From Candidatus Latescibacterota bacterium (GTDB lineage: Bacteria > Latescibacterota > UBA2968 > GCA-2709665): a stretch of DNA of 64,000 nucleotides. Shown here one piece after another: positions 1 through 64,000 of this stretch. Positions within the stretch are counted from its first letter, which is position 1. The number at the start of each line of letters is the position of its first letter. Made by a program: the position numbers and the translations under genes. The stretch spans positions 416,001-480,000 of the forward strand of contig CBDDDZ010000004.1 of NCBI GenBank assembly GCA_965226795.1, in the 5' to 3' direction. Below the pieces are notes generated by a model that did not search any database, had not been told where the DNA came from, and worked only from the letters and a program-made list of their open reading frames with translations.

Positions 1-546
1 GGCGAGTTCGAGAAGTCCACCTCTCCCGTCCACATCAACAACGTTCCGATCAGCCACGTTCTGATCGCCACGGTATATGTTATCGTGTGTATGCTTTTCG
101 TGCCGACTAGCACGTTCCTGGCGGGACGGGCGGCCGCGGTGTGGGTTCAACCCCGGCTCCGCGTCTACGTGCAACTCACCGAGTACCTGAGGGTGATGTG
201 GGTCCCCATCGGAAGCTTTGCGATTGGCTACCTGACGCTAATTGTCCTGTTCACCGGCTTCTACGGCATGCTGGGACGTTTCAGCCTGGATGCGTTCACG
301 GGCGACGGGGATGCGTCCGGTTTCGTCGACTGGTTATCGTTCGCGTTCTTTACGGCGCTGGCCAGAGATTACATGGATATTATCCCGGTATCGGTTGCCG
401 CCAGGGCATTGGTCGGAGGGCACTTGATCCTCTCGATCGGGTGGGGCCTGGTCGTGTTCGCCGCCGTGATGTCGTACATCCAACCGCAGATCGAGCGGAT
501 TTCCCTACGGGAGAAAACAGCCAGCGACGACCAGGGGTCCCCCTGA
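1..546 (+). CDS. Membrane protein with a two-TM/pore ion-channel-like C-terminal domain (5'-partial)
   Basis: The frame is open from base 1. Hydrophobic helices flank FVDWLSFAFFTALARDYMDIIPVSVAARAL, which resembles a degenerate Ion_trans_2 pore (no GYG). Confidence 0.55.
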   Translation, partial: GEFEKSTSPVHINNVPISHVLIATVYVIVCMLFVPTSTFLAGRAAAVWVQPRLRVYVQLTEYLRVMWVPIGSFAIGYLTLIVLFTGFYGMLGRFSLDAFTGDGDASGFVDWLSFAFFTALARDYMDIIPVSVAARALVGGHLILSIGWGLVVFAAVMSYIQPQIERISLREKTASDDQGSP

Positions 547-580
547 CGCGCGCACGAAGGCTCTGGCACGGAGGGCAGCG

Positions 581-3013
581 ATGTTGAAACTACAGGTTTT
601 GCAGGTTGCGGTGAACCACGTACGGTTGGGGGTGAATCTTGCAGGTCATACCGGGGCCCGGATATACAGGTCGCGGCGGGCGTCCGGGCCCTACGAAGAG
701 GTGGGATTGGCGTTTGATGAGACGTATGACGATACGGTTCACCTGGAACCGGGAAAGACCTATTTCTACCTTGCGGTGGAATGGCGGGCGCCCAGTCTGT
801 ATCCGGAAACGAGCAGCCTCAGGGAAGGAAGTCCGCTTCGGGTTACCGTGCCCCGGGCGCAGAAGGAACGGCGCTTCGTGCTGACGGGGAATCACGAGGA
901 ATTCACGATTTCCATGGGGGGGTGCCTGGACGAATCGAATACGGTGACTGTGGGCCCGGAGGTCTACTGTCCCGGTCCCAATTCGAGTATGCCGCCCTAC
1001 GATCAGGTCTTCGAGCCGAACCAGTACGTCGCCATCGAAAACCTGGGAGATACGGACGTGGAGAACCCTTGGGTGGTGGCCAACGGGCAGCGAGACTGGT
1101 GGTCGGCGGAGACAATGGCGAAAGAGATCTCCGGCATCGCCGGCGGCGGCCGGCTGAGCGACCGGGACAAGATGATGGCAATCTGGAAATTCGTGGTCGA
1201 CGAGCTTTACGACAGCCGGATCGGTCTGTCCTGGTTCGACCAGACCAGCGACCCCGTCAGACTCTTCAATGTCTACGGATTCGAGGGCTGCGTGGCCAAC
1301 GCCATCACGAGCCGGCGCATCGCGGAGGCGATGGGCGTGGAGGGCCGGGAAATCTGGCTTGGAGGCACCATCGACGGACACGGCCGCGGGCGCAGTTGCG
1401 GGCACGATATCTTCGAGGCGTTTGCGGACGGGGCATGGCATTTTCTGGATACGGATCTGATGGTATTTTTTCTGAATCGGGACAACAGAACGGTTGCAGG
1501 GTCGGATGACCTGGCCCGGGATATCGACCTGCTGCGCCGCTCCCACCGCAACCTGGGCCTGTGCGGGCGCGACCTGCCAGAGAAAGACTACTACTACACG
1601 CCCTTCCGGGAACGGAAGTTCGTATATCCTCCCAACAAGGGCGGCGCCTGGATGGACGCCGCGGGTAGGATAAAGCAGACGCCGGGGGAATTCCCGCCCG
1701 CACGGACAATGGCGCTGCGGCTGCGCCCTGGCGAGAAACTCGTCCGCTACTGGGACAATGTGGGAAAGAACGTGATCCGGGGGAAACGGCTTTACCCTAC
1801 AGTGAGATATTCCAACGGCAAACTGGCCTACCGGCCCGACCTGCGCAACCCGCTCGCCTTGAGGGGGACCGAGTCGGCCAGGAATGTCGTACAGGAGTCT
1901 TCAGGGAGGCGGGTTGCGCTGCATCCTGAAAAGAAAGGGGAGGTGTCGGAGGTGGTGTGGCGTGTGGCGTCGCCCTACGCGATTGCCGGGGCGCAAGTGG
2001 GTATCAGATGTCGATGTGACACGCAGGAAGACGGGCTGGAAGTGCTGTTTTCCAAAGATGGCGAAGACTGGCGGTCTTTGTGGGTCGCCATCGGGCGGCG
2101 GCTGGACGCCCGTGTGGAACTGGACTGGTATCTCAACCCGGCGCTGAACGATTGGCGCGGGGAGACGGATCTGGGTTGGCGGATGGGCCCAGGTTACGAA
2201 TACTACGTCAAAGTGGCCATGTGGGCGGGATCCCGGCCCGACGCGGTGGGTCTGGACGCGATCCGTTTCGATACGGATATCCAATGCGCCACGCGGTCTC
2301 TGCCTTCGCTATTCTGCGGCGAGAATAAGATCGCGTATCGCGACGACGGCCCAGGACACCGGAAGGTGCAGGTGACGTATGGATGGAGAGAGGAACGATC
2401 GATCCGTCCTCCGGGAGCCCCCGGGCTGGTGTACCCTGAACAAGGCGCCGACGTGAACAGGCTGGATTTCGAATTCCGATGGAAGCGTGCGCGAGGGGGC
2501 AGCGGAAAGGTGGACGATTACCACATCCAGGTCAGCCGGTATGCGGACTTCAGGTGGTGCGTATGCCCCGCGTTCGACCGGTACGTGGGAAGAACCGCCT
2601 ACGCGGGCGGGACGAAGTGGCAGGCGGAGTTTCCCAATCTGCTGAATCCGGACGAAACGTATTACTGGCGTGTCCGGGCGCGGAACGAAAAGGGGGTGTG
2701 GGGGGATTGGAGCGAAGTGCGTTCATTCGTGCCCCACGGCCCGCGTCTTCCGGTGGGCCTGAGGTTGGAGGGCAGGGGCAGAAAACGAACGCTGGTATGG
2801 TCCGCGAACGACGAAGGGAACCGTGCGAGACGTTATCTTGTTCACGGCTGCCGGGAGCCTGGAGGGTTTTCCGCGACAAATGAGAATTTGCTGGGCGCTG
2901 TCGGTGAAACCCGTTGGCCGTTGAACGACGCAGAGAAGGGGATGTCCTATCGGGTCGTGGCGGTGGATGCCGGTGGCGTCCCCAGCACACCGTCGGACTA
3001 TGTAACGGTGTGA
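581..3013 (+). CDS. Transglutaminase-like core protein with FN3/Ig-like domains
   Basis: 810 aa with a GGAGG RBS. Cys-His-Asp spacing (YGFEGC...GHDIFE...WHFLDTD). C-terminal FN3 signature YYWRVRARN...WGDWSEVRSF. Confidence 0.65.
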   Translation: MLKLQVLQVAVNHVRLGVNLAGHTGARIYRSRRASGPYEEVGLAFDETYDDTVHLEPGKTYFYLAVEWRAPSLYPETSSLREGSPLRVTVPRAQKERRFVLTGNHEEFTISMGGCLDESNTVTVGPEVYCPGPNSSMPPYDQVFEPNQYVAIENLGDTDVENPWVVANGQRDWWSAETMAKEISGIAGGGRLSDRDKMMAIWKFVVDELYDSRIGLSWFDQTSDPVRLFNVYGFEGCVANAITSRRIAEAMGVEGREIWLGGTIDGHGRGRSCGHDIFEAFADGAWHFLDTDLMVFFLNRDNRTVAGSDDLARDIDLLRRSHRNLGLCGRDLPEKDYYYTPFRERKFVYPPNKGGAWMDAAGRIKQTPGEFPPARTMALRLRPGEKLVRYWDNVGKNVIRGKRLYPTVRYSNGKLAYRPDLRNPLALRGTESARNVVQESSGRRVALHPEKKGEVSEVVWRVASPYAIAGAQVGIRCRCDTQEDGLEVLFSKDGEDWRSLWVAIGRRLDARVELDWYLNPALNDWRGETDLGWRMGPGYEYYVKVAMWAGSRPDAVGLDAIRFDTDIQCATRSLPSLFCGENKIAYRDDGPGHRKVQVTYGWREERSIRPPGAPGLVYPEQGADVNRLDFEFRWKRARGGSGKVDDYHIQVSRYADFRWCVCPAFDRYVGRTAYAGGTKWQAEFPNLLNPDETYYWRVRARNEKGVWGDWSEVRSFVPHGPRLPVGLRLEGRGRKRTLVWSANDEGNRARRYLVHGCREPGGFSATNENLLGAVGETRWPLNDAEKGMSYRVVAVDAGGVPSTPSDYVTV

Positions 3014-3052
3014 GCGCCATTTGAAGTTCTCGTTGAATGCCGTCTCAATAGT

Positions 3053-3188
3053 CTAACAGTCCGTTGAAAAAGTTGCTCTGCAGGCGAGGCGGAGTCGAAT
3101 CGGGGGATTCGGGGACGGAGCGCAACGCAGTAATTCGGCCACAAGAGCCGGCCGCAGACCGGATGGACTTTTTCAACGGGCTTTTTAA
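3053..3188. mobile_element. MITE of ~135 bp with IS5/IS1182-like terminal inverted repeats
   Basis: AGTCCGTTGAAAAAGT (3058-3073) and ACTTTTTCAACGGGCT (3167-3182) form a 15/16 inverted match. Intergenic, no transposase. Confidence 0.7.
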
Positions 3189-3200
3189 TGGAGGTGACAA

Positions 3201-4250
3201 ATGTCCGGAGGTGAATACCGCGCGGTTATCGTAGGGCTGACGGGAATCGGGGCCAAACGGCCTGTGGAAGAAGAAAATCTGCCGGTATATGGCGCGATGC
3301 CGATGTCGCACGCCTCGGCCTATTACCGGTGTCCTCAGACACGGCTGACCGGTGTGTGCGACCTGCGTGAGGAGGCGCTGGACAGTTTCAGGGCGAACTG
3401 GAACGACGTGTGGCCCGATATGCGCTATTACGTCGATTATCGGGAGATGCTGGAGGCCGAGAGTCCCGACCTGGTGAGCGTCGCGACGTCCGACCACCTC
3501 CACGCCGATATCGTTGTGGCCGCTGCTGAGCGCGGTACGCCCGCGATTCTTTGTGAGAAACCGCTGGCTACAACGCTCCAAGACGCCGACCGAATGATTG
3601 CCGCGGCCGAAGCGAACGGGACCATTCTTTCAGTGGATCACTCCCGCAGGTGGTATCCACACTACCTCCGGGCCCGTGAGATCGTCCGAAGCGGCCGGAT
3701 CGGACCGTTGCGCACCATCGGGTGCGAGATGTTCGGTCCTCGCTCGATGTTGTTTCGCAACGGGACCCATGCCCTGGATACAGTCTGCTTTTTTGCCGAC
3801 GGGGACCCTCAGTGGCTTGTGGCGGAATTGGAGGAAGGTTTCGAACACTTTACCGAGTACCAGGGCGGGGGAGGAAAGGATTCCGCAAGCGATCCGTATG
3901 CCTCGGCCTACATACGGTTCGGAAACGGCGTAAGGGCTTTTTTCAACTCCTTTAAGACGGCGTTTTCCGGGTGGCGGTTCGTTCTGACGTGCGAGGATGG
4001 GCGGGTGGAAGCAACCGATACGTCCGCCAGGCTGATCCGGGGCGCCTCGTTCGAAACTTCCGAGATCGTCCCGGAGAATTACATGCTGCAGGCCAAGGGC
4101 GCAATCGTGGCGGAATTGGCGCATCTGTTGGAGCACGGCGGAGACCCGGTGTCTCCCGCGCGGGAGGCGAGGAAGTCGCTGGAGGTCATTCTGGGCATTC
4201 TGAAATCACATCACGCGGGAAACGCCCGGGTCGACTTTCCACTATCCTGA
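3201..4250 (+). CDS. Gfo/Idh/MocA family oxidoreductase
   Basis: VGLTGIG Rossmann motif, ILCEKPLA, GTHALD. GGAGG RBS. Confidence 0.9.
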   Translation: MSGGEYRAVIVGLTGIGAKRPVEEENLPVYGAMPMSHASAYYRCPQTRLTGVCDLREEALDSFRANWNDVWPDMRYYVDYREMLEAESPDLVSVATSDHLHADIVVAAAERGTPAILCEKPLATTLQDADRMIAAAEANGTILSVDHSRRWYPHYLRAREIVRSGRIGPLRTIGCEMFGPRSMLFRNGTHALDTVCFFADGDPQWLVAELEEGFEHFTEYQGGGGKDSASDPYASAYIRFGNGVRAFFNSFKTAFSGWRFVLTCEDGRVEATDTSARLIRGASFETSEIVPENYMLQAKGAIVAELAHLLEHGGDPVSPAREARKSLEVILGILKSHHAGNARVDFPLS

Positions 4251-4262
4251 GGAGAACGCTGA

Positions 4263-5555
4263 ATGAATATTGTCGATCCCGTCGCGGTCTGGGACGTGCG
4301 CCCGTGGGGGTGTCCGGCTTTCACCGTGCGGGACTTCAACGGCGATGGGAAGAACGAAGTTCTGTTCGTACAAAGCGCGGGTGCGCATGCCAACGAGGCG
4401 TTCGATCCCCGGTTTCCCGACATACAGGGGTACAAAACCGGCGTGGAAGACCAGGAGCTTTTTTGTCTGACCCTTACGGATGGGGCGGGTCGGATTCTCT
4501 GGCAGGTTGGAGAACCCTGGGCGCTCGAGCGGCCCTTTTCCTGGAACGGAAGCAATTTTTGCGAGGTTGTGGACCTGGACGGCGACGGACAGATCGAAAT
4601 TATGATCATCTACAAAGCCGAGTTGATGGTGTACAAAGGAGGCACGGGCGAGTTGTGCAGCCGGCATGAGTTGCCCCATTCGGGGTTCTATTTCTCCCGC
4701 GCGGTTCGAACCGATCACTCCGGAAAGTATCACATCTTTACAAAAAGCGTAACGTCTTCCGCCACGCATGGCTACGGAAATCCCAGCCTGCTTCTGGACC
4801 ACAACTTCAATGTAGTCTGGAAAAAGGAAGTGGACGGCGCCGGGCATGGGGGCAACAACGCCGACGTGGATGGAGACGGGCTGGACGAACTCCTGATCGG
4901 CTTCAGCCTGTTCGACCACGACGGCAGCCCCCTGTGGTCCCATCCGCCGATGTCGGAAAACGACCACCTGGACGATTCGGTGATAGCGGATATCGACGGC
5001 GACGGACGGTTCGAATTTGCCCTTGCCCACGACGGTCACGACGCGGTTGTTCACAACACCGATGGAACGGTGCGGTTCACCGTTCCGATGCATCACTGCC
5101 AGAACATCCTGCCCGGAAGATTCTTCGACGCTGAAACCGGGCTTCAGTTGGCCTTTGTCGACAAGGCGATGGGGCGTGCGGAAGAACGGGAAGCCGCGAT
5201 CGTAAACGCCCATGGCCGGGAGTTGTCTCGCCACCGCACAATGGGCTATTACGCTGTTGTCGACTGGCCCACCGACGTGGGCCAGGACAGCCTGATCCGC
5301 CGGGAATGGCCGGCCGAGACCAACGCCGACCACCGCGTACTCTGGGTGGACCCCTCGGGCAGGGAACTGGCGCGGCTGAACGTGCGGAAGAATTTTTACG
5401 ACAGGTTTCAGAAGTTCGGTCTCGAGTCTTTTCCCGCCGGAGGCCGTTATTTCGGCACGAGCCATACCGCGGCTATCGGCGATCTGGACGGGGACGGCAG
5501 CGAGGAAGTGCTGGTTTCGGATCGCGAGAAGGTATGGATCTTCAAGAAGCCCTGA
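4263..5555 (+). CDS. FG-GAP/VCBS-repeat beta-propeller, distant rhamnogalacturonan-lyase-like
   Basis: Repeated DxDGDGxxE motifs (DFNGDGKNE, DLDGDGQIE, DVDGDGLDE, DIDGDGRFE, DLDGDGSEE), plus GH and DHLD motifs. Confidence 0.65.
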   Translation: MNIVDPVAVWDVRPWGCPAFTVRDFNGDGKNEVLFVQSAGAHANEAFDPRFPDIQGYKTGVEDQELFCLTLTDGAGRILWQVGEPWALERPFSWNGSNFCEVVDLDGDGQIEIMIIYKAELMVYKGGTGELCSRHELPHSGFYFSRAVRTDHSGKYHIFTKSVTSSATHGYGNPSLLLDHNFNVVWKKEVDGAGHGGNNADVDGDGLDELLIGFSLFDHDGSPLWSHPPMSENDHLDDSVIADIDGDGRFEFALAHDGHDAVVHNTDGTVRFTVPMHHCQNILPGRFFDAETGLQLAFVDKAMGRAEEREAAIVNAHGRELSRHRTMGYYAVVDWPTDVGQDSLIRREWPAETNADHRVLWVDPSGRELARLNVRKNFYDRFQKFGLESFPAGGRYFGTSHTAAIGDLDGDGSEEVLVSDREKVWIFKKP

Positions 5556-6961
5556 CGCCGGATGCGATACTGAAAAAGGTCTGCGATTCGATCGACGTGC
5601 TGATTGAGTCCGGGAAGGCCTATGGCGGTTTGTTTCCCTCTCTGCTGAATCTGGATACCCATCGAATGTTGACGGAACTGCCCCCGCCGATACCGGGGCA
5701 GCGGATGGGTGACCGCGCCTTTCTGGGAAGCAATCTGATGCACGACCAGCACGTGCTCAAGATCATGTATGCGCTGGACCGCAATGGGTATCCGGAAGCG
5801 GCGGACAGGTATCTGCGCCGTTTTGCGACCCATTGTACGGATACGGTTACCGGCCTGTTCCCGTGGGGCGAGCACGCGTACTGGCACCTGGAAGAGAACC
5901 GGGTGGGCGACAGCCACCGGCTGGCCGTTCCCGAAAAGGAGACCGGGACGACGTTACACGACCATCTGCGGCAGGCGCCCGTCTGGTTGTGGGAAAAGCT
6001 GTATGGATTCAACGCCCGGTGTGTCGAGCGATTTGCCGAAGGACTGGATTACCACTACAAGGACGGGGAGCCGCGGGAATATATCCGTCACGCCCACGTC
6101 GAACGCAAAGAGCGTCTCGAGCGCGGGCCGGAGTCTACGGATTTCCCGCGTCACGGGGGGTTTTACATCCTGGACTGGTCGTTCGCCCACGTGAAGACGA
6201 AACGCGAGGATTTTCTGAGACAGATCGGGATCATGCTTGATTACTGGTGGCCGCGACGGGACCGGACCGGTCTGCTGCTGTCCAAGACGAGGTGTCCTCA
6301 AACGTCGGCGCGAATGCACAACGCGAACACCCCGCCGCAGACAGTTTCCCTCGCGGCCAGCCTGCTGGAGGCCGCTGAACTGCTCGACGGAAGTGCAGGA
6401 GGACTGATCGATCGGATGCGGAAGCGTGCCGGAGTGTATATCGGCGGCTTTCTGTCGGCCCCCCACAATCCGGACGCGGGCGTCTTCGTGTCTGCATGCC
6501 GGCGTCAGACGAATGAGGTCTTGAGTACGACGCCCGTCTGGGGAAGCGTATACGGAAATTGGCCGCTGGCTTACGTGGCTCTGATCGCCCTATGCATCTA
6601 TCGGTTGACGAAAGATGAACGGCTGCTGAACTGGGCGGACAATGCCGGACGCTGGTACTTGAAATCCCCGTTCCCGGACGAAGTCTCCATCCCGGCAATG
6701 GATGCCGGGCTTGCGGTGGAGTTGCTGGCGGACCTTTACGATCTGACCGGCGACCCGGATTGGCTGGAACGGGGATTGAAACTGGCCGGGACGCTCATCT
6801 CCATTTACATGGATGGGGATCTCATCCGCGGCGCGGCGGGCGTCTCGTGGTACGAGTCCCAGATGGTTCCGGGGGACCTGCTGCACGGGCTGGCGAGGCT
6901 GGCGTTGCTGGCCCGGCATGGGGATGAATGTCCTTTGAAACCGAACTATACCGCGAAGTGA
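5534..6961 (+). CDS. Alpha/alpha-barrel protein, pectate lyase family 2-like
   Basis: SNLMHDQ...YPEAADRYL...TGLFPWGEH resembles the PL2 GLLYWGGH region. Start moved to ATG 5534 after a GAGAAGG RBS. Confidence 0.5.
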   Translation: MDLQEALTPDAILKKVCDSIDVLIESGKAYGGLFPSLLNLDTHRMLTELPPPIPGQRMGDRAFLGSNLMHDQHVLKIMYALDRNGYPEAADRYLRRFATHCTDTVTGLFPWGEHAYWHLEENRVGDSHRLAVPEKETGTTLHDHLRQAPVWLWEKLYGFNARCVERFAEGLDYHYKDGEPREYIRHAHVERKERLERGPESTDFPRHGGFYILDWSFAHVKTKREDFLRQIGIMLDYWWPRRDRTGLLLSKTRCPQTSARMHNANTPPQTVSLAASLLEAAELLDGSAGGLIDRMRKRAGVYIGGFLSAPHNPDAGVFVSACRRQTNEVLSTTPVWGSVYGNWPLAYVALIALCIYRLTKDERLLNWADNAGRWYLKSPFPDEVSIPAMDAGLAVELLADLYDLTGDPDWLERGLKLAGTLISIYMDGDLIRGAAGVSWYESQMVPGDLLHGLARLALLARHGDECPLKPNYTAK

Positions 6962-8019
6962 GGCGCGAAGTGAGTGCAAGAACGTTCAAACTGTGGGCGG
7001 GAGGCGATGCGCACGTGGGCACGGACCTGGCGGCGGGCAATCGCCGGAGCCTCGCCGAGGCGATCCTTCAGGCCGAACAGGGCGGCGCCGGAGGGGGGCC
7101 GCCGTTCCGGTGGGACATTATGCTGGATATCGGAGACCTGTCGGGGTCGCAGACGCCGCCGGATGACGATGAAGGGGAAGAAGTCGTTCGACAGTACGGC
7201 GTGTCCACCATTCATCCGAGGGAAGACTTCTACAATATCGTGGGCAACCACGACGCCAGCGGCCCGGAGGAGCCGTGCCAGTGGTGGTTCCGGAAGTGGG
7301 TGGACCCCACGGGTGAAAATACCGGATATTCCAACGTTCACGCCGGCAGGCGGCCGTATCCGATCGAGGGAACCTGGGAGCGGTATTCGTTTCAGGTAGG
7401 GAACATCCTGTTTCTGTCGATGGGAGACCGCAACGACGGCGGGCCTCCGGCGGGCAGGGCCGATAGAGGTGGATTTCCAGCCGGTGCGGTGACCCGGGAA
7501 ACGTTCCAGTGGTGGAAGAAGAAGGTGGAGGAAAACCAGGAAATGATCATCGTGACGGCGCACCACCATATGTTGAAAGACACGACGGTGGCGTCCGGAC
7601 CCTGGGAGGGCGTTGACGGAGGGTATCACGGCCGGTTTGAAGACGGTGCGCCGATTGGCGCGTCATACCTCTATTTCGTCGGGGGAAAACCGGATGCAGG
7701 GGTATTCGAGTCGTACCTGGAGGCGAATCCGGGGGCGATCGACCTCTGGCTCGGAGGCCATACCCATACGAATCCGGACGACACCCACGGCGGGCGAACC
7801 CACGTGGAGCGGAAATGGGACGTGACCTTTGTCAACGTGGCGGCTATCTCGAAATATCACGGAAAAAAGAACATTTCGATGAGCAGGCTGCTGACGTTTT
7901 CCGGAGGGGCAGCGGAGGTCAATATAAAGTGTTATCTCCATATGAGCGACTACGCGCCACAGGGTTGGTACCACAGCGCGGAGCGAACGGCGCGGCTTCG
8001 GACGGCATTCTCATATTGA
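6958..8019 (+). CDS. Calcineurin-like metallophosphoesterase
   Basis: Motifs GDAH, IGDL, GNHD, HH and GHTH. The GTG start overlaps the previous stop (GTGA). Confidence 0.8.
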   Translation: MRREVSARTFKLWAGGDAHVGTDLAAGNRRSLAEAILQAEQGGAGGGPPFRWDIMLDIGDLSGSQTPPDDDEGEEVVRQYGVSTIHPREDFYNIVGNHDASGPEEPCQWWFRKWVDPTGENTGYSNVHAGRRPYPIEGTWERYSFQVGNILFLSMGDRNDGGPPAGRADRGGFPAGAVTRETFQWWKKKVEENQEMIIVTAHHHMLKDTTVASGPWEGVDGGYHGRFEDGAPIGASYLYFVGGKPDAGVFESYLEANPGAIDLWLGGHTHTNPDDTHGGRTHVERKWDVTFVNVAAISKYHGKKNISMSRLLTFSGGAAEVNIKCYLHMSDYAPQGWYHSAERTARLRTAFSY

Positions 8020-8122
8020 ACGGCGTACCGCGCCAGGTTCGGCCGGTGGATGCGCGCCAGTGGCGCTTTGCCGGACCCTTTTTCCCAACAAGGACGGCTG
8101 GTATCGGCAGACGGAGCGAAAG

Positions 8123-9089
8123 ATGAAGACATTCGAGATCGAAGGGCGCGACAAGAAGGGACCGATCCGGCTGAGGATCGAGGTCGATAACCAGTTCGCC
8201 GGAGGGGGCCGCTGGCTTCGGGGCGGCCTGCATTCCCACGTGGCGCAGATGGGCGAGTCCCGCGAAGTTTGCGTGCACTACAGGAACCTGGGGTTCGATT
8301 TTCTTGCGACAACCGACTATCTCAGTATCACGCCAATGCCGGAAGCAACGGAAGCCTTCGTGACCGTGCCTGGAGCAGAGGTTTTCTGCCCCGAAGGGAA
8401 CGATCTGACCCACATTATCTGTCTGGGCCTCACGCACCTGCCCCGGCCGCTGGACGGCACCGTTGAGGATGTCTCCCGCCTGGTTCGGGAAACCCACGCG
8501 CAGGGCGGGCTGACGGTTATGGCCCACCCCGCCTGGAGCGACTACTCATGGGAGAAAGCCTATGCACTGGCGAGATCGGGGCTCGTCGGGCTGGAGGTAA
8601 GCAACCGGCTGACCTGGCAGATCAACGGCAAGGAGTGTTCCGAGGAACTCTGGCAGATGCTCATTAACGCCGGGGTCCGCCTGGCCGCAATCGGCGTGGA
8701 CGATGCGATTGTGCTGGACGATGCGGACGTGACGGGGCGGACCTGGACCGGTGTGCTTGTGCGACGACCGGGGGTCGAGGGAATTCTGGAGGGTATTCGC
8801 GCGCACCGGACGTACGCCAGCGAGGGGCCTGAGATTCACGATATTCCGCATCGAGACACGTGGCGCGGTTGTCGTGGAATGCAGCCCCTGCACGGCGTGT
8901 CACATCCGGTCGAAAGGGTTCGGAGTCCGCAGCGTCCAGGCAGCGGCGCCTTCGAAACGGTTTGAGGTCGATCTTGCCGCGGACGGTTACCGCATGCAGG
9001 ATTGGATATTCGCGTGCGTGGAGGAAGAAAACGGGCGCCGGGCCTGGACCAGCGCGATTCCCGTCCGTGTTGAAAAGACAACCCTGTAA
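8123..9089 (+). pseudogene. PHP-domain (CehA/McbA-like) metallohydrolase, frameshifted near 8846
   Basis: GGLHSH, FLATTDY, AHPAWS, GVDDA and YASEGP in one frame. The typical C-terminus GRRAWTSAI lies in the other frame (8751-9089). Confidence 0.7.
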
Positions 9090-9107
9090 TTACTGGAGAG
9101 GGGCAGG

Positions 9108-11123
9108 ATGAAAAGGACCATACGAAGAACGGCGATGCTGCACTTTGAAGAGGCGAGCTTTTCCCGCGACTACGTCAAGTGGGTCGGCGAGGAGGGATTT
9201 ACGGATATCGGACTGGGGTTGAAACCGGAAGACGACAAATTCATCGGACAGGGTTACGTCTGGGAAAAGGTCAGCCAGTTGGCGGAATGGGCCGGGGAAT
9301 TCGGGCTGGGTGTCATCGTGTTTACGGGATACATGAAATACCGCGAGACGTTCCTGCGGACCCATCCCGAACGCAGCCTCGTGTGCATCGGGGGCAGCGG
9401 CACGGCCCTGGACAGCGACAAACTCGTGATGACCAGGTGGTTGTGCCCGTTCCAGCCCGAGAACAAGGCCGAATACGTGGACCTGATTCACAGAGTCATC
9501 CGGCTGTCGTCGCTTCGGGAAATCCATCTCAACGACGAGGCCGAAATCGGGTTCTCGAACGGAGACGTGGGCTGCTATTGCGACCACTGTGTCGCCGAAT
9601 ACGAACGCGATTCCGGCGAGCCGCCGCCCCGGGAGGTCGATTGGGCCTCACCATCCTGGTGGCGGTGGGTGCAGCACCGCATGGAGGCCTGGACCGCCGT
9701 TCACGCCTATTTTCGCGAGGAAATCAAGAAGGTGCGCCCCGACGTGGTCGTGGGCATCCAGCATTCGCCGAAAGTGGTGACCTTCAACGACAACCCCTGG
9801 CTGTCCGGCATCGACCTGTCTCGCGACGCGGAGGCCATGGACGTACTGTGCACCGACCCGTACCACCACATTCACTATTCCCATTTTACCTATCGTCCCA
9901 TGCGCCGCATTCAGGCGGAGGCGACGCGCGCGCTGGCCGGAGCGACCGTCGGGCGTTCCCTGTTCATCTATCCCCAGGGTTTCATGCCGCCGTCCGGAAG
10001 CCTGGAGCTGACGCGCCGGGACGGGTTCATGGCCGGGGCGGTTCCATTCGCGCTGGGCGCGGAGAATATCTCGCCCTATACGTTCGATCTTTGCCAGATT
10101 ATCCCCGGTTACTACGACGGGCTGAAGGAGGCCTCGCGGCTGATTCCCTATTTCGAGAAAACGCGGCCCTACAGCGCCGCCACGGTGATCAAACCTTCCC
10201 AGACGGAAATCTACGGGTATCCCGAAAAACACTGGGGGCGGGAGGTCCTGGCGATTTGGCCGGACGTGATGAACCAGGTCGGGCTGCCCTGGCGATGGGT
10301 TTTCGACCGGCGGCTTCCGGATGCGGACGGGGCGTTGAGCGGCCCGGTGATTCTGCCTGAGACCCACTGCCTCACACGGGAACAGCGCGGCGTACTGGAC
10401 GCGCATGCGGAGGGAGGCAACGGGCTGCTCTGGGTTGGGCGGATGCCGGCCGGGGAGTGGTCCGGCGAAGGCGCGCATCCACCCCCGCCCGGCGACGCGG
10501 CGGGGCTTTCAGAGTTGAAGCCGGTCGTTTCCGATCACCCGGTTCTCGAGGGCATCGACGCGCCCATTATGCTGGGGTCGGCGTTCCTGGAACCCGGTCT
10601 CGAAGGGGAGACGATCGCCGAAGTGGACGGGTGCCCGGCGCTTGTAGCGAGCGAATCCGCCGGTCGACGCGAGATCTGGATGGCGGGTACGCCGCTGTTC
10701 AACTACGTGGAACCCGGCGATCACGGCGCGGTCCGCACCCCCACCGATGGGATGACGCTTCTTCGGAACGCACTGGCCTGGTTGTCCGGAGAAGCTCCCG
10801 CGGCCAGGCTGTGGCCCTATCCTCCCAGGAACGACTATGGAGACCTGCGCCCCTGGGATCGGCGCGACGTGCCGACGATGGAATTGTTTCCTATGTTGGG
10901 AGACGGTTGTCTCGTCTGTCTGATTTTCAACTATCTGGGGTTGGCTTACGAGACCAACCTGGTAATGCGGGTTCCGGAAGGGGCGGCAGCCACGACACTT
11001 GTGGATATATATTCAGGCGAGGATCTGATGGCCTCCGCGGAAGTCGACGGGCAGATCGTGAGGCTGCCGGTGACGATGCCCGGCGACAGGGATTTCATGG
11101 CCGTTGAGCTGCTTTGGGAGTAG
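9108..11123 (+). CDS. GH42-like TIM-barrel glycoside hydrolase with a trimerisation/GATase-like domain (paralogue 1)
   Basis: 671 aa with HLNDE, GCYCDHC and DVLCTDPY. Collinear with 37810-39825. Confidence 0.6.
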   Translation: MKRTIRRTAMLHFEEASFSRDYVKWVGEEGFTDIGLGLKPEDDKFIGQGYVWEKVSQLAEWAGEFGLGVIVFTGYMKYRETFLRTHPERSLVCIGGSGTALDSDKLVMTRWLCPFQPENKAEYVDLIHRVIRLSSLREIHLNDEAEIGFSNGDVGCYCDHCVAEYERDSGEPPPREVDWASPSWWRWVQHRMEAWTAVHAYFREEIKKVRPDVVVGIQHSPKVVTFNDNPWLSGIDLSRDAEAMDVLCTDPYHHIHYSHFTYRPMRRIQAEATRALAGATVGRSLFIYPQGFMPPSGSLELTRRDGFMAGAVPFALGAENISPYTFDLCQIIPGYYDGLKEASRLIPYFEKTRPYSAATVIKPSQTEIYGYPEKHWGREVLAIWPDVMNQVGLPWRWVFDRRLPDADGALSGPVILPETHCLTREQRGVLDAHAEGGNGLLWVGRMPAGEWSGEGAHPPPPGDAAGLSELKPVVSDHPVLEGIDAPIMLGSAFLEPGLEGETIAEVDGCPALVASESAGRREIWMAGTPLFNYVEPGDHGAVRTPTDGMTLLRNALAWLSGEAPAARLWPYPPRNDYGDLRPWDRRDVPTMELFPMLGDGCLVCLIFNYLGLAYETNLVMRVPEGAAATTLVDIYSGEDLMASAEVDGQIVRLPVTMPGDRDFMAVELLWE

Positions 11124-11175
11124 TCGATTCCGGATGGCAACACGAAACCAGCGAACTTACCGGAGGGATCGAACG

Positions 11176-12021
11176 ATGTACGAACGAGCCGACGCGCATA
11201 TTCATCTTTTCGAGGGAGGCTACCAGGACTCCTTTATGAAGCGACTGGGCCGGCCCATCGATGAAGCCGTCGTTTACGCATCGCTGGCCAGGGATCACGG
11301 GGTGACGGCCGCGCTTGTGGTCGGGTATGCCGACGTTCCGTGGGCGGCGGGAAATACCCGCTTTCTCACACAAATGGTGGCCGAATACGACTGGGTGTAT
11401 CCCGCGGCCTATTTCAATCCCGCGGAACCGCCGACAACCGAAGCGTTGGAGCAGTTGCAGGCGAACGGATTCGTGGGTTTGAGCTTTTACATATTCGGGC
11501 GGGAACGCGTGGACGCGCTCCTCGGCATATCGGACGATGTCTGGCGATGGCTGGTTTCCAGGCATTGGCTCATAAGTGTGAATTCAAAGGGCGAGGACTG
11601 GAACGCCTGGCAGGAGGTCCTCCGGCGGCATCCGGATCTGCGCCTCGTCGTGTCCCACCTTGGCCTGCCGCCGAAGGTGGCCGAAGCGCCCGACGGCGCC
11701 GGGGCGACGGCGGCGATGGACAGCGTGCTCGCGCTGGCCGGATTTGCTCAAACGAGGGTTAAGCTGAGTGGATTTTATGCGTTGACCGATCCGGGTCACG
11801 ATTATCCGAACCGGGCGGCCTGGCCGTACGTGGAAGCCCTGCTGGATGCCTACGGCGTTGAGCGGTTGCTCTGGGCGTCGGATTATTCGCCCTGCCTGGA
11901 CTTGCTCACGTTTCCACAGACGTACGACCTGTTCAGGATGATGCCCTTCCTGACGGACGCGGATCGGGAGCGGATCGAAGGGGCCAATCTCCTGACATTG
12001 CTGAGCGAAGTCGAAGGGTAA
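11176..12021 (+). CDS. Amidohydrolase_2 family protein (sugar lactonase-like)
   Basis: DAHIH, VVSHLGLP, VKLSG and RLLWASDY. Start follows GGAGG. Confidence 0.85.
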   Translation: MYERADAHIHLFEGGYQDSFMKRLGRPIDEAVVYASLARDHGVTAALVVGYADVPWAAGNTRFLTQMVAEYDWVYPAAYFNPAEPPTTEALEQLQANGFVGLSFYIFGRERVDALLGISDDVWRWLVSRHWLISVNSKGEDWNAWQEVLRRHPDLRLVVSHLGLPPKVAEAPDGAGATAAMDSVLALAGFAQTRVKLSGFYALTDPGHDYPNRAAWPYVEALLDAYGVERLLWASDYSPCLDLLTFPQTYDLFRMMPFLTDADRERIEGANLLTLLSEVEG

Positions 12022-12099
12022 GCCGGGTGTCGAATGGTGCGGGGAACAGACGCGGCAGAATCGCGATCGGATTACGTAAGCTGCCGAGGAGGGCTTGCA

Positions 12100-13092
12100 A
12101 TGGAAAAACTGGGCGTTGGGATTGTGGGCATCGGACACGCGGGACGGGAACATTTCATGGCATTCGAGGAGAATCCCCACGCTGCAGTTCGGGCGGTCTG
12201 GGCGCCCAGCCGAAGCAGACTCGACCTTTTTCCGGGTCCGGAAGCTCTGTTTGCCTCGAGCTACGAATCGATGCTGGAATGCGACGATATCGATATCGTT
12301 TCCCTGTGCAGTCCCAACGACGCGCACGCCGAACAGGCGGTGGCGGCGCTCGAAGCCGATAAGCACGTGATCTGCGAGAAACCCCTGGCGACCACGCTGG
12401 AAGACTGCGAGCGGATCGTGCGGACGGCCGATACAAAACCCTCGCTCAAATTCATGGTGGGTCAGAGCGCGCGGTTCAATCCGATTTGCAAGACCATTAA
12501 ACGCCTGTACGACGAGGGAGAACTGGGAGAGGCCTTCTACGCGGAGGCGGACTATCTGCACAACATCGGGAAACGGATCAAGGACTGGTGGGCCGACGAC
12601 AGGAATCCGCACTTCGGACTGATGGGCGGTGGCGTACACCCCATCGATCTCCTGCGATGGATCGTGGGAGATATCGAGGAAGTATTCGCGATGTCCAACC
12701 ATAAGGTGCTCGCCGACTTCCCCCACGACGACGCTTTCCTGATGAATTTCAGGTTTGAGAACGGATGCCTGGGAAAGATGGCCGCGTTTCTGGGATGTCA
12801 GCGGCCCTACCAGTTGAATCTCGCGATTTACGGAACCAGGGGCACCGCGATCAACGACAGGTTGTATCTCAGCAAAGTCGAGGAACTGGAGGATTTTATC
12901 CGGTTGCCGATAACGATTCTCGCCGAGCACCCCACGTTCGCGGAAGAGATGGCGCATTTCGTGGATTGTATTCTGAACGATAAAAATCCGATGATCGACG
13001 TGCGTGACGGCGCTAAATCCGCGGCTACCTGTATCGCCGGAGGGGTATCCATCGAGACCGGCAAGCCAGTTCGCGTGAGAAACGCGTTTTGA
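12100..13092 (+). CDS. Gfo/Idh/MocA family oxidoreductase
   Basis: VGIGHAG, HVICEKPLA and GGGVHPID. AGGAGG RBS. Confidence 0.9.
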   Translation: MEKLGVGIVGIGHAGREHFMAFEENPHAAVRAVWAPSRSRLDLFPGPEALFASSYESMLECDDIDIVSLCSPNDAHAEQAVAALEADKHVICEKPLATTLEDCERIVRTADTKPSLKFMVGQSARFNPICKTIKRLYDEGELGEAFYAEADYLHNIGKRIKDWWADDRNPHFGLMGGGVHPIDLLRWIVGDIEEVFAMSNHKVLADFPHDDAFLMNFRFENGCLGKMAAFLGCQRPYQLNLAIYGTRGTAINDRLYLSKVEELEDFIRLPITILAEHPTFAEEMAHFVDCILNDKNPMIDVRDGAKSAATCIAGGVSIETGKPVRVRNAF

Positions 13093-13117
13093 ATACCGGT
13101 CAATTCAGGAGGATCCG

Positions 13118-13915
13118 ATGAAGCTTTCGCTGTCCGGTCGACTGATTGAAAAAACGAAACAATCCTATGCGATGACGGTGGAAGAATTCCTGCAACTTAC
13201 CGTGAAAGCGGGCTATCAGGGGGTACATTTGAGGGACGGGCAGATCGATCACCTCTTCAGGGAGGAACGCTTCGATGAACTGGAAGCCCTCTTTGTCGAA
13301 AATGAGCTGGGCTGCAGTATGCTATGGGGACGGCTGGATTCCGCTTCGTTCGACGCGGATCTGACCCGGAAGAAACTGGCGTTCCTGCGGCGGGTCGAAC
13401 TGGATCAACTGATGATCGGATATCCGACGGATATCGAATTGATCCGTGAATGGTGCGACCTGGCGGCGCGGCAGGAAATCACGCTCGTTATCGCGTGCCA
13501 CTACAGCAGCCTGTTTGAGAATATTCTTCGCGCCCGCGACTTCGTAAGGAAGGTTGACCGCCCCAATCTCGGACTGAATATCGATCCATTGAATATTCAC
13601 ATGGCAGAGCAGGATTATGGACTGGCCACCCTGGAACAGGTGAAAGACCTGTTACGGATCGTCAACATACAGGGCGGCGTATTGCACCAGGGCGATCAGA
13701 CCATCCGCCGGTATTACCTTAAGACCACTCCGAAGTTCCGCAGGGTCTACCTGTGCGACGAGGATCATCTGGACATCCCCCGGTTTATATCGGATTTGAA
13801 AACCATCGGTTACCAGGGGTATGTCAACGTCCTTGAACCGTATTCGAAAGACCACGACCTTGTGCGGGTGGCGTCGGAAACGGCGCAATTGCTGCACGGA
13901 TATATCGCCGGTTGA
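13118..13915 (+). CDS. Sugar phosphate isomerase/epimerase (xylose-isomerase-like TIM barrel)
   Basis: AGYQGVHL, VDRPNLGLNIDPLN and IGYQGYVNVLE. AGGAGG RBS. Confidence 0.75.
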   Translation: MKLSLSGRLIEKTKQSYAMTVEEFLQLTVKAGYQGVHLRDGQIDHLFREERFDELEALFVENELGCSMLWGRLDSASFDADLTRKKLAFLRRVELDQLMIGYPTDIELIREWCDLAARQEITLVIACHYSSLFENILRARDFVRKVDRPNLGLNIDPLNIHMAEQDYGLATLEQVKDLLRIVNIQGGVLHQGDQTIRRYYLKTTPKFRRVYLCDEDHLDIPRFISDLKTIGYQGYVNVLEPYSKDHDLVRVASETAQLLHGYIAG

Positions 13916-14051
13916 TTACAGGCGCCGGCATGCGGATTTCCTCACGAAAGTTTCGTCGACCGCCCGCTTTCTGAAGCGGAAACCCGTTCCTGTCGCCTGA
14001 TCGCGATCTGTGCGCGTCCGATATTTTTTTTCGAACCCGTCTGAAAACCAC

Positions 14052-14079
14052 TTGACAAACCTAATATTTATTATAAATT
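14052..14079 (+). promoter_or_regulatory. Sigma70-type promoter of the GntR-TonB receptor unit
   Basis: TTGACA (14052-14057), 16 nt spacer, TAAATT (14074-14079), in an AT-rich patch. Confidence 0.55.
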
Positions 14080-14088
14080 GCTATCATT

Positions 14089-14865
14089 ATGGTAGAAGTG
14101 ACGCGGTCCGTCAATATGGACGAATTGAAACCGGTCTCCAGGGAGACGCTGGCAGACCAGGTTGTGTTTATTTTAAAACGCTTCGTTCTGGCCGAAAAAC
14201 TGAAAAAAGGCGATAGGCTGCCGCCCGAACGTACCCTGGCAGCCAATCTGGGCGTCAGCTTTCGGGTCGTTCGCGAGGCGCTGGCCGTTCTTGTCGGTGA
14301 AGGCGCCGTTACAAGACAGCAGGGGCGCGGCACATTTGTCAGAACCGTGGACACCAACCCTCTCGAAAACGGCCATCTCGACGTTTTCCCGTCCATCTCC
14401 AACCGCACGGACATTTACGCGCTGCGCATTTCCGTCGAGATGGCGGCCGCCGGCATGGCGGCTGAAAATGCGACGGAAGAAGACCTGGCGCATCTCAAGG
14501 CCATTGCCGACTTCAAGGCGCCGGACCTCGACCAGGGTATGATGGCGTATGAAATTCGCTTTCATCGCGCCCTGTTGCGGGCAGCGCATAGCCCGACGCT
14601 GCTGCAATTCGAACACTTGATTGTCGAGGCCCTGCGACTCAAAGCGTACGACATAGACATCCCTGTTTTTGGCGAGCGACTGCTGGCACAGGATTCCGGA
14701 AGGATTGCCGTCGCCCAGCACCGGGAAATTGTCGACGCGCTCTATGCACGTGATGGCGAGAGGGCAACCGCGATTATGTATAATCAGATGACCAGTGTCC
14801 GCGCGATGATACTTGCTCTGGAGGGAAAAAACGGTCAGCCACGAAATGGAGGTGATCGCCCCTGA
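14089..14865 (+). CDS. GntR/FadR family transcriptional regulator
   Basis: GDRLPPERTLAANLGVS..VVREAL..L..QGRGTFV wHTH plus FCD domain (FHRALLRAAH). Alternative start at 14116. Confidence 0.92.
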   Translation: MVEVTRSVNMDELKPVSRETLADQVVFILKRFVLAEKLKKGDRLPPERTLAANLGVSFRVVREALAVLVGEGAVTRQQGRGTFVRTVDTNPLENGHLDVFPSISNRTDIYALRISVEMAAAGMAAENATEEDLAHLKAIADFKAPDLDQGMMAYEIRFHRALLRAAHSPTLLQFEHLIVEALRLKAYDIDIPVFGERLLAQDSGRIAVAQHREIVDALYARDGERATAIMYNQMTSVRAMILALEGKNGQPRNGGDRP

Positions 14866-14945
14866 GGATTTAAGGTACGTTTTTCAGAAAGGCACCGGGG
14901 GGTCCGGATGTCGCATGGGCATCGGAACAATTAAGGAGGTTGTAT

Positions 14946-15662
14946 ATGCGTAACGGTATGCTGGTATGTATTGCAGCGGCAATTCTGCTGTTCTCGGCAG
15001 GAGCGGTCCATGCCGACGGTATGGGCGGCAGTTGGGGCCTCGGGACGTTCCTGGATTATAACCGGTCGATCTTCAAGCTGAAAGACTGGTACGAAACCGG
15101 CCGTGGCGAGGTCGGGGTCGTGTTCACCTACGTTATGAGCCAGAGGACCAGCGTGGAGATGGAGTTTCACCGGTCCAAATTCGACAATGGAGCACTCGAG
15201 AACCGCCCGTTTACCTGGCCCGTGGACGGGAAGGACTATATGTCCCCCAATGCCGTGAGCGAGATGCGGATCAGCAGCTTCCTCGTGAATGCCGTGGTCA
15301 GGCGTGGAGGCAAGGGAATCCTGGCCAAAGAGAGCTATTCCACGTATGTGACCGTCGGCGCCGGGTTTTACGACTACAAGACGGATGTGCGCGGCCTGAT
15401 CTATCCCGGCCAGCGCGAGGCGCCAATAAACAAGGAGCTGGTGATAGACCCTTTCAGCGATTCGCGCACGGCGCTCGGGGCGAACGTGGGCGTCGGTGTC
15501 GAGGCGTTTGTGTTCGACAACATTTCGCTGGATGTACGCGCGCGATACAATCTCCTGCTTGGCGAGTTGAGGCCTATGGAGGCGTGGGACCTCGACGGCC
15601 AGACCTTTCCCATGCAGTTCCTGAATGCGCGCGGAGGCATCCGGTTTTATTTCAGGAAATAG
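14946..15662 (+). CDS. Outer-membrane beta-barrel protein (OmpA-like, 8-strand)
   Basis: Signal peptide ending AVHA, alternating beta strands, C-terminal GIRFYF. TAAGGAGG RBS. Confidence 0.75.
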   Translation: MRNGMLVCIAAAILLFSAGAVHADGMGGSWGLGTFLDYNRSIFKLKDWYETGRGEVGVVFTYVMSQRTSVEMEFHRSKFDNGALENRPFTWPVDGKDYMSPNAVSEMRISSFLVNAVVRRGGKGILAKESYSTYVTVGAGFYDYKTDVRGLIYPGQREAPINKELVIDPFSDSRTALGANVGVGVEAFVFDNISLDVRARYNLLLGELRPMEAWDLDGQTFPMQFLNARGGIRFYFRK

Positions 15663-15751
15663 CAATGCAGGCGTAACCGGTAATTGGCAGGCCGTTGGAT
15701 CTCAGTTGGAGAATCTCGCAAGCGAAATGAGTGCTGTGTAAAGGAGGAACC

Positions 15752-18700
15752 ATGAGAAGGCAAAGGTTTATGACGGGCGCTGTGGCCGTGTTGTGGTCCG
15801 TGTTTTTTGTCGCCAGCGTGGTAACGGCCGCGACAACCGGTAAAATTGTGGGCCGGGTGACCGACGAGCAAGGAGAGCCCCTGCCGGGGGCCAGCGTGGC
15901 GATCGAAGAAACGCGGCTGGGGGGAACGACCGATGCGGATGGATTCTACGTCATCGTTTCCGTAACGCCCGGCCAGTACAAATTGACGGCTTCAATGGTG
16001 GGTTATCACTCGGTAGTCAAAGAGCAGGTGGCCGTGCGGGTGGACTTCACCACGACGATAGACTTCCAGCTTAGGGAGACCGAACTGGAACTGGAAGAGA
16101 TGGTGGTGGTCGCCGAGAGGCCGGCGGTCGACCCCGACAAGACGGACAGCCGTTATGTCGTGACCGCCGAGGAGATCAAGCGAACGCCCATTTTAAGGAA
16201 CGTCACCGAGGTTCTGGAATTGGAGCCGGGCTATGCCGTTGACGGCAGCGGCGCGATCCGTGGCTGGGTTGCGAGCCACAACGTGGTCTACGTCGACGGC
16301 GTCCCGGTATCCGGCAGGGACGGACGCGGCATTGGTGGTGGATGGGGCGACGGCGGCGAGAGGCAGTGGTACGGCGTCAACCTCAAGGCGGTGCAGGAGG
16401 TCTCGGTAATCACTGGCGGTATGAACGCCGAGTACGGCAACGCGCAGGCGGGCGTCATCCGGATTGTTACGCGCGACGGCGGCGCCGACTACCACGGCGA
16501 GGGGGAATATCGTCTCACCCCGGCCGGCAAGAAGCACTGGGGTACGGACGTCTACGAGGCGCCGGAGTTGCGGGGGAACGCGAAGTGGAACGATCCGGCC
16601 TGGACTTCCGAGGTGGAACCCGAGACGGGAAATCTGGTGCACCAGCGAACCAATTATACAGACTGGAGAGGCCACTACCTCGACGGATTTTTAAGCGGCC
16701 CCCTGTTCGGGCAGGCGTCCTTCTTCGCCAGCGCCCGGCACCAGCGCGACGCCGCCGTGCTTCCCGGCCCGTGGCGCACCCGCCCGCCGAACATCCGGAC
16801 CACGGCGAAGCTGACGGTCCCCGCCGGGCTGAACATGAAACTGCGGATCGGTTGGATTTACGACTGGTCGGAGGGAATCAACAACGGACGGCTGTCCAGG
16901 TACAGCTTCCCGAACATCCTCCGAGGACCCGGGCGGGATCTCTTCATTCCCGAGGGGTCGGTCGCCGGGACGGAATCCCAGTTGGACAACATGGTCTACG
17001 GCGTTCTCACCCATACCGTCAACCCCAGGACGTTCTACGAGGTGAGCGTGTCGCGCTACCGCAGCAGGACCGACACGAGCGGCGTGGGGAATGCAACCAC
17101 GGCCGTCAGGACCGACAGCGACGGGTTTTTCTACATCGGCCGGAATGACGTTAGGGCCTTCAAGGTCGGTGAACAGAACCGATACAGCGTGAAGGCCGAT
17201 CTGTCCAGCCAGGCGACTCGCGGACACTTTGCCAAGACCGGCTTTGAGTTCATGACGTTCGAGAACTGGTGGACGTGGACCGGCATGACGCCCGGCGACG
17301 CGAAGCGGGATATCCGTTACATCGGACAGCCCGAACCCGGCGAGGCCGTGACGCCCAGGCAGTTCAGTGTCTACGTCCAGGACAAGATGGAGTTTGAGGG
17401 GTTGATCGTCAACGTCGGACTGCGCTACGACCGCATGTGGGGTCAGGACGTTCAGTTGCTCCCGACGTTCACGTCGGGATGGTACAACGCGATGGATACC
17501 TTCATCCAGGCGCCCACGGGTCCCATGCGGCCCATATCCGGATGGAGCCCCAGGCTGGGAATCTCGCACCCCATCACGGCCAGGTCCAGTATGCACTTCT
17601 TCTACGGCCGGTATATGATGCTCCCCTCCTTCCGGCACCAGTTCGGCAGCCACTGGGAGACGGCCTCGGGTCCCGTGGGGATTCCGGGTGTACCATACAG
17701 TCAGTTCAATGCCAAGGACGAAAGCTACGGCGCGAACGTCGTCAGCCCGGTCTGGGACCGGGGGCATCCGACCAACAGCTTTGAGGTGGGCACCGACTGG
17801 AACTTCGTGAGCGACTACGTGCTCTCGCTGGCCGCCTTTTACAAGAGTGGCCAGTCCCAGAGCACGGGGATTTGGCACGACGCCGTCGACCCGGTGACCG
17901 GCAGGACAGGCGCCATCGGAGGCACGTACGGTTCCGAGCGCACGGAGGACGTCAAGGGCTTCGAGTTCAGCATGAGGAAGGGATTCAGCAACTATTTCTC
18001 GTTCCGGGCCGCATTGAACCTGGAGTGGCTGGAGGCCATCCACTGGCTGGGCTCTCCCGAATCCGTCGCGAGCATCCTGGTCTATCCCGATTCCAGCTTC
18101 ATCGCCAGCGGGAAGTACCATAAGGAATGGCGGGTATCAGGCAGCCGGAGGGAGCCGGTGCCGCTCACGCCCGATGAGATCCGGGAGCTTGGCCACAAGG
18201 CCAACGAGAACCTGAGAAAGGTCAGGAACGACCGGCTTGCCTTCAATAGTAGTGGTGCCGTGCCCGACATTCTGCCAGCGTGGGAAGCTTCGGGGGTGCC
18301 GGACGAGGCGAAGGATTACCTGCAGGGCATCTGGTATCAGAAGTTCTGGTTCAGTGCTGGAAACATCTTCACGCGGGGGCGCCGGAGCCAGGGCAGCCTG
18401 CAGATGTTCTTCTCTTCCCCGCTGGACTTCGGGCCGGGTAGAAAAATGGGCGGAGCCACGCTCCTGGGCGGCATCAACATCAACCTGATCTACCGGATCT
18501 ATACGGGGAATAAGTTCAATTACCTCAACCTGGAAGGGAAGAACACACCGGTGAGGGGCCCCCTGCACACGGAAGCCGATTTGAACGTGCAGAAGCATTT
18601 CCGCCTGGGGGGCGTGAATACCGACGTGTTTGTGGAAATGTTCAACGTGTTCAACCAGAGGGACGCGGGTAGCGTCACCAATACGGACTACATGTGGTGG

Positions 18701-18820
18701 GGGCTCCAGCAGCCCAGGCCGGACGATGCGAACTACCAGGCCTATGGGGACTTACAGGACCGCTCGCGCTACATCGGCAATCCCCGGATTACCCACGTGG
18801 GGATCAGGTTGAATTTCTGA
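15752..18820 (+). CDS. TonB-dependent receptor with N-terminal carboxypeptidase-regulatory-like domain
   Basis: Signal peptide, TTGKIVGRVTD..GEPLPGA, plug ITGGMNAEYGNAQAGV, YVQDKMEFEGLIVNVGLRYD, C-terminal F. Confidence 0.92.
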   Translation: MRRQRFMTGAVAVLWSVFFVASVVTAATTGKIVGRVTDEQGEPLPGASVAIEETRLGGTTDADGFYVIVSVTPGQYKLTASMVGYHSVVKEQVAVRVDFTTTIDFQLRETELELEEMVVVAERPAVDPDKTDSRYVVTAEEIKRTPILRNVTEVLELEPGYAVDGSGAIRGWVASHNVVYVDGVPVSGRDGRGIGGGWGDGGERQWYGVNLKAVQEVSVITGGMNAEYGNAQAGVIRIVTRDGGADYHGEGEYRLTPAGKKHWGTDVYEAPELRGNAKWNDPAWTSEVEPETGNLVHQRTNYTDWRGHYLDGFLSGPLFGQASFFASARHQRDAAVLPGPWRTRPPNIRTTAKLTVPAGLNMKLRIGWIYDWSEGINNGRLSRYSFPNILRGPGRDLFIPEGSVAGTESQLDNMVYGVLTHTVNPRTFYEVSVSRYRSRTDTSGVGNATTAVRTDSDGFFYIGRNDVRAFKVGEQNRYSVKADLSSQATRGHFAKTGFEFMTFENWWTWTGMTPGDAKRDIRYIGQPEPGEAVTPRQFSVYVQDKMEFEGLIVNVGLRYDRMWGQDVQLLPTFTSGWYNAMDTFIQAPTGPMRPISGWSPRLGISHPITARSSMHFFYGRYMMLPSFRHQFGSHWETASGPVGIPGVPYSQFNAKDESYGANVVSPVWDRGHPTNSFEVGTDWNFVSDYVLSLAAFYKSGQSQSTGIWHDAVDPVTGRTGAIGGTYGSERTEDVKGFEFSMRKGFSNYFSFRAALNLEWLEAIHWLGSPESVASILVYPDSSFIASGKYHKEWRVSGSRREPVPLTPDEIRELGHKANENLRKVRNDRLAFNSSGAVPDILPAWEASGVPDEAKDYLQGIWYQKFWFSAGNIFTRGRRSQGSLQMFFSSPLDFGPGRKMGGATLLGGININLIYRIYTGNKFNYLNLEGKNTPVRGPLHTEADLNVQKHFRLGGVNTDVFVEMFNVFNQRDAGSVTNTDYMWWGLQQPRPDDANYQAYGDLQDRSRYIGNPRITHVGIRLNF

Positions 18821-18883
18821 CGCGGTTGAACCCCTCCGGTAACGGAGGGCCCAACCCTGTTGGACATCTTTGAGGAGGTCTAG

Positions 18884-21166
18884 GTGATGAAAAAGATTAT
18901 GGTATGCGGGATGGTGTTCCTGGTTCTGGGCCTGCTGCTCTGGAGCGATGTCCCGGCGCAGGAGCTCCGGATCCAGTCCCGCGCGAAGGTGTGGGATATT
19001 TACTGGAACGTGGGCACCCAGGGGGTGCGGGCGGCCACACCGATGAGTTGGTACCGTCCCGTTGGCATGCAGTATCCCGGCTATCTGTGGACGCAGTACC
19101 CGAAGGAGTTTATCGACTACTGGAGTCAACGGAATTGGGGGCCGGGATCTCAGTGGAGGCGCTGGAACGGCGAAATGTGTGGCACGATGCCGGGTTGGAA
19201 CCAGTTCATCGCCACGCAGGTGGGAGGCGAGTTCCACGTCTCCGAGTCGAAAGCGACCCTGGAGTCGGAGGACGTGGTTGCAATGGGCTACGATCCTTCC
19301 CAGGGGCCTGAGATGAATATCGGCTACCGGAAGGTATCGCCCCTGGGTCCGGTCATGGCCAACTGGTGGCCGGGGCAGGCCCCTCCGGGCCCCAACGAGC
19401 CGGTGGAGATCCACAACTACCGGTACAGCGACTACATGGAGCCCGACAAAGACAATTTTCCGGAGAGCACTATCGTCAGCAAATGGACCACGCGCAACGG
19501 CATCACCGTTACCAAGAAGGCATACGCGTGGAGCTTCCCCGACTACGACGATTTTGAGATCCTGGAATACACGTTCGAGAACACCGGTGACTCCGATGGG
19601 GACGGTGCGGCCGATCTGGGCGGTGGAGGGCTGCAGCTCAACGACACGTTCTTCATCTTCTCGACCCGCTTCTACGTCTCCGGGTGCGGCCAGGGAAATT
19701 ATACGGGGAACTCCTACTTCAGGGCCACGGAACCGATAGCTCTGGACGACTGGTACAAGTACACGGAGGCGGCCAACTTCGACGGTCCGGGCGCGGCCAT
19801 GGGGTTGAAGATGTGGTACTCCTTTGATGGGGAAAATCCGGATCTACCCGGGGAGGACATCGGCAAGCCCTACAGCTCGAACCGGGCCTACGAGTCCTGG
19901 CACAACTGCTGCCTCAGGCACACGAAGGTGGAGGGGGAAATGGGGTCCTACCAGTACGTGGGCGCTGCACCGCTCGCGTACACGCCCGGGTCGGTGAACG
20001 ATCCGTCAACCTTCACCTACGACACCGGAGGCGATGGGAGCTTCGTGGCGCCACGGGTCGCGGACCAGCCCCACACCGTAAAGTGGTGGGACTATCGGGA
20101 CCGCACCGATTTCTCTGAACCCGGTTCGGAGAGCAGGAGTTCCGAGCAGATCTATACCGAACTGACGAGTCCTGCGCCATTCATAAAGGACAATCCCACC
20201 ACCATAGACGGGCTCACCGCTTCGTTCGCCTATGGCCCGTACGACCTGGCCCCCGGCGACAAGGTGAGAATCGTCTACGCCCTGGTGGCGGCCGCCCCGG
20301 TGGAGGAGAACATGTGGGGATGGGCCAAGCAAGGCAGACAGGAGGACATGTACACCGACAAGGCGATGGACAACCTGCTCAAACACCACAACGCGGCCAG
20401 CGACGCCTTCCGGTGGGGCTATGACCTGCCCGATCCTCCGCCGGACGTAAAGGTGGAGGCGACCGCCTCGGTCGACGGGTTCAACCTGGCGAAATGGACC
20501 GACGCGGGCGACGATGCGACCGATCCGGACTACTCGGGCGCCGAGGCCCAGGACATCGTGGGCTACCGGGTCTACCGGTCGGACTTCAAGGTTGACGACT
20601 GGAAACTCGTGGCCGAATTCCCCCTGAAGGATTCCCAATACTATAAGGGGGGCGGCTATGAATATGAGGACAGAAGGTCGGTGGCGGGATTCGAATATTA
20701 CTACCGCGTTGCGGCCTATGACTCGGGCCACGACGACTGGAACGGGACCGGGATGGCCATTCCCTCCTTAGAGGGCGGGAACAGCTCGCCCGAGCAGTGG
20801 GCGAACGGCGTGCTGACCAATATTCCGTTCGTACCGTCCAACGCGGCGGCGGACCAGATGCAGCGGGACGTGATCGTTGTACCCAACCCGCACAAGGCGG
20901 ACGGCGCTCACAACTACCCCACGGCGGGGTTGATGCGGTTTACCAACGTCCCCCAAAAGTGCATTATCCGGATCTATACGGTGGCCGGAGAGCTTGCCGC
21001 CGTGATCAGACACAACGATCCCAGCAGAGGCGAGGCCTCCTGGAACCAGATCCCCGACTCGCGCGGAGGGGGTGTGCCCGCGGGGGTTTATTACTGGGTG
21101 CTGGAATCGCAGATGCCGGGAAGCCAGGGCCAGACACAGTCGGGCACGTTGATGATCATCAAATAG
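18884..21166 (+). CDS. Secreted protein with FN3-like domain and T9SS-like C-terminal sorting domain
   Basis: Signal peptide, GYRVYRS and YYYRVAAYD, and C-terminal VVPNP...FTNVP..CIIRIYTVAGE...W...GVYYW...IIK. Confidence 0.75.
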   Translation: MMKKIMVCGMVFLVLGLLLWSDVPAQELRIQSRAKVWDIYWNVGTQGVRAATPMSWYRPVGMQYPGYLWTQYPKEFIDYWSQRNWGPGSQWRRWNGEMCGTMPGWNQFIATQVGGEFHVSESKATLESEDVVAMGYDPSQGPEMNIGYRKVSPLGPVMANWWPGQAPPGPNEPVEIHNYRYSDYMEPDKDNFPESTIVSKWTTRNGITVTKKAYAWSFPDYDDFEILEYTFENTGDSDGDGAADLGGGGLQLNDTFFIFSTRFYVSGCGQGNYTGNSYFRATEPIALDDWYKYTEAANFDGPGAAMGLKMWYSFDGENPDLPGEDIGKPYSSNRAYESWHNCCLRHTKVEGEMGSYQYVGAAPLAYTPGSVNDPSTFTYDTGGDGSFVAPRVADQPHTVKWWDYRDRTDFSEPGSESRSSEQIYTELTSPAPFIKDNPTTIDGLTASFAYGPYDLAPGDKVRIVYALVAAAPVEENMWGWAKQGRQEDMYTDKAMDNLLKHHNAASDAFRWGYDLPDPPPDVKVEATASVDGFNLAKWTDAGDDATDPDYSGAEAQDIVGYRVYRSDFKVDDWKLVAEFPLKDSQYYKGGGYEYEDRRSVAGFEYYYRVAAYDSGHDDWNGTGMAIPSLEGGNSSPEQWANGVLTNIPFVPSNAAADQMQRDVIVVPNPHKADGAHNYPTAGLMRFTNVPQKCIIRIYTVAGELAAVIRHNDPSRGEASWNQIPDSRGGGVPAGVYYWVLESQMPGSQGQTQSGTLMIIK

Positions 21167-21225
21167 GGGCAGATCTCTATTTCTGCACGGCTCAGGTCCA
21201 TACTGAAACTTAAGGAGAGTACACG

Positions 21226-22179
21226 ATGAAACGGACGTTGTGGATCGGACTGACAGCGGTGGTGATCTGCGGCCTGCTCTATCCACGGGGAGCAGATGCC
21301 CAGGATCAGAGGCGGCTCTCGCGGATGGTCCTTCCCGTACTGAAGATCGATCATGGAGCGCGTATGGCCGGTATGGGAGGTTCGTTTGTGGCCGTATCGG
21401 ACAATATCGATGCCATCTTTTCAAATCCATCCGGGTTGACGCATATCGAGGGTTCCGCGTTCACGCTCGGATACACCCGATGGCTGATGAACGACCACAT
21501 TCTGAACGGCGGCCTGGCCTTCAAGACCGGGTACGGGGTTGTGGGTTTGAGCGTGGTCACATTCAGACCCACGGGGTTCGAGGAGACAACCATTTTTCAG
21601 CCCACGGGCACGGGCCGGGAACCGGATATGGGCGATCTGTCCCTGGGCGTGGCCTACGCGAAAAAGCTGACGGACAAACTTTCGGTGGGCTCCTTGTTCC
21701 GCTGGACGCAGGAAACGCTGGACACGGACCGGTTGACTGCGTTCGACGTGTCGATTTCCACGCTGTTTTACACCGGTTTCAAGAGCCTTCGCCTGGGGAT
21801 GACGTTCGAGAACCTGGGCAGAGACGTCAAGGTGATCTCGTCGGTCGCGCATATGCCGGTGTCCTTCAGCACCGCGGCGGCAATGGAGATTTTCGGTTCC
21901 AGAGGCGACCCGGGGTATCTGACGTTGACGGGCGAGAACTACTACGCGACGGATTTCGCGGAGGTTCAGTACCGGGTGGGCACGGAGTTCTGGATCCAGA
22001 ACTCGTTCGCGTTGCGTGGAGGATATAAGATCAACTTCGACGAAGAGTCATGGACGCTCGGGGCCGGTTTGAAATTCACGATGGTGGACGGCCGTGTGGT
22101 GCAGGCGGATATCGCCTATGGCGATTTCGGCGCATACCTGAATGCCCCATTGAGGTTCACGCTGAGCGGGGCGTTCTGA
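21226..22179 (+). CDS. PorV/PorQ family outer-membrane protein
   Basis: LKIDHGARMAGMGGSFVAV...NPSGL N-terminal signature, barrel strands, terminal F. Confidence 0.85.
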   Translation: MKRTLWIGLTAVVICGLLYPRGADAQDQRRLSRMVLPVLKIDHGARMAGMGGSFVAVSDNIDAIFSNPSGLTHIEGSAFTLGYTRWLMNDHILNGGLAFKTGYGVVGLSVVTFRPTGFEETTIFQPTGTGREPDMGDLSLGVAYAKKLTDKLSVGSLFRWTQETLDTDRLTAFDVSISTLFYTGFKSLRLGMTFENLGRDVKVISSVAHMPVSFSTAAAMEIFGSRGDPGYLTLTGENYYATDFAEVQYRVGTEFWIQNSFALRGGYKINFDEESWTLGAGLKFTMVDGRVVQADIAYGDFGAYLNAPLRFTLSGAF

Positions 22180-22204
22180 GTTTTCAGGTGGATTCGTGTG
22201 TAAG

Positions 22205-22242
22205 AGAAATGGCGGTCCCCCCGGGATTGCCATTTCTTTTTT
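22205..22242 (+). terminator. Intrinsic terminator
   Basis: AGAAATGGCGGTCCC/GGGATTGCCATTTCT hairpin followed by a T run, after porV. Confidence 0.75.
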
Positions 22243-22309
22243 CGTGAAGGATTCCATAAATTCCGCCACTATCCGGATCTCGTTACCATCGCGCCGATCG
22301 GGGGCTGTC

Positions 22310-23536
22310 GTGAGTCGATTTCAAACGATCTGTATGAATTGCGACGCGCCCCAACGGGACGCGACCGCCTCCAATTGCGACGTTTGTACCGGACCCCTGG
22401 GTTTTCGCTACAGCTATACCGATGTAAGCTGGGACGACCGCTTCGAGGGTTCCATGTGGCGCTACTGGCCACTCCTCCCGGTCGCCGGCCCTGACGGGGT
22501 CGTCACCCTTAAAGAGGGCGGTACTCCGCTGCTTCCCGCTCGCAGCTTTGAGGGATGTCCGGTCTATCTGAAGGACGAAACCCGTAATCCCACCGGGTCA
22601 CACAAAGACCGTTCTCTCTCGGTCGCAATCACACACGGAAAGTCCATTGGCGCGGATGTTTCCGTTATTGTGTCAACGGGAAGCGCCGGCATCTCGAACG
22701 CCGCGCTGGCGACCCGCGCCGGAATGCGCAGCGTGGTGGTCATGGCCGAGGGAACGCCGCCCGAACGGCTCTACCCGATGTTCGGCCTGGGCGCAACGCT
22801 TCTCGAGGTGAGTGCACAGATCGACCCGATCGTGGAAGGGGTTATTGCCGTCTGCCGCAGCCAGGGACTCTATCTGAGCACCACCAGCCGGAACTCCAAT
22901 CCGTACCAGTCCGAAGGGAACAAGACCATCGCCTACGAGATCGTGGAGGAACTTGGCAGGGCGCCGGACTGGGTGGTGGTTCCCGTGGGTGGCGGCGGTA
23001 CGGTTTCGGGTGTCTGGCGGGGGTTCCGGGATTGCCACGCGCTCGGGCTTATTGACTCCCTTCCCAGAATGATTGGCGTGGTTCCTCGTGACTACAACGC
23101 ACTCGAGTTAGCCTTCGAACGCGGGCTGGAACAATGGAAAGAGGTACTGGCGCTGCCCTATGACAACCCGCCGCCCTCAATTCTTGTGAAGCTTGCCCAC
23201 AGCTATCCCCCCGACGGAATGGAAGCCCTCCGGACCATACGTGCGTCGAGGGGAAATTTCATTTCCGTCACGGACGAGGAGGCCCTGACGGCCCAGGAAT
23301 TTTGCGGGCGGCAGGAAGGGCTGTTCGTGGAGCCGTCCACGGGTGCCTGCCTGGCCGGCACAGCCCGGCTGTTGGATTCGGGACGTGTGGATCCAGGGGA
23401 TCTCGTGGTTGCCCTCGTGAGCGGTTCCGGGTATCGCGAGACTGCCTGCACCATGGCCTCGCGCCCCCTGAAGAAGCAGGCAATTTCGATCGAGGAACTG
23501 TCCGGCACCCTTGCGGGCTTTGCCGGACCCGGGTGA
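22310..23536 (+). CDS. Threonine synthase-like PLP-dependent enzyme
   Basis: N-terminal CxxC..CxxC, KDETRNPTGSHKDR, STGSAG, EGNKTIAYE and VPVGGGG. Confidence 0.85.
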   Translation: MSRFQTICMNCDAPQRDATASNCDVCTGPLGFRYSYTDVSWDDRFEGSMWRYWPLLPVAGPDGVVTLKEGGTPLLPARSFEGCPVYLKDETRNPTGSHKDRSLSVAITHGKSIGADVSVIVSTGSAGISNAALATRAGMRSVVVMAEGTPPERLYPMFGLGATLLEVSAQIDPIVEGVIAVCRSQGLYLSTTSRNSNPYQSEGNKTIAYEIVEELGRAPDWVVVPVGGGGTVSGVWRGFRDCHALGLIDSLPRMIGVVPRDYNALELAFERGLEQWKEVLALPYDNPPPSILVKLAHSYPPDGMEALRTIRASRGNFISVTDEEALTAQEFCGRQEGLFVEPSTGACLAGTARLLDSGRVDPGDLVVALVSGSGYRETACTMASRPLKKQAISIEELSGTLAGFAGPG

Positions 23537-23664
23537 ACGGCCCGGGCTTCCCATCCTCAATTGACCGAGTCGCCAGAATGGAACACCGGACAGGCATGAG
23601 CGGCGGCGAACGTGTTTAATCTGGACAATTCACAAAAAAGTAGTTTCCTTACTCAAGTCAACGA

Positions 23665-23768
23665 GAAGGGCAGACAGAAGTGTCTGCCCCACATTCACAC
23701 ACGCTTCCTCAACGGCTCCACAAGCCATTGTGCGGGGTTGAGATGATTGATTCGCGAATAAGGGCAGT
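23665..23768. repeat. REP-like palindrome plus conserved tail (family A, right half)
   Basis: GGGCAGACAGAAGTGTCTGCCCCAC plus a ~75 bp tail similar to 32923-33025. Confidence 0.75.
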
Positions 23769-23832
23769 AAATCCAATCCACCTGTCCTGCCGGGAAGTGG
23801 CGCGGCTCGACGCTGGCGAAGGGACTGAATGC

Positions 23833-24855
23833 ATGTCCATGCATCTTGCGAAATGGCAGCGACGGGAAGAGCCGGTTCTGTCTGCCCTGACCACCCGGCA
23901 GGACTGGTGCCGGGTTGAACTCTACAATCCGACGGTGGTCCGCGTGGCGGACAGGTACATGATGTGGTACATCGCTCACAGTACCGCCACCCGTACAGAC
24001 GATTCGGTCGTGGGCTTCGCCGAGTCGGACGACGGAATCCACTGGAACGAGCACCCGGACAACCCCATCCTCACCCGCGACGATCTGCCCGCCTGCGACG
24101 CTTGGCAGACGCCCCATGTGATCTTCGACGCGGACGAGGGCCTGTACAAAATGTGGTTCATTATGTCGACCGTTGTCCGGGGCGGTCCAACCTGGCTCGT
24201 GAGCTTCACTCAACAGTTGGGTTACGCTTCAAGCCGCGACGGTCTGAAATGGGACGTTCATCCCGAGCCGATCTATCACAGCGGACGACGTCCGTGCGTG
24301 ATCAAGGACGGTCCCGGCGCCTACCGGATGTGGATGAACTCATCGCCGACGCCGGATGGAAGCTTCGACGATCTGGTCCGGCACATCTATCGATTCGAAT
24401 CCACCGACGGCATTGATTGGACGCGGGACCCCGAACCCGCCGTAAGCTTCAACGAGAAGCTCAGGGGCACAATCTATCCTTTCGTTATGCGGGACGGTGA
24501 CGGATATATCATGTGGTACGGGGCCTGGCCTGCCGAAGGCGAAGTGCTGATTGACGCGGGTGCCGACACCCCCCTGGTTCGCCCCGTATTCGAGATATAT
24601 TGTTCGACGTCCGCCGATGGCCTGAACTGGACCCACCACCAGGACACGCCCGCCCTGCCGGCGACGCGTAATCCCGTCGACTACGACGGGCGGTATACCT
24701 CCACGCCGTGTGTCGTCGACGGCGGGGACCGCTATCTGATGTACTATTCCGCCAGGGACTGGGGTACCCTCTATAGAACCGGAGCGGACACGCTGGGCAT
24801 CGATAAAGCCGGAATCTATCGTCACATCGGCGTGGCCGTGTGCCCCAGGACTTGA
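23833..24855 (+). CDS. Five-bladed beta-propeller glycosidase-like protein (GH32/43/130 fold)
   Basis: Repeated YxMWY...GxAxSxDGxxW blades. Paralogue of 29574-30851. The ORF-track start at 23680 lies inside a repeat. Confidence 0.7.
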   Translation: MSMHLAKWQRREEPVLSALTTRQDWCRVELYNPTVVRVADRYMMWYIAHSTATRTDDSVVGFAESDDGIHWNEHPDNPILTRDDLPACDAWQTPHVIFDADEGLYKMWFIMSTVVRGGPTWLVSFTQQLGYASSRDGLKWDVHPEPIYHSGRRPCVIKDGPGAYRMWMNSSPTPDGSFDDLVRHIYRFESTDGIDWTRDPEPAVSFNEKLRGTIYPFVMRDGDGYIMWYGAWPAEGEVLIDAGADTPLVRPVFEIYCSTSADGLNWTHHQDTPALPATRNPVDYDGRYTSTPCVVDGGDRYLMYYSARDWGTLYRTGADTLGIDKAGIYRHIGVAVCPRT

Positions 24856-24895
24856 TATGTCGTCCATAACAGTCCGTTGAAAAAGGGGAGAACGA

Positions 24896-26908
24896 GTGGA
24901 AGGCTCTCAAGCCCGAAGCCTGTGGAATCGGGCCGACCCACAACAACACGCGTCTTCGGAGAATCATCTCGCGTCTTCACGGGACGGTCTGACGTTGCGG
25001 GCTTTCCTGATCGGGCTCCTCCTCTGCGTGTTCCTTGGTGTCGCGCTGACGCACAACCGTATGGTCGTCCAGGGGCCCTTCATGGGCAGCTACTTTATGG
25101 ACCGGGGCGTGCTGTTCGTTTTCTTCGTCCTTGTTCTGGCCGTAAACCCCCTGGCGGCGGCCCTGAAGCGCCGATATGCGCTGGGGCGGGGCGAGTTGTT
25201 GGCCATCTACGTCATGTTGCTGTTTCTGATGCCGTCGTGGAAAATCACCAAGGCCCTGCTGGGCTTTATGACGGGCGTCACCTACTATGCCTCGCCGGAA
25301 ATGCGGCACCTGGAAGCCGTGTTGCCCAATGCCCTTCCGTGGCTGTCTATTCTGGATACGCAAGCGGTAAGGGGGCTGTACGACGGTCTTCCCGCCGGCG
25401 ACCCGGTGCCCTGGTGGACGTGGGTGGTTCCCCTGTGGAGCTGGGGGTCGTTCCTGGTGGTGTTGTACGTCGTTCTCATCTGCCTGGCGGTCCTGATGAG
25501 GAAGCAGTGGGAAGAGCACGAACGGTTTGCGTTTCCCATCATGCAGGTGCCGCTGGAGATGAGCGAGGCGGGCGCGCGAAAGGTGGGGCCCCTGTTCCGC
25601 AACAGGATGATGTGGGCTGGATTCGCGGTTCCGTTTCTGATCGGATTGTTGAACGGGCTTCAGAGGTACTACTACTCCCTGCCCCGGATTCCGCTGAGAA
25701 CGGTGATCTGGATCTTCCGCCGCGCGATTCCCTTGCATATCGGCCTTCATTTCGCGATCCTTGGGTACTCGTATTTCGTGAATACGGACGTGAGTCTGAG
25801 CATCTGGCTGTTCAACGTGATCGCCAAGTGCGTCAGCGGAATTCTGGCCATAGTGGGGGCGGAAACATACGGCGTTTCCGGGGTGGTGGGCCGGCACAGT
25901 TCCCAGGGATCGGAATTCCTGGCGATGATGGGCATGGGCTATATGCTCGCCCTGGCGGGGTACAGTCTGTGGATCGCCAGGGCGCACCTTCGCGAGGTGT
26001 GGGCCAGGGCGATGGGCCGCCCGTCACGCCTGGACGATTCGGACGAGGTGATCCCCTACCGCTCCGCGGTGGCCGGGATCGTTGCGGGGACCCTGTATCT
26101 CGGATGCTGGCTCTACCAGGCGGGCATCTCTCCCCATCTCGTCCTGCTGCTGGGCTTTTTCTGTTTTGTCGTCTTTCTGGTTCTCGCCCGAATCGTGAGC
26201 GAGACCGGTTATTCGGTGACCTACGCCCCGCTGAACCCGTCAGAGTTCGTGGTGTGCGCGGTGGGTTCCGCGGCGTTCAGCCCAACGGGGCTGACATCTC
26301 TTGGCGTCAGCTTCGCCTGGACGATGACCCGGCTGAATACGCTGTTGCCGCGGGCCTTCGGCGCACTCAGACTCGCACGGGAGATCGGCCGCAAGCGGGG
26401 GCTGGTCCTGGCGATGGGCGCCGCGCTGGCCGTCGGCCTCGCCACCGCAAGCTATACGACGCTTCAATTGGGATACGAGCACGGCGGCCGCAACCTGGAT
26501 TACTGGTTCAGGGACGTAAACGATTGCGCGCTGCCGTTCGACGAATACATCGGACGCCGGCTGCTCTCGCCGTCGCCAATCTTCTACCCGGGATATCTGT
26601 ACACGGCGCTGGGGGCCGCCGTTGTCGTCGTTCTGATGTCGCTCCGGTCGCGCCTCCCGTGGTGGCCGCTGCACCCGGTGGCGCTGCCGGTGAGTACGAT
26701 CGCCTTTACGCATAATTACTTTTTTAGCGTGTTTCTCGCCTGGGGAATCAAGGCGCTGGTGTTGCGGTTTGGAGGGGCCAACCTGTACAGGATGACCAAA
26801 CCGTTCTTCATGGGAATCATCTTGGGTGAGGCGGTCTGCCTGGGGATGTGGATCGTCATCGACAGCATAACCGGAAAAGTGGGCGGGATCTGGATCCTGC
26901 AACCCTGA
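24896..26908 (+). CDS. Multi-pass membrane protein, DUF6785/DUF6784-type putative transporter
   Basis: Many TM helices, RKQWEEHERFAFPIMQVP, WWPLHPV and RFGGANLYRMTKPFFMGIILGE. Confidence 0.75.
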   Translation: MEGSQARSLWNRADPQQHASSENHLASSRDGLTLRAFLIGLLLCVFLGVALTHNRMVVQGPFMGSYFMDRGVLFVFFVLVLAVNPLAAALKRRYALGRGELLAIYVMLLFLMPSWKITKALLGFMTGVTYYASPEMRHLEAVLPNALPWLSILDTQAVRGLYDGLPAGDPVPWWTWVVPLWSWGSFLVVLYVVLICLAVLMRKQWEEHERFAFPIMQVPLEMSEAGARKVGPLFRNRMMWAGFAVPFLIGLLNGLQRYYYSLPRIPLRTVIWIFRRAIPLHIGLHFAILGYSYFVNTDVSLSIWLFNVIAKCVSGILAIVGAETYGVSGVVGRHSSQGSEFLAMMGMGYMLALAGYSLWIARAHLREVWARAMGRPSRLDDSDEVIPYRSAVAGIVAGTLYLGCWLYQAGISPHLVLLLGFFCFVVFLVLARIVSETGYSVTYAPLNPSEFVVCAVGSAAFSPTGLTSLGVSFAWTMTRLNTLLPRAFGALRLAREIGRKRGLVLAMGAALAVGLATASYTTLQLGYEHGGRNLDYWFRDVNDCALPFDEYIGRRLLSPSPIFYPGYLYTALGAAVVVVLMSLRSRLPWWPLHPVALPVSTIAFTHNYFFSVFLAWGIKALVLRFGGANLYRMTKPFFMGIILGEAVCLGMWIVIDSITGKVGGIWILQP

Positions 26909-27043
26909 GCGGGCGTCGGGCGGGCGTGGAACTGCGAGTTGCGGTGCAGACGGTGTACCATTCGAAGCAGAATGCGTCTCATCTGCCGCTGCCGATCGGT
27001 GATGGTTAAAGAAGGATCACCTGATCCGGAAAAGAACGCCTCA

Positions 27044-27481
27044 ATGCGCATTGCTCTGGATACCACACATCGTCGGCGCGTGCTATTCGTGGACCTGCAG
27101 GAGGTCGAGTCGCTCGATCGGGCCGAGCAGGTGTTCAACGCCGCCGCCAAATGTCCGCTTAACCCGATCCTCGCGCTGGGTCAGATCGATGAATGGGACG
27201 CCATGCAGGCGCGACCGTGGCCCGGCGGCGTGATGTACGACCCCGTGGGCAGTTGGGTCTCGGTAGAGATCCTGGACGCGGCTACCGGGCAACCGATTCC
27301 GGGATATGGCAAGGCGGACTGCCAGCGCATCCTAACCGATGCGGTACGTATTCCGGTGACCTGGCGGAAGCACCGGACGCTCGCGGGAGTGGAGGTCGAT
27401 CGGATTAAGTTGCGTCTTCGGCTGTATGGCCGCGCCAAGCTATACAGTTTTGCGTTCCAGGCTTCGAATGAGGCTAAGTGA
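27044..27481 (+). pseudogene. Internally deleted beta-propeller glycosidase-like gene (N- and C-termini fused in frame)
   Basis: The first ~65 aa match the N-terminus and the last ~75 aa match the C-terminus of the 44036-45549 protein. The core is absent. Confidence 0.7.
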
Positions 27482-28350
27482 GGACGGTCACCCCACGGAA
27501 GGAGAGTTGTGAAGATATGGACGCGGGAACTGAATTGGACAACCGGATGCAAAGCGAACTGAATCAGATGCGCGTCAACGGCTGGTGTGTCGTCAAGAAC
27601 GTCGTCCACCAGGACCGGGTCGCGGCCGTGAGAAAGAGCGTTATGGATGCCGTGCATCGGCACGCGAATGCCGACACTCTGGATGACAAAGGCATCGGCC
27701 ACGTCTCCGGATTCGTGGCCCGGGAGCAGTCGTTCGCGCCCTATGTGGCGGATTCTCGGGTCATGGGTGTCGTCAAGGGCATGTTAGGCGACCACGCCCG
27801 GATCTCATTCACGACGGCAACGGTGAATTTCCCCGGAAACCCGCGCGGCGTGTGGCACGCCGACTGGCCCTTCAACCAGAACAATGCCGGGCATATCACC
27901 GCACCTTATCCCGACGCGGTCATGCACCTCACCACGCTATGGATGCTCTCCCCTTTCAGTACGAAAAACGGAGGTACCCTCATTCTTCCCGGCAGTCACC
28001 GGTCGAATAACAATCCAAGCGGGGAGAACGGATTCGACCCGCTCGGCACGATTCCTGGCGAATGCAACGCGGAAGGCGACGCGGGAAGCGTGCTGATGCT
28101 GGACAGCCGGCTCTGGCACGCCACGGCGCCCAACCGATCCGACGCGCCGCGTGCGTCGGTCGTCATTCGCTACGCGCCCTGGTGGCTCGATACCGATGTC
28201 CTGATGCCCGGTTCCGACGAGCGGAAACTGATGTTGGAAGCAACCGGGTTGAATGCGCCCGAGGTCCCGCCAGTTCCCCAGGAAGTCTATGATACCATGC
28301 ATGAAAAGGTGAAACCCCTGTTCCGGCATTGGGTGAGATCAGAGAACTGA
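27478..28350 (+). CDS. Phytanoyl-CoA dioxygenase (PhyH) family Fe(II)/2OG enzyme
   Basis: WHADWP, NGGTLILPGSH and DSRLWHA..PN. The start could be 27517. Confidence 0.88.
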   Translation: MRTVTPRKESCEDMDAGTELDNRMQSELNQMRVNGWCVVKNVVHQDRVAAVRKSVMDAVHRHANADTLDDKGIGHVSGFVAREQSFAPYVADSRVMGVVKGMLGDHARISFTTATVNFPGNPRGVWHADWPFNQNNAGHITAPYPDAVMHLTTLWMLSPFSTKNGGTLILPGSHRSNNNPSGENGFDPLGTIPGECNAEGDAGSVLMLDSRLWHATAPNRSDAPRASVVIRYAPWWLDTDVLMPGSDERKLMLEATGLNAPEVPPVPQEVYDTMHEKVKPLFRHWVRSEN

Positions 28351-28380
28351 CGAAGAACGGCCACGGGCTCAATGACGTTC

Positions 28381-28573
28381 GCTGAGCTTGTCGAAGTGCC
28401 CACGTTTCGCTATCCTTCGAGACCCTTCGCCGACCCTTCGACATGCTCAGGGAGCGGCTCAGGGTGCAGACACGATAGCGGTTGTGGTGACGTTGCCTGT
28501 GCTGCCCGCACTGTTTACGCTGCCTGTGCTGAGCCTGTCGAAGCAAGCTTGTCGAAGCAAGCCTGTCGAAACA
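28381..28573. repeat. REP-like cluster, family B (CTTCGACAxGCTCAG / CTGAGCxTGTCGAAG)
   Basis: Inverted pair at 28382-28396 and 28436-28450, plus three tandem 14-mers AGCYTGTCGAARCA at 28532-28573. Confidence 0.75.
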
Positions 28574-28601
28574 TGCCAATCTTCTTTGGAGGTGCACCGA
28601 A

Positions 28602-29555
28602 ATGGGAGAGACAGCAACAAAAACCGAGTATACCGCGCCGAATCCCGGTTTCGGGTTCTCGGACGTCCCGCAGGCCGAACCCGACTATCCATTTCCGGCC
28701 CTGACGCTGGAGCAGCGGATGCGGTTCGAGTTGTTCGGATACACCATCGTCGAGGATCTGTTTACCGAACAGGAGTTGCAGTCCATAGAGGCGTCAGCCA
28801 ACAAGATGAAGGCGGAAATCCTGGACGCAGTAGGCGACAAGGAGATCACGCCGCCGCCGCCGCCGAAAAAATACGAAGACTTCAGGGACGGGGCGATCTG
28901 GCGGGCCAATCGAAGGAGGACGGCTTCGGGTGACTTGCACATCGAACGTCTGGAAATCGAGAACGTGCTGGGGCTGGACCCCATCTACCTGTCCGTGCTG
29001 ACCAGGCCGCGCGTCCTGGGGATCGCAACCGAACTGCTGGGCGGGACCTTCCGATTCCACCAGGTCGCCGTCCGCTTCAACCGGCGCTCCGAAACCCCCG
29101 TCCTGGGTTGGCACGGCGGGGTGACGCGGCACAAGGACCGGGCGGTTCGAAAAAATGGCTGGTTCCATACGCAGATCCTCGGCTTGATTCTCTACCTCAC
29201 GGACGTGGGGCCCGGTGACGGCGGTACCGGGATCTTTGCGGGAAGTCACAGACTCGACCTCTCATACGACGACCTTAAGCAATTCATCACGGACCATCCG
29301 GATTCCGAGTTCTTCCATCAGACCACGGCAAAGCGGGGGTCTGCGCTGCTGTTCGCCGACGGCCCGCTGATGCACCGCACCATCAATATCGAAACGGACA
29401 AGGAACGGCTCATCATGCTCTCGCGGCTGGTCCATTCAGACTACGAGTTCGGCGGCATGGAGTCACTCGGGCGGACCGACCACGTACCGCATGAGCTTAT
29501 GCCGCTGTTCTATGGACGGGCGTTCACGCCCAGATATCGACCCCGCGGGGAATAG
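28602..29555 (+). CDS. PhyH-family dioxygenase-like protein with WHGG motif
   Basis: YLTDVGPGDGGTGIFAGSH, GSALLF..LMHRT..ERL. GGAGG RBS. Confidence 0.8.
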   Translation: MGETATKTEYTAPNPGFGFSDVPQAEPDYPFPALTLEQRMRFELFGYTIVEDLFTEQELQSIEASANKMKAEILDAVGDKEITPPPPPKKYEDFRDGAIWRANRRRTASGDLHIERLEIENVLGLDPIYLSVLTRPRVLGIATELLGGTFRFHQVAVRFNRRSETPVLGWHGGVTRHKDRAVRKNGWFHTQILGLILYLTDVGPGDGGTGIFAGSHRLDLSYDDLKQFITDHPDSEFFHQTTAKRGSALLFADGPLMHRTINIETDKERLIMLSRLVHSDYEFGGMESLGRTDHVPHELMPLFYGRAFTPRYRPRGE

Positions 29556-29573
29556 CACACGGAGGTAATACGG

Positions 29574-30851
29574 GTGGCAGCGAGTGTTCTCGAAGGGCCG
29601 AAGTGGTATTTGCCCCGAATCTGTGGGATCAATCCGACCGGTCCGCGGATTTCAGTCAAGGCCGGAGGCGCTGTGGACCTGCGTCTCGAGGTGGAGCCCT
29701 GTCAATGCCTCCCGACAGGGCAGGTCTGGCGGCGTCAGTCCGAGCCCATCCTGTCAGCAGCGACGACCCGTCAGGACTGGTGCCGCGTGCTCCTCTACAT
29801 GCCCTGCGTGCTGAAGGCGGACGGCATCTACAAGATGTGGTACGTGGGCAGTTCCGACCACGCGCGCAACCCTTCGTACATCCATCTCGGGTACGCCGTG
29901 TCCAAAGACGGGCTGCGCTGGGACCCGCAGCCGGATAATCCGATCGCCACCGACGATGCGATTCCGTGGGGCTGGCGTTTCCAGGCGCCGTACGTGCTCT
30001 ACGATCTGCAGGATAAGATATACAAGATGTGGTTTACGGCGGTGGATGAGAGCGACCGGGAGGGCAGTCCGTGGTTGAACCAGCGGGTGGGATACGGCGA
30101 GAGTCCCGACGGGATTTCATGGACGTTCCACCCGGAGCCGGTGCTGCGTACTGGGCGGCGTCCATGCGTGATGAAACAGGATGATGGGACGTACAGAATG
30201 TGGGTCAACGCCCCGTCTGCGGACACCCCGGATCTGAAGATGACCGAAAACATCATTTCGGCCCGGTCCGAGGACGGTCTGCATTGGGACACGGTGGGAG
30301 ACGCGGTTCGGTACGGCGGGATCTATCGCTCGTGCGTGTATCCCTTCGTGATGCGCGATCGGGACGAACTGGCGATGTGGTTCGGCGGTCACCGGGCGGG
30401 CGGCGCCTTCGACATTTCGTTCGGGCGCACCCGCGACGGCAGCACCTGGTACTACCAGAACGACGTGCCGACGTTTCCCCCGAACTCGCGCAGGGATGCG
30501 TTCGACGGCAGGTACACGTCCACCCCGCACGTATTGAAATTGCCGGGCAGATACCTGATGTACTATTCCGCGCGGGACCTGGACGACGGTTGGATCGCCC
30601 CGGACGGCTCGCGCCAGCGGGACAGCGACGGGGTGTATCGCCACGTCGGGTGCGCCGAATTGCCTGTCGACGAAGCTGAAGATCCGGGCCTCCGGTTTTC
30701 GTGGACATCGGACGGCAGGACGATGCCCGGAAACGGCAGTTCTTTGCGGTTTGAGGCAGACAGGGCGGGCAGACATTCGGTCACCTGCCGCGTGGAGAAT
30801 TCCAACGGTTCCGCGGCTTACACTTGGGAGGTGGATGTAGAAGATGGATAG
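29574..30851 (+). CDS. Five-bladed beta-propeller glycosidase-like protein flanked by Ig-like strands
   Basis: Same blades as 23833-24855 (TTRQDWCRV, GRRPCV, DGRYTSTP, YLMYYSARD, YRHVG). GGAGG RBS. Confidence 0.7.
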   Translation: MAASVLEGPKWYLPRICGINPTGPRISVKAGGAVDLRLEVEPCQCLPTGQVWRRQSEPILSAATTRQDWCRVLLYMPCVLKADGIYKMWYVGSSDHARNPSYIHLGYAVSKDGLRWDPQPDNPIATDDAIPWGWRFQAPYVLYDLQDKIYKMWFTAVDESDREGSPWLNQRVGYGESPDGISWTFHPEPVLRTGRRPCVMKQDDGTYRMWVNAPSADTPDLKMTENIISARSEDGLHWDTVGDAVRYGGIYRSCVYPFVMRDRDELAMWFGGHRAGGAFDISFGRTRDGSTWYYQNDVPTFPPNSRRDAFDGRYTSTPHVLKLPGRYLMYYSARDLDDGWIAPDGSRQRDSDGVYRHVGCAELPVDEAEDPGLRFSWTSDGRTMPGNGSSLRFEADRAGRHSVTCRVENSNGSAAYTWEVDVEDG

Positions 30852-32718
30852 ACACGTAATCCTGGCTGCGGGCCGGCGCGCACGATGCGCGGTGGAGGTG
30901 CCTGCGAATCCCGAAGCCGCCGAAAAAACAGCCGGGGAAGAATTGGCGCGCTACCTGGGCAAGCTGGCCGGGGCGCCCATCGAGCTGCTTCAGGGGAAGA
31001 AAAGCCACGCGCCCGTAAGGATCCTGGTGGGGGCCAGAGCCAGGGAGGAGGCTTGCGACCTGCCGCTGGATGAGGTGCGTGATGACGGGTTTGTACTGCG
31101 GGTAACGCCGGACCGGATTGCACTGGCCGGTGCGAATGCCCGGGGCACGCTGTACGCCGCGTATGAGCTGATCGAGCGGCTGGGGGTGCGGTGGTACTGG
31201 CCGGGTCCCGAGGGTGAGTATGTGCCCGCGGCGGGGGACCTGTCGCTTGCCGAAGGGACGGCGGTGATCAACCCGTCCTTCCGGTTCCGGTTCCTCCGGT
31301 GCCTCTTCTCGGCGATGGTCGGGCTGGGCAAGTCCGGACTGTGGCAGCCCTTTTCGTCGCCCCGGCAGGAACAGTTGCTGGACTGGGGCGTGAAGAATCG
31401 GCTGAACGCCGGCTTCTGGCCCTTCGACGATCCGGACGTCACGTCCTTCTTCGGCAGGCGCGGCGGCGTGGCATGTGTGGACCACGCTCACGCCCTGCCT
31501 TATATGGTGCCGCCTGACCAATACTGGGAGTCGCACCCGGAATACTTTGCGGTCGACGAACACGGAGAGTTGTTCGAGAGGAGGGCGAACGAATACGGGA
31601 TACACGTGTGCAGGTCAAATCCCGATGTCCTGGACCTGGTGGTCCGGAAGGCCCTTGAGACGATGGAACGCAACCCGGATGCGGGCTTCGTGAGCATTTC
31701 CCAGGCGGACGGCCAGTTCCACTGCCGATGCCCGGCCTGCCTGTCGAAGTGTAACCAGGGATCTCTGGTATTTCTTGGCGAGGAGCAGATCATCCGGACC
31801 GATTGTATGGTGGACTTCGCCAACCGGGTGGCGGAACGGTTCTGCGAGCGTTGGCCGGACCGGAACCTCATGATTCTGGGACACCATCAGACGATTCCGC
31901 CGCCGACGATTGCCGTGCATCCGAACGTGATGGTCAAGCTGGCCTGTTCGCCGCATGGGTTCGTGTCGTTCAACCGGCCCCTCGAGGATCCCGCGGGGAA
32001 CCACTTTATCTTCCAGAGGGCCGTGGAGGGATGGGCCGCCACGGGTACGCCGCTGGCCTATTACGGTTATAACCCCCACAGTTCGTTTGCCCACGCCCCC
32101 TTTTCGGCGGGCCGGAGGTTTCACAGCGATATCAGATGGCTGCACAGGCACGGCTTCGTGGGCGCCGAGTTTCAGGGTGAGGGGACGCTGTGGGGATTCT
32201 ATGGGCTGAACCACGTCGTGCAAGCCCGGACGATGTGGGACGTCGACGTGGATTTCGACGGACTTCAGAAGGACTATTTCCGCTGTCTGTTCGGCGCCGC
32301 GGCCGAACCCGTGAAGGCGCTGCACGAGGCGTTCGAGCGGGCGGTGGTGGAACACGAACCCATGATGAAGGGCCTCGGCGCATTTCTTTCGCCGGAGGTG
32401 ATCGCCAGGGGAAGAGATCTGATTCGCGAGGGTCGCGACGCGGAGACGTCTGATGACGTCCAGGGCCGCCTGAACGTCCTGGCCGCCCAGGTTGAATATG
32501 GGGACCGGCTGATGGGCGCCAGACGAACCGCGGAGACGTACCACCTGACTCGGGAAAGGGACCATTTGAAGCGGCTGGTCCGCGAACGGGACGCGATTAT
32601 AAGCTACATCGAAGCGAATCCCGTGGACGGCGCCTATCACCTGGGCGGTATCGGAGGGGAACGAGGCAATATAAACGGGTTCCTGCAGGGGCATCTGTGG
32701 GGAATCGACAAGATTTGA
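30844..32718 (+). CDS. DUF4838 domain protein with GH20/GH67-type N-terminal domain
   Basis: DDGFVL...AGANARGTLYAAYELIE.LGVRWYWPG, HPEYFA, C.SNPDV and CRCPAC. Confidence 0.8.
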   Translation: MDRHVILAAGRRARCAVEVPANPEAAEKTAGEELARYLGKLAGAPIELLQGKKSHAPVRILVGARAREEACDLPLDEVRDDGFVLRVTPDRIALAGANARGTLYAAYELIERLGVRWYWPGPEGEYVPAAGDLSLAEGTAVINPSFRFRFLRCLFSAMVGLGKSGLWQPFSSPRQEQLLDWGVKNRLNAGFWPFDDPDVTSFFGRRGGVACVDHAHALPYMVPPDQYWESHPEYFAVDEHGELFERRANEYGIHVCRSNPDVLDLVVRKALETMERNPDAGFVSISQADGQFHCRCPACLSKCNQGSLVFLGEEQIIRTDCMVDFANRVAERFCERWPDRNLMILGHHQTIPPPTIAVHPNVMVKLACSPHGFVSFNRPLEDPAGNHFIFQRAVEGWAATGTPLAYYGYNPHSSFAHAPFSAGRRFHSDIRWLHRHGFVGAEFQGEGTLWGFYGLNHVVQARTMWDVDVDFDGLQKDYFRCLFGAAAEPVKALHEAFERAVVEHEPMMKGLGAFLSPEVIARGRDLIREGRDAETSDDVQGRLNVLAAQVEYGDRLMGARRTAETYHLTRERDHLKRLVRERDAIISYIEANPVDGAYHLGGIGGERGNINGFLQGHLWGIDKI

Positions 32719-32763
32719 GCAGCCTGATAGGCTGTGATGTAAACATCGAACGAGAGCTTGTAA

Positions 32764-33025
32764 GGGTGGAGCGGACATTCTTGTCTGCTCACATACATCA
32801 AACCGGAACCTCGGAATCCTGCGTCCCGGCACGCCACGACCCGCCGCCGTCTCCCCCACTGGCAAGACGACGGCGCTATCTATCGGATTACTTCTGTCTG
32901 CATTCCGGCAGAAGGACGATTAGAAGGGCAGACAGGAATGTCTACCCCACCTTCACACACGCTTCCGTCACGTCTCGACAAGCCATTGTGCGGCGGTGGA
33001 GCTGATTGATTGGCGAATAAAGCAG
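32764..33025. repeat. REP-like family A inverted pair enclosing a RAYT N-terminal relic
   Basis: GTGGAGCGGACATTCTTGTCTGCTC (32766-32790) and GGGCAGACAGGAATGTCTACCCCAC (32926-32950). The interior encodes RRRLPHWQDDGAIYRIT. Confidence 0.7.
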
Positions 33026-33042
33026 CTAACCGTGACAATTCA

Positions 33043-35045
33043 GTAGAGTCGAGATGTGGCGCGGTGGTTTAGGAGGGGCCTATCTGTTTCCGCCCCTTTC
33101 GTCTGGCGGTGCCTCAATAGCCTCTCCGTGCTCTGTTTCCACATCCCGCTCATCGAACCGGACTTGCGGATTTCCCGCATCCGGCTCTCGGACTAAGGAT
33201 TCATGCGTTCGCCCACGGAAAGTTGCGTGTCTGCACTTCCAGCCGGGTCAGGCCCAGGGTATCGTAGAGGACCTCGTCAGGGAAGCGTGATGTTCCCTTT
33301 CCCGGTATCTTGTGCTTGTTACACAACCACCAGCGGAGCCGTTTCCGGGTGTGGGCATCCACACTCCGGTAGGCTTTGCTTACCGGTCCAAGACGGAAAT
33401 AGTTGCCCCAGCCGACCAGCTTTCGGTTCAGGTGGGCAATCCGTTCTTGAAGGTCTTTCAGCAACCACCGTCGCGCTGTGGCCTCGCTGATGGCCCGACA
33501 GATGTGCCGGATAGCCTTCTTTGACGGGCGCGTGCCGATGTAGGCCCTGCCCGTCTTTGGCGAGTAGCAGCGTGTGATGGTGTAACCCAGAAAGTCAAAT
33601 CGTCCTTCTGGAAGGGTGCATACGCTCGTCTTCGTCTCATTGATGGTCAACTTGAGCGCTTTCATGATGGATCGCATCGCTCGCATCGCTTCGGGCGCAC
33701 TGCCGCGGCAGCAGATCACATAATCGTCCGCGTAGTTGACAATATGAGCGTTCAGGCGCTGCTGATGTCCCAGAAGCTGCCATCCCAGAATGAACCGGCG
33801 CATATACAGGTTCGCCATCATCGGGGAGATGGGGGCGCCTTGTGGTATCCCCCTTCCCTGATCCTTGTTCGGCGTTGTTCGCCGTTTCCGTCCCCGCGCG
33901 TCGGTCTCTTCAACCGGGGCGGTCAGCCACATCTTGATCAGACTCAGCATCTTCCCGTCTGAGATGCGCCGCGCCACCGATTTCATCAGCTCGGCGTGAG
34001 GGATCGTGTCGAAGTAGCCGCTCAAGTCGGCGTCGATGACCTGCGTATGGCCCCTGTTCACCAGGGCGTGGACCGCCCTGATGGCGTCGTGCGCGCTCCG
34101 ATTCGGGCGGTAGGCATACTGCTGTGCTGGCAGGTCCGCTTCAAAGATTGGCTCCATTACCAACATCGCTGCCCTTTGCACCACCCGGTCCTTCACCGTC
34201 GGTATCCCCAGCGGTCTTTGCTTGCCGTCACCCTTGGGGATGCAGACCCGACGAATCGGATCCGCTCGATACGATTTGCTCCTCACGGCTTCCGCCAGTT
34301 CGCCTAACCACTGGTCCCGTCCGTATGACTCGATATCCTCAAAGGTCTGTCCGTCCACGCCCGCCGCACCGCCGTTGGCCTTGCAGCTGCGGTAGGCATA
34401 AAGCAGGATGTCCTCGCGATACACCTTGTCATACAGCGCATAGAATCGGTAATCGGGCGATTCCTTCGCTTTGGCATGCAACGTCCTCTGCAGCTTCCGA
34501 ACCTTTTCCGGAGGTCTTAGGCCCATGCCACTCTCCCGGCTCTCGCTCCTTTGACGTTGCCCTTGAACCAAGGCCCCTTCCCTCCACCGGCATTACCCGG
34601 CTTCACAGGTACTACGGGCCTCTCCGCCACCCCTCCCGGCCCGGCCCTCGCGGGTTGCCGGTTGGTGACCATCCACCACCGCTGGGGCTTCCCGCGTTGC
34701 GTCGGATCTCCTTGTATACATGCCGTCGCCATTACCCCGGCGGGACCGTTGGGTGCAAGCGTTGCTCCCTTCCCCAACGACGGCGGCCTTCCCCGAAATT
34801 CAGGCGGGTCGGCTCCCGCATTACCTTTTTCGAGGCCTGCTCAGCGTTCACTCACGTTACGGCCTGCATACTCGCCGAGTCGCCTTGCGACCCTCTACAC
34901 CGGAGGCTTCGGCGATTTCGTTTCCTACGTCACCGCTCCGATTGCTACCGACCTGCCTGCCGAGCATCCGGCGCAGGCAGGCTGCAGCAACATTTGTCGG
35001 GTGGGACTCTCACCCACTGGAGTTCCGCGCCTTTTCACGGCGCAC
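33043..35045 (-). mobile_element. Group II intron, full length (~2.0 kb)
   Basis: 5' GUGCG at 35045. Domain V GAGCCGGAUGCGGGAAAUCCGCAAGUCCGGUUC at ~33188-33156. 3' end CUCGACUCUAC at 33043. RT ORF inside. Confidence 0.92.
33201..34571 (-). CDS. ltrA: Group II intron reverse transcriptase/maturase without endonuclease domain
   Basis: RPLGIPTVKDR, IDADLSGYFD, GIPQGAPISP, YADD and FDFLG, plus domain X GWGNYF. The start may be the downstream ATG (MGLRPP). Confidence 0.95.
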   Translation of the reverse strand: MVQGQRQRSESRESGMGLRPPEKVRKLQRTLHAKAKESPDYRFYALYDKVYREDILLYAYRSCKANGGAAGVDGQTFEDIESYGRDQWLGELAEAVRSKSYRADPIRRVCIPKGDGKQRPLGIPTVKDRVVQRAAMLVMEPIFEADLPAQQYAYRPNRSAHDAIRAVHALVNRGHTQVIDADLSGYFDTIPHAELMKSVARRISDGKMLSLIKMWLTAPVEETDARGRKRRTTPNKDQGRGIPQGAPISPMMANLYMRRFILGWQLLGHQQRLNAHIVNYADDYVICCRGSAPEAMRAMRSIMKALKLTINETKTSVCTLPEGRFDFLGYTITRCYSPKTGRAYIGTRPSKKAIRHICRAISEATARRWLLKDLQERIAHLNRKLVGWGNYFRLGPVSKAYRSVDAHTRKRLRWWLCNKHKIPGKGTSRFPDEVLYDTLGLTRLEVQTRNFPWANA

Positions 35046-35150
35046 TGAATTGATCAGGTCAGGTGACGCCTGCCAGCCGCGCACTCACAAGCCGGTTCAG
35101 GCTCACGCCCTGTTCCGCCGCTTTTATCCCTCTGCAAAAAAGGTACCTGC

Positions 35151-36638
35151 ATGGAACAGCCGATACTGATTCTGCGCACGGGCGGCGATCCGTCGGAAGG
35201 CCTCTGTGCCGAGGTGCTCCGGTGCGAGGGTTTTCCCTGGCTTGAAGAGCGGCCCGCTGGCGAATTCGACGGTGTATCGCCGGGCGAAAGCGTGGTGATT
35301 CTGGCTGGATCGGGCGTCAGCCGAACCACCGCCGAGCGGCTGGCAGGGGCTGTTTCCGAGGGTGTCTCTCTGATCGCGACGGCGCCGGACCCGGCCCTCG
35401 CAGCCGCGTTAGGCGTCACCATCTCCGAGCCCTTTACGGATGCCCACCTGTCCGTCACCCGGTTGGAGGCCTGGGAACACGGGGAGGTGCCGCTGCTTTG
35501 TCCCGACGACACCGCGCGTCCCCTTCATGGGGGACAGGAAGTGGCGGCGCTGCGGACGGTTGACGGCGAGCAATGCGGACCGGGAATCGTGTCCGCCCGT
35601 TTGGGTGAGGGGACGGCCTGGATTTACGGATATGACCTTTGCCGAACCGTCGCCACGCTGCGTCACGGCACGGGAGACGTGCGCGAAAGGCCGGCGAAGG
35701 ATATGGGCCCGCTCACGGGGCCCCGGCATATTTACGGTTTCTTCGACCTTTCCGACAAGCTGCCCCGGGACGTGCCGGTATGCGACCTTCACCAGGATAT
35801 TCTCCGGACGCTTGTCCTGTCCGCGCTCTCCGATACCGTTCTTCCACGACTATGGCACTTTCCGGACGGCGCCCCGGCGCTCTGGTTCGTGAAAGGGGAC
35901 GGATGCGGAGAGTCCGGCGCCGACGTTGAGGTGGAAGTCGTGGAGGAATACGGCGCCTATCTGACCTTCAACCGGCCGCCCGTGAGCCAGTACAGCGGGG
36001 ACCTCATGAGAGATTGGCACGAACGCGGACACGGCATCACCATAGAAGCGAGCCTGGACGACGTCACCCGGCCCACCGTCGAGCACTCGGGCAAGATGCT
36101 CAGGCGGTCACGCACCGCGGAGGACCTGAACGATAACGCACTGCCCGATATTCGCGCCAACCTCGAGGCGCATCGTGACAGCTTTGTACGCGACACCGGC
36201 CTGGATATGGACACGATTTGCATCCACGGATGCCAGATCGCCAATTTCCACCCGAGCTACGTCGCCATGCCCCAGGACCATCCCCGGGCGTCCCGCCTGG
36301 CGCTGGAAATAGGTCTCGAGGGCGCCCGCTCGGCGGGATGCCGGTTCGAAAACCAGGAGCGGTGGTCCCGGTTCTCCAGGGCCCGGGCGGACGTGCGGCT
36401 TGTGGATCGGTGGAATGAGGGCGGGGCCGTTTTTCTGAAGATAGTCTCCCCCGGGGATCTGCATGGGCTCACGCTGCTGCTGCCCGATCCCGTTACCGGG
36501 GTCCGCGCCGCCGAGACGGGCGAGCCCTTGGAAATTCGCGACACCGTTCTCGAGGGGCGGAAACAGCGCCGGGTATGTCTGGATCTCGCCGCCGGTACGC
36601 CATACACACTGCGGATGTTGCATGCTGAAAAAAGTTGA
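35151..36638 (+). CDS. Hypothetical protein with GATase-like N-terminus and deacetylase(NodB)-like segment, possibly internally deleted
   Basis: 495 aa. RLWHFPDG.PALWFVKGD, WHERGH and ANFHP motifs. Confidence 0.45.
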   Translation: MEQPILILRTGGDPSEGLCAEVLRCEGFPWLEERPAGEFDGVSPGESVVILAGSGVSRTTAERLAGAVSEGVSLIATAPDPALAAALGVTISEPFTDAHLSVTRLEAWEHGEVPLLCPDDTARPLHGGQEVAALRTVDGEQCGPGIVSARLGEGTAWIYGYDLCRTVATLRHGTGDVRERPAKDMGPLTGPRHIYGFFDLSDKLPRDVPVCDLHQDILRTLVLSALSDTVLPRLWHFPDGAPALWFVKGDGCGESGADVEVEVVEEYGAYLTFNRPPVSQYSGDLMRDWHERGHGITIEASLDDVTRPTVEHSGKMLRRSRTAEDLNDNALPDIRANLEAHRDSFVRDTGLDMDTICIHGCQIANFHPSYVAMPQDHPRASRLALEIGLEGARSAGCRFENQERWSRFSRARADVRLVDRWNEGGAVFLKIVSPGDLHGLTLLLPDPVTGVRAAETGEPLEIRDTVLEGRKQRRVCLDLAAGTPYTLRMLHAEKS

Positions 36639-36706
36639 ATGGACCGTGCGCGTGGATGCACGGCCGTCGAAACACCCATGAAAAGTTCAACCATAGGACG
36701 AATCCA

Positions 36707-37674
36707 ATGAACAGTCAGATGTGGGACCCCGTGCAGGAAGAGGTACGTCGAAAGCTCGGCGCCATTGTATTCTCGGATCATCCACACCAAATGGGAGACC
36801 AGGACTTTCCATTTCCGGCCCTGACCCTGGAGGAAAGACTCCGGTTCGAGTTGTTCGGCTATACGATCGTGGACGATCTGTTTACCGAAGGTGAGCTTGG
36901 ATCGATCGAGGCCGCGGCGAATACGGCCAGGGAAGAAATCCTCGCGTCCCTGGGCGACCGCCCGTTTCAGCGACCGCCTCCCCGAAGAAATACAACGACT
37001 TCAAAGAGGGTGCGATCTGGTGGGGGCATCGGACGGTATCGGAGTCGGGCGAACTTTATCTCCACCGCTTGATCATCGAGAGCGTACTTGGACTGGACCC
37101 GGCTTTTCTGAACGTCCTGTCGAAGCCCCGCTTACAGGGTATTGCCACGGAATTGCTCGGAGGGACATTCCGATTCCTGTCGCTCGCCGTGCGCTTCAAT
37201 CGGCGTTCCGACCACCCCGATCTCGGCTGGCATGGCGGCGTTGGCCGGTTCAAGGACCGTGTGGCTTACAAGAACGGCTGGTTTCACACGCCCATTCTCG
37301 GGATGATCATCTTCCTCACGGACATCGGGCCGGAAGACGGCGGAACGGGGTTCTTTGCCGGAAGCCACCATCTGGACCTGCCCTACGATACAATGAAACA
37401 GTACATCACGGACTGTCCGGATTCGGAATTTTTCCATCAGGTCGAGGGCAGGCGCGGTTCGGCGCTGTTTTTTGCCGATGGTCCGCTGATGCACCGGACC
37501 ATCCCGATTCAAAGCGATAGGGAACGCCTCATCATGCTCTCGCGCCTGGTCCATTCGGACTATGAAATCGGCCAGACGGAGCCGACCGGCAGCGTTGAGC
37601 ACGTGCCGCCCGATCTCATGCCCATGTTCTACGGACGCGCCTTCATGCCGAGGTATCGACCCGCGGGGCGATAG
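36707..37674 (+). pseudogene. PhyH-family WHGG paralogue, frameshifted at the C4 run 36980-36983
   Basis: FPFPALTLEERLRFELFGYT in one frame, then PKKYNDFKEGAIW...WHGG in the next. Collinear with 28602-29555. Confidence 0.8.
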
Positions 37675-37809
37675 TTTCGATGACGGCAGATAAATCCCGC
37701 TTGCCGGCGTGGGTTGCGGTCGGACCGCCGTTGCCTGCGAACCAAACCGCGCGGGGAAAAAAACGCAGCGTCGAGGCATTTCACCCGACCTGGGTCACGG
37801 AGAAGATGG

Positions 37810-39825
37810 ATGAAACGGACGATTCGCAGGACAGCGTTGTTGAATCTGGAGAAGGTGAGTTATTCGCGCGACCACGTGGCGCGGGTCAGCCGAGAGGGAT
37901 TTACGGATATCGGCGTTGCGCTGAAAACAGGCGAAAGGAAATTCACCGGCCAGGGATTCGACTGGAAACAGGTGTGTCAATTTGGCGGGTGGGCATATGA
38001 ATTCGGCCTGGGGATGACCGTTTTTACCGGGTATATGAAGTACCGGGAGCCGCTTCTGCGGGACCATCCGGAACGGGCTATGGTGTGCGTCGGCGGCTCG
38101 GGGACCTCCCTCGACAGCGACAACCTCGTGCGAACGAAGTGGCTGTGCCCGTTTCGGCCGGAGAACAAGGCAGAATACCTCGATCTCTTGAGCAAAGTGA
38201 TCGGGCTGCCGGCACTGCGGGAGATCCACCTCAACGATGAGGCCGCCATCGGATTCGCGAACGGCGACATCGGTTGCTACTGCGACTATTGCGTTTCCGA
38301 ATACCAACGGGAATACGGGACACCGCCCCCTGCCGACTTCGACTGGGAGTCGGAGGCGTGGTGGGCCTGGATACAGCGCAGAATGGCGCGGTGGACCGAG
38401 GTCCATGCCTGGTTCCGTGCCCAAATCAAAAAAGAGCGCCCCGACGTCATGGTCGGCATTCAATATTCCCCGGTGGTCGTGTCTTTTAACGAGAATATCT
38501 GGCGGGCGGGGATCGATCTCTCGCAGGACGCCCTGGCTCAGGACGTGCTCTGTACGGATCCCTATCACCACAACCACACGTCGCATTTCACCTACCGGCC
38601 CGCGCGCCGGATCCTGACCGAGGCGACCCGGACGCTCGCCGGCGCCACGGTCGGGCGTTCGTTGAATATTTACCCGCAGGCATTCAGACCGCCCCTGGGC
38701 GGCCCGGAGTTGACCCGCCGCGACGGCTTCATGGCCGGCGCGGTTCCCTACGCGCTCGGCGCGGACAACATTACGCCGTATTCCAATGATCTGGCGCGTA
38801 TCATACCCGGTTTTCTGGACGGGTTCCACGAGGCGGGGAGGCTCATTCCCTATTTCGAGAAGACAAGACCCTATGCGTATGCCACTGTAATCAACCCCAC
38901 TCAGACGGAGGTATACGGGAATCCGGAAACCGGTTGGGGCCGGAAGGCGCTGGCGATCTGGCCCGACGTCATGAACCAGGTGGGGCTGCCGTGGCGCTGG
39001 TTTTTCGACGGTCGCCTCGCGGATGCCGGGGAGGCGCTGCAAGGGCCGTCGATCCTGCCGGATACCCACTGTCTGACAGGCGAGCAAAGGGCGGTACTGA
39101 AGGCGCATGTCGAATCTGGCAGGGGTTTGCTATGGGTGGGACGGACCCCGAACCGCGATTGGCCTGGATATGGGCCGTGTCCTCCGCCGGAAGGGGAAAC
39201 CACCGACGGCGCGGAGATGCGGCCCGTGCGAACGGACCATCCTTTTCTGGAGGGCATTTCGCTTCCCGTAATGCTGCAATCGGTGTTTTCCGAGCCGGCT
39301 ATCGACGGGGAGACGGTCGGCGAAATCGAGGGGAAACCGGCACTGGTCGTGAACGAGGAAAGCGGCGGGCGCCAGGTCTGGCTGGCGGGGGTTCCGGCGT
39401 TCAACTATCTGACGCCGGGAGATCACGGCGGTTTCCGGACGCCCACGCACGGTATACCGCTTCTGCGGAATATCCTGAAATGGCTTGCGAAAGATGAGCC
39501 GGTTGCCCGCCTCTGGCCGTACCCGCCGGAGAACGCCTACCGCGACCTGCGACCGTGGGACCGCCGTGACGTGCCCACGATGGAGTTGTTTCCGATGATC
39601 GGAGACGGCTGCCTGGTCTGTCTGATCTTCAACTACGTGGGCCTGGAGTACCGGACAAATCTGGTGATGCGTGCGCCGGAAGGCGCGGAGATCGCGTCCC
39701 TGGTCGATGTTTACGCGGGTACCGACGAGCTACCCTCTTCTCTGGTCCGCGGCCGGGAGGTCACGCTGCCAATCAGAATGTCGAATGAAACGGAGTTCCT
39801 GGCGGTGGAGATGACGTGGCGATAG
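37810..39825 (+). CDS. GH42-like glycoside hydrolase (paralogue 2)
   Basis: Starts MKRTIRRTA like 9108 and has the same 671 aa length. HLNDE, GCYCDYC and DVLCTDPY. Confidence 0.6.
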   Translation: MKRTIRRTALLNLEKVSYSRDHVARVSREGFTDIGVALKTGERKFTGQGFDWKQVCQFGGWAYEFGLGMTVFTGYMKYREPLLRDHPERAMVCVGGSGTSLDSDNLVRTKWLCPFRPENKAEYLDLLSKVIGLPALREIHLNDEAAIGFANGDIGCYCDYCVSEYQREYGTPPPADFDWESEAWWAWIQRRMARWTEVHAWFRAQIKKERPDVMVGIQYSPVVVSFNENIWRAGIDLSQDALAQDVLCTDPYHHNHTSHFTYRPARRILTEATRTLAGATVGRSLNIYPQAFRPPLGGPELTRRDGFMAGAVPYALGADNITPYSNDLARIIPGFLDGFHEAGRLIPYFEKTRPYAYATVINPTQTEVYGNPETGWGRKALAIWPDVMNQVGLPWRWFFDGRLADAGEALQGPSILPDTHCLTGEQRAVLKAHVESGRGLLWVGRTPNRDWPGYGPCPPPEGETTDGAEMRPVRTDHPFLEGISLPVMLQSVFSEPAIDGETVGEIEGKPALVVNEESGGRQVWLAGVPAFNYLTPGDHGGFRTPTHGIPLLRNILKWLAKDEPVARLWPYPPENAYRDLRPWDRRDVPTMELFPMIGDGCLVCLIFNYVGLEYRTNLVMRAPEGAEIASLVDVYAGTDELPSSLVRGREVTLPIRMSNETEFLAVEMTWR

Positions 39826-39911
39826 CCTCCCTGGTCCGTGCCGCGCAGCGAGAATTGCCGGCGGCGACAAAATGTAATTTGTAGCGTGTTTTTAATCGGG
39901 GACGCGGTTTG

Positions 39912-41015
39912 ATGATCGAGGTCGTTGACAGCGGCATCCTTTCCCGGCAGCCGGGGCGCGGGGCGTACATGCCAGCCATCACCCCGCTGTCTGACGGGAG
40001 CCTGATCGCCTGCCAGCACGTGGGCGCACAGCTGGGTTCCCCTGACAACCATATCGAAGTCCTTCGCTCCACCGACGGGGCCGCGACCTGGGTGAACGAG
40101 GGCGGCATCCACGGTGGCGGACCCCCGGAAGATGGATGGACCTACAGGAGTCCCCATATCAGCGAAGCGCCCGGCAACAGGCTGGTGATGACCGCGACGC
40201 GCTTCGAAATGCGGTCCGGCAAGCTGTTCGATCCGAACTCGGAGGTGCTGCAGCGACCGGAGATGCTGTTGTTCTGGTCGGAAGACGCGGGGCGCACCTG
40301 GTCGGCGCCCCAGGTCGTCCACGTGGACCTGCCTCCCGAGAAATACACGTGTAACGGCGCCGGGGTGCTGCTTCAACTCGCTCCGGACCGGTGGATGTAC
40401 CCCGTGGAGACCTGGAAGCCGGAGGGGTTTGCGGGACCGCCCGATCAGAAGGCGGCGGCGGTGTTTTCGTCGGACCAGGGACGAACGTGGGGGGCGTTTA
40501 CCGTGGTGGCCGACGACCCTTCGGGGGCGTTGCTCTGGTGGGACCAGATGTGTACGTTGCTGCCGGACGGGAGAATCTATACGATGCTCTGGACCCACCG
40601 TTACGGTACCTCCGAGGACCTGCTCAACCACTGGACCGTCTCCGATGACGGCGGGCGCACGTGGTCGAATCCCCGGCCCACCAACCTGCGCGGACAGGTC
40701 TGCACGCCCATCGCGCTGGCCGACGGACGGGTGGCGGCCATCTATAATTTCCGCCACGACCCGCAGGGCATCCGCGTGGCCCTCAGCGACGATTTGGAAA
40801 CATTTGACGTGGAGGGCCAGGTCGTGGTCTTTGACGCGGGGGCGGAGGCAACCCTGGGGGAACCTGAAACGGACAATTTTCTGGCCGAACACATGCAGAT
40901 CGCTTTCGGCAAGCCTGGTGGAATCCGCCTGGCCGACGGGAATCTGATGACGTATTTCTGGTGTACGGTCGGAGGCGTCACGCACACGCGCTGGGCACGG
41001 CTCAGGGTCAATTAG
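39912..41015 (+). CDS. BNR/Asp-box sialidase-fold protein
   Basis: Asp boxes STDGAATW, SEDAGRTW, SSDQGRTW and SDDGGRTW. Confidence 0.8.
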   Translation: MIEVVDSGILSRQPGRGAYMPAITPLSDGSLIACQHVGAQLGSPDNHIEVLRSTDGAATWVNEGGIHGGGPPEDGWTYRSPHISEAPGNRLVMTATRFEMRSGKLFDPNSEVLQRPEMLLFWSEDAGRTWSAPQVVHVDLPPEKYTCNGAGVLLQLAPDRWMYPVETWKPEGFAGPPDQKAAAVFSSDQGRTWGAFTVVADDPSGALLWWDQMCTLLPDGRIYTMLWTHRYGTSEDLLNHWTVSDDGGRTWSNPRPTNLRGQVCTPIALADGRVAAIYNFRHDPQGIRVALSDDLETFDVEGQVVVFDAGAEATLGEPETDNFLAEHMQIAFGKPGGIRLADGNLMTYFWCTVGGVTHTRWARLRVN

Positions 41016-41040
41016 GGGTTTACGCACCTCGGTCTTCGCC

Positions 41041-41094
41041 CACGTTTCGCTACCCTTCGCCGACCCTTCGACAGGCTCAGGGCGCCGGCTCAGG
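41041..41094. repeat. REP-like family B copy
   Basis: CACGTTTCGCTA..CCCTTCGCCGACCCTTCGACAGGCTCAGGG, nearly identical to 28401-28463. Confidence 0.75.
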
Positions 41095-41169
41095 AAGCGG
41101 CTCGGGATCCTGGCAATAATTCCACGCGAAATCCGCGCTTGAGACAACTGAATACGGGAGATTGAGAAT

Positions 41170-42249
41170 ATGAATGGCATCGATCAGGCTGAAACCCGCG
41201 TGGCTGCCGACGTGCTGGAAACATTCGTGCGCGACATGTTCCTGGCTGCCGGCGTGCCCGGCGGGGATGCGGAAACGATTGCCCGAACGATTCTCAGCCA
41301 GGAAATCCGCGGCAATACAACCCACGGGCTCCGGCTTGCCCATTTCAATCTTCGGGGGCTGGACGATGGTACGATCCGCGCCAATCCGGATCAGCCGGTC
41401 CTGAGCGATCGGGGCATGACCGCGGTCATCGAGGGAGACCACGGCGTTGGCATTGTCGGTTGCATGAAGGCGATGCGGCTGGCGATCCGGAAGGCCCGGG
41501 AGGGTGGCATCGGGATCGCTCTGATCGTACGTAACAACCATTTTCTCGCTGCGGTACCGTATTGCCTGGAAGCGGCCAACGCCGGCATGATCGGCATTGC
41601 GTTCTCGAACACCAAGGGTTCCATGGGATATCCGGGCGCCCGCGGCTCGGTCATCGGCAACACGCCAATGGGGTTCGGCATACCCACTGCCGGCGGTTTT
41701 CCGATCCTGTTCGACGCATGCATGACCGCCTCCGGGGGCAGGATGAGGCAGTGGATTCGAGAGGGCAGACGGATTCCGCGGGATATACGGGGGTTCGACC
41801 GGGACGGCAGGCCCACCGACGATCCACAGGCCGTAATCGGCGGTGGTACAACACTGCCCATTGGTGTCCACAAGGGCGCGGGTCTGGCCATTCTCGTGGA
41901 GGTGCTGACGGGCGTGCTGGGCGGCGCCGCTTTTCTGAGTGATATCACGCCCCGCGATCAGGCGGACAGAACGGACAAGACCCACGCGGTCAGCCACTGT
42001 TGCATCGCCATCGCCATTGAGGCGTTCATGCCCGTGGCGGAGTTCGAAGCGCGTATGGCGGACTTCATTGCCGATCTCAAGGACAATCCCCTGGACGGTG
42101 AGTCCGATGAGATCAGGTTGCCCGGCGAACGAATGGAGCGAACCAGGCGGGAATGCGAGATTCACGGAGTCCCCCTGGAACCGGATGTGCAGGACGAACT
42201 GGAGGCGTGGGCAGAACGACTGGGCGTGCGTTTTCCGGATACATTATAG
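41170..42249 (+). CDS. Ldh_2 family (malate/L-lactate/sulfolactate-type) oxidoreductase
   Basis: RGNTTHGL, RNNHF, GNTPMGFG, GVHKGAGLA and RLPGER. Confidence 0.9.
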   Translation: MNGIDQAETRVAADVLETFVRDMFLAAGVPGGDAETIARTILSQEIRGNTTHGLRLAHFNLRGLDDGTIRANPDQPVLSDRGMTAVIEGDHGVGIVGCMKAMRLAIRKAREGGIGIALIVRNNHFLAAVPYCLEAANAGMIGIAFSNTKGSMGYPGARGSVIGNTPMGFGIPTAGGFPILFDACMTASGGRMRQWIREGRRIPRDIRGFDRDGRPTDDPQAVIGGGTTLPIGVHKGAGLAILVEVLTGVLGGAAFLSDITPRDQADRTDKTHAVSHCCIAIAIEAFMPVAEFEARMADFIADLKDNPLDGESDEIRLPGERMERTRRECEIHGVPLEPDVQDELEAWAERLGVRFPDTL

Positions 42250-42276
42250 CACGCAGCCGAGACGATGCTAGGGGAT

Positions 42277-42774
42277 ATGGACGACAGATACCGGATTCGC
42301 GCCGCAACCGGAGACGATCTGGACCGGATTGGGGAAATCATCCGCCAGGCGTGGGAGCCGATTTTCGGACTGCACGAAGAGAAATGGGGCGAGGAACTGT
42401 TCGAAGTGCTCTATGCGAACTGGCCCGAGAACATCAAGGCCAGTGTGGGACGCCATCTGGCGGAACACCCGGACTGGGCGTTCGTCGTGGCGTCGCGCGA
42501 GACCGGCGAGGTGGTGGCGTTCATCACCTACCTGATGGATCGGAAAAGAGGGATTGGAATCGTCGGCCTTAACGCCGTCTCGGCAGGGTTGCAGGGACAG
42601 GGTATCGGGACGAAGATGTACACCTTCGTCATGAATCGATTCCGGGAAGCGGGGCTTAAATACGCCCAGGTGCGAACCGGATTGAACGACGCGCAGACCG
42701 GCGCCCGGAGGGCCTACGAGAAGGCAGGCTTCAACATCGAGCGCAAAGAGATCACGTACTACGCGTATCTGTGA
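42277..42774 (+). CDS. GNAT family N-acetyltransferase
   Basis: AVSAGLQGQGIG and ARRAYEKAGF. Confidence 0.88.
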   Translation: MDDRYRIRAATGDDLDRIGEIIRQAWEPIFGLHEEKWGEELFEVLYANWPENIKASVGRHLAEHPDWAFVVASRETGEVVAFITYLMDRKRGIGIVGLNAVSAGLQGQGIGTKMYTFVMNRFREAGLKYAQVRTGLNDAQTGARRAYEKAGFNIERKEITYYAYL

Positions 42775-42849
42775 TAGGGTAGCGATCAGACTTGCCAGGG
42801 GAACCTCCGGTCATCATTGATTCAGAGCGCTCATAGAAAGGGGGCGGGA

Positions 42850-43917
42850 TTGGAAAAGTACACCTTTCGGGGAGGCCCGGCCGAAGCGGGATGGGCGCAG
42901 GGTGCGCTCAATCCCGAATATGCCCAGCGGGAGTTGGAGCGAAGGTTGAAACCGCCCCAGAACTTCGAGGAGAGCTACTTCCGTGAGAACATGTCCTTCA
43001 TGAGGAGGGAATTCCCGGAACTGGTGGCGCAGATGGAGGCGTACGGCGAGGCTGCGGGGATTGAAGACTTCGATCATACGTATCTGCTGCACGTCTACTT
43101 TACGGCCGCCGACCTGGACGGATGCTCGGCGCTGGGCATAATGCTGAAGGACGACGGTCCGGCAATGGTGAGGACCTACGATACGAGTTCGGTCAGCAGG
43201 GTTGAAGATTTCGTGAAGGATAAAATCCTGATGAGCCTTCCGGACTGCAGGCCGCGCGGGCTGGTCGGCATCGGAGAGCGATTCGGTATTACGGTCGGCA
43301 CGGCGATCAACGACGCCGGTCTGCTGTTGGGCTGCGCGTCGGGCCACCGGAAATTCAATCCGGGTACCAACCCGGAACACGTCAATCTCTATTTCACCAC
43401 TCACCTGCTCGCCCAGTATTGCTCCGACTGCGACGACGTGCGGCACTTCCTCAGTCAGTACCGGATCTCGGGCATCAAGGGGCTCACGGGCGTCGCCGTG
43501 GACGCTGCCGGAGATATGGTGGGATTCGAACTGGAATCGGAGAATATCGCCCTTCGGGAACCTGAAGACGGGATGGTGATCGAGACCAACCACTGGCAGG
43601 ACCCGGACCTTCAGCGCCCGTCCCGCGAGGCCGATCCGGATTGGTGGACGAGCACATCGTATTACAACTCTCAGAACCGGATCCAGTACGCGGCCTGCCA
43701 CCGCGACCAGTTCCAAACGATGCGAACCGTGGATGAACTGGTGGATTTCTCATTCGACGTGCACGCGCCGGGAAGGCTCCTGCAAGCGCCGGAAACCAAT
43801 ATCGGAAACTGGTTCACGACTCACGGGAGCTTTATGACGTCGCGGGACCGGAAGATACGCGTCCACCGGTATCCGCTGGAGAAGGAACAATTCACGGAAA
43901 TGGCGTACGGCGAGTGA
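42850..43917 (+). CDS. C45/Ntn-hydrolase family autoproteolytic acyltransferase/amidase (paralogue 1)
   Basis: GCS nucleophile about 90 aa in, RTYD, AINDAGL and ETNH. Confidence 0.7.
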   Translation: MEKYTFRGGPAEAGWAQGALNPEYAQRELERRLKPPQNFEESYFRENMSFMRREFPELVAQMEAYGEAAGIEDFDHTYLLHVYFTAADLDGCSALGIMLKDDGPAMVRTYDTSSVSRVEDFVKDKILMSLPDCRPRGLVGIGERFGITVGTAINDAGLLLGCASGHRKFNPGTNPEHVNLYFTTHLLAQYCSDCDDVRHFLSQYRISGIKGLTGVAVDAAGDMVGFELESENIALREPEDGMVIETNHWQDPDLQRPSREADPDWWTSTSYYNSQNRIQYAACHRDQFQTMRTVDELVDFSFDVHAPGRLLQAPETNIGNWFTTHGSFMTSRDRKIRVHRYPLEKEQFTEMAYGE

Positions 43918-44035
43918 AACGGATGCAGGCCACCCATAAGAAGCACTCGCCACGTTTGGTTGCGGCCTGCTGGTTCGATTGGCAAACAGACCCGGCTAAC
44001 CGGGAGGAGAAACGAATATGAAGGAGAATACGGAA

Positions 44036-45549
44036 ATGGCGGATAATCCGGACCGGATGAACACGGACCCGGGCAGCGGCAGACGGGTTTCCTGCTCATG
44101 GACGGAGTCGAGTCCGTTTATCACGTGGCTCAGGCCGTGTGTGAGGCCGAAAAGCATCCCCTCAACCCCGTACTTCCGGTGGGCGACTCGCACGAGTGGG
44201 ATTCGACGCACTGCGCGCCATGGTCGTCGCCCTCCGTTATCTACGACGACGAGGACAAACTCTTCAAGGCCTGGTACGCGGGTTCGGACATCGCGCCCTC
44301 GCGATGGTGGGCAACCGGTTACGCGTTCAGCGAGGACGGCGTCAACTGGCACAAACCCGAGCTGGGCTTGTACGAGTACAACGGGAGCAAGAAAAACAAC
44401 ATCGTCATGGACGGGCGAGGGCCGATCATCAAAGACGACACCGAGCCGGACCCGAACAAGCGATTCAAGGGGATCAAGCGCAGCTTCGGCGGACAGGCGG
44501 TCTATGCGCGCAAGGGCGCCCGGGCCAACTACTCGTCCGACGGGATCCACTGGACCGAGGGTCCGAATATCGACCTGCCCGAGTGGTTTCGGGGCCCACC
44601 CGATATCGGCGTACTCGTCCGCGACGACCAGGACCCCGATCCCTCTCGGCGGTACAAGACCGTTTTCCAGGAGATGGTGCCGTTCGACAAGCCGGATATC
44701 AAGTGCCATGCCGATCGGTACCGCGGCCTCGGGCGCGCCAAGATTCTGGCGTACGGGCCGGATATCGAGCACTTTCGACGGGCGGAAGAAAACCCCCTCA
44801 TCTCCCCCGCCGACGGCCTCGAGTACGAGGACCATCACATCATGATGTCGCCGTACGGGGGCGCGTGGATCATCTGCTACGAGTACGGTTGGTACGTGCC
44901 GAGCCGCTACGGCTGCTACGGGATGTACGCGGCCGACATCCGTCTGGCCGTGAGCGGGGACGGACTCAATTTCCACCGTGCGAATCCCCATCAGAAGGTA
45001 ATCAGTCGCGGCGCGCACGGCGAGTGGGACGGGGGGCTGCTCATCATTACGGATAAGCCGGTCGTCAAGGACGGGACCATCTACATGTTCTATGGCGGAT
45101 CGGGCGAAGAATTCACGAGTTGGCCGCCGGAAAACGAGGTCCCCGAATTCATCCATGAAATGGGCAGCGGGAGCGCGCGCATGGCGCGGATGGGCCTGGC
45201 CACGCTCCGCGAGGACGGGTTCACCTGCCTGGAGACGCCGGACCGCGAGACGCCCGGACACGCGACGACCACGCCGCTGGCATTGACCGACCGTTCGACC
45301 ACGCTGACGGTCAACGTCGGAGACGTTCGACAGAACCGAAACTGGGTAGAGGTCGAGGTCATTGACGCTGATTCCGGCGAGCCGATTCCGGGATATGGAT
45401 GCGAGGACTGCGACGACATCTACGTCGACGGACTGCGGCGCCCCGTGGAATGGGGCGGGAAACGTCTTGCCGACATCGGTAGAACCCGGTTCAAACTGCG
45501 ATTCCGGCTGTATGGCGCGGCGCGGCTCTACGGATACAAATTCGTCTGA
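44036..45549 (+). CDS. Beta-propeller glycosidase-like protein (frameshift near 44088-44090; intact ORF 44098-45549)
   Basis: KHPLNPV, YAFSEDGVNWHKPELG, EPDPNKRFK, GLATLREDGF and RLYGYKF. Confidence 0.7.
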
Positions 45550-45578
45550 GGGATACCGCCGACGGTGTAAGGATTCTC

Positions 45579-47408
45579 ATGGATGAGCAACCGAGGTGCG
45601 ACGTTATTGTTGCCAGGGACGTGATGGTCCCCATGCGGGACGGCGTGCGCCTGGCAACGGACATCTACTTCCCCGGGAAGTTCGCGCGCGAACGAACCGG
45701 GACCTTCCCTGCCGTCCTGAACAGGACGCCGTACAATAAGACCGGCGGTGCGAACACGGCGAGTTTTTTCGCGCGTCACGGCTATATGTCCGTCGTACAG
45801 GACTGCCGGGGACGCTATGGTTCCGAAGGCGTGTTCTTTCCGTTCAGAGACGATCCGGAGGACGGATACGACACCATCCAGTGGATTGCCGATCATCCCT
45901 CGTGCAACGGAAAAGTGGGAATGCACGGGTGTTCTTACGATGCATGGGTGCAGTTCCACGCGGCCACCCGGAACCCCCCGGCGCTGGCCACGATGATCCC
46001 GTTTGAAGGACCCATCAACGCCTACCATTACAGCATGCGGGAGGGCGGCGCCCTGCATCTGGGGCTTCTGAACTGGGCGGTCCGGATGTCGACCACGGGC
46101 CACGAGGCGCAGGCGAACCCGGCGATCGCCGAGGCCATACGGCCGATGTCCGCCGACGGACGGCAATTCCTGGAGTGGGCTTCCCGCATACCGTGGAGGC
46201 GCGGTCAGACCCCTCTGGCGATCGTGCCCCAGTACGAAGACGCGGTCTTCCAGCTATATTTCGAGAATAACGACTATACCGAATTCTGGCGGCAGCCGGG
46301 ATTCGCCATGGACGAGTACTTCGATTCGTTTCCCGATATGCCCATCCTCTGGATGGCGGGCTGGTTCGACTGGTATCCCAGGACCATCATCGACGGATTT
46401 CAAAAGATGGTAAGCATGGACCGGAAGCACCAGCACCTGCTCGTGGGTCCCTGGACGCACGGCAACTGCGAACCGTCCTGCGGCGACGTGCACTTCGGGC
46501 CGGAGGGCGGTCTCCATTTCCAACAGGATTTTCTTCAGCTCTACCTTCAGTGGTTCAACCGGTGGCTCAAGGAGGACGACGCGGTAGACGTGGGCAGCGC
46601 CGTGCGGATGTTCCGGATGGGCGGCGGGGACGGCGGCCGCGACCGGGATGGACTCCTGAAGCACGGCGGGAAGTGGTTCAGCGTGGATGGCTGGCCGCCG
46701 GAGGGCTCGCGTGCGACACCGTACTATCTCCACGAAAACGGGATCCTGTCGGCCGAAGCGCCCTCCTTGGAAGACGCATCCACGACGTACACCTACGACC
46801 CGCGCAACACGGTGTCCAGCAACGGCCGCTGCATCGTCCCCTACGGTCCGATGAAGGAGGGGTGGTTCAAGGGGATGGGACCCCGCGACCAGATTGAAAT
46901 AGAGACCCTTCCCGGCCATGGTATTCCGGGCATGCCCATCGCCTCGCGGCCGGATGTGCTGGTCTTTCAAACCTCGCCATTGAACGCGGATGTTTCTATC
47001 GCGGGGAACATCAGGGGGATCCTCTGGATATCTTCGGACGCGCCGGATACCGATTTCTTTTTGAAGCTTCTCGACGTACATTCGTCCAGCCCTGATTATC
47101 CGAACGGATACGCCTTACCGGTTTCCGAGGGTATCCTGCGGGTGCGATACAGGGACAGCTTCGAACAACCGTGTCCGATGGAACCCGACACCGTGTATCC
47201 CATTGAGATCGACATGCAGCCGTCCGCGAACCTCTTCAAGGCCGGCCATCGCATCCGTCTGGACATCTGCAGCAGCAACTTTCCCAACTACGACATCAAC
47301 CGGAACACGGGCGATCCGGACGACAGAAACTGGCGCATCGCGCGGAACACGGTCTATCACGAGGCCGGGCGCGGTTCGTACGTTCAACTGCCCATCTGGA
47401 CGGCGTGA
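45579..47408 (+). CDS. CocE/NonD family hydrolase (S15)
   Basis: VPMRDGVRLATDIY, RTPY, GCSYD, GPWTHG and GHRIRLDICSSNFP. Confidence 0.92.
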   Translation: MDEQPRCDVIVARDVMVPMRDGVRLATDIYFPGKFARERTGTFPAVLNRTPYNKTGGANTASFFARHGYMSVVQDCRGRYGSEGVFFPFRDDPEDGYDTIQWIADHPSCNGKVGMHGCSYDAWVQFHAATRNPPALATMIPFEGPINAYHYSMREGGALHLGLLNWAVRMSTTGHEAQANPAIAEAIRPMSADGRQFLEWASRIPWRRGQTPLAIVPQYEDAVFQLYFENNDYTEFWRQPGFAMDEYFDSFPDMPILWMAGWFDWYPRTIIDGFQKMVSMDRKHQHLLVGPWTHGNCEPSCGDVHFGPEGGLHFQQDFLQLYLQWFNRWLKEDDAVDVGSAVRMFRMGGGDGGRDRDGLLKHGGKWFSVDGWPPEGSRATPYYLHENGILSAEAPSLEDASTTYTYDPRNTVSSNGRCIVPYGPMKEGWFKGMGPRDQIEIETLPGHGIPGMPIASRPDVLVFQTSPLNADVSIAGNIRGILWISSDAPDTDFFLKLLDVHSSSPDYPNGYALPVSEGILRVRYRDSFEQPCPMEPDTVYPIEIDMQPSANLFKAGHRIRLDICSSNFPNYDINRNTGDPDDRNWRIARNTVYHEAGRGSYVQLPIWTA

Positions 47409-47520
47409 TGGATCGCCTCGTCCGCCAGGGGAAACCCTGGCAAAAGCCGGGCAAAGGGCAGAAGCCCGGAGACCAGGCGTTTCACGCGGAAATGCCGGAC
47501 GAAAGGACACCGCTCGGCCG

Positions 47521-48597
47521 ATGGAGGATAAATTGGGATCCGAGAGGACAGATTCTACCCCGGAGACTCGTGGAATTGCGGGCAGAAAGCTGCTCTGCCT
47601 GGATATTCCGGAAGAACCCATCGTGGTGTCGGGCTTCGCCTGGCTGGATCGGGAGCGACGGTTCTGCCGGCTGCCGGTCGACGCTTTGCCAGACGTGAGC
47701 GAGGCCGTCCGGAGACTGGCTTGGTGCGCCTCGGGCGGGATGGCTCGTTTCAGGACGGATTCCGGCACGATCGCCATCCGGGTGGAGTTGGCGGAAGTCG
47801 TCGACATGCCGCACATGCCGCGATCCGGAAATTCCGGGTTCGACATTTATGAGGGAGTCGGAACGGAGAAGCGGTTCATAAACGCCGCCAGACCCCCCAT
47901 GAATGAACAGGTATACGAAACGCTCCTGGTCGATGGACCGGACAGCGGCATGCGGGAGTGGACGCTGAATTTTCCGGTTTACAACGGCGTCAACCGGGTT
48001 GTTGTCGGACTGGACCCTTGCGCGAAAATCGACCCTCCCTCGCGATTCACGGTTGAGAAGCCGCTTCTCTTCTACGGATCTTCAATCACGCACGGAGGCT
48101 GCGCGTCCCGGCCGGGGAACACGTACCCCCACGTCCTGGCGCGTTGGCTGGATGCGAACCTGGTCAACTTCGGATTCAGTGGAAGCGCACGGGGGGAACC
48201 GGCCATGGCCCGTCTGGTCGCAACGGTGGACATGAGCGTGTTTGTGATGGATTACGACCACAATGCGCCGACGGCCGAGCATCTGGAGCAGACACACGAG
48301 GCGTTCTTCCGGATTGTGAGGGAGGCCCGTCCCGAGCTTCCCGTTATAATCGTCTCGAGTCCCTCAATCAATGCCAATCCGTCACGCTGGGCGGAGAGGC
48401 GAGAGATCGTTCGAAGGACATATCTGAATGCCGTGAGTCGGGGTGACACCAGGGTCTGGTTTGTGGATGGAGAGACCCTATTCGGCACAACCGATCGGGA
48501 CGGCTGTACCGTCGACGGGGTTCACCCGAACGACCTGGGATTCCTGCGCATGGCCAAAGCGATTCGTCCGCCGGTCGAGGCCGCCTGCCTTGCATAA
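47521..48597 (+). CDS. SGNH/GDSL hydrolase with N-terminal GxDLY domain
   Basis: GFDIY, FYGSSITHG, NFGFSG, DYDHN and DGVHPNDLG. Confidence 0.88.
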   Translation: MEDKLGSERTDSTPETRGIAGRKLLCLDIPEEPIVVSGFAWLDRERRFCRLPVDALPDVSEAVRRLAWCASGGMARFRTDSGTIAIRVELAEVVDMPHMPRSGNSGFDIYEGVGTEKRFINAARPPMNEQVYETLLVDGPDSGMREWTLNFPVYNGVNRVVVGLDPCAKIDPPSRFTVEKPLLFYGSSITHGGCASRPGNTYPHVLARWLDANLVNFGFSGSARGEPAMARLVATVDMSVFVMDYDHNAPTAEHLEQTHEAFFRIVREARPELPVIIVSSPSINANPSRWAERREIVRRTYLNAVSRGDTRVWFVDGETLFGTTDRDGCTVDGVHPNDLGFLRMAKAIRPPVEAACLA

Positions 48598-48674
48598 CGT
48601 ACCGGGCGGACCTGATCTGGAATTGGGAGTCGGAAATCAGGAAGAAAAAAGATCCACGACACAAGGAGGCTTAT

Positions 48675-49739
48675 ATGAAGACGCGTATTTTTCGCGGCAG
48701 TCCCGCGGAAATCGGAAAGGCACAGGGCACGATGGACCCGGAAGCCGCGCGGGACTATCTGAAGTTCTGGCAGGCCCGCCCGCACGATTTCCGGAATTCC
48801 TACTTTCGCAAAAATATGGCGTTCATGCGGCGGGAATTCCCCGATATGATCGAGCAGATCGAGGCGTTCGGTGAGGCGGCCGGAATGGCCTCTTTCGACC
48901 ACGCGTACTATGGCCATATACTCTGGACGGGACCCGCGGGGGATGCCTGCTCCACCCTGGGAATCCTGCTGGAAGACGACGGACCCGCGATGTTGTCCAC
49001 CAACGATGGAGGGACGGACACAGTGCCCGGGACCGTATCGAGTACCGTGGTTTCCACATTTCCGGACACGAAACCCCATGGGATGATGGGGTTGGGCACC
49101 GCGCGACACGTCACCCTCGGGGCGGCCGTGAACGATTCCGGCCTGGCCGTGGGCGCCAACTCCGGGCACCGGAAGTTCAATTTCGTCTCCAATCCCGAAC
49201 ACCTGAACCTCTATTTTGTCGTTCACCTGCTCGCCCAGCACTGCGGCGACTGCGATGACGTCCGCCATTTCGTGGACCAGTACCGTCTTTCCGGACAAAA
49301 GGGGATGAATCTGGTCACCGTCGACGCCTTGGGGAATATGCTGGGCCTGGAACTGGAGTCGGAGAATGTCGCCATTTCAGAGGCGCAGGACGGTATGCTC
49401 CTGGAGGTGAACCACTGGCGGCATCCCAGGCTCCGGAAGCCGTCGCGCGAGGCGAACCCCGATTTCTGGGACGGGCCATACTATTACAACTCCCAGGCCC
49501 GCGTCATGTATTTCGAGCACTATCGAAACGTGTTCGCGCGGATGAAGACCATGCAGGAACTGGTCGACTTCTCGTTCGACGTCCACGCGCCGGGGCGCAT
49601 CCTGCAGATGCAGGGGCTGAACGTGGGCGATCTGATCTCCTGCCAGGTGATGTTCGCAACCACGAGAGATCGACGCATGCGGCTCTACCTGCATCCTATC
49701 GAAAAAGACAATTACGAGGAGTTTCAATTTCCCACTTGA
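48675..49739 (+). CDS. C45/Ntn-hydrolase family protein (paralogue 2)
   Basis: ACS nucleophile, AVNDSGL and EVNH. Collinear with 42850-43917. AAGGAGG RBS. Confidence 0.7.
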   Translation: MKTRIFRGSPAEIGKAQGTMDPEAARDYLKFWQARPHDFRNSYFRKNMAFMRREFPDMIEQIEAFGEAAGMASFDHAYYGHILWTGPAGDACSTLGILLEDDGPAMLSTNDGGTDTVPGTVSSTVVSTFPDTKPHGMMGLGTARHVTLGAAVNDSGLAVGANSGHRKFNFVSNPEHLNLYFVVHLLAQHCGDCDDVRHFVDQYRLSGQKGMNLVTVDALGNMLGLELESENVAISEAQDGMLLEVNHWRHPRLRKPSREANPDFWDGPYYYNSQARVMYFEHYRNVFARMKTMQELVDFSFDVHAPGRILQMQGLNVGDLISCQVMFATTRDRRMRLYLHPIEKDNYEEFQFPT

Positions 49740-50050
49740 CCATAGGGTGGCAGGGTAATCGCGAAAAGCGACCTCCATGGGCTTCCGTAGCCTGAGGTGT
49801 CGCATTTTGCGACAGAAAATGGCGCCCCGAATGAAGATGCCTGTTGCGATACGGAAGCGAATATTGTAGACTTTGGAGTAAACTCATCGATTCACAGATG
49901 AGCTTCGGTGGCAGGCATTCGTCGTCGTCCTTGAGGCGCGGCTTTTTACACGTTTGTCCTTCTGGTTTGCACGACATTGTCCGACAAGCCGGGGGACGTA
50001 TCGAAAAGGAGCAGGATTTGAGCCCCATTGCGACAATTCCGTACCCGTAC

Positions 50051-50938
50051 GTGAAGGTAACGAACCTGAAGTTCTTCTCACGTATGGTCCCCATTCTCAT
50101 CCTCGCCCTCGGTATCCTTGCGCCCAGGGCCGCCTTCGCGGGCGCGTGGACGTTGGAAAAGGGCCAGGTTTGGAGTAAGATCACCGGGTTGTACCAGGCC
50201 ACCGACAAACACTACGGCCAGAATGGAGACGCGAGCAAGTTCGCCGCCGATTACACATCCCAGGAGGTGTATTTCGACGTGTTCTACGGCGTGACGAAAC
50301 GCTTCGACGTCGGCGTGCAGTTCGCCGCCATAAACAGGAAGTTTGAGAATTTCACTGCGGATACGCACAGAAGCATGTTCGGGTATCGCGCCAAGGAGTC
50401 AGGTCTGGGCGATATTCGCGGCTTCGCCAAGATCAACCTCGTGCACGAACCTGTCGTGGGCACCCTGAAACTCGGAATCAAAACCCCGTCCGGTGAATTC
50501 CGCGCCGCGCCCGAGGCCATGTCCGCCAGCGACGGTCAGTGGGATTTCGAAGTAATCGCGCAAATCGGCCGTTCCTACTGGCCGACCCCGGTCTACGCCA
50601 ATATCGATCTGGGGTATCGCCTCCGGGAGACGAACGATACCATCCACCACAACCCGGACGACGAGTTGATCTACAACGCCGAGGTCGGCGGCAGTCCCAT
50701 CGAGATGCTGAATCTCGCCCTCAAACTGGAAGGTATCTCGAGCGCCGGCAGGCGCATCACCTATCTGATACCCACGGTCCACGTGAGTCTTCCTCAAGGC
50801 CTGGGCATCGAAGCCGCGGCGCGTGTGTCCGTGCTCGGACGCGCCGACCCGTCGGTGGGTCCTCCGCCACATACTTATTTCGCCGGCTCCACGTGGATGC
50901 TGGGGATCTCCTATACCGGAAACCTGATGATGCGCTAG
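50051..50938 (+). CDS. Outer-membrane beta-barrel transporter-like protein
   Basis: Signal peptide ending AFA, ESGLGDI, GIKTPSG and alternating strands. Start is GTG 50051 or ATG 50084. Confidence 0.6.
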   Translation: MKVTNLKFFSRMVPILILALGILAPRAAFAGAWTLEKGQVWSKITGLYQATDKHYGQNGDASKFAADYTSQEVYFDVFYGVTKRFDVGVQFAAINRKFENFTADTHRSMFGYRAKESGLGDIRGFAKINLVHEPVVGTLKLGIKTPSGEFRAAPEAMSASDGQWDFEVIAQIGRSYWPTPVYANIDLGYRLRETNDTIHHNPDDELIYNAEVGGSPIEMLNLALKLEGISSAGRRITYLIPTVHVSLPQGLGIEAAARVSVLGRADPSVGPPPHTYFAGSTWMLGISYTGNLMMR

Positions 50939-50996
50939 CCGCACCATTGGGGGAACCCGCCGTCGTCTATGTAGCGACAAGAAGAACACGAAACAG

Positions 50997-51030
50997 AGGG
51001 GAAGGGGCGATCGCCCCTTCCCCTGTTTTT
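50997..51030 (+). terminator. Intrinsic terminator
   Basis: Perfect 28 bp palindrome AGGGGAAGGGGCGATCGCCCCTTCCCCT followed by GTTTTT. Confidence 0.8.
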
Positions 51031-51263
51031 CAACTCTCGAATTCAAGCCGCAACAAACGAAACGAAGCCGGATTAAACGAGGATCCGGAACTGTTAAGCC
51101 TTGATTCGTCAAAGACGCCGGCCCGCCGACCTTTAAGTCTTCACTTCGCCATCATTAACCCACCGGGGGCGTCGCCGCCTCCGATCGGAGACTTCTGTAG
51201 CCTTAACGCCAGTGTCTGCATCCTGTGCATTCTAGAACGTGCGGCCTTAACGTCACCGGGATT

Positions 51264-51668
51264 TCAGACAAAGGGATCGACGAGTTCTACACCGCTGGCT
51301 TCGAAATCGCGACGATTTCGGGTCGCCAGGAGTAATCCGTTAGTCAGAGCGGTGGCGGCAATGAGGCTGTCTTTGATCGGCATCGGCTTTCCGAGAAAAC
51401 GGAGATGCGCCAGCAGTTCGGCCCAGCGCAATCCCGTCTCGGCATCCCACGGGACACAGTGAATGCGACGGGCGACATCGTCGAACCAACGCTCGAGCGC
51501 GCGACGCCGACGCCCCGGTGGCAGCATAAGGATCCCGAAGCGGATTTCTCCCAGGATCCCAGGATCGACGGCCAGGTCGCGTTCGGTCCGCGCCAACCAT
51601 TCGATCACCTTCGGATCCGGCCTCGGCTGGGTCGCTTCGCACAGTACGTTGGCATCCACGAGATACAT
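51264..51668 (-). CDS. vapC: VapC-family PIN-domain toxin
   Basis: MYLVDANVLCE, GEIRFG, DSLIAATAL and TRNRRDF. The ATG overlaps the antitoxin stop. Confidence 0.9.
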   Translation of the reverse strand: MYLVDANVLCEATQPRPDPKVIEWLARTERDLAVDPGILGEIRFGILMLPPGRRRRALERWFDDVARRIHCVPWDAETGLRWAELLAHLRFLGKPMPIKDSLIAATALTNGLLLATRNRRDFEASGVELVDPFV

Positions 51669-51910
51669 CACGGCGGCCATCCAAGGGAGTCAGTAGACTC
51701 CGATTCGATCGGCACGAACCAGCCTTTTTCAGGACACGCCAGGAGTGTATTCAACAGCCCGTGGTTCTTTGGGGGGTCGACAATGACCAGGCGATATTCG
51801 CCTTTGTCCACCCGTTCAATTGCAAACGATTGGCCAGGTTCGAGCTTGTCCTGATGGCGAAACTCGGCCGGAATGACTATCTGACCCTTGGACGAGAGGA
51901 CTGTCTTCAT
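51668..51910 (-). CDS. AbrB/MazE/SpoVT-family antitoxin
   Basis: LSSKGQIVIPAEFR...L.PG. Directly upstream of the PIN toxin. Confidence 0.88.
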   Translation of the reverse strand: MKTVLSSKGQIVIPAEFRHQDKLEPGQSFAIERVDKGEYRLVIVDPPKNHGLLNTLLACPEKGWFVPIESESTDSLGWPP

Positions 51911-51915
51911 AGGAA

Positions 51916-51946
51916 GTAAGATAACGTCTTACACAGTAACTGTCAA
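51916..51946 (-). promoter_or_regulatory. TA promoter with overlapping operator palindrome
   Basis: TTGACA-17nt-TATCTT on the minus strand, 7 nt before the ATG. GTAAGA-N5-TCTTAC palindrome at 51916-51932. Confidence 0.75.
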
Positions 51947-52249
51947 TACCCGACTTGCGTGGTCTGTCCTGGCAGTCTGATGCGCCATATCGGACAACCG
52001 TGGTTCCGATAACCACACGTATGATCGGTGAATCTACGAATAGATCTGGCTATCGGGCCCTTTGCTCTACCGGGAAGGTGCTTTATTGAAAATATAGCGC
52101 CCCCAATCGTCAACGGAATGGTCCGACAACCGAAAGGTTCGCCCTTTACTTTATTCACTAACCAGGGTATTTTCTCCCCGCGGGAAGTGGGTGACGGGCC
52201 GTGCAATTGATAGTTCGAAGCACGGAATGGCCGGAGAAGGGACGCAGGG

Positions 52250-53335
52250 TTGACGAAGATCCGAAGGATGATTGGACTTTGCGGGTTTGTTCTTGTGAGC
52301 ACGGCGGTACAGACTGAGGCTCAGACCCCGGCTTCAAAGGTGTCGCCCGTGACGGAAAGACACCGCGGAGTCTGTTTCGTGGCCGGGCCGGGCCGTCCCG
52401 TGGAGGAGGCTTTCGACCGCCTGGCTGCGCTGAACGTGAACTGGATTTCTCAGACGCCGTTCGGGTGGCAGCGGGGCATCGACGCCCCGGAGGTGATCCT
52501 GGCGACTTCCGGACGGGTCTGGTGGGGGGAATCGGACGAAGGATTGGTGGAGACGACCCGGCGGGCGCGGCAGCGGGGTCTCCGGACCGTACTGAAGCCT
52601 CACGTCTGGATCCGGGACCGCAGCGATGGGAGGTGGCGCGGCAATATTGATTTTTCGACCCAGACCGAATGGGACCGGTGGTGGGCGAGCTATCGGCGGT
52701 TCATCCTCCATTACGCCGAACTGGCGGAGACAACCGGGATGGAAGCGCTGTGTGTCGGGACGGAACTTCGCAGCACCGTTTTGAACCGACCCGACGCGTG
52801 GCGCAGGCTGATTGCAGACGTACGGGCGGTGTACAGAGGCGAACTGACCTATTCGGCGAACTGGTACCGGGAGTTCGAGGAGGTACCTTTCTGGGACGCG
52901 CTCGACTATATCGGTATCCAGGTCTATTTCCCGCTGGCGGACAGCAACGGCAGCAGCCTGACGCTCGACGATTTAAAGGCGGCGTGGGCGCCACACGTCA
53001 AGCGGATCGAGGCAGTACAGCAGCAGGTGGGAAAGCCGGTGCTATTTACGGAGGTGGGCTACCGGAGTACCGCGGATTCGGCCGTGGAGCCATGGATTTG
53101 GCGGTCGGGGGCGCCGGTGGACCTTGAACTGCAGGCGACCTGTTACGAGGCGATGTTCCGGACTTTCTGGCACCGCCCCTGGTTTGCGGGCACCCACATC
53201 TGGAAGTGGTTCCCCGAGGGAAGCATCCAATTTGGAGGTCGGCGCGCACTGCGGCGCGAACGGGGGTTTACGCCACAGGGAAAGCCGGCGGAAAAGGTGC
53301 TGGCCCGGTGGTACAGGGGGGCCGGGGTTGAGTGA
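52250..53335 (+). CDS. Glycoside hydrolase family 113-like secreted protein
   Basis: Signal peptide, VLKPHVW, CVGTEL, LTYSANW, FWDALDYIG, FTEVGY and FTPQGKPAE. Confidence 0.8.
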   Translation: MTKIRRMIGLCGFVLVSTAVQTEAQTPASKVSPVTERHRGVCFVAGPGRPVEEAFDRLAALNVNWISQTPFGWQRGIDAPEVILATSGRVWWGESDEGLVETTRRARQRGLRTVLKPHVWIRDRSDGRWRGNIDFSTQTEWDRWWASYRRFILHYAELAETTGMEALCVGTELRSTVLNRPDAWRRLIADVRAVYRGELTYSANWYREFEEVPFWDALDYIGIQVYFPLADSNGSSLTLDDLKAAWAPHVKRIEAVQQQVGKPVLFTEVGYRSTADSAVEPWIWRSGAPVDLELQATCYEAMFRTFWHRPWFAGTHIWKWFPEGSIQFGGRRALRRERGFTPQGKPAEKVLARWYRGAGVE

Positions 53336-53454
53336 AGGCAGTTCTTCCGGCATGTCGGCAAATCTGACGTGAATCGGGAAGTGGAAGCAGAGACAGGCGT
53401 TTTATCCCCGATGGTCGATGCGCTAAAGCGATACCTCGATCAAAAGCTTCAAAA

Positions 53455-53590
53455 GGTGGAGCAGACATTCTTGTCTGCTCACATACATCAAACCCAAACC
53501 TCAGAATCCTGTGTCCGGGCAAGCCACGACTCGCCGCCGTCTCCCCCACTGGAAAAAGGACGGCGCTATCTATTGAATCACCTTTCGCCT
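53455..53590. repeat. REP-like family A left half with RAYT relic
   Basis: About 125 bp similar to 32765-32890. Encodes RRRLPHWKKDGAIY*ITFRL. Confidence 0.7.
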
Positions 53591-53824
53591 TGGATGTGGA
53601 CCGACCGATCCAACCCCACCATCTGATACCTCTACTCTGACGGAAAACGGAATCGGGTTTCTGGCATCCTGTGCCTCCTTTTCCAAAGAGTAAAGGCACC
53701 CACCCAACCGCGTCAGGGCCGCGCACCGTCTGCAGCATTCAAACGCTCAATGCGACAGTGGCCCAACCTACCCGAAACGTGAAGCTACGGCAACACGCCT
53801 GTAGCCGATAGCCGATATCGGAAG

Positions 53825-55441
53825 TTGGCTACTGCCCTCTTGGATAAGGACGCAGTCCTGCGGATGAAAACCCGGCTCGACGCGGCGGGGGTGACCAACC
53901 AGGACGCGGCGTTGCGCCAGGCGTCCGGTGAGGCCTTTTACAACGCTTCGCCCTTCAGGCTCCGCGATCTGACATCCCGCGCCAGACAGCAGCAGTTGAA
54001 GGCCGACTTCGAGGCGTATCTCGACGGGTTCTCGCCAAATGTGCTGGAAGTCCTCGAGAGGTTCAAGTTTCGCAATCAGATTCCTGAGTTGGTGGAGAAC
54101 GATTTGCTCGGGTTTCTTCTTGAGAAATTCCTTGATCCTTCGATCAAACTCAGCCCCAAACCGGTGTTGAACGCTGATGGATCCGTGCGTCTGGAGGCGC
54201 TCGACAACCACGGAATGGGCACTGTGTTCGAAGAACTGATCCGCCGTTTCAACGAGGAAAACAACGAGGAGGCCGGCGAGCACTTCACGCCTCGCGACGT
54301 CGTACAGCTCATGGCGCGGCTGATTTTCATACCGGTTGCCGACGAGGTCAAATCGGGCATATGGGAGTCCCGTTTCATCGTGGAACATGACGACGACCCG
54401 GAACACTCCCTAATTACCCGTTCCAGCGACGGACAGATGATGTTCCTGGCCAATATGCTGAGCAAGATGAAACAGGACACCCCTCTAGGCAGCCGCATCG
54501 CCGAAGTCCACAACGGCAGTTCACTCTTCACCGGAGACGCCGGACAGGGCGAGAGCAACATCCGTCGATGGATCATCGAGAACGATTGGCTCGAGGCTAT
54601 TGTCGCGCTGCCGCTCAACGTGTTCTACAACACGGGCATCGCCACCTACATCTGGGTGTTGACGAACCGCAAACCCGCGCATCGCCGGGGCAAGGTGCAA
54701 CTCATCGACGCAACGCAATGGTCCAAACCGCCACGAAAGAATCTAGGAAACAAGAACTGCGAACTTTCAGACGAGGATGTCGAGCGGATCTGCAATTCCT
54801 TTCTCACCTTCGAGGAGAACGAGCAGTCTAAGATCTTCCCCACCGACGCCTTCGGCTACTGGAAGGTCACGGTTGACCGGCCCTTACGGCTCAGCGTAGA
54901 CCTGTCGCCGGACCCTCGCGAGCGCTTCCGGACCGTCTGTTGCGATGCAAAGGAAGAGTCGCTTGCAGACGTCATCGATCGTGCGGCGGAAGCCGTAGGC
55001 GCAGGTCCTCACCGCAACTTCAACCAGTTCCTGGACGTCGTGGCAATGTACGCCCCTGAGTGCGGCGTTAAACTGACTACCGGACGAAAAAAGCTGCTTC
55101 AGACTGCCCTGGCATCCCGCGAAAAGGCCGCCGAGCCCGTCATAAAGAAAATCCATCGTCCGGGAAACGTCGAACCCGACAGCGAACTTCGCGACACCGA
55201 GCAAGTGCCTCTGCTCGAAGAAGGCGGCATCGAGAGCTTCCTGTGTCGCGAGGTGTTGCCCTACGCATCGGATGCCTGGTACGACCCCGCCAGCGTCAAG
55301 GTCGCATACGAAATCAGCTTCACGCGGTACTTCTACGAGCCGCAACCGATGCGCACACTTGAAGAAATAAGGGCCGACATTCTGGCGCGGGAACGGGAAA
55401 CCGAGGGATTGCTGGGAGAAATTCTCAGCGGGCAGAACTAA
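53825..55441 (+). pseudogene. hsdM: Type I restriction-modification methyltransferase, truncated and internally deleted
   Basis: FEELIRRFNEENNEEAGEHFTPRDVV, SSDGQ, NGSSLFTGDAGQGES, FYNTGIATY and LRDTE are present. No DxACGTGG or NPPY motif, and no normal N-terminus. Confidence 0.8.
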
Positions 55442-55599
55442 AGGGCTCCGTTGTTGAACGCAGCCCTTTACATGGAAACCCTTGTTTCCCATATTAGACG
55501 CAGACTTTAACAAGGCCGCGGTCATGGGGACACGTTGAACGTAGGCTTTACTATGGGTTCGAGAAACGCGTATATGACGGGGCTGCTTTACCCATCCGA

Positions 55600-55849
55600 C
55601 ACTTGGTACGATCTGCCGAGCAGCGAACGTCGAGTCTTGGAATCTCTCCACGAACGCGCGATGTTTTCGCTCGGCGACGTTCGGGAGTTGACCGGGAGGA
55701 CGTACACGGCAGCCAACAATCTCGTCAACCGATTGTTGGCGATCAGCGGCATCTCACACGAGTTCTCCGGCCAGGCGCGCAAACGCAGATTCATATGCGG
55801 GAGCTACATTAGTCTGTTCCACGAGTCTGGATCGAATGGTGATGGATAA
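55600..55849 (+). pseudogene. Relic C-terminal winged helix of a Fic-family protein
   Basis: VLESL....SL.DV.ELTG.TY.AANNLV.RL...G...EFSGQAR.RRF...YI.LF resembles Fic C-termini. No Fic catalytic motif. Confidence 0.55.
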
Positions 55850-55944
55850 ATCCGTCCTCCAAATGTGTCTCGAGTATGTGGATCCAAAATGTGCAGTTGT
55901 GGAATTATTGACAGAAGTTCGACGAATCGAAAGGGGATTTGCCC

Positions 55945-58044
55945 ATGAAAGCAACTGAGGCCAATCTACTGGCATTTCTCAGGAAATCACCTCAGTTTAA
56001 CATTCCTATATTTCAACGCACTTACTCCTGGACCGAGTCCCAATGTAGCCAGCTATGGGATGACATCTTGCGGGCTGGAGACGACGAGAATATACCTGCA
56101 CATTTCGTCGGATCCATTGTCTATATAGAAAAAGGCCTCTACCAGGTTTCCAGCCAATCGCCGCTATTGGTGATCGATGGACAACAACGCCTCACTACGG
56201 TCACACTAATTATTGAGGCGTTGGCACGACATTTGGAAGATCGCGAGCCGATCAAAGGCTTCTCAGCCAGGAAGCTTCGAAATTACTATTTGCTCAATCA
56301 AGATGAAGACGGCGATCAACGTTACAAATTGCTGCTAACTCAAACTGACGAGCAGACGCTCCTTGCGATAGTTGATCAAATAGAACTGCCCAAGCCCTGC
56401 TCCTTACGCCTCAAAGAGAATTTCCGCTTCTTCGAAACGAAGGTCAAGGACCTCGGCGAAAATGTCGTGCCGCTTTGCAATGGATTAGCGAAGCTCATAC
56501 TTGTAGACATATCGTTAAGCCGCGACCACGACAACCCACAGTTGATATTTGAGAGCATGAATTCGACCGGTCTAGAATTAAGTCAGGCAGATTTGATACG
56601 TAACTTCGTGCTAATGGGCTTGGAACGTACCGAACAGGAGAGACTCTATAAAGAATACTGGCGACCCATGGAACTCGCCTTTGGTCAAGATGCCTACAGC
56701 AGGCATTTTGATGGCTTTATGCGGCACTATTTGACCATCAAGACCGGGGACATCCCCAAGATCGGCAAGGTATACGAAGAGTTCAAATTATTCGCGAGAA
56801 GGCAGGAACACATTGGGATTGATTCACTGCTTGCAGATTTGCATAAGTTCGCTAACTATTACTGTGCGATGGCACTCGGAAACGAGGGTGAGCGGCGTCT
56901 TGCGGACGCCTTCCGCGACCTCCAGCACCTCCGAGTGGACGTTGCCTATCCGCTTCTTTTAGAACTATATGACGATTATTCTAGTTGCGAACTCTCGCTC
57001 GACGACTTCGACGAGGCCGTTCGTTATATAGAAAGCTACGTATTTCGAAGAGCTGTCTGTTCCATCCCAACCAACTCGCTCAACAAAACCTTTGCCACGT
57101 TTGGCCGCTCACTGAAAAAGGATCGATATTTGGAGAGCATGCTTGCACATTTTCAGCAGTTGCCGTCCTACCGACGGTTCCCCAATGACGACGAGTTTTC
57201 GCGTGAAATCAAGGTGCGAAACCTATACAACAATCGAACCAGCTATTGGTTGCGTAGACTTGAGAACTACGACAGGAAGGAACCCGTACCTGTCGACGAA
57301 TACACGGTGGAGCATATCTTGCCTCAGAACGAAAATCTGTCAACGGCATGGCAGGTCGCGATGGGGGACGATTGGCGAAGCGTACAAGAGAATTGGGTGC
57401 ATACGCTTGGGAATCTGACGCTCACAGGCTACAACGCTGAATACAGCGATCGACCATTTGCAGAGAAACGCGACATGAAGGGCGGATTTCGACAAAGCCC
57501 GCTTCGGCTGAATGAGGGCCTAGGCGAGTTGGATACATGGGACGAGGATGCGATCCGTGATCGCGCCGAGCGTCTGGCAAACAAGGCTGTGGAGGTTTGG
57601 AAGGGACCGTCCCTAAAGATCGAAGTTCTTCGAGACTACTCGCCTGACGCTGGCGCGGGAACAAAGAGCTATACCATAGAAGACCATCCCAACCTGCATG
57701 AGGGAAGTTCCACTCGAATTCTCTTCGAGGAATTCAGAAGGGAAGTACTCGCAATTGATCCGTGCGTCTCAGAAGAGTTTTTAAAGCTCTATGTTGCATA
57801 TAAGGCCGAGACAAACTTCGTTGATGTCGTTCCCCAGACCTCACGAATGAGATTGGCCCTGAATATGAAATTCCACGAACTGCATGACCCAAAGGGAATG
57901 GCAAATGACGTGACTAATCTTGGTCGGTGGGGCAACGGTGATGTGGAAACGATGATTTCCAGCATTGACGAACTGCCCTATGTGATGGGCCTCGTGCGTC
58001 AGGCTTTTGAAAGGCAAATGGGCGACGGCGGGACACTGGATTGA
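55945..58044 (+). CDS. GmrSD-like DUF262 + DUF1524 (HNH) + DUF5655 protein
   Basis: IPIFQRTYSW, VIDGQQRLTT, IFESMNSTG.EL..ADL, VEHILPQ...LGNLTL...N and KLYVAYK...GRWGNGD. Confidence 0.88.
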   Translation: MKATEANLLAFLRKSPQFNIPIFQRTYSWTESQCSQLWDDILRAGDDENIPAHFVGSIVYIEKGLYQVSSQSPLLVIDGQQRLTTVTLIIEALARHLEDREPIKGFSARKLRNYYLLNQDEDGDQRYKLLLTQTDEQTLLAIVDQIELPKPCSLRLKENFRFFETKVKDLGENVVPLCNGLAKLILVDISLSRDHDNPQLIFESMNSTGLELSQADLIRNFVLMGLERTEQERLYKEYWRPMELAFGQDAYSRHFDGFMRHYLTIKTGDIPKIGKVYEEFKLFARRQEHIGIDSLLADLHKFANYYCAMALGNEGERRLADAFRDLQHLRVDVAYPLLLELYDDYSSCELSLDDFDEAVRYIESYVFRRAVCSIPTNSLNKTFATFGRSLKKDRYLESMLAHFQQLPSYRRFPNDDEFSREIKVRNLYNNRTSYWLRRLENYDRKEPVPVDEYTVEHILPQNENLSTAWQVAMGDDWRSVQENWVHTLGNLTLTGYNAEYSDRPFAEKRDMKGGFRQSPLRLNEGLGELDTWDEDAIRDRAERLANKAVEVWKGPSLKIEVLRDYSPDAGAGTKSYTIEDHPNLHEGSSTRILFEEFRREVLAIDPCVSEEFLKLYVAYKAETNFVDVVPQTSRMRLALNMKFHELHDPKGMANDVTNLGRWGNGDVETMISSIDELPYVMGLVRQAFERQMGDGGTLD

Positions 58045-58408
58045 CCGCTGATCTCAATCATTACCCTCTCTTCAGACCTTCTCCGGTCACATTGTTTGTG
58101 GGTACACCCCGAGCATCGGGACGTGTGGTAGCTAAGGACGTTCCGCAAGTTGTGACCACGGAAATTGGCAATACACTCGTCGCCGTCGGCACACTCTAAG
58201 GAAACGACATCGGTGTAAACTCTGGGAATTGTAGCGCTAACGCTCACAATCGGCGTATACGTGTCCGCAGAAGAATCGAGCCGTGATCTTGATCTGTCCA
58301 CGCGCAATACAAATTTAGGCATACGGTCGTTAACCGAAGATCGGTAGAATATAGGTTACCCTGGAAGATTAGTGTAGGATTGTCAAATTGACCACAGTGA
58401 GGTCAGCA

Positions 58409-58891
58409 ATGAACCTAAGGAAATGGTTTGCAGATTTTCATTTGGATAAGGTCAAGATAGGGCCAAGCTGGGCTTCGGTCGAAATCACCTTTGAAGAGAG
58501 TGATCGAGATGCTGCTTGGGAGTTATACGTAGAGATGCTAACGAGAATTGTAACTCAGCCGTTGCCATCCGAATCAGGCGACGAAAAAACGGCTTTGGAA
58601 AGTGTGTACGCGCTTTTTGGGATTACGAGAGAAATTCTGCGCCGCCGTGGGCGCGCGACGATGCAGTTCAGCAAGATTGCAATACCTGTTCTTAACCAAA
58701 TCGTACGACCCTTTACCGCAAAGTGGCATAAGGAAAGTATCGCGGGTGCCTTTGCCTGCGAAACGAAACGAAGAGAATTTCGCAAGGAACTGGAAATCCT
58801 GCAGAGTGAATTACGAAACTATAACTCGATGTTGGCGAATATCGCAGAAGTGGAAGATCTTACTGATTTGGAACTGCAAGATCCCGAATAA
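58409..58891 (+). CDS. Conserved-looking helical hypothetical protein, first gene of the TIR operon
   Basis: 160 aa. GAGG RBS before ATG 58409. AAWELYVEMLTRIVTQPL...GDEKTAL.S...LNQIVRPFTAKWH. Confidence 0.65.
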   Translation: MNLRKWFADFHLDKVKIGPSWASVEITFEESDRDAAWELYVEMLTRIVTQPLPSESGDEKTALESVYALFGITREILRRRGRATMQFSKIAIPVLNQIVRPFTAKWHKESIAGAFACETKRREFRKELEILQSELRNYNSMLANIAEVEDLTDLELQDPE

Positions 58892-58921
58892 CAAAAAACA
58901 TGCTACGAGGGAATCGATATA

Positions 58922-59398
58922 ATGGCCGATGAAACGAAAAACGTCTTTATTAGCCACATCCACGAAGACGATGATGGTCTGGGCAAGCTGAAGAGTCTGT
59001 TGAAGGACAATGGAATGACTATTAGGGACTATTCAATAAACAAAGATAACCCGAACAATGCCCATTCGGAAAGTTACATCAAGTCGGAGATTCTTGCACC
59101 CCGTATACGGCGATCAAGTACGTTGGCCGTTTACGTCTCGCCGGAGACTAAAGATAGTCCCTGGGTAGACTGGGAAGTTGAGTATGCACATAAACATGAC
59201 AAACGCATTGTAGGTGTGTGGGCCCACGGTGAATCCGGTTGCGATGTTCCAGACGCACTGGAGAAATACGCCGACGCTATAGTTGGTTGGACGGGTAATC
59301 GCATCATCGATGCCATAAACGGAAAAATTGATGGTTGGGAAAACCCTGACGGCACAACTAGATCTCCTCGGAATATCGAGCGATATAGTTGTGGATAG
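58922..59398 (+). CDS. TIR-like protein (DUF1863/ThsB family)
   Basis: NVFISH, DYS, IL.PRIRRSS, T..SPWVDWEVEYA (catalytic Glu) and KRIVGV. Confidence 0.88.
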   Translation: MADETKNVFISHIHEDDDGLGKLKSLLKDNGMTIRDYSINKDNPNNAHSESYIKSEILAPRIRRSSTLAVYVSPETKDSPWVDWEVEYAHKHDKRIVGVWAHGESGCDVPDALEKYADAIVGWTGNRIIDAINGKIDGWENPDGTTRSPRNIERYSCG

Positions 59399-60017
59399 AA
59401 TCGAAAGTCCAAGGCTGTTCTCATATGTAGTCGCTCGCGATTACGGATTTGCGCCTAATCCTTTTTTTGGTTTCTGTACTTTAGCCACATGCAAACCCAA
59501 GATTCGACAGACAGCTTCCACAGGGGACTGGATCATAGGAACCGGTAGCAGCAAATACGGGAGACAGGGATTCCTAATTTTCGCCATGCGCGTAACCGAA
59601 ACAATGACATTTAATGAGTATTGGGACGACGACAGGTTTCGGCGGAAAAAACCAAACATGATGGGGAGCATGAAACAAGCTTTCGGCGACAACATCTACT
59701 TTAAGGATGATGTCGGTCGTTGGCACCAGGAGAATTCTCATCATAGCTATGATACCGGATTAAATAACCCTCACAATATTCGAAACGACACAAAAGCGGA
59801 CAGGGTTCTATGCAGTACAGACTACGCATTCTGGGGAGGATCTGGACCTAAAATACCCGAAGAATTCAGGAACTTTCGTGGTAAAGACATTTGTTGTCCG
59901 ATGCAGGGGCATAAATGCCGGTTTCCAGACGATCTAGTTGACCGTTTTGTCGAATGGATAAGGTCTCTAAATCAAAATGGGTATTGTGACGCACCCATAG
60001 AGTGGGGGACAGCATGA
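59391..60017 (+). CDS. Nucleotide modification associated domain 2 (Nmad2) protein
   Basis: LFSYVVARDYGFAPNPF.G.CTLATCKP.IR..A..GDW, GDNIY and VL.S..Y.FWG. The GTG start overlaps the TIR stop. Confidence 0.8.
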   Translation: MDRIESPRLFSYVVARDYGFAPNPFFGFCTLATCKPKIRQTASTGDWIIGTGSSKYGRQGFLIFAMRVTETMTFNEYWDDDRFRRKKPNMMGSMKQAFGDNIYFKDDVGRWHQENSHHSYDTGLNNPHNIRNDTKADRVLCSTDYAFWGGSGPKIPEEFRNFRGKDICCPMQGHKCRFPDDLVDRFVEWIRSLNQNGYCDAPIEWGTA

Positions 60018-61195
60018 CCATCAGACCGTCTGTGTCTACGGTGGACGAACGTGACAAGTCAAAAATAGAGACAACGATGCTTCTATCCGACTATATGCAA
60101 CAGATCGCACCCACCGATAGATTACCTCGAGACAATCTGCAACCGGTCCTAATGGGTCTTTTTGGAGAGGTTGGCAGCATCATGGCAACGGCCAAGAAGG
60201 CTCACAGGGAACAAGAGGCATATGTCGGATTCAAGCAGGCCGTGGAGGAAGAATTCGGCGACGTTTTGTGGTATTTTACGACTTTGTGTCGACGTCTTGG
60301 GACAGGAGTTGACATCATCGTTTCCGAAACGACAGATCGATCTCGATACAGCAAGGTTGTTGCCGCAAGCGATCTTTTGGATGGCCCGGTTTCTCACATT
60401 TCCTCTGTAGGTGAACTGCATGACCTTGACAAGACGCTACTGAATCTCGGAGAAGCTACGGCCGCACTTCTTGGAATCGAGAGAATGGATGAAGGCACGA
60501 GAGATTCGCTGCGCGTGTTCTCGGATTGCTATTTGCAAGCACTTCAAGCTGCCGGTGTGAGCTTTTCCAAGATAGCTCGTTTGAACATCAAGAAAGCTCG
60601 TGAGCGTTTTCTTGATCCCGATCCATCAAAATTACCAACATTCGATAGAAACTATCCCGATGAGGAGCGCCTTCCGGAGCATTTCGAGATCAAAATTATT
60701 CAACGAAAAAACGGACGAAGTTATATGCAGTGGAACGGTGTATTCATTGGCGATCCACTCACCGACAACATTACGTACCCGGACGGCTACCGATTCCATG
60801 ATGTGTTTCATCTTGCTAATGCCGCCATCCTTCACTGGTCTCCTACGTTTCGCGGCCTAATAAAGCGTAAACGCAAGAGCAACAGGAAGGTCGATGAAGC
60901 CCAGGATGGCGGCAGGGCGATCGTCGTTGAAGAAGGACTTAGTGCGTGGATATTTTCGTGCGCCAAAGATCTCGATTTTTTTTGTGATCAGAATACCGTC
61001 TCCTTTGATTTGTTGAAAACCTTGCAGCAGTTCGTTCGGGGATATGAAGTCCAAGAATGTCCGCTCAGACTTTGGGAAATGGCTATCTTGGAGGGCTACA
61101 GAGTATTTAGGCAAGTTCTGAAGAACGATGGCGGGATCGTAATTGGAGATCGTAAATCCCGTACTATAAAGTATCGTCCAATTCGTGGAGATTAG
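60014..61195 (+). CDS. MazG-like NTP pyrophosphatase fused to a MazG C-terminal domain
   Basis: MGLFGEVG...EEEFGDVLWY, then IGDPLTDN..DGYRFHDVFH..WSP..KRKRKS..DGGRA..EEG. ATGA overlap with Nmad2. Confidence 0.85.
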   Translation: MTIRPSVSTVDERDKSKIETTMLLSDYMQQIAPTDRLPRDNLQPVLMGLFGEVGSIMATAKKAHREQEAYVGFKQAVEEEFGDVLWYFTTLCRRLGTGVDIIVSETTDRSRYSKVVAASDLLDGPVSHISSVGELHDLDKTLLNLGEATAALLGIERMDEGTRDSLRVFSDCYLQALQAAGVSFSKIARLNIKKARERFLDPDPSKLPTFDRNYPDEERLPEHFEIKIIQRKNGRSYMQWNGVFIGDPLTDNITYPDGYRFHDVFHLANAAILHWSPTFRGLIKRKRKSNRKVDEAQDGGRAIVVEEGLSAWIFSCAKDLDFFCDQNTVSFDLLKTLQQFVRGYEVQECPLRLWEMAILEGYRVFRQVLKNDGGIVIGDRKSRTIKYRPIRGD

Positions 61196-61198
61196 TCC

Positions 61199-61858
61199 GT
61201 GAAACTGATCCAGTTTTTGGATGCATTGAAGAACTTGAGCTTTGAGAATACATTTAATCCTTACTCAAATCGTTGTGCAGTCCACGATTTGGACGACGCA
61301 CCAGAGCGCCGCCTAAAATTGTTGCATTCTTTGCTTGAAGTGGCAACAGTACGGGAAATAGATTCTATATGGATCGGACGTGATCTTGGCTATCGTGGCG
61401 GTAGGCGAACAGGGCTTGCCTTAACGGACGATGTGCATATAGGCGAATACGCCGCGCGATGGGGATTATCCGTTCAACGGCTAACGAAAGGCGAAATTGC
61501 TGCCGAGCGGACAGCCGCTGCTATCTGGAGCGTACTCTCACAGATTAACCTATCTGTTTTTCTATGGAATGTCTTCCCATTGCACCCGCATGAACCCGGT
61601 AATCCTTTCAGCAATCGATCTCATAACTCTATCGAACGCAGGACAGGGGAAGAGCTACTTTCTCAGCTTATTCTCCTTCTGAAACCGCACCGACTGATTG
61701 CAATCGGCAATGATGCGGCACGAACAGTGCGTCGCTTAAGCGACAACCTGGAGTTCATTCAGGTACGCCATCCCAGCTATGGCGGAAAATCACGGTTCTT
61801 AGCTCAAATGTGCGACGCGTACAATCTGCAATCAGGAATCTTTCAAGGTTCGTTATAA
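61199..61858 (+). CDS. Uracil-DNA glycosylase superfamily protein
   Basis: FNPY, IWIGRDLGYRGGRRTGLALTD, WNVFPLHPH..NR, IAIGN and RHPSYGG. Confidence 0.82.
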   Translation: MKLIQFLDALKNLSFENTFNPYSNRCAVHDLDDAPERRLKLLHSLLEVATVREIDSIWIGRDLGYRGGRRTGLALTDDVHIGEYAARWGLSVQRLTKGEIAAERTAAAIWSVLSQINLSVFLWNVFPLHPHEPGNPFSNRSHNSIERRTGEELLSQLILLLKPHRLIAIGNDAARTVRRLSDNLEFIQVRHPSYGGKSRFLAQMCDAYNLQSGIFQGSL

Positions 61859-61867
61859 TCAACTCCG

Positions 61868-63310
61868 TTGACTCCTTCTCAGAAGTTGCGAAGAGGAATA
61901 TTGGGGCTATTGGTGCATTCAAATCATAAATCCTACCCCACCTACATTCCCTCCGGCGTCGATTGGCTGGGCGATATGCCGGCGCATTGGAGGCAATTGC
62001 CAGGCAGAGCCTGTTATCATGAGAAGAAAGTGCCAAATACTGGTTTGCGAACAACTACCGTGCTTTCTTTGAGCTACGGCAAAATTGTAGTCAAACCCGT
62101 TGAGCAACTTCACGGGTTGATCCCTTCATCTTTCGAAACATACCAAGTAGTTGAACTAGGGGATATAGTCATCCGACCGACGGATTTACAGAATGACTGG
62201 AATAGCCTTCGTTTTGGCTTGAGTCGTTATCATGGAATCATTACTTCGGCCTACATGTGCTTCCGCACAAGAGGAATATTGTCGCGGGAATATGGGCACC
62301 TGCTACTCCATGCCTATGACCTCAAGAAAGTATTCTATGGCTTAGGATCTGGACTTCGGCAGAACCTGGATTGGAGCGATTTTAAGTACCTGCCTTGCCT
62401 TGTCCCACCCCTCCCCGAACAGACGGCCATCGTACGCTACCTCCACCACATCGACGATCGCATCCGTCGCTACGTCATCGGGAAGCAGAAACTCATCCAG
62501 CTGCTGGAGAAAGAGAAGCGGGCCGTTATCAACCGCGCCGTCACTCAAGGCCTCGACCCCACCGTTCGCCTGAAGCCTTCGGGTCTTGAGTGGCTGGGCG
62601 ACATCCCGGGACATTGGGCGGTGCGGCGCATACGAAACGCGGTCGAAATGAGGGTTAGTAACGTTGACAAACATATCAACGATAACGAATTGCCCATCCG
62701 TCTTTGCAATTACGTTGACGTCTATAGGAATGACCGAATCACCGAGAGCGTGACGTTTATGAGAGCTACAGCTACTGCGGATGAAATCGACCGCTTCCGA
62801 CTGGAACAGGGAGACGTTCTGATAACAAAAGACTCGGAAGTATGGAATGACATCGGCGTACCCGCATTAGTCGAATACACGGCAGCGGACTTGGTCTGCG
62901 GTTATCACCTGGCACTCTTGCGACCCCTGCGCGGGTTGCTCAATGGCGCATATCTCTGTCGGGCATTGCAGACACCGGCCGTGACGTACCAATTTCATAC
63001 AGGGGCAAATGGGGTAACTCGCTATGGCCTGTCACACCACGCGATAAAGTCGGCACTCTTACCCCTACCACCCGTCATTGAACAAATCGCTATTGTGCGC
63101 TATCTCGACAAGTCGATCGCCGACATCGATACCGCAATCAGCCGTGCTCGCCACCAAATTGAGTTTGTACAGGAATACCGTACTCGTCTCATCGCCGACG
63201 TGGTGACGGGCAAGCTGGACGTGCGTGGTGACGGGCAAGCTGGACGTGCGTGGGGCGGCGGCAAAGCTGCCAGACGAAGGGGGGGACACCGGAGGCGCTG
63301 GGCACCGTGA
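61868..63310 (+). CDS. hsdS: Type I restriction-modification specificity subunit
   Basis: SGVDWLGDMP.HW and SGLEWLGDIP.HW repeats, PPL.EQ.AIV.YL twice, EYRTRLIADVVTGKLDVR. The true start is uncertain (61868-61913). Confidence 0.9.
   Translation: MTPSQKLRRGILGLLVHSNHKSYPTYIPSGVDWLGDMPAHWRQLPGRACYHEKKVPNTGLRTTTVLSLSYGKIVVKPVEQLHGLIPSSFETYQVVELGDIVIRPTDLQNDWNSLRFGLSRYHGIITSAYMCFRTRGILSREYGHLLLHAYDLKKVFYGLGSGLRQNLDWSDFKYLPCLVPPLPEQTAIVRYLHHIDDRIRRYVIGKQKLIQLLEKEKRAVINRAVTQGLDPTVRLKPSGLEWLGDIPGHWAVRRIRNAVEMRVSNVDKHINDNELPIRLCNYVDVYRNDRITESVTFMRATATADEIDRFRLEQGDVLITKDSEVWNDIGVPALVEYTAADLVCGYHLALLRPLRGLLNGAYLCRALQTPAVTYQFHTGANGVTRYGLSHHAIKSALLPLPPVIEQIAIVRYLDKSIADIDTAISRARHQIEFVQEYRTRLIADVVTGKLDVRGDGQAGRAWGGGKAARRRGGHRRRWAP
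63199..63253. repeat. 25 bp tandem duplication in the hsdS 3' end
   Basis: CGTGGTGACGGGCAAGCTGGACGTG occurs twice, followed by CGTGG. Confidence 0.9.
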
Positions 63311-63396
63311 AAACATAGAGTGGTTCCACCTCAAGAGCGAGCATTCCTCCGTGCCGACAACTCTGTACGACAACAAACAACCGACAGATTGACAAC

Positions 63397-64000
63397 ATGG
63401 ATGCCCGTTTAAAACAAATTCCACCGCCAAACACGTGGGAAGTTTTCGAAGACCTCTGTCATCAGCTATTCATAGCTGTTTGGCGCGACCCATATGCACA
63501 GAAGGTGGGAAGACGAGGCCAAGCTCAACAAGGAGTCGATATCTTTGGGTCGCCTAACGGGAACTATGAGATTTATCACGGCGTGCAGTGTAAATTGAAG
63601 GAGCACTCTCACAGCAGTAAACCGAGTATCGATGAACTCCAACGGGAAATATCCAAGGCTGACAGTTTTGAGCCAGCTTTGCATCACTGGATATTCGCAA
63701 CTACTGCCCCGGTTGACGCCACCCTACAACAAAAAGCACGACAAATCTCGGCAGTTCGAAAAGAAAGAGGGCTATTTACCGTCAGCGTGCTTGGTTGGGG
63801 TGACATCACGAATCTACTCTGTCAACACAAGCAAGTACTCTTGGAATTTTATCCCGAACAAGGATTTGACGTATCCCAACTTCTTGACAACATTCAAGCA
63901 ATGCCACATGCGTCGGAGGTTCGTGAATTACTAGATACCGTAAGGCGAATGGGCACACCCCGACATTCCGCTTTTCATCCACGTTCTATTTGGCGACCCA
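63397..64000 (+). CDS. Protein with N-terminal PD-(D/E)xK/Mrr-like restriction endonuclease domain (3'-partial; absent from the ORF track)
   Basis: Own translation: MDARLKQIPPPNTWEVFEDLC...GRRGQAQQGVDIFG...GVQCK, open to the window end. Confidence 0.8.
   Translation, partial: MDARLKQIPPPNTWEVFEDLCHQLFIAVWRDPYAQKVGRRGQAQQGVDIFGSPNGNYEIYHGVQCKLKEHSHSSKPSIDELQREISKADSFEPALHHWIFATTAPVDATLQQKARQISAVRKERGLFTVSVLGWGDITNLLCQHKQVLLEFYPEQGFDVSQLLDNIQAMPHASEVRELLDTVRRMGTPRHSAFHPRSIWRP

Follow-up and report, generated by a model that had tools for sequence, protein, structure and literature searches.

A TIR-Nmad2 cassette in a decayed type I restriction locus of a Candidatus Latescibacterota bacterium: a candidate modular anti-phage system of Thoeris type

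The available part of the DefensePredictor article highlights predicted, unvalidated systems carrying MazG, MazG-C, NMAD and UDG domains (PMC13092281, Fig. 6F) and reports the validation of DS-4 (NTTI) of E. coli, among whose five genes no effector of the kinds discussed below (orfA or SLOG) is named there and whose defence was weak, with one row, lambda, at about 8.6-fold and smaller plaques. Among Thoeris systems, type VI pairs ThsB with ThsG/DUF6650, a homo-hexameric effector, and uses 2'cADPR as signal, and type III, as summarised in the same partly available preprint, consists of several TIRs with a SLOG effector (bioRxiv 10.64898/2025.12.03.692087). In PUA-Cal-HAD, according to the accessible portion of its description, a PUA-like sensor has m6-dAMP as ligand and dNTP depletion as output (bioRxiv 10.64898/2026.01.15.699771). 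The words Nmad and MazG are absent from the main text of the Thoeris preprint as available, Nmad from that of the PUA-Cal-HAD preprint, and MazG, Nmad and glycosylase from the available text of PMC11350192; the literature on Nmad and phage yielded as relevant the DefensePredictor work and an Asgard-virus preprint. The novelty that a sequence-only reading had claimed for the present locus holds in so far as no experimental work on its gene combination was found in the literature, but the type had been predicted by DefensePredictor and the core pair is present in DS-4, as far as that source extends.

The locus lies in a window of 64,000 nucleotides, the whole stretch of DNA that was analysed, and comprises five co-oriented ORFs on the forward strand (58409-61858). 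All five are genuine, undamaged genes kept by purifying selection: third codon positions hold most of the mismatches to three relatives in all of them, and gene 1 is conserved on a par with the others. All coordinates of these tightly coupled genes were reproduced, together with their spacings (genes 1 and 2 lie 30 bp apart, genes 2 and 3 overlap by 8 bp, genes 3 and 4 by an ATGA, and 3 bp separate genes 4 and 5), and so was their AT-richness, with a GC of 0.46-0.48 against 0.58 for the genome; low GC is common to the whole island (0.495 for the GmrSD gene, 0.50-0.54 for downstream DNA). Run X1, perhaps the sample from which the sequence came, contains a contig of 3443 nt identical to positions 57969-61411, and short exact pieces of the locus were also present in three runs from another study. 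No RNA dataset occurs among the listed holders of the locus sequence, and promoter and terminator scans of the locus remained at chance level. NCBIfam names none of the five genes. The domain names used here reportedly stem from papers of the Aravind laboratory of 2013 and 2015, which are likely to contain an earlier prediction of the operon.

The cassette sits in a variable island within a dead type I restriction locus. The decay of hsdM, already noticed in the first reading, was confirmed in the remnant (53825..55441, forward strand), which has suffered an in-frame loss of about 100 residues with motif I and NPPY and also lacks its N-terminus; only remnants of hsdR are found, about 11 kb downstream. 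On the other side, hsdS (61868..63310, forward strand) shows 54% identity over 444 of 448 residues of a relative and has an altered 3' tail. The cargo of the hsdM-hsdS slot differs among relatives, the insertion site is empty in four of them, and Nmad2 is patchily distributed (6 of 168 genomes of the phylum, 1 of 14 other genomes of the genus). The GmrSD + DUF5655 gene (55945..58044, forward strand) is separate cargo in the same slot; its membership in the cassette was considered and rejected, since the two are not conserved together.

On both sequence and modelling grounds, the TIR and Nmad2 proteins appear to be the core of the cassette. The TIR (58922..59398; 158 aa) matches Pfam ThsB_TIR at 9e-23 and is named ThsB by PADLOC (4e-65), which leaves the other four genes unnamed. 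Its catalytic Glu85 is kept in 88 of 90 Nmad2-adjacent TIRs, the C-terminal Cys157 is invariant in 48 aligned sequences, and a quick tree places the protein in an Nmad2-linked TIR group. Gene-neighbourhood conservation, proposed as a check, was borne out: in 82 of 92 loci the gene immediately preceding Nmad2 is a TIR. Fusions found in nature include TIR-Nmad2 and Nmad2-TIR-TIR, and Nmad2 is also joined to a NOV_C domain and to MazG. Nmad2 itself (59391..60017; 208 aa, GTG start; Pfam match 1e-68) was modelled with pLDDT 96 and is predicted to adopt a PUA/YTH/EVE/ASCH-like fold, YTH, EVE and ASCH-type domains being the top-ranked rows of two fold searches (best Z 7.7, rmsd 3.8 over 138 aligned residues; best Foldseek E 0.011), where a Z below 8 stands for likeness of fold and not of function. 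It is also a predicted TIR binder: the model of the TIR-Nmad2 complex scored 0.86 against 0.00 for the best of three controls and passed a mark that 116 of 157 solved pairs and 2 of 215 mismatched pairs attained, with contact agreement between runs of at least 91% and partner pLDDT of at least 92. A phage collection gave no Nmad2 match. On a viral contig (L101), Nmad2 adjoins a TS-like gene and a DNA polymerase.

Gene 1, or orfA (58409..58891), encodes a helical-bundle protein of 160 aa without a Pfam family (a single match fell below the cut-off), and a PDB fold search with its model (pLDDT 89) returned generic helical bundles and no clear match (best Z 8.3). We found 2954 homologues, which stand alone, carry a membrane helix or are fused to patatin; 22 of 27 loci picked by orfA have a TIR within 2.6 kb, mostly without Nmad2, and seven minimal two-gene TIR+orfA pairs were seen. 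Beside Nmad2-type TIRs, orfA occurs at scattered tree positions (12 changes for 16 rows). In the quick tree, the TIR group of this locus does not include the TIRs of those two-gene pairs, and therefore orfA may not read the signal of this TIR. Gene 1 is nevertheless probably, judging from context and weak homology, the missing effector of the system, a candidate TIR-signal receptor in a ThsG-like form without membrane helix. The earlier statement that no ThsA-type effector is present thus needs qualification: none of the effectors of Thoeris types I-III (SIR2-SLOG, Macro-TM, SLOG) is found among the five genes, but gene 1 is itself a candidate.

The orfA family weakly resembles ThsG/DUF6650 in sequence without being a member of it. 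None of 66 orfA proteins matches PF20355 at E up to 10, and one DUF6650 sequence searched against the orfA profile gave no match; the Atlas feature score is 0.85, with 189 of 256 features in common, and hhalign placed 116-117 columns collinearly (P 0.013-0.016, probability only 3%) in a weak profile match that includes an invariant Arg and Ser common to both families. Shuffle controls scored as high in 0, 1 and 4 of 60 trials, the four coming from coarse block shuffles. With a TIR profile, the retrieved DUF6650 loci showed no TIR inside a distance of about 2 kb; they may represent a subfamily other than the tested ThsG. One DUF6650 record has annotated neighbours of SEFIR and nucleotide-binding type.

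The fourth gene (60014..61195; 393 aa) encodes a MazG-like N-terminal domain followed by MazG_C, with Pfam E values of only 0.074 for MazG and 1e-79 for MazG_C. The former domain most resembles DCTPP1/RS21-C6 and a MazG structure of Vibrio type (E 2e-6 to 1e-5). MazG/DCTPP1 pyrophosphatases use four acidic metal ligands (ExxE...ExxD), of which E52, E80 and D83 are kept here, in the register given by alignments, and Ser55 takes the second position. Because this second Glu is missing from all 38 aligned family members, the role of pool-depleting enzyme assigned to MazG in the sequence-only reading is doubtful. The MazG_C part has an invariant DxYRxHDxxH...E and gave no usable Atlas match and no PDB sequence match. 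The last gene (61199..61858; 219 aa) encodes a UDG-superfamily protein whose Pfam match (9e-6; 26.3 bits) lies just above the cut-off of 24.3; its GRDLGYRGG and HPS motifs are invariant or nearly so (HPS invariant in 32), and the PDB offered only weak matches, at E 0.4, to UDGs other than the SMUG1-like subfamily.

The survey of related loci suggests that the cassette is made of three swappable modules; of the sequence-only interpretation, kept gene order, defence-type context and a nucleotide theme are supported, but one fixed five-gene system is not. A candidate effector lies within 6 kb in every one of the 31 TIR-Nmad2 loci flanked by 3 kb or more on each side: SLOG cluster 2 by itself (17), orfA by itself (6), the two together (3), a small membrane protein without family name alone (3) or SLOG cluster 3 (2), in classes that were defined from the same loci counted and with related loci not being independent. 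SLOG genes counted alone occur in 22 of the 31, and none of seven TIR-less Nmad2 loci has a candidate effector. MazG is near TIR-Nmad2 in 23 of the 31, across phyla, and the seven loci found with MazG all carry Nmad2. In 72 MazG loci UDG was present in 40, HMUDK_hel in 15, both in none and neither in 17, which indicates mutual exclusion. The enzymes encoded alongside in the surveyed loci centre on pyrimidines (thymidylate synthase-like, thymidylate kinase, dCTP deaminase, HMUDK_hel), and three loci (L071, L115, L116) have TIR-Nmad2 without any of them. No HMUDK_hel was found in the present genome.

Compared with the MazG/MazG-C/NMAD/UDG type of DefensePredictor the domains are alike, and the available part of that article offers neither a mechanism nor a modular analysis or an effector assignment (PMC13092281). 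DS-4 likewise ends in a TIR and Nmad2 pair, its TIR showing by eye the N-terminal motif, catalytic Glu and terminal Cys of ours, but on the same partial source thymidylate synthase-like, dNMP kinase and HMUDK_hel genes replace MazG and UDG, and there is no orfA-type gene (PMC13092281). DS-4-like TS/HMUDK_hel arrangements also occur among the surveyed loci. As in type VI Thoeris, whose preprint was partly available, a ThsB TIR adjoins a small helical partner, with or without membrane helices, and the orfA family could be among the 29 putative effectors in its Table S1/Fig. 1C (bioRxiv 10.64898/2025.12.03.692087); orfA lies, however, outside PF20355, and Nmad2, MazG and UDG are added. The surveyed loci recall type III Thoeris in that SLOG cluster 2 is present in 20 of the 31, mostly together with additional TIR genes, whereas the genome studied here has no match to the cluster 2 or 3 SLOG profiles and only one TIR of this type. 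PUA-Cal-HAD, as far as its text was accessible, is similar in that a PUA-like domain senses a modified mononucleotide, the role proposed here for Nmad2, and its PUA fusions span varied effectors including TIR, with rare MazG versions; unlike it, the cassette has no calcineurin-like or HAD gene (bioRxiv 10.64898/2026.01.15.699771).

Our best reading, held with slightly less than even confidence, is that the cassette is a modular anti-phage system of Thoeris type whose activity is controlled by a modified pyrimidine nucleotide. As the complex model suggests, Nmad2 and TIR would form a heterodimer in which the C-terminal tail of the TIR lies across a conserved Nmad2 face of Cys34, His118 and Asp133. 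From its fold, Nmad2 would bind a modified nucleotide that appears when a phage infects, most likely a deoxyuridine or deoxycytidine derivative substituted at position 5, and ligand binding would turn on the TIR, which by family and its kept Glu85 may convert NAD+ into an ADP-ribose-derived signal. Context and weak homology point to gene 1 as the receiver, a putative ThsG-like helical oligomer that would arrest the cell, a slot that a SLOG protein or small membrane protein may fill in other genomes. The least sure step concerns MazG/MazG_C and the UDG-like enzyme, which may be ancillary and set the ligand supply, either freeing the ligand from phage nucleotides or DNA or holding it low in uninfected cells. 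More tentatively, it is tempting to speculate that TIR-Nmad2 is a new Thoeris sensor, a TIR clamped through its C-terminal Cys to a PUA-fold reader, possibly by way of a metal or thiol site shared with Nmad2 Cys34/His118, triggered by a modified pyrimidine nucleotide and not by a phage protein, and feeding interchangeable effectors, with the orfA family providing a signal-receptor domain that works alone, membrane-anchored or on a patatin lipase.

The same signalling arm could be served by a different source of ligand, if the ancillary enzymes made or installed a modified pyrimidine in host DNA or in the pool and TIR-Nmad2 fired once phage enzymes released, converted or removed it. Synthesis-type genes (thymidylate synthase-like, dNMP kinase, HMUDK_hel, methyltransferase, radical SAM) do accompany TIR-Nmad2 in DS-4, L062, L086, L095, L122 and L138, and the accessible text on PUA-Cal-HAD provides a precedent in a PUA domain sensing host-derived m6-dAMP (bioRxiv 10.64898/2026.01.15.699771). 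We consider this unlikely, given that, unless MazG_C counts as one, the present locus lacks a synthesis gene and that L071, L115 and L116 manage without the enzymes. As a trigger, m6A from the host type I methylase was rejected, the local methyltransferase being dead; with hsdM/hsdS near only 9 of the 31 TIR-Nmad2 loci, a host restriction-modification mark is an unlikely signal.

It is similarly improbable that the TIR is itself the effector, acting by NAD+ depletion or as a nucleotide N-glycosidase after Nmad2 binds its ligand, with MazG and UDG attacking modified nucleotides or DNA and gene 1 left over from another Thoeris pair, a view close to that of the sequence-only reading. HHpred annotated the DS-4 TIR as an NDT/CMP hydrolase (PMC13092281, in part), PUA-TIR fusions are read as NAD+-targeting effectors (bioRxiv 10.64898/2026.01.15.699771, in part), orfA is joined in the two-gene pairs by TIRs from other groups, and cassettes with a Glu-less TIR (L094, L099) retain MazG and/or UDG; direct action leaves unexplained, however, the effector present in every well-flanked TIR-Nmad2 locus and in none of the TIR-less ones, the scattered placement of orfA beside Nmad2-type TIRs and the equal conservation of gene 1. 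Lower still we rate the chance that TIR-Nmad2, with or without its effector, and MazG+UDG are independent systems stacked in a common insertion hotspot. Relatives indeed hold other cargo between hsdM and hsdS, and MazG with UDG or HMUDK_hel shifts position and strand relative to TIR-Nmad2 (L043, L070, L100), but a Nmad2-MazG-MazG_C fusion exists and the association of MazG with TIR-Nmad2 and Nmad2 counted above speaks against mere stacking. MazG and UDG folds belong to repair and sanitation, yet a housekeeping function of this kind instead of defence is very improbable for genes with a patchy, mobile distribution, an insertion site empty in relatives and TIR, SLOG and restriction-modification genes as neighbours.

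If the preferred reading is true, modified-nucleotide sensing by PUA-fold domains and TIR second-messenger signalling would be united in one small complex, and functions would be gained for Nmad2, MazG_C and the large unnamed orfA protein family. It would also suggest how DS-4 works and what may trigger type III-like Thoeris loci, a new TIR product might emerge, and a clear prediction would follow as to which phages are blocked.

The five-gene cassette is real. Re-analysis of the window sequence reproduced the open reading frames, spacings and domains proposed in the sequence-only reading, all on the forward strand: gene 1 (orfA, 58409..58891), a TIR gene (58922..59398), Nmad2 (59391..60017, with GTG as start codon at 59391), MazG/MazG_C (60014..61195) and a UDG-like gene (61199..61858). 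As also proposed there, the five genes are intact, their differences from three relatives falling mainly at third codon positions, and the neighbouring hsdM (53825..55441) is decayed, with about 100 residues including both catalytic motifs missing and hsdR reduced to remnants. The claimed AT-richness of the cassette stands in part: GC content is 0.58 genome-wide and falls to 0.46-0.48 in these genes, yet low GC spans the whole island and not the cassette alone. The sequence here is reproduced in public contigs; among them, a second study contributes short pieces that match exactly. At its 3' end (63200-63310), hsdS (61868..63310) has an atypical tail and a short duplicated stretch, and contigs from three runs diverge there, at 63225; the following gene (63397 to 66468) encodes a 1023-aa protein whose N-terminus holds an Mrr-like nuclease domain (weak Pfam match; PADLOC LmuA, 2e-6), and a relative has part of this gene in the corresponding site.

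The RM/defence island spans about 20 kb (window 53330 to about 73750; G000:C4:469330-489750 in the genome of the window) and is absent from 4 of 10 other same-genus genomes compared, and in the remaining ones the site holds different cargo, one having the same five genes. In that genome the flanks are about 91% identical at the nucleotide level and the cassette 78%. The gap between hsdM and hsdS is a cargo slot; the cassette is mobile and, very probably, defensive. The GmrSD + DUF5655 gene (55945..58044) was rejected as a cassette member. Nmad2 is present in 6 of 168 genomes of its own phylum and in 6 of the 401 genomes sampled from another; orfA occurs in six of the same 401, none being those with Nmad2.

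Mapping of 102 loci picked by Nmad2 (80 being the best of 588 metagenome matches, plus 12 viral and 10 from genomes) placed a TIR gene immediately before Nmad2 in 82 of the 92 loci that extend at least 300 nt upstream of it. Among the 72 MazG-bearing loci, 40 have UDG alone and 15 have HMUDK_hel alone, none has both and 17 have neither, many of these last being short contigs; thymidylate synthase-like, thymidylate kinase, dCTP deaminase and radical SAM genes are further recurrent neighbours. Given the upstream TIR, the mutual exclusion of UDG and HMUDK_hel and these pyrimidine enzymes, the operon comprises three parts: a TIR-Nmad2 core, a slot for an effector and a module of pyrimidine enzymes. 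The MazG domain most resembles DCTPP1/RS21-C6, which prefer 5-modified dCTP, and its second Glu is missing in 38 of 38 aligned sequences; in MazG_C the DxYRxHDxxH motif and Glu307 are invariant, a pattern that may recall a zinc-hydrolase site. From the company these genes keep, we infer that the substrate shared by the enzyme module is a 5-modified uracil or cytosine. Two loci pair a TIR-less Nmad2 with Nmad3 (L118:9729-11239, L119:8846-10278), and Leu replaces Cys29 in most TIR-less Nmad2 proteins (6 of 8, against 2 of 100). A viral contig joins a TS-like gene, a deaminase, Nmad2 and DNA polymerase A (L101:5552-10388), an arrangement that may be a phage gene cluster for base modification employing Nmad2.

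The fold model of Nmad2 (pLDDT 96) has YTH, EVE, ASCH and McrB-N domains as top matches (best Z 7.7, rmsd 3.8, 138 aligned), and these scores are middling yet consistent, naming no ligand. Fusions among 16 long Nmad2 proteins scanned join it to TIRs (three), NOV_C (one) and MazG-MazG_C (one). In the TIR, Glu85 is retained in 88 of 90 sequences and Cys157 in 48 of 48. The TIR+Nmad2 complex model scored 0.86, the best control 0.00; the mark for this score was reached by 116 of 157 solved pairs and 2 of 215 mismatched pairs. The model runs had at least 91% of contacts in common, with partner pLDDT of at least 92. The modelled interface brings TIR 146-158 together with Nmad2 33-35, 117-121 and 132-133, including conserved Cys, His and Asp, which would suit a metal or thiol site common to both proteins; a Cys157-Cys34 contact is absent from the 25 interface pairs listed. 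The model supports, rather than demonstrates, binding between TIR and Nmad2. Two cassettes (L094, L099) carry a TIR lacking the catalytic Glu, with no effector found in their available sequence, where the upstream flank is short. In L008, a locus selected through MazG, the TIR is divergent, a calcineurin-like gene is present and none of the four effector classes occurs.

Every TIR-Nmad2 locus flanked by 3 kb or more on each side (31 of 31, or 30 loci once one near-duplicate is removed) has a candidate effector within 6 kb (SLOG cluster 2 or 3, orfA or a small membrane protein), the effector classes having been drawn from these same loci, whose kin are not independent; known SLOG genes alone account for 22 of the 31, and none of seven equally flanked TIR-less Nmad2 loci has a candidate effector. 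The small membrane protein (L003:6376-6813, L095:6989-7486, L115:7849-8370) has no Pfam name. Gene 1 is the only candidate effector found in the genome of the window. A quick tree cuts both ways on that role: the Nmad2-linked TIRs that adjoin orfA are scattered over the tree (12 changes for 16 rows), which counts for it, whereas the TIRs of two-gene TIR+orfA pairs group apart from those linked to Nmad2, which counts against it.

The orfA family has 2954 homologues and received no family name in domain and family searches; its model is a helical bundle, for which fold searches returned no specific match. Selection by orfA gave 27 loci (15 from genomes, 4 viral and 8 of 11 plasmid hits, leaving out five own-phylum Nmad2 loci already counted). 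A TIR gene lies within 2.6 kb in 22 of them (by Pfam or custom profile, one by record annotation); only 3 carry Nmad2, and 7 are bare TIR+orfA pairs. The domain occurs by itself, after a membrane helix or as a patatin fusion; fusions of the last kind beside TIR genes (L081:2-2569, L086:9880-12531, L136:6875-9463; P0391-P0395) are good candidates for an enzymatic signal read-out. The same hsdM-hsdS slot in a same-genus genome (L173:5746-6848, G053) holds an orfA homologue and a TIR belonging to another group and lacks Nmad2, making it a candidate minimal two-gene system. Such pairs also occur on viral contigs (L163:4360-5465, L164:4390-5483), one directly before terminase genes, and on Streptomyces plasmids (L139:4800-6134, L140:4155-8338) orfA is flanked by a TIR/beta-propeller gene on one side and a NUDIX hydrolase on the other.

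The only named look-alike of orfA in the Atlas was DUF6650 (score 0.85, a lead), described as ThsG, the type VI Thoeris effector, which occurs with or without membrane helices (bioRxiv 10.64898/2025.12.03.692087), as does the orfA family. Profile comparison with 15 DUF6650 proteins was collinear over 116-117 columns, with an invariant Arg and Ser aligned, at a weak probability of 3%; shuffles scored as high in 0, 1 and 4 of 60. Possibly, orfA works like ThsG.

A literature search found no experimental paper on this operon, in line with what had been claimed. The text of DefensePredictor (PMC13092281) highlights predicted systems with these domains, which it states to be unvalidated, and reports DS-4 as validated, with a single weak hit on record; the main text of the Thoeris preprint (bioRxiv 10.64898/2025.12.03.692087) contains neither Nmad nor MazG, and the PUA-Cal-HAD preprint (bioRxiv 10.64898/2026.01.15.699771) offers a precedent for nucleotide sensing. 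A Thoeris-type signalling arm probably operates here, whether its ligand is a modified nucleotide that arises during infection or one that the cassette's own enzymes make. The best mechanism, in which TIR-Nmad2 is gated by a modified pyrimidine nucleotide and gene 1 acts as effector, we place a little under an even chance, and the further proposal that TIR-Nmad2 is a new kind of Thoeris sensor, switched by such a nucleotide, with orfA as an unnamed signal-receptor domain, seems rather doubtful. The operon is a variant, itself new, of an already known kind of defence.
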